Source: Geosiphon pyriformis uo1
Lineage: Eukaryota > Fungi > Glomeromycota
Assembly (NCBI GenBank): GCA_016748015.1
Contig: JAAOMT010000426.1
Span: 1 to 27,051, forward strand
DNA: 27,051 nt
Direction of reading: 5' to 3'
Shown here: positions 1 through 27,051 of the stretch, one piece after another
Layout: every line of letters starts with the position of its first letter
How positions within the stretch are numbered: position 1 is the first letter of the stretch
Notes under the pieces: model-generated
What the model was told of the DNA's origin: nothing
What the model saw: only the letters and a program-made list of their open reading frames with translations
Databases searched by the model: none
Position numbers and translations under genes: made by a program

Positions 1-209
1 TAAATTTCCATAATACAGAATAGCGTAAAAAACTGACACTTAGAAAGGAATATTGCAATTATAAACCTCAAAATGTGAATTTAGGCTATTCTTGATTGAA
101 GCTTACCGATTAGAAAAATATTAAAAATTTAAAATATTGGAATTTAAAAAATTCATCCCTGAATATTAAATCCAAATACATATATTGATACATGTATTTG
201 CTAATCGAA

Positions 210-707
210 TTAATGTATTTGAATATTCCCAACGAACATATTATCATATTCTTCCATTTCAAGTTCACAAACAAGGTTTCCTTTTTTGCACCCACAACAT
301 TGGTATTCACAATTCGAATTGTTGAGAAAGCATTCAAAACTTGGGAAACTAAAATAATCCACTAAATTGTCTTCTAAAGTGTTTTGTGAAGATGTGGTGC
401 AATTCCCGCTACTTTCATTACTTTCTGATCGATTTAAATTCAAATTGAGATTATGTTTAAAGTCAACTACGGTTGAACCTTTGCGAAACTGCTCACAATT
501 TGATAAGGTAGGCCTAATTTGTCCCAATGAGCGTGTTTTTGTAGCTAATGGGGAATAAGAAAATTTTGTAATTCGATGTGTTGTGTGATTACATGCGGAT
601 TTTTGTGTTTGAGATGTTGGTACAATTTTTGAAGAACTTGTACCATATAAAATTGATTCGTTACGATTTCCCATTTGGAATATTTGAAGGAGAATTGCTT
701 TCATCAT
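210..707 (-). CDS. Hypothetical protein, single exon, 165 aa; Ser/Thr/Asn-rich with a DYFSFPSFE motif and a Cys/acidic C-terminus
   Basis: A 498-nt open frame from ATG to TAA is long for DNA this AT-rich, and G+C is locally higher than in the flanks. No recognisable domain. Confidence 0.55.
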   Translation of the reverse strand: MMKAILLQIFQMGNRNESILYGTSSSKIVPTSQTQKSACNHTTHRITKFSYSPLATKTRSLGQIRPTLSNCEQFRKGSTVVDFKHNLNLNLNRSESNESSGNCTTSSQNTLEDNLVDYFSFPSFECFLNNSNCEYQCCGCKKGNLVCELEMEEYDNMFVGNIQIH

Positions 708-1552
708 AAAACTTTAAAAAGTTATTTTAGTGTAAATGTGTTCGTGCAGATTAAATAGTTAAGTTTTATTTTCATCCCTCTCGTAAAAATTTTTACACAT
801 AATATAAAAAGCAGGAAATAAAATCTACCTTGACTTATATAATTAAATTGTATAAAGCTCTGTGAAATGTAATATTGAAGCATTAAAAATTAAGTTTTGA
901 AAAGGAGTTAGTTTCTTAAGAAATAATGTGCAATAAATCTGAACTTGGGTAGCCTATAGTCGAGATTTTAAATTGATTTTTTTATGATATTTATCATATT
1001 TTTTGCATCAATCAAAGTTTGCGCGAAAGGTATGGCAAGCTCTTCAACCTCGATAAAGTGGATACTAATATTGCTTTTCTTAATTATATCCTAACTAAAA
1101 TTTATTTTTAAATTTTTAAAGCTTTAGAAAATGTAGAAGAATAAAAAACAGAATAAAGGAAGGAAAAGATTTACCTTCATTGATGAATTTTCTTTGTCAA
1201 ACTGGCCCTGAATAATCATTTTAACTATAGACTAAGATAAAATTTAAGTGAATAGTGTAAAAAAACGCAGTCAGAGTTTGTTAAAATTTAATAATTAAAG
1301 AGACGTCTTTTTGGTAAAGTTTCTAAAACTATTCGAGGGTATATTTTATTGAAAGAAAATACCTTTCAATATCGTTTCTAATCATATGAATTTGAAAAAT
1401 TCAAAAAAAAATTTCTAAAGGATTTGGCAAGTTTTTATCCGGGTGTTCAACTTGATGGGCTTCAAATTAACAATGAACTTTTTCTTAAAAAAAAAAATAA
1501 CTAAGTAAAAAGGGACCAAAATCTCGTCTTCAAATTGGAGCCCCGTAGTCTA

Positions 1553-2634
1553 TTATAATCGTAAGTATCCATTAACGTTGTTATCTTCCTCGATTTGCGA
1601 TTCATATTTACGATACAATTCCATAGTGGCACGAGCATCTTCCACAGAATCATGTGCATTTTCCTGAATTTTAATGCCAAGTATTTCTTTAGCAAGGAAT
1701 TTCAATGATGGATATCGTCCGACTCTAGACATTTTACGGAAATTTTTGTAAAGTTGAATATTTCTTGTAAGGATCATTGGGTGTCTAATTTCCAAGACCT
1801 TTATAAATATGACATTTAAATATTATGAATTTTGCGTATGAGCGTTTATAAATATTACAACCATTACCTTCAAGTCATGCTGAAGAGCAAATCCGATGAG
1901 AATACGATCCTTCAAAAGATTTTCAACTTGAATTTTGACCTCATCGAATAGAGGAGCTATTAAAATGAAAGGGTTATCAAAGAATGGCCGAATTTTATAG
2001 GGCGACTTGAGAATTCGTGGCAATAATAATTACCTGATTCGAGCAGCTCAGGAGTAACTCCACTGAATGGAGTACGATAATCAGTAACTTCATTTTTTGG
2101 TTTAACAAATGTATCTAACACCGTCTTGCCCTCGTAGTCGACAATACTCACACGAGCTAAAGCATTTTTCTTTGCTTTAGGGCCTATCCCAACCATTTCA
2201 CAATCAAGAGCAAGGAGCCTATTTTTATCTTGAAACTTGAGGTGAATTGAAAAAAAGATTCTTTAAAGCGATGTTGAAAATCAAGTAGGCTTGACTTTCT
2301 TTATTTCCGAAATTTTTTTATTAAATTTTAGTCAATTTCATTTGTTGGTTTCTCAAACCCTATTATTTTTTATTCGTTCTTCCCAGTTTTTTTTTCGTCA
2401 TTTCTCTTTGATTGAGATATTGTAAATACTTCACAGACTAAAAAATATATGCTTTTGTATCTCATTGCTCTTTCTTCCCTTTCCAGTTTTCTCGATCATT
2501 TTTCTTCATTTTCCCATTTCTCTTTTAAAATTTGATATTTGATATAACACTTAAGTTTCAAAAAGATATTCAATTTAACTTACTACTGTTTGGTTAGAAC
2601 CGCTCGAGATATCGTTTTGACGAAGAGTATTCAT
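1553..2634 (-). CDS. REX4: REX4/ISG20-family DEDDh 3'-5' RNA exonuclease, about 195 aa, 4 exons (2634-2584, 2235-2034, 1956-1868, 1798-1553)
   Basis: The spliced translation gives ExoI LLALDCEMVGIG..LARVSIVD, VTDYRTPFSGV, ExoII ILIGFALQHDLKVL, PSLKFLAKEILGIKIQ and ExoIII HDSVEDARATMELY. Introns 2033-1957 (GTAATT..TAG) and 1867-1799 (GTAATG..AAG) join the three ORF-track fragments in frame. Exon 1 and intron 2583-2236 (GTAAGT..AAG, phase 0) are less certain. The symbol is a family-level call and this may be a paralog. Confidence 0.9.
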
Positions 2635-3156
2635 GTCATAAGTTGTTAAATTTTATTCAAATATTAGAGATATCTATTGCTTCTACGAGAGGTATTTTAT
2701 ATTGGAAATTGGACATATACAGAAAGCTTTTAAATTGAAATTACAAAGCAAAACTAAATGTCAATTCAAAAAATTTTCTTCTAAATTTTCCTGCAGAAGT
2801 AAAGGTGAAATTCATTTCCCAGATTCTTTGCTAGAAATAAATAATGGCGATATTGTGATTAGGGAGTAATTATGGTGTCACTCTCAATGACTTTTTTGGG
2901 AAATGTTAGAATGAGCTTAGAGAGTTACATATGCAATTATCCCACCGAAAAACAAAATTTTAAACCGCATGGATTGGTGTAGTATAACAAACGTACTGCA
3001 TTGAAGGTAGCAATGTAAAAATTTTGATCAGTTTATAAATATCCTAGTTTATGTAATATCAAGTAGGAAATGTCTTTGGCCGGAGACTTTTGTAAAAATA
3101 CTGTGAAACCAATTCGAAGTGAATTTCCCCAAAATTTGAATCGAAAGAATAATTTT

Positions 3157-3950
3157 GACAGATAAGACTATTTTTTTATTTTGAAATATATATCTTTATA
3201 ACAGAGTGTTGACAAGATTATTAAGTAGCAAGATAAATCCATTTAAATTATAACATTATAGAATTGTTTATGTGTTATATATTATAAATTTTGAATATAT
3301 TTTAAAACACACATATAATTGAATTTTATACTAAATTTTCCAAATTATAAAAAATAGATTTACAATATAAGAAAGAATTAAACACATGATATTTGATTTT
3401 GAAAATCAAGTAATTAAAATTATTAAAAAACAAATTTTTTACATAAATTGAATAAATCAGATGAAAATTTTTTTTTCAACAATATAAAAAATTAATAGTG
3501 TTTTTAATGTACAAACTGTTATAATTTTTTTTATCAATTAGAAAATAATTATAGTTTATTATAATTTCACTGTTTTTAATCCAAAAAATATTTAATTTAA
3601 TAAATATAATAGATTTTATATTAAAATTCAATTAAAAAAAGTTAAGAAATATAATCTAAAAACTATTTTTTCAATTATTATTATAAGCTTAATAACAGTT
3701 TTAAAATAAAAAGTCAAAATCTTTTTATAAATTTCATAGCAAAAATTTTACAGCCAAAAAAACTTTTATATTTTATTAACCAATTTCTAATAAAGCTTTG
3801 ATTACATGCAATTTTTAATTTATTGTAAATTTTAAATCTTTGATATTAATTACATTTCTTAAACAAGTCTTTAAATTTGAATATATATTAGAATATTAAT
3901 TGGTTAAAAATAATTTTCCAGAGAAGAGCATATGTTAATATAAAATTCAA
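3157..3950 (+). mobile_element. Heavily mutated Ty3/gypsy (chromovirus-like) LTR retrotransposon relic: integrase C-terminal part, possible chromodomain and PPT
   Basis: 3157-3250 reads DR*DYFFILKYI/YNRVLTRLLSSKINPFKL, matching integrase W..LP..E.AYN....G.SPF.L once C>T/G>A changes are reverted. 3491-3511 INSVFNV resembles IHPVFHV. 3644-3715 KKYNLKTIF..LK*K resembles chromodomain EEY.VE.IL..KW.G. A purine run at 3920-3928 is followed by TG at 3933. All matches were made by eye. Confidence 0.45.
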
Positions 3951-3952
3951 AC

Positions 3953-5280
3953 TACAGTTAAATCTCTCTAAATGCACATCCTCGGAACCAACTTTTAGTG
4001 TGTATTTAGAAAATAGCCAATATTATTATTGCACGTGACTTTATAATAACGAAATTAAATCAATTTTATTAAAAAAGTTTCAATGCTGAATTGTTATAAA
4101 GACTTTTTATCTCTTAATAATGTTTTATCATATTTTGCAAATAAAATAAATCAATATTTGTTTGCTTTTTATTAAATTATTGATATTATTGATTATTATT
4201 AAAACTATTATTATTATTGATATTATAATAATTACTAATAGTATTGCTATTATTAATATTATTATAATCATTACAGCTAACAAGTTTTGAAAAAAATTTT
4301 GTATATTGTAAATAATTGTGTATTGTTGTTAATAACATTTTATATCAAGCTTGAACAATATTTTATATGACAGTAAAAATATTTATTTTATTATTTAATT
4401 TTGGATTTATATTTTTGAAGTAATTTCTTAACCAAATAGCAATAATAATAGTATTTAAAAAACATAACAATATTAATTATTATAAATTAAATACAAAATA
4501 TTGTGTTTAAAAAAAAAGTAAATAATTGTATTATTAATATTAAAATTGTTAATATAGCTTAATACATTGTTAAATAATAAAATTGTTTATAATCAATCAT
4601 TTTTATATTAAATTTTTTAAGCTATTATTAAAATAATACTTCTGTTATCTATTTCTTAATGGTTGTATTATATTTAATACCAAAATTGTTGTAATTTACA
4701 TTTTAAAAACAATGTAAATTAAGATATTTGTCAATAACAAATAATTTAATTTTATCAAATCCATTAGCATTAGCACAAAGTATTATAATAAATTGTTTTT
4801 GTTCTTTTTTTTTTTAAGACAAATTGTTATCAATGTAGTATCTGATTTAAAATTAATAAAAAATTAAGTTAATATAAATTAAATTAAATATAATTACATA
4901 TTAATAAAATAAACAAATTTTATTTATATTTTATATTTTTTTAATATTTTTTAAATTAAAAAATTGTTAATAGCAACAATAACATTATTTATAAAAGTAT
5001 TTTTTTTATGTTTTTTTGTTTATATAAATCTATGTTATTTCTTAAATTTGGCCAATTAACTATATGAAAACTTATAATTAATATTAGATATATTTAATTT
5101 TTATGCTTTTTTAGTTATAATTTTATCGGTTATTACTATTTTATTTTGGCTTTATAAAATTTATTTATGTAATATATATTTATATTCAATATTAAATTGT
5201 TTTTTGTTTTTTGCAAAAAACTTTTTTATTTTATTTATTAAACAATTAATAGCAGTGTTATAAGTTATTGTAATATGCTA
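3953..5280 (-). mobile_element. Degenerate pogo/Tigger-family (Tc1/mariner superfamily, CENP-B-like DDE_1) DNA transposon; transposase pseudogene
   Basis: The minus-strand translation keeps the family motifs in the correct order: LHK*IL* (LxEWIL); FSYS*LAKFKK*H at about 5070-5032 (FS.GWL.KFKKRH); KSDTTL..KKKKNK; LCANANGFDKIKLFVIDKY..HCF at about 4780-4706 (CANADGSEK.KP.VIGK...PRCF); KK*IT..LF***LKKF (KAWMT..F.EWL..F); ILLFNNVLSY (LLLLDNA.SH); IVQA*Y..TTIHNY (AW..V...TI.NC); an Asn-rich tail (formerly Asp-rich); and C-terminal QFSIETF. The element ends in a CAGT terminus flanked by TA at 3953-3954. The 5' end and second TIR were not found. Confidence 0.85.
3955..4013. repeat. Terminal inverted repeat of the pogo-like element, with an internal palindrome
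   Basis: TA|CAGTTAAATCTCTCTAAATGCACA...; CTCTCTAAATGCACA (3964-3978) pairs with TGTGTATTTAGAAAA (3999-4013) at 12 of 15 positions. It lies just past the transposase C-terminus. Confidence 0.7.
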
Positions 5281-7779
5281 ATAAATAGCAAAAAAGAACA
5301 AATATTATATGGAAAAAAACAATCAAAGGAAAATTCAATCTAAAAAAACAAATTAAATTTGTAAGAATTTAATATGCAAGATTAATTTTATAAATATCTT
5401 AGTTGATATTCTTTTCAAACATAAGAAAAAAATCTAAAAGTTGAAAAATAATTTGTACTATTAACAAAAGATAACACAACTCCTATAATTATATGTTTTA
5501 TATTAACACTTTTAAAATTTAATAACAAGTATTATTTTGACTTATTAATAAATATTTATTACAAAAGCTAATAATATACAAATAAGGAAAAAAATAAGAA
5601 TTAAGAATATGAGTAAATTAAAATTGTTATATTAATCTTGTAACAAAAAAATAATTTTAGTCTAGAATAAATTTTTATAGTTTTGAAAAGTTTTGCTTAT
5701 ATATTTTTGAAAAAAGATCAATAATCAATTAGTAATTACATTAATGATTTGGTTAATATTCAAGTCAATAATTAAATCAATAAACAAATCAATAATCCCA
5801 TTAATAATTCATTCTAAAAATAAGATGGCTAATATAGATGATATTAGTAATTAATATATATAGTTGAATAAATTGTAATTTTTGATTTTGATTTCTAATT
5901 TTTTAATTTTAGTATCAATAATAAATTTATCATTAATTGTGATCAAGTAATATTTAATTTGTTACACAATTACAATCAAATAATAAATAAGTATTATCTT
6001 GATTGTAAACAATTAAATTTGTGTAATTTTTAATATATTATCGAAATTTTAAATCTGAAACTTTTGACAAGGAGGCATTTAGATTATGCTGATATTAAGA
6101 CTTTTTGTAAGTAAAACTTTTTTTATTAAAAATCAAAGACTTAAAAAGTATAATTGAAAATACTAGGCTCATCTTGTTCATCTCAAGTTTCTCCCAATTG
6201 TTATAATATAAATCTCGAACAAAAATTGGTCTATCAGCTTCCAAGGATTGAAAGGCTCATGATATTTTGTTCATCTTGATTAACCGACTTCAGAATTATA
6301 CTATTCCAAGGATGAGTTATGCATCACCCATTATTGTCTCTCAAGGAGTGGTATGCCACAACTCAAGCTAATAGTAGTCGTCTATGGAAATGCAATATGA
6401 TCAATCGTCACAAGGGTCGATGGCAATTTCTTACAAAACCCTTTTCGATTCAATTACAATGAGAGCTGTTATCTGGTTTTTCTTTGCGTATTTTTCTTAA
6501 TTGCTTGCTAACCAAGTATGATCTAAATAGCGGAGAATATCGGAGAAAATTCTGAGGTAAGCGTTTCAAATGAAATGAACATGTAAATAATACTTTTGAG
6601 TAAAGTTAGTGAAAAAAAGATATGAAATTCGTTATTGAGGAGTTTTCTAGTCGAGCCATTTCATTTAATTATTAAAAAGACATGCGAAAACTTGAAAAGA
6701 TATTCATGATAATATTATCAACGATATCATCGCGGTTTGCAATGGTCACATCAACGAAAGAATTCATTCTTGTGCATTTTTGTGCTGTTAATGGCGTTTA
6801 ATGTTTCAATTATAACTGCGTTTTCAATTACTTTTAGAAGTTTAAAATTGGAAATTTAGATCTTGTTATAAATTCAATGTCCGTTTCATAAGATATATAC
6901 TGAGAATCCAAATAATACTTTTTCGAGGATCACAAAATCAAAATCGATGAACAACTATTTTTTCATCAATTGATGTCCGCGATGGTTGGATAAACTGAGC
7001 TTTGAAGTTTTTAAAGGTATTAAGTCAGATCGAAGAAATGGAAGAGGCCTCAACGTTTTTTATTTTAGCCTTTGGTATAACTACACTATAGCTAAAAACG
7101 ACGATTTTGGAGAATAATTGCACTATGGGCATGATCTGTTTCTTAAAAATAGTCTAATCTATATATTTTTAAAAATCAGGTTCTATAGCTCAATGTCACA
7201 ATGGCAAATTTATAATTACCGAATCCATGTTCTGAAAATAAGGTTTAGAATTTACTATTTTAATCAATAATTGTCAACTTTCCTGCTTAATTACTTGAAT
7301 GACTATTTGTAAATCGTATTTTATCTATTTCCGATTTCTGATACCCACACTGAATATAGACAAGGTTGAATAGTAATTTTTTTGATTGAGTTCCTAATTT
7401 ACTCATTTATAATCCTTTAAATTTCTGGATATTGGTGTGTTTCACAAAGCTAAATATTATTTTTTCACAATGGTAATTGATCTTTTTTCCTTGATAAAAA
7501 TTTTCTCCAGGAATGCATCAAGATGTCTGATTTTTTACAACAAAGCGAAGAACTTCTTCGCAATTGATGATGATTCAACCTCAATCTGTTGTCACGAGCG
7601 AGTATCAAATAAGAAAAATTATTTACAGTAATAAAACTACTAAAATGTGAGCTTGAAAAATGAATAGTATATATCATAAATTAATTAAAACTTTTTACAA
7701 CAATGATAATACTACATGATTTGTCAGGATGACCCATGAGTGAAAGTGCCAATGGTTTATTAATTGTCCCAGGGTTTGG

Positions 7780-9557
7780 TTATACGAGATTGGTATATGA
7801 TGTTGTTTCTGACATTGGTTTCATGGGCGATGAATTGGGTGAATACTGAGGGTTTCTATATAAATAGAATTGGAAGAAAATCTACGCGTAGCAACCGTTG
7901 ATAAAGATTTGAGGATGAATTTGGTAAAAAATCAATTCGTTAATAAAATTTTGGCAACATTCCGGAAATAGACTACAAATATTGTTTGGATGAGACTTAC
8001 GATGAAATCAAAAAATAGCGTTCCTCCGCTGCCAATTAGCCATGGAAGATTCATTAAAATGAATTCGCGTTCAACTGAGTGGAATAAGATTGACTGAAAA
8101 AAAATAGAACAACCAATTTTCAATTTAAATTCGTTGAAATGGAAAGAAATTTAAGTAGGCAAGTTCTTACCAAAAAATAAGTTGAATTTCCTAAGACAGC
8201 AAACACGAACATTGCAATTGATAATCCTTCACAAGATCGATTTTGAAAATTCATTAAAATTTGTGGAATTCGCGAACCGACTATTTTCAAAAACGTGTGA
8301 TTTTTAGATATGATCAGGTGAAAATCATAATTTGGAGGAGAAAAGCAAATTTTAAAATTTAATTACTTACGATAGAGAAGTGCACTACCCCATCCAAGAC
8401 TTTGAGCCAACCAAACAACATGAGATGAATCATTGGACTCTGAGGTGGTGTATTCGTTATTGAACATTGAACTTTTTATTTTCCACAATATTATATGATC
8501 ATCATTAACAATCGAACCCGGAGTATCGTTATAATGATATAAGACAAGCATTCCAGTTAAGCCGATACAAGATACTAAAGCTAGTAACTCCAGAACGCCT
8601 GGAAACTTTGATCGAGATTGTTGTTGGGGTATTTCAGCTGGTGAGGAAGATTTATGATCCATTGGCACTAGGGGTGTTTCTTCTGTGTCATCACATATCA
8701 CTGTAATTTCGTCTTCGGTTGAATTTCGTCCGAATTTGCGATAGTAATACACTTGAGTCAGAATGAGTGTATCTTGAAAAATATAATAGGAGGCGAGAAG
8801 AATCTAAAAGGAAGAACAATAATAAAGGTTAAAAATTAAATGCCAAAGGAAAATCTTTCGTTATTGAGGAAAACTAAACTGATGAAGAAGATAAGAGCAC
8901 ATGTAAAAGTTCGCTCAATCTGGATAAGGTCTATGGAGATTATGATCTTCATGCGGCATTTTTGGATCATGGGAACAATCATTTGACAGTTAATTAATCA
9001 CACATGAATACAGGACATGTATGCAGTACTGCAGAACGCGCGTGTTCCCCGCCTAATGTTTGGTTGCTTTTTTTGAAACTTATAGTCACAAAGAAACCAA
9101 CGTGGATGTGTTTGAAGTTTCTTACCATAGTAAGTAACAAATTTTGTAATAAAGCACCTGCCAGGTTAAGCATATCACCGGCAAACCATATTAAAAGAAA
9201 TGTCGTTGATATTGAGTCGCTTGACTTTCGTTTATAATTTTTATAAAGTTGACTATTAGATTTTGAAGAAGAAAGTAAAGAGTGTTACAATATGTTAGTA
9301 AAAATTCAGAAATAGGTTTTAAATGTCACTGAAAAGTGACAGGATTATAGATCAGAAAGTTGCAGACTTTGTTTCAAAACTACACACTTTTCTGTGATGT
9401 TTTTTTAACTTTGAAAACAATGTTGCTTGTTAAAGGCGTAACAAATCGTTTTGTTGAGTTTTACTCACGGAGCTAGAACCACAATCCAACAACCGATGGA
9501 GATTGAACCGAAAATGTAGGACGCGATATCGTTTTGAGGAAAAGTAAAATTTGCCAT
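7780..9557 (-). CDS. YPQ1: PQ-loop repeat vacuolar/lysosomal cationic amino-acid transporter (YPQ1/RTC2/PQLC2 family), 317 aa, 6 exons (9557-9469, 9252-9126, 8803-8371, 8280-8171, 8093-8001, 7881-7780)
   Basis: Five GT-AG introns (GTGAGT, GTAAGA, GTAAGT, GTAAGA, GTAAGT donors) give one uninterrupted 954-nt frame. It encodes two PQ loops, GSISIGCWIVVLAPQLYKNYKRKSSDSIS..FLLIWFAGDMLNLAGA and LGWGSALLYLGSRIPQILMNFQNRSCEGLS..MF.FAVLGN, then NLPWLIGSGGTLFFDFIIFFQF. An acidic dileucine-type sorting signal EETPLV lies in the central loop. The symbol is family-level. Confidence 0.95.
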
Positions 9558-10645
9558 TATAATTTTTCTTTTCGAGTGGTTTTTTGAGTTAAAATTTTGA
9601 AAAGAGAAGAATTTTCAAAGATATAGAATAGTTCTGTAGAGTCGCAAGTGGTCGAGTATTTATGAGCGATTCATTCTAACGGGTTGAATCAGAAAAAATA
9701 TTAGCCCCCCATTTTAATTTTTTAATGTTTCGTAAGCAAAAAGAATCGTGTACTCTAATATATAAAGAGGGCGTTATATAAAAATAACTATGTTTGAAAG
9801 TTAAATTTATTGATGTATCGTTCAATACATCAGATCTGTGTGATAGCAGCTGAGGGGGGGCAATTGTGGATAAATGGAATCGATATCGATTCCCAAAAGA
9901 TTTTTTTTTTCAATTATTGACCTATTCCTTAGATTAATCATTAATAGTATCGATAATCACTTATTGTACACCAGATTTTTATCAAAAAATCAAATCAAAC
10001 CTGTTGAAAAAAAAATTTCAAAGAAATTATGTTACATGAGAAACAAAAAATTTTTGAATTTAGAAATAAATCGACAAAAAGAAACGAGAGTAATTCGGGG
10101 TGGGTAAGACTCAAAAACCATTTAGAGGATCGTTTAAAGTTATGCTATCATAATTAATGATAGTTGTTATAAGTTTCAAATGTATTGTTTCAGAATGTCA
10201 TGTTGTATTTTAAGATTTGATTAGTACCGATTTATGAAATGATAAAAAGACAAATCGTGGAAAAACGTCAATTTTTGTGATTGCGCAAAGCTGTGAGATT
10301 TTCTCACTGATGAAGGTTTAATTCTTTTTTTATTTGAAAAAAAAACATTGTAGACTTCCTTTTCTCCTTGAATAGAAGAATTTGCAAATTTGATCTATTA
10401 GTTGGAATTTATTTATCAGGCTAAGACTAATTTCGACCCATCAGCGGCAAACATGATCATCATAATCATCAATAAAGTTTAAAAGTGGGGGAATCCAGAA
10501 AAAACAAGTTAATCAATTTTGAGAATTTAAGAAAATTAGAAGCCCAATGACGGAAGACATCGGGTATGGCATCATGTGGTGATCTTGGTTTTTACCGTAA
10601 ATAACATCTAATAAAACAAAAGTTGTCCCAAACTTTCAGTTACTT

Positions 10646-10688
10646 GGGGGGAAGGAGGAAGAAGAGGAGGAGGAAGAGGGGGAAAAGG
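10646..10688. repeat. 43-nt pure polypurine (GA/GGA) tract
   Basis: ggggggaaggaggaagaagaggaggaggaagagggggaaaagg, read directly. Confidence 0.85.
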
Positions 10689-13600
10689 CAATTATTATCA
10701 GAAATAACTGGTTGAGGGGCTTATCATTTTTTTAAGGCCGAACCAATGATTAGATCAGGAAATCATTTGACACAGGGGATGACTGTAGTGATGTCAGGCA
10801 ATAACACTATTTTCATATTTGATAAGGTTGTTATAATATGATTGCTGATCCACTTTCCCCGTACCTCGATTAGAGGTAATGTTGAAAGTGGCTAAAAGAC
10901 AAAAGCCACTACGATACCAAAAAAACGGCGATCAGCAGCATATCTGCAGGAAAAAGACGCCGTTTATCTTCCATATCTTGTTGTCGTTCTGCAAAGCGAC
11001 AAACATTGTAACCATGTGAATGTGGAATATAGAATTATCGGCAAGTAACAGCGACTATAATTGAACTCGCACCGGCTTTTCGATTAATAAGTTCAGAGGA
11101 AAGAAATATTTGCAAATTTATTGTTGGGTTTCTTTGTTTTTTACGATCCCCTGTCAATAAACCGAAAGCTTGTTTGTACAGTTCAAACATCAGAAAAATA
11201 ACCCAAAAATCGTTCCCCCAAGCTCTCTCAATGTCGGTTATCATCAAGATTAATTCTTTTAAACTTTGTTTTAGGCATTAACTGTCAGTAATTTACTCGC
11301 ATTTGCATCAAAAAGATTTTCTCTTAGGCAGGCGCTATATTATGCACGTAATGCTCCACAAATATTATTGACTATCGAACTTGGGGACTAGGACAATGCA
11401 CAAATCATATCCTCATTTAAGGCTATGTTAGTCTCACATGAGGAAAATTACGAACAAACATTCCTCCTATACATCATGTGTTCCAATTGTTTTGATTTAA
11501 TCTTAACGTAATTTCGGTTTTCCTGTTTTTATCACTAATCGGGGTTTTATTTTATTCAAATGGAAAAAATTTACACCGAAATGCTTTTATGATCATTTTT
11601 GAAAGAATCAATAAAAGATGCGCTTTTTAGCCTTCAAAAGAAGTTTTTATCCAAATAGGAGACTCTGGCTAAGTTTATATGCATTATTAGCATTTTTCTA
11701 AAAAGACCAAACCTTAAATTATTGATTGATACTGTTTAGATTTGCTATCTAATTTATTTCATGTTAGGTCAAATTTATGGTTCTATTGCCTGGTCTGCAA
11801 TTATTATCTTTCAAAGATTTGGAATATGATAAAAATTAGAAGAATTCGAAGAGGTTATTATACTCAAAAGATTTTTCATTTTCGGGAAAACATTTTTAAA
11901 AATCTATAAAGGAAAAAATTTAATTGAAAACCCTCAATTCAAAATATATCCTTAAAAATTTATATAATTTGGGCTATTATGCAAGGGGGACTAAAAATTT
12001 TTTCATCAAATTTTCTTGAAAAATTTACCACCCTGTTAATCTTAATTAATTGCAAAAATATAAAATGGATCTTTGCAAACACAAAAACTATAAACACATT
12101 AAGAATTTAGGGTGCAGTGTTTGGTTTTTGATTTTAAATAAATTTTACTCTTGAATTTGGATTTCAAGATTTGATTACGGTGATCCATTATCTATAATTT
12201 AAGAACTTTAATCTTTAAGTCTGAATCAATTCCTTCTAGGACTTTTTCAATCTCTTTAATTGATTCAAAATTAAAAAATGAAAAATAGTCAACTACTTTA
12301 TTTAGTTTATTTATGTATACAAAATGTTTTTTGAGTTTATTATAAATTGTTTGGGTTTTGATTAATCTCCTAAAATGGTAAGGCTTGAGGAAAATTCTCA
12401 TTAGATATTTTTGGTAAATTGCAAATAATCACAAATTTTGTTTTTATTTGGAATTTTTTGAATTCAACACGTCAATATAAATCTTTGTAAAGAATTATTG
12501 TTGGTGTGGATTTAAGATAATTTTTTAAATATTGCATTTTATAATGAGGTTTAATAGCTTTCTTTCATCTGCTTATAATTGGAAGAATGGTTAAAAATAT
12601 CCTGAAAGTATAAGGAAATAAAGAATATCTGCTATGTAAGGATAATTCTAAACTTAATAAACCACCTTTCTTTCAATTGAATTGTGAAATCCAAAACTTT
12701 AAGCAGTTATTTTCAAACATGGATGTATTTTGGGGTCTCATATTCTATATTTATATTTCTTTGGATTCATAAATATTTTAATATTTACACGAATGCTTAA
12801 AAGAGCTTATTTAAAATTGGAGGTATCTTCAGCTCATTGATAGCTTAAGAAGTTTTTATTGACTTTAGGAAGATTTCAAAATCATTCCTACAAAATATTG
12901 CGACAGAAATTCATATTCTTCTCTCATTCTAATTTTGTACTTGATTTTTCTGACAGTCTTTTGATGATGAACAATCTTTCTACTTCTTAAGCTTCAAGAT
13001 TGAAAATCCCCTTTACCGGCGCTATTGGCATCTAGACCATTGGCGTTAAATAAAATCTAAAAATTTTTAGTCGAAATCTTTCAGCATATAGTTCCATCTC
13101 ATTATTTAAACATACTATGAAAAAATATCATTTTTATTGTTGATTCGTCGCGTGCATTGTTTCATTTAAATATATATCAACTGAGTTGAGTTTAACAACC
13201 TTCCTGTAAATACTTTTTTGGCAACAGATTACAAAATTCAAACGAAATTTTCAGTGTCCCACATGAATCAATGTATAAATGTACAGAAATTTGTTCAGGT
13301 AATTTATGTTTTATTAAACAAAGTCTTTCTTTATTACATATGGGGCAAAGTATATATGAAGAACATCAATTTTTCAGCGATGGTTTATAAAGAAAGTGCA
13401 ACGCTCTTTAGTAAAAATTTTCTTCCAAAACCATAATTTTTTTTAATGTTACATAGCATCACAAAGTTCAGAATGTATGCTCTTGAAATATACTAAATCA
13501 GGAACAAGTATTTTCCTAGTCTTTTTAAACCAATGGTTAATGCATAATTTAAATCATCACATCCAAAAAGTTTATTGTTATCAAATTTAAATGGCATTTT

Positions 13601-15156
13601 GCTTTAAGAGAAGAAATCACCAGAAATTGTTTGAAAATAATTTTTTTCAACCAAACACTACATTGTAATTTGTCTTATCATCTATCACAAAAATTTAGGC
13701 CAAAATTTTAATATTTATTAAGTATATTTTTTAAGGTTTTGGTTTTTTATACTTAAATAAGTATTTCTTTATCATTTCTTTTTTTGATTTTATTGAGCTG
13801 AAACAGTAAACACAAAATAACTTTTTAATTTTTCTTTGGAATATAATTACAATTCTTTTCATTTGTAAATATAATTGAAAAATTAATTAATAACTTTTAA
13901 AATTGACCATAATCTAATTTTAAACATTATTTAATTAAAGATTCTTAATTACAGAAATATATTTAAAATTTTAAAAAGAAAAATAAGCTAATCCTTGAAA
14001 TATAAAAAGCTTATTTGTTGGAATGATAAGAAATTTGGGATAGTTATTTCATGTCCATTTTGACTATGCCATTTATAGGCGATAAGACTAAACCTATCAA
14101 GCGTTAAGATATTGATTCTCATACCGAAGGAAATTATTTATATTTTTGTGGTCATCAGAACACCCTTTATTGAAAAATGTTTATCTGATTCATTATTTGA
14201 AAAAAAGCTTACCAAAATATGCAAAAGAAGTCACCATCTTTTTTTTTGAGCATGCAATCGACAAAGTCGAAGTTTATGTGCAGCTCCACTGTTTTGTACA
14301 AGAAAACAACTCATCAATTCCTGTTAACTATATTAAAATAAAACGTCATGCATTTCAAGATTTGTTAAAAAGTTAAGGTTCCGAAAAAATTTCCTCGTTA
14401 ACGGATTTTTTGGGCGCATTCAAGGAACTCTCAAATATTATTTTTTAAGCATTCTTGATTATCAAATCTTTTTATAAAGTAGCTAAATCCTTTTTCAGAT
14501 ATTATAAAGACTTTCAATGACTTAAATTTTTACACTGTCAAATCGTTTGAAGAAATCCATTTCTATTTTGAAACAATAGAATTTGCTCTAAAATAGATAT
14601 TTAAGAAAAGACGAAAAGACTAGCATGTGCAGCGTAATCTTAAGTTATATTGAACAAATTCAAGAGAAAAAAAAGTAGAATCCTTTTTGCTGTCAAGTTT
14701 AAATTTTATTTAAAAGGTTGGAAAATTTTGATCCAAATTAGAAATTAATATCAAATAGAAGTAAAAATGATATCTGTTGTATAAAGTTTCCAAATTTTTC
14801 ACGGAATTATCGATTACGAAAAAAACTTGAAAATATATTATTATAAATTCTTTTATCTATATGAAACTAAAGTTTCATGCCTATAATTTTTTTAATCAAA
14901 GATCATGATATTTAGTTCGAATCCAAAAAATTTTAATAAAATTTAAGGTAAGAATTTAAATAATTATAAAATCATGAATTCAAAATTTTAGTTTTTTAAA
15001 ATTGTTATATTAACATCTTTGTAAAAATATTTATTTTTTAAGGTGGATTCTATAAATTTTAGTCTTTTAAGTACATATTTACAAAAAGAAAAAAAATGAA
15101 ACTCAATTTAAAATTAACAAAATTTCCAAGTTTTTAAAACTTAAAATAACTAGTAA

Positions 15157-15186
<30 letters not shown>
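15157..15186. repeat. (ATT)10 microsatellite
   Basis: Direct tandem repeat. Confidence 0.9.
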
Positions 15187-15188
<2 letters not shown>

Positions 15189-15881
15189 GCATTATAGTAT
15201 TTTATAAAATGTTGTTATTAATACTTACTTTAAAAATTTTGTAAATTTTATACAAATAACTATTTACATTTTGGATTTATAGTCTAAGAATAATTGGTTA
15301 ATAAAAGATTTTTACATAAAATTTCTTTTTAATTGGTGGTTTTTATTTGATTTAAAAACTTTGATAAATATAAAATTGTATAATTTTTTAATAAACTTTA
15401 ATGTATATTTTTATCTTTAATTTTATATAGTAGAATTTATATTAAAGATGTATAAAAAATATAAAATTTCATTTGATATTTGTTTAGAATATATACAGAA
15501 AACCATAATATATATATATAAAATATAGTTAATACTGATTATAATTATTACAGTTGTTAAAACTTATAGGTTTGTCCTGCAGATCCCTTGCAGTGCACAG
15601 ATCTTCACCCTGTGGTAATATTTTTATTTAAAATGGTCATAGATCATCAACACTTCGAATCATGCCTGTTCTTATTTTTTAGGAAATACAAAATTTTCAG
15701 TTGAGGTCTTCTAAAGGGTAAAGGTTTCAATAAGTTTTATATTATTAGGATCAAACATTTTTACCTGTTATATCAGTCGACAGGTTGGAAGCTCGTTTGA
15801 AATGCCAATAATTGGCTATTTAGTGACTCAAAAAGCTTTTATCTGCTGCTTTTCTTATCAGGAGCTCAAAAAATCTTGATC

Positions 15882-16733
15882 ATGGGAGATTATTTAGGCA
15901 AAGAATTCATTGAAAAGAAAAGTAATCGATCAACCGCTAACTTCTCAACTTTACAAGATGATAGGATAGTGCTGAATGTTGGTGGGACAAAGGTATAAAA
16001 TAAAGTAGAACCTACTTTTCATTTGCCATGCGTAAAAGCATTTCAAATATAAATTTAACTATCAAAAAATCGCTAGTTTGAAACACTTCGTTCAACATTG
16101 ACTGCCTACCCAGCAACACTTCTTGGCACCATGTTTCATGAAAGGAATCGAAGTTTAGTTAAATTGACCGACGATAATGAATACTTTTTTGATCGAGATC
16201 CACGAGCATTTTCATACATTATGGAATTCTACCGTAATGGTGAGCATGAGTGGCCAAACTTTGCCAATTCTCTTACGAAGAAAGAACTAAAACGGGAACT
16301 AGATTTCTTTGGTATTCCAACAGCAGATTCTCTCAATCAAATTGGGAAAATTTCACTTGAAGAGCAAGCTGCAACATTAGACGAATTTACTGAAGTAATG
16401 AGAATGGTCATACTTGAGATGCAGCGGCTTTTTCGAAGAAGGATTACTATTAATTTTCCGATTTTTGAATTCTATTTGTTTTCCGTCGTCCCGGATTTGG
16501 AGGTGATAACTTCTTTGTTAAAGCCGTATCAAATAATCGGCTCACCTATTGCTGAACATTTTGGCGTAGCAATAGGCAAACACTTGTCCATTGAGTTCCC
16601 AGGATTAGTCTATAAAATTAGCTCAACGACTGTGAAAAATGGCAATGAGGAAAATGCGTATAAATGGGAGTTGAAGGTTCCTTTGGCTTTTGAAAATAGA
16701 TTCGTAATTGAAAGATCTTCTTTGAAGAGATGA
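15882..16733 (+). CDS. BTB/POZ domain protein (KCTD / potassium-channel T1 type) with an uncharacterised C-terminal region, 255 aa, 2 exons (15882-15992, 16077-16733)
   Basis: Intron 15993-16076 (GTATAA..CTAG, phase 0) joins RIVLNVGGTK to FETLRSTLTAYPATLLGTMF...EYFFDRDPRAFSYIMEFYRNG...LKRELDFFGI, the canonical KCTD/T1 BTB motifs. No channel transmembrane segments follow. Confidence 0.92.
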
Positions 16734-16875
16734 ATTAGATAGGGCTTTGTATTCATAAAATTTCCACATGACCGGCCATTAATAAAATATCAATTTTAAA
16801 GTTAAAAATATTTGATGTAACGTGTACAAGAGTTAATTCGGTTTTTCTGTTAAAGTGTTTATCAGAAATAGGTAA

Positions 16876-16916
16876 ATTTTGAAATTGAAATTAAAATTCA
16901 ATTTCAATTTCAAAAT
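16876..16916. repeat. Perfect 17-bp inverted repeat with a 7-nt spacer
   Basis: ATTTTGAAATTGAAATT (16876-16892) and AATTTCAATTTCAAAAT (16900-16916). Confidence 0.85.
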
Positions 16917-18124
16917 CAAAATCAATATTTTGTAATATCCAAATAGATTTAATTTAATAAAAATATAAAATTTTTCTTGGCTAATAAAGCTTTATCAAAT
17001 TAATAATGAATCAAAATAATCATTGAAATAAATTAAATAGTAAGGGTGTTTTTGTATGGTTTTCGAACTTGAAATACTTTATATTTAGTGGTACGATTAA
17101 ATTTAGCCGATATATTAGATTTTTACCAATTCCAACTATTAAATTGACCTTAAAAAATGTATTTTAATTTTAATTCAGGGTCAATGTCTATATTCAATTG
17201 AAAAATAAAACTTTTTTTAAATTTTATCCCAGTATTTTTCTACCAGTATTTTTCTACAAATATGTTAAAAGCATCTGAATTTTAGTTATTTTATCAGATC
17301 AATCATATTTAACCCCGAAAGAGCAAAGGTTGAATTACCAAATTCAATCAAATTTGCAAATAACATTTTTGACCAAGAGAGTATAGTCCTAATGATAAAA
17401 TTAGCTCATTTACTGTTTTAATCGAAGCAAAAATCTTTTTTGAAACAATTTTTAAAAGTTGAATTGACTCCTTTGCTTTTCACGAGAGCGGATTTATTTT
17501 TGATATTAAATATATAATTTTATTTACAAAACCAATTTAGTCTGGGAAATCTCGAAATACTTGACTTAAATACATATGTAAACATTTTTATTTGCGTAAA
17601 ATTTTTGTGACTTCAATAAATAAATATCTGGCTTCAAATAATTTTTAAACTAAACATTTTAGTCCGATCTACCATAAAAGTGATTGAAACGATGGAGCAA
17701 AACTGTAGGCGTTAGCCGGATGACTTCAAAAAGCGCTTAAAAAGTCTTTGTGAGAAATTGTTTTTGTTTAATTAAGATTTCCCGAGGATGAATTTTTTAA
17801 AAAATCTTTGAAATAGAAATCAGATCGGGGTTGCGTAAAATTTCATCATGGATGATCATTTCTTTTTCCTCTTACCCCACCATCGGGTGATAATATTTCT
17901 CCTTGATAAAAAGCAATGATTTAATCACGGTGGGAAATTACTTGTGATGAAAAAATAAATGATTTCAGTTTGATGTGGGATGACCAATGTTTGTGTTAAC
18001 ACATCTATTCGATCGTCATATATCAAATATTTGTAATATAAGAAGGGTAATTCGCCATCATTTGCTTTCTTTTCCATTTAATCTCATAATTAAACTTTCT
18101 TGCACGCATAAAAATTTTTCACCA

Positions 18125-18743
18125 ATGCTATCTTTAAGAAAATCCCGTTCAATGTGTATTTTGAGACACTTTGAGACCGAAAATGATGAGACACATTTAG
18201 CTTTTTTACCACATGCCAATCGTAAAACAAAAAGAAGCAACACTGATTTTTCAAGAGATACTCTCAAATCTTCTTTATCTCAACTTATTTCATCACAAAC
18301 TATTTCACAAAATTCAAATATCAAATTTGATGAACCTATTGACGATATTTTGACAAATTCTTCTGGAATACAACAACACAATGACCCAACGATATTCAAC
18401 TATACTGGTAAAATCATAATACCTATAAATAACGGGCAATCCAAAAGTTGTCCAATCAATATTCCTTCACCTAATAATAAATTAAGCACTCGAAAAGGAT
18501 CTTTAACAACAGATTTTGAAAGTATATTTTTGGATGAATCTGAATATTTTGACAGATACTATGATGATGTAAGTGAATTCAAAATTTTAGATAATTTTGA
18601 AATTTTTCTGTGTATCGTATTAACCAAAATCTTATTCTTTTCTCCAGGAAGAATTATCATCAACAGTCACTGATTCAAGCGAAGAAGTCTATTACTTTTC
18701 TGATGACTCTGATTTTGGGAATAATGAAGAAATTCGTTGGTGA
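18125..18743 (+). CDS. Hypothetical protein, about 179 aa, 2 exons (18125-18568, 18648-18743); Ser-rich and probably disordered, with an acidic C-terminus
   Basis: The long ORF 17987-18673 contains a strong intron at 18569-18647 (GTAAGT..TTAAC..pyrimidine tract..CAG, phase 0). Removing it continues the acidic tract YYDD/EELSSTVTDSSEEVYYFSDDSDF to TGA at 18741-18743. The start could instead be the upstream in-frame ATG at 17987. Confidence 0.7.
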
Positions 18744-20347
18744 ACATTTGATCATCATTTCCTTTTCAAAACTATTCTATTTTTAAGAATAGAGTTTTTG
18801 AAAATATTTGTATAGCAAAAAAACATTGTAATTTAATTTCTTTCAAAGATGAATTTTATTTAAATCATAAAAAAAATCCCACGCCAGATTATTGACCGAA
18901 AAATGATTTACCCGGTTGCACTTGCTGATTAATTTAAGGTTTAATTTGGATAGGTGATTTTTCTGAGAGCAACGAAAAAAAAGGAAAATCTTAAAATTAG
19001 AAGTTGACATTTTTTTTTATAAGAATTCTTGAGATTGAATGTTTGAAAGATTTTCTCATAACCTACAATCTTATGATCATTTAATATAAGTATGTCTCTT
19101 CGATTTGATACTTTTTAGAGACTAAAATAAATCATTTTCAAGGAATAATAAATTTTTTATCGCAATTGAAAAAATTTATCAATAAACTATGGTTATTTAA
19201 TCTAAAATAATATTCATTTTTTCTTTACCATTATTGTTATAGAAGTTTCCAAAGATAGCAGAAAATGTTTAATAGACTAATTTACTATGTCTCGAATAAT
19301 TAATATTTTAAGTTCTATTGGCTGTATATTTTATCATACATACCAAGGCTATGTTGTAACCCTACTTTGCCATATTAAAACCAACCGGACAGCCTAAATC
19401 AAGTCCTAATTCTTTCTTCTTCTGAAACTGAGTAAGATTACATCTTGGCCCATTGTGCAATTTAAAAATTTATCTAACAGAAACCTTTTTTTATAAAATA
19501 AATGCCGAGCTGATTTGCAAACTTTTTTTTAATTTTTAGTCACCTTGCATATTTTTAGGTATCATTTAAATCTTGAGCCAATCAAAGAAGCGTTACATAA
19601 ACAGTTTTCATGAATATATATATACAAAAATTGGAAGCGATCTTTAACTTTCAGACAAGCCAACTAAATATCTCGAATTAGATTTTTTTTATTAAAAGAA
19701 GCTATAAATTAAAAAGTTTTGACAAAGAAAAATGTATCATAAGATAAAATTAATCTAAATTTAAAATTATAAGCCCAAACTAAAAATAAAAATAATAAAA
19801 ATTATATTTATTATACGGCAAAATAATTATCAGTTGTCATTTATGAGTAATTACCAAGGCCCAAAAAAGTTAATTATATTTTACTTATTATGTTTGTTAT
19901 TTTCAATCTTTAATGAAATCAGATACTAAAAAAGAAAATGGATGGCACACATCTAAAAATATATCAATACTAACCAATTTCAATTTTTAATAAACAAATC
20001 TATATCTATCATCTAAATTATATAAAAAATAAGTTACGTCTTTTTTTTTACATTTTCTGTTTTCTTTTCACTATAAAACTTATTAAATTCAACGCTAAAA
20101 TTATTAAAGAAACAAAATCATTGAACTCATAATATAAATTTTAAATATCAATTTCAAAAAGTTTAATTTAAACCAGTATTTATCAACTCTAATTCATTCG
20201 TTTCCTCGCGTTCAACTCGTACCAAAGCAAAGCGCTATAAAATCGATTAATAAAATTAGTTTTTAAGATAAAATGAGCTCATAATGAGACTCATTATAGG
20301 AATAAAATTGTAGGAAAAGGTATTTTTATAATAAATGACCTAGTTGA

Positions 20348-20395
<48 letters not shown>
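20348..20395. repeat. (AAT)16 microsatellite in the last intron of the pseudogene
   Basis: Direct tandem repeat. Confidence 0.95.
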
Positions 20396-21679
20396 TGTAA
20401 GATATTTGATTTGGTGAAACGTCAAAATTTTGAAAAAAGGCTAAATCTTTGAAATCAAACCTTAATTACAAATTGTGGAATATCCTCAATAAAAATATTG
20501 ATGGTACTACCCTAAAAGATCAAATCTTCAAGTCTTTTGGAAATTGGTGCACTGAAAAGCTTCAAATTTGCATACTTTGAATGTAAAAGATTCAGAGCAT
20601 CTATATCAGCTGCAGAGAGTATAGTGAATAAGGCAGCGGGCTTTGCAAATTTCCGAAACCATACAACATATTCACTATTCATGCTAATCTCATTGATTAT
20701 GATGTATCCTGCCAGTCCCGTGTTAAAAAGAAAAGGTATTACTAGAAAAATATTACTATTCAAAGAAACATATACGAATTAATTATATTTGCTGTTTTTA
20801 AATTTTTAATGCATTTACAATTTATAAATTAATTACCTTGGTAAATATAAAAATCCCACATCTTTTCCGTTTTTTATATTGAATGTGATGTCAACTATGA
20901 TATCGACTAGAATTAATATAATAGAAACAACTGCAGAGCTATTACCCTAAAATTAGTAAAAGTTATTAAAATATTTATTTAATTTAAATCTTAAACTAAT
21001 AATTATCTGCGAAAAAAATCCAAATACCTTGGGATTTTTTTTTTTTCCTATAAAATATAGACCCATTAATATTATTGGGTTAATAGCAATTGCAATTAGA
21101 TAAAATTTATTTTCTTTCCAAAAATTCGCTAAAAACCAAAAAATTATTAAATTATCTACAGTTTCATAGAAATCAAATAATGAAGATTGATTCATGCTCA
21201 CTCACGTTGAACTTGGAACCCAAAAGTCTCATCTAAAAAGCCCGTATGTGAATAAGTGCTAATGGGAGTGAACCATTTATTCTCGATTAATTCATTGAGG
21301 TCATGTGCAATTTCCTTTGGATTTCTAGAACCGCTTTTTGAAGAAATTTGAAGTCGTAATATTGCTCGGCCTACTGATTCTGATTTAGATTTATCAATCT
21401 TATGATCAATAATTTTGATACGACTTCTTTCAACTGGGATTGTAAAAGATAATTGATCCTCAAGTGTTTTGAAAACTTCTCGTTCGTTGTTAATTTTGTT
21501 GAAATCCGAGAAATTTGTATTCAGACGTAAGAATCCAATCAGGGTAGCTTAAAATCAATAATTATTATGTATTTTAGTTAGATAGCGACCTTAAAAATTT
21601 TCTAATAAAAAATAAACAATAAAACTTCTTACCTGCATATTTGCTTTCTTTTCCTTCTAAACGATTCAAATAAAATAAA

Positions 21680-21715
21680 AAACAAACAAACAAACAAACA
21701 AACAAACAAACAAAC
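21680..21715. repeat. (AAAC)9 microsatellite, intronic
   Basis: Direct tandem repeat. Confidence 0.95.
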
Positions 21716-23592
21716 AAAGGAATGAATCACTGAATTATTAATCTTTAAAACAAATTTGTCAGAAAAGAAAAAATTAAAAAATATGTACGTTTACCTGTTT
21801 TAAATTGCCATATATTTCTATTAATTCCTTTAATGGCTTCATTATATTGTACATCATTCACAAAATTATTATTGACGACAATAAAATAATCTTTATCCGG
21901 TTGATTAAATGTGCTTCCAAAAACATCCACTCTAATAGTTTTATTATCCACATGACAATATTGTGACTTTGCAGAGATACTTTGCCTCAGAATTGGTTCA
22001 GTTTCATTGTTTTGATAAATAGAAATATTATTATTTGAAAGTGCAATTTCCACGGAATAATTAATCGTTATATCTCGCGCCCCAAATGGAATCGTTTCGT
22101 TAAGACGAGGGTTGGTAGTATTGATAAAAGGATTTTCATATCTAGTGTCTGTTCAAATAATAAAAAAATTAATGAAAATCATGAAAATCTACTTCATTCA
22201 CTAACCTTTTTTTAAAAAGGATGGTAAATTTTTAGTATAGACGGTAACTTTGTTCATGTTTAATGTAGCAGCCCAGAAAGTATTGTTTGATAAGACAGTG
22301 TAGGAATTATACAGATGCGAGATATTCCATGAATCATTTCTAACTCCATTTTGATCATTTAATTCGAATACGGCATCATTCGAGTTGTAAGTGTAATTTA
22401 ATAATCCACCATAAGTCAGTTGGATTGTAGTAGTATGATCATCATAAATTGTCCTGTTGTTATCTAATACTGCTACACTTCACTTTGGTGGAGTAGAAAA
22501 TGAGGACCAAAATCAGCTGTTTCTGGCTCCCAAAATGTAACGTATACTGAGTATGTCGTTATGTTTGTATTGAGACTAAATGTAGATTTTGAGATGTATG
22601 CTAATCCGAAGCCTCGATCGATTATGGCAAAAGGTGAATAATACCGAAAATTCTGTTTTAATTTAAGCATTTTAGGATCAGATATTGGTTTGATGTTTTC
22701 GTTGGAATAGGTTCTAAATGTAAATTGAATGCGTAAGGTTATTTCTTTGAAATTCAAATTCAAATATATTATATATAATGTATATTAACTTACGGAGCAT
22801 TAAAAACAGTCCATTCTATCTCTAAACTGTTCGAATTAGGATTAAAAACGTAACAAATCTCAAGAAAATTTTTATCTTTTTGGATATTTCTTATTAAATC
22901 ACAACCTAAAAAATTGGTATTTTTATATAGATTTATATCACTGTATAAAGTGTTATGTATTATCAATATAGTTATTTAGAGAAGCTGTGCCATCAGGTGT
23001 AAACTTGAGAAAGGATTTATAGTATGTATCATTATCTAGGCATAAAACTGAAAGCATAATTGTTCTATCTTGTTGGACCAATACATGATTATGATTATGA
23101 TCAATAAAGGAACAATCTTTCTCAGAATCAATTTTATAGACCGTTTGATTCATTTTTGACGAGATAGAACTCTTTGTAATTGAAATAAAATAAGCTAAAA
23201 ACATTCAAATAATCAAAAGTTAATGATTAAAAAAAATATTTAAGAAAAACTGCTTCATTTTCATCTTAAAAAAAAATTGTTATTTTTCTTTGTAAAATAA
23301 TTTTTTGGATTTGTTTTCTGTTCTCTCAAAGTTTTTTAATCTTTTAAATACTTTAATCATCGAAAAGTTTAAAATTTAAACATAGCTAAAATGACATTCA
23401 TATCATGTTATGTATTTTTGTAAATATTTATTATTTGAATCCCTATGAAAGATCGATCTCAAGTCTAATAATCTAACTACCTTTCCTATTACCTTTCATA
23501 TTCCCTTTTATTATCCCTTTTTTGAAGTTAATCAAGGCAAGAGTTAAAATTTATAAAAATTAGCCTATTTAAGTGAATTGAATCAATCACCG

Positions 23593-23620
23593 ATCCATCC
23601 ATCCATCCATCCATCCATCC
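23593..23620. repeat. (ATCC)7 microsatellite
   Basis: Direct tandem repeat. Confidence 0.9.
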
Positions 23621-26187
23621 AAAAATGTGAACACAACTTCTTGGGTTTTTTTTAATAATTGGGCGGGATTCCTTTTTATAAAGATTTAAGGCCTACATCT
23701 AATTTATCGAAAAATATAACCATTCAAAACTTTCGTGGCGTGGGGTGATGCAAAAATACTAAAATATGAATAGATTACAATTATTAATGAACTAATCAAA
23801 TAATTATCTATGGTTTAGGTAATAATAATGAAATAAAAAACAATTAATTTTAAATATAAATACAAACATGAAATTTTTAAAATTAATTTATCAAAAAGTT
23901 GTGAAAATAAAATCTCTAAACTATATCTACACTATCAGCTATCCGACTTCCTCTTTTTTGTGATTATTTTTAGTCCCTTTATGTTATTTTTACTTTTTAC
24001 TTTTTTTTATCTTTCTTAATTTATTTCATCATTATTCTTTATTTAAATCTCGAAATTAGATTCTTAATTATTTTTTTGATCGCTTAATAAATCCACAAGA
24101 AGTGACATATACCACAGATATTTTCCTAATTCTTTTGTATTTTTTGCTAGAAAATTTATTTTTTTATTTCATATCTGTTGTTGTTGCTATTGAAACTAGA
24201 TTAAAAATGTAATTTTCAACGAAAAATATTTGTTTATCTCGAAAATTAATTAATTAAATCTTTTTTTGATTAAAATCTTCTATTTTCTAAATGAAATTAA
24301 ATCACTTTCATTTTATTTCCTTCTATAAACAATTAGATGATGATTTAAAATTCTAAACCAACTTGAAAAAGCAATCTCAACGAAAACAATAAAGAGTTTC
24401 ATTTCTAATTTTGATTTAGTCTAAAAAAAAAATTCTTTGTTCCTCTATTTGCATGCCTGAAATCTTAATTACTAAGAGTTTTCCACCATCAACCAACCAA
24501 CCAACCAACAAACAAACGGAACAAATTGAGTATTCAAAAAAACTTGGAGCTTGGAAAGATTTATGAAATAACAGCGGTCCGGATAATCATTGCCTACACA
24601 GATCTGTTATTAATACATGTAAAAACTAGTTTCGGATATATATTTATATAAGATTTTATCATTGGTTACACTCACTTTTATCATAAGTTGTTTAAAAATT
24701 ACAGATAGTAATTTTATCAGATAGGTAGAAGTAAATCTTAAAGTCTGTATTCACAACTCATTTTATTTCCTTTGACAAAAACCAATAACATCACATGCAA
24801 TGATCTTACCATCTTATATGCATCGACTAAGTCGTTGACTTCTTCAAAGCAAGAAAAAAAAGGGCAAAGAGCATCAGTACAAACTTAAAATAAGATGATT
24901 ATAGTTGGAACCAGCATAATTGTCTTATATGGTAAATCCCAAGTTTTTGATTTAATTCTATAATTTGTAATTTTTCTAATATCAATCAGCTAAATTTTTT
25001 TTAAATCACTAATTCTAAAATTCTTTTCCAATTTTTTTATTGAAGAATAATCTACAAACCCAACTCTATTCGTACTTTACCCAAAAAAACCAAAACTAAT
25101 ATGACCCCTATTACAACTTCTTTCTTGAAATGAGAACAAAAACAAACAAAGGAATACCAAAAGTCATCATACAAGACAGCACCAAAATTACAACTTAATT
25201 TGAATATGTTTAGTTTTGAGATAATTATTCTGACCTAAAAAAGTGGTCCCATAAAAAAAAAGTGCATAATTAAGAATTGGGTTTTACTAAAAAAAAATCA
25301 TTTGTTTGATCATCTTAACTAAAAAATTATTAAAAAGAACCAATTCTTATCCTCTTTGGAGCAGTCAAAAATGGCACTGGCTTGGATATATTTAAATATA
25401 TATTGAGAAAAATCTTTATCACCGACATTATTATGTGGTAGTTTAAAATGATAATTGAACACAAACTAAGCAACAATTAGAGAAAGAAAGAAAGAAAAAA
25501 ATTCAAGTAGAATGCCTCCTATTTGATTAATTCCAACAATCTTGGCAACAGCAAAAATAACGATAATGCTATGATGGGTGTTAAAACAAAAAGATCAAGA
25601 AAGATAACATAATCTTATAATCACAATTACTTGTTCACTTTGTCTGGTTTTGTTGCAGCACGCCTCATATACAGCATAAAACTAAAGATTTGAGATGGCT
25701 TATAAGTTAGCAAAGCTAAATGACACATATACTCTAAAGAAAAATAAAATGCTAATTTTTAATTAAAACTCGAAATATCAAGAGAGTAGTCAGCTGACTG
25801 GATAAATAATTTTAAAATGCCATTCTTCCTAGTTCTTAATGAAGACCCTTTTCAAAGTCGAAATCAAAAAAAAAAACGATTCAGTCAGCAAGTTAAAGAA
25901 GATTATCAAGTAGAGAGTGTCATTTTTAGATCATATTTTTGCGAACGTACTTGTGCTTTAAAGATTAATATTTTTACCAGCAAGGAAAGAGATGAGCTGA
26001 AAATCCTGTAAGAAAAGCCTTATGCTAAAATTTGCAATAGAGAAAGACTGAGTTCATGAGCTAAATTTATTATTATCTGCTTCTATTTGATAAGGAATTC
26101 ATTTAACTCTTTAGCAGCTTTTGACAAACGAAAGGGAAAAGAAAAAGAAAAAGAAAAAGAGAGCAGATATATTGAACGAAAGTTTGG

Positions 26188-26232
26188 TTCTATTAACGAC
26201 TTTATTTTCTATTAACGACTTTATCTTCTATT
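26188..26232. repeat. 19-bp tandem duplication (TTCTATTAACGACTTTAT[T/C]), about 2.3 copies
   Basis: Direct tandem repeat. Confidence 0.8.
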
Positions 26233-27051
26233 GTAATCTAAAAAAAATCAATTTCTTGTGGCAAATATTCAAATCAATAAAAAATGCTAGATAAGCCTGG
26301 AATAAAAGTTTATCATAACAAAGAATAAATATATACTAATTTTGTTTGTAAATTAGAATTTTGAAAACTTCTTTGAGATAAAAGATATAGTGTGATAGGT
26401 GATTGGAGAAAAATATTTTCAAAAAAAGGTTAATAATTATATTATCTATTACTTTATTTTGTTAAAATGAGATATTACAAAAAAACAAATAAGCTCAATT
26501 TATAAGATTTTTATTTTGTGCATCTTAAAAAAAATTGTAAAATATCCCATAAAACTTTGTTATATCCTTCTTGAAAATCAATAAAATGGGCTCTTTTAAT
26601 AATCAAATACGATTCAAGGTCGATTTCTGGGAAAATTTAATATTATTACTGTAATTTTTATGGCATCAGGTTTTTATTTTTTGATGCATGAAAACCACAG
26701 CAATTTCTGGATAGCCTCTAAAGTAATTCAAAAGTATAGAAAACCAGATATAAACTACACCTTTCCTACAATGATTAAATGGATAAATCAAATTGATATT
26801 TCACTAAAAATCAATCAAATCAAAAAACGCTTACAGTCACAACTCAAGAGCCAAATTTTAACTGATGATGAAGAGTTAAAGGTTTCCTCGGTTATTGCAT
26901 TCATGATAAATGCCATTGACTGCCTCGGTCTAAATAATATTGGCTCAAGAGTACCTCGTTTACAAATTAAAGGTTTTTGATTTCCGAAAAAAATTAGTCT
27001 TTATTAAAAGTTTCCTTAAAGAAATTAATATATCTTTCAAATACTATTAAT

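Follow-up and report, generated by a model that had tools for sequence, protein, structure and literature searches.

Dense C-to-T mutation in all CpN contexts in a dead pogo/Tigger transposon of Geosiphon pyriformis

The minus strand of positions 3953-5260 in contig JAAOMT010000426.1 of Geosiphon pyriformis, which was analysed over a stretch of 27,051 nucleotides (the window), is a dead pogo/Tigger DNA transposon. Of its conserved C:G pairs, 90/138 (roughly two in three) have changed to T:A. Neither strand and no CpN context has escaped these changes, and it is on balance probable that they were made by all-context methylation of the DIM-2 type, followed by deamination.

The original prediction that the surrounding block still spells transposase motifs holds. 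The DDE_1 catalytic domain is recognized by Pfam, with stops read as X (E 1.2e-5, 25.5 bits vs a cut-off of 22), the transposase remnant yielded 121 matches with HMMER, six of the ten that were looked up being Gigasporaceae proteins by name, and tblastn of the transposon remnant against members of the family gave an E-value of ~1e-19. Upstream of the DDE domain, HTH_Tnp_Tc5 is a weak Pfam match below the cut-off (E 0.038), and the region clearly matches the HTH regions of the relatives; a protein search by words with the HTH frame gave no match, and an alignment search with the element found no relatives among prokaryotic genomes and viral contigs. The 3' repeat at 3955 together with the TA agrees with the ends of the family, while the window yielded neither the gene's 5' end nor a 5' terminal repeat. 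Several indels and A/T transversions at 20/288 conserved sites indicate that the copy is old. The features are as follows:

1553..2634, minus strand: intact gene for an RNase T-family exonuclease, interrupted by three introns (2236-2583, 1957-2033, 1799-1867); its spliced product is identical to Geosiphon pyriformis protein P0169
3157..6040, no strand: AT-rich, nearly CpG-free block; 15% GC, 4 CpG, of which the end with the terminal repeat holds three
3157..3950, no strand: left AT-rich stretch; 14.9% GC, 0 CpG vs 4.4 expected
3953..3954, no strand: TA dinucleotide, the expected target site, seen on one side only; the relatives' ends share the TA-CAG start
3955..4054, minus strand: 3' end of the pogo element, comprising its terminal inverted repeat and a short 3' region; ~29% GC, three CpG
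4055..4140, minus strand: C-terminal transposase remnant with internal deletions and a stop at 4057-4055; translation compared with the relatives' C-termini by eye
4280..4852, minus strand: second exon remnant, broken by stops and frameshifts and corresponding to the DDE (DDE_1) catalytic region; 14.5% GC, 0 CpG
4853..4901, minus strand: family intron remnant after the DETGLFYR motif, both splice dinucleotides changed; L004-L007 and L009 have a GT..AG intron at this position
4902..5260, minus strand: first exon remnant, the CENP-B/Tc5-type HTH region, indicated by the weak HTH_Tnp_Tc5 match and by matches to relatives
5271..6040, no strand: right AT-rich stretch; 15.6% GC, 0 CpG vs 4.7 expected

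Substitutions were counted at 426 aligned sites that are conserved among the intact relatives, the comparison being that of a single copy with relatives of ~60% identity. C>T was found at 37/58 and G>A at 53/80 conserved sites, C/G transversions at 6/138 (C>A 4 vs C>T 37, G>T 1 vs G>A 53), and the reverse changes, T>C or A>G, at 10/288 conserved A:T sites. In ten relatives, each left out by lineage, C>T amounted to 1-12%. After correction for multiple hits, C:G>T:A reached 1.15 per site, 33x the reverse rate, which implies an equilibrium of 3% GC for the pogo copy. Conserved tryptophan codons have become TAA (5163, 5058), TAG (4651, 4624) and TGA (4347). The earlier claims that most changes at conserved motif positions are of the C>T and G>A type, including such stops, and that both strands are hit are thus borne out. 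Changes of C and of G are intermixed along the element and form, as judged by eye, no clear single-strand tracts.

In the outermost 100 bp of the element, unlike in its interior, only 2/15 conserved C/G sites were changed by transition (Fisher p 1e-4). This nearly spared terminal repeat sits within the AT-rich block, beyond the internal deletions. None of the four sequencing runs listed is recorded as RNA. Short pieces near the repeat recur in other contigs of one run; contigs aligned to part of the window gave short pieces and two variants, not enough to draw up a spectrum.

With strictly conserved neighbors, 22/35 CpA, 11/16 CpC, 5/6 CpG and 12/14 CpT sites were mutated (p 0.21). All 11 CpG sites of the family are lost in the pogo copy, and 7/11 have become TA, which requires a second, non-CpG change; among the non-CpG sites, 69/99 were mutated. 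CpG-only decay is therefore rejected, as had been anticipated. The expectation of a context-promiscuous process stands in that all contexts are affected, and is refined in that CpG is wholly lost, CpT is the most affected of the others (23/26 vs 46/73 for CpA plus CpC; p 0.024, post hoc) and mutation is more frequent after a 5' pyrimidine. Among the 5' classes TpC stands highest (24/28, or 36/42 in a second count), compared with 7/20 for ApC (p 2e-4), and cytosines with a pyrimidine neighbor were mutated at 58/74 sites vs 15/34 between two purines (p 8e-4). Five pogo copies with mild decay, located on metagenome contigs, show a similar 5' tilt (65/391 vs 22/284); they were chosen post hoc from 28 and are partly related. 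CpA is the lowest 3' class; the ratio (CpA+TpG)/(ApC+GpT) is 1.26 in the block and 1.30-1.38 in the flanks, and TpA/ApT is 0.96 and 0.75-0.81, respectively. Canonical CpA-type RIP is rejected on the CpA count and the first of these ratios, and the label RIP-like, as far as the mechanism is concerned, is not upheld.

The block as a whole has 15% GC vs 27-30% in its flanks, with GC change-points at 3240 (3129-3275) and 6162 (6052-6167) and CpG in or near it at 3142, 3983, 4034, 4050, 5127 and 6042. The G/C counts previously given for its poorest parts, 3/60 at 4861-4920 and 4/60 at 4921-4980, are exact, but in the former 41/60 bases belong to the family intron, which in intact relatives has only 10-33% GC. 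Even so, the coding second exon, at 14.5% GC, is far poorer than that of the relatives, which has 36-42% GC and 17-29 CpG. The assignment of the entire block to transposon sequence can be retained for ~1.3 kb (3953-5260) and not for ~1.6 kb of flanking stretches, which matched nothing. Transition-tolerant alignment of 3157-3950 and 5271-6040 with 86 pogo loci gave no match, and that of the block flanks with other AT-rich blocks reached a best score of 25.6, too weak to accept. Pfam searches found nothing credible in six frames of 3150-4200, 5250-6050 and 14600-15650, where two weak matches were taken as chance, or over 13380-14100 and 26150-27000. The left stretch, 3157..3950, is likely another decayed repeat.

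The host DNA within the window provides a control. Five host ORFs hold 67 CpG vs 67.8 expected, the introns of the intact exonuclease gene 10 vs 8.6, and three AT-rich spacers of 20-22% GC hold 21 vs 15.1, so that the nearby genes, as had been stated, keep their CpGs and frames. As introns, ORFs and AT-rich spacers retain CpG, AT-biased drift fails as an explanation; it is likewise rejected on the equilibrium of the pogo copy, which lies far below the 22-34% GC of host introns (host third codon positions, 20-34%). The product of the flanking gene is identical to a protein of Geosiphon pyriformis, which confirms the suspected placement in the Glomeromycotina and rejects an ascomycete origin. 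This protein is on record on two contigs in identical form, which may reflect assembly redundancy.

For the DIM-2 reading, the pogo copy would have been packed in heterochromatin and methylated there by a DIM-2-type enzyme, supplemented by CpG methylases; over many mitotic generations the methylcytosines would then have turned to thymine by deamination, either spontaneous or enzyme-coupled. Geosiphon would then possess and use DIM-2, and its pogo copy would once have carried non-CpG 5mC. Sections of the literature describe DIM-2 as acting on CG and non-CG DNA (PMC11315935) and preferring CpT (PMC13297926). The mutational footprint matches this all-CpN, CpT-prominent expectation, and the CpT excess is accordingly counted in favor of this reading. 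At the clade level, AM fungi are reported to retain DIM-2, DNMT1, DNMT5 and RID and to have very high 5mC; CG and CHH methylation is described for Phycomyces transposons in part of PMC11258239, and in Zymoseptoria Dim2 drives mitotic C>T change in transposons, according to passages of PMC8016269. Several points speak against the DIM-2 reading. The same passages attribute >98% of the Zymoseptoria Dim2 mutations to CpA, with almost no CT methylation; the 3' contexts with strictly conserved neighbors do not differ significantly; the strong effect of a 5' pyrimidine is absent from the descriptions of DIM-2 in the relevant parts of PMC11315935 and PMC13297926; the spared terminal repeat is not easily explained by spreading heterochromatin; and the comparison involves one copy and distant relatives. 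Methylation followed by deamination is a likely mechanism whose chemistry is known in other fungi; the novelty would lie in the lineage and in the signature.

Among the alternatives, an enzyme of the RID/Masc1 type that pairs duplicated DNA, probably in a cryptic sexual stage, and mutates it with a lineage-specific (T/C)pC preference appears unlikely. The very dense and nearly pure C:G>T:A change, which affects both strands, and the fairly sharp block edges would suit it. RIP is a pairing-limited process, and such a process might spare the 100 bp at the end of the element, which lie past its internal deletions. PMC8298701 reports RID from the AMF clade, and RIP contexts differ among species, as indicated in part of PMC4352252. 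Against it stand the lack of a CpA preference and a substrate index near that of the flanks, the flanking protein on two contigs in identical form (subject to the redundancy mentioned above), the 41% of the Geosiphon genome that consists of LTR elements (PMC11952901), the published screens, which in the sections concerned of PMC12543289 record RIP-like signatures in ascomycetes only, and the statement cited in a passage of PMC8647823 that Gigaspora margarita has no RIP signature. The more specific proposal of a RID-dependent, homology-triggered mutator in the Glomeromycotina, with its own (T/C)pC signature and invisible to CpA-based RIP indices, is rather doubtful; if true, RIP-type defense would be older than the Dikarya and, RIP being premeiotic, the scars would be dated traces left by cryptic sex in an AM lineage supposed to be anciently asexual.

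The photosynthetic bladders of Geosiphon grow at the soil surface, and methylated cytosines beside a pyrimidine might form UV photoproducts and deaminate fast in poorly repaired heterochromatin. This addition of light damage to methylation would account for the excess at pyrimidine-neighbored cytosines, but we regard it as improbable, since purine-flanked sites were mutated too, host introns and spacers retain their cytosines and the five metagenome copies, with the reservations on their choice given above, show a similar 5' tilt. Even less credit is given to editing of the transposon DNA by a TpC-preferring, APOBEC-like cytosine deaminase: TpC is indeed the most mutated 5' class, but the interspersed changes of C and G, the complete CpG loss, which points to methylation, and the little single-stranded DNA that a DNA transposon offers argue against it. 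It is equally hard to credit that an old copy underwent only ordinary AT-biased drift or CpG deamination, with the non-CpG signal arising from distant references or alignment bias. The low identity of the relatives and the indels and A/T transversions of an old copy are in its favor, but the strong excess of transitions over transversions at C and G is unlike misaligned AT-rich sequence, the left-out relatives show little C>T, the equilibrium lies well below host introns and third positions, and non-CpG sites are heavily mutated.

AM fungi have been described as lacking RIP and as restraining their transposons through RNAi and methylation of CpG. The Geosiphon locus shows that at least one member of the AM lineage ruins a transposon by C>T change on a massive scale, whatever the context, a signature that the CpA/TpG index misses. 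On this basis repeats are predicted to carry non-CG methylation, which would be invisible to CpG-only callers of AM-fungal methylomes; in two AM-fungal sequencing methylomes only CpG was called. As a heavy load of transitions reads as great age, age landscapes of transposable elements would be biased. The locus also offers a direct test of the role of the DIM-2 and RID genes reported for the clade, and if RID rather than DIM-2 were responsible, this would bear on the question of sex in AM fungi.

Among known systems, the pogo/Tigger elements of Gigasporaceae (e.g. P0137-P0142; DDE_1 plus HTH_Tnp_Tc5) share with the Geosiphon copy the domain order, the intron after DETGLFYR and the TA-CAG terminal repeat, whereas the Geosiphon copy is truncated at its 5' end, has internal deletions and is hypermutated. 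RID-dependent RIP of Pezizomycotina, as presented in parts of PMC12543289 and PMC4352252, similarly leaves dense C:G>T:A change on both strands and an AT-rich island by intact genes; in contrast, the Geosiphon copy has no CpA preference and its CpA/TpG index is not depleted. Transposons of AM fungi and basidiomycetes are subject to CpG methylation and have lost CpG while genes keep it, a loss also seen here (sections of PMC8647823 and PMC4352252), but the Geosiphon copy has also lost ~70% of its non-CpG cytosines. Dim2 of Zymoseptoria tritici, as characterized in portions of PMC8016269, resembles the process suggested for Geosiphon in being C>T-dominated, confined to repeats, active on non-CG cytosines and independent of a sexual cycle; however, this fungus is an ascomycete and not a member of the Glomeromycotina, and its changes are concentrated at CpA with CpG barely mutated, whereas in Geosiphon CpG is gone, CpT is highest among non-CpG contexts and CpA is not preferred. 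DIM-2 of Neurospora crassa, with all CpN contexts, a CpT preference and AT-rich heterochromatin as its setting, can also be likened to the Geosiphon copy, although the passages concerned (PMC11315935, PMC13297926) describe a methylation pattern, while the Geosiphon locus displays a mutational outcome with a 5' pyrimidine preference.

The block at 3157-6040 has a GC content of 15%, compared with 27-30% on either side, and the 3 and 4 G/C per 60 nt counted in the original prediction were exact. Its transposase motifs were confirmed as those of a pogo element: the minus-strand frame 4813-4394, with X at stops, scored above the Pfam cut-off for DDE_1, and a HMMER search with this frame returned 121 proteins, six of the ten matches looked up being named as Gigasporaceae proteins. 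A search from one Gigasporaceae match yielded mostly Gigasporaceae pogo transposases. Relatives' DNA was taken from six fungal genome loci and the best 80 of 91 metagenome loci (86 in all), and alignment with ten of these gave the following anatomy for the element, whose own 5' end is missing.

about 5260-4902, minus strand: HTH exon
4901-4853, minus strand: family intron, directly after the DETGLFYR motif, also present in relatives L004-L007 and L009
4852 to about 4280, minus strand: DDE exon
stop at 4057-4055, minus strand: C-terminal part, with a deletion
from 3955, behind TA, minus strand: 3' terminal repeat of the family
3157-3950 and 5271-6040: outer parts of the block, GC as in the pogo part, CpG-free

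In this fungal pogo family the intron measures 60-75 bases (L004-L007, L009), and database protein predictions are often mis-spliced there. Its GC content is 10-33% even in intact relatives, and 41 of the 60 nt counted at 4861-4920, the most AT-rich case, belong to it.

The assignment of the block to transposon sequence held for the 1.3 kb of pogo within its 2.9 kb; for 3157-3950 and 5271-6040 no homologue was found by Pfam in six frames or by alignment to the pogo loci. The block contains four CpG and includes CpG-free runs of 841, 1077 and 915 bases, in each of which about five would be expected from its own composition. GC change-points were placed at 3240 (3129-3275) and 6162 (6052-6167), near the first CpGs outside the block, at 3142 and 6042. 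Three further AT-rich stretches, 13402-14080, 14818-15600 and 26216-26610, have one CpG each (expected 7.8, 4.7 and 4.2) and no Pfam match in their vicinity, and are likely to be other decayed repeats. Simple repeats were observed at 15157-15188 ((ATT)n, within the stretch 14818-15600), 20348-20396 ((AAT)n) and 21678-21715 ((AAAC)n).

The placement in Glomeromycotina was right: the minus-strand gene 2634-1553 has three GT-AG introns, and its spliced product is exactly P0169, a database protein of 195 residues named Geosiphon pyriformis, which rules out an ascomycete source. The product is an RNase T-family exonuclease. Two identical records of the protein exist, each with its own accession and contig, reflecting either a recent or real duplicate or a redundant assembly contig. 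The window also holds an intact BTB/POZ gene (16077-16733, plus strand) and an intron-split gene (8120-9284, minus strand), which we take to resemble a PQ-loop membrane protein; the one exon frame scanned gave no Pfam match.

Hypermutation of the transposon is real, strong and local, and is neither limited to CpG nor of the CpA type, as measured in one copy. An ancestral base was called when three or more of the five lineages of relatives were represented at a site and none of them disagreed, and columns within three of a gap were dropped, leaving 426 sites. C>T was found at 37/58 and G>A at 53/80, bearing out the predicted excess on both strands, with transversions at 6/138 C/G and 20/288 A/T sites and reverse changes (T>C or A>G) at 10/288. 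Demanding four lineages left C:G>T:A at 64/99. After correction for multiple hits, the changes at the 138 C:G sites amount to 1.15 per C:G, which is 33 times as high as the reverse rate and implies an equilibrium GC of about 3%; when the gene was divided into six bins, every bin had a load of 54-85%. Misalignment of AT-rich DNA is not the explanation, since C>T outnumbered C>A by 37 to 4 and G>A outnumbered G>T by 53 to 1. These ratios, together with the 1-12% C>T in the ten relatives, each scored with its own lineage left out, also make drift or artefact highly improbable as a source.

The process is local, since host sequence keeps its CpG, as had been claimed for nearby genes: three introns (GC 22-34%) have 10 against 8.6 expected, five ORFs (third-position GC 20-34%) 67 against 67.8, and three AT-rich spacers (GC 20-22%) 21 against 15.1, a compositional control within a single window rather than one of age-matched single-copy pseudogenes. 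Between close pairs of relatives, decay is chiefly at CpG; 24 transitions and one transversion separate L005 from L006 (CpG 14/88, CpT 0/194). Most of 28 metagenome copies polarised against relatives had 0-5% C>T. Five (L071, L072, L073, L076 and L086), partly related, on metagenome contigs and chosen afterwards, had 8-19%, non-CpG sites included, with 65/391 changed after a 5' pyrimidine versus 22/284 after a purine; L071 is separated from L072 by 47 transitions and one transversion. These copies may hint at other fungi in which the same process is at an early stage. Three further metagenome copies with 7-12% C>T had as many reverse changes or more.

CpG deamination alone is insufficient, as predicted: by majority neighbours, 69/99 non-CpG sites were mutated. 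All 11 family CpG sites were lost (TA 7, AA 2, TG 1, CA 1). At the 71 of 138 sites with a conserved 3' neighbour, differences were not significant (CpA 22/35, CpC 11/16, CpG 5/6, CpT 12/14; p 0.21); by majority neighbours CpT reached 23/26 versus 46/73 at other non-CpG sites (p 0.024, post hoc). RID-dependent RIP, or a relative of it, is unlikely, given the lack of CpA preference. A CpA-based screen would notice little here, because the RIP substrate index is 1.26 (flanks 1.30-1.38) and TpA/ApT 0.96 (flanks 0.75-0.81). The 5' neighbour had the stronger effect (TpC 24/28, CpC 11/16, GpC 10/20, ApC 7/20; pyrimidine versus purine, p 2e-4, transversions left out), in agreement with the surviving composition of the block, where GpC stands at 2.05 times its expected frequency; that a TpC deaminase produced this pattern we hold to be very doubtful. 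Methylation combined with UV damage, which leans on the UV photochemistry of 5mC and the surface habit of Geosiphon, is improbable, if less so than the deaminase.

Methylation would be the simplest targeting agent, since CpG loss is complete, DNMT1, DNMT2, DNMT5, DIM-2 and RID are reported for the AMF clade, and LC-MS found 32.5-49.5% of cytosines methylated in Rhizophagus (accessible text of PMC8298701). Nanopore mCG sites made up only 13.8% of cytosines (PMC8647823, in part); the gap, which spans different isolates and methods, may represent non-CG methylation. DIM-2 is described as methylating all contexts, with CpT preferred (excerpts of PMC11315935 and PMC13297926), and Phycomyces transposons as carrying CG and CHH marks (excerpt of PMC11258239). 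We somewhat favour an explanation in which DIM-2-type methylation would mark the element in all contexts and the methylated cytosines would then be deaminated.

The 3' terminal repeat and the adjoining 100 bases (3953-4060) are almost unmutated and keep their CpG. Transitions affect 2/15 conserved C/G of the repeat, scored against those 17 of the 36 relatives' ends that align without a shift; the last 100 bases of the element carry three of the block's four CpG, and the DNA beyond has none. In one run, a possible source of the window, other contigs contain short pieces of this end with 1-8 differences. The sparing would be compatible with shielding by a bound protein, with conversion between ends, or with a mutator limited, as in RIP, by pairing.

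A search of mostly open-access literature turned up no description of hypermutation outside CpG for Glomeromycotina. No RIP signatures were detected in Gigaspora margarita (as cited in the accessible part of PMC8647823), and 'RIP' and 'repeat-induced' are absent from an AM-fungal transposon survey covering Geosiphon (PMC11952901). The available text of a kingdom-wide k-mer screen gives RIP-like enrichment in ascomycetes only (PMC12543289), Geosiphon being absent from the 12 of its 19 supplementary files that were searched, which include the species table; a Gigaspora 3D-genome preprint, in its accessible part, called methylation at CpG only. The process is a variant of an already known transposon defence, its case in a new lineage resting on one copy: in Zymoseptoria repeats, Dim2 drives mitotic C>T (PMC8016269, in part), at CpA, whereas the Geosiphon element has no CpA preference.
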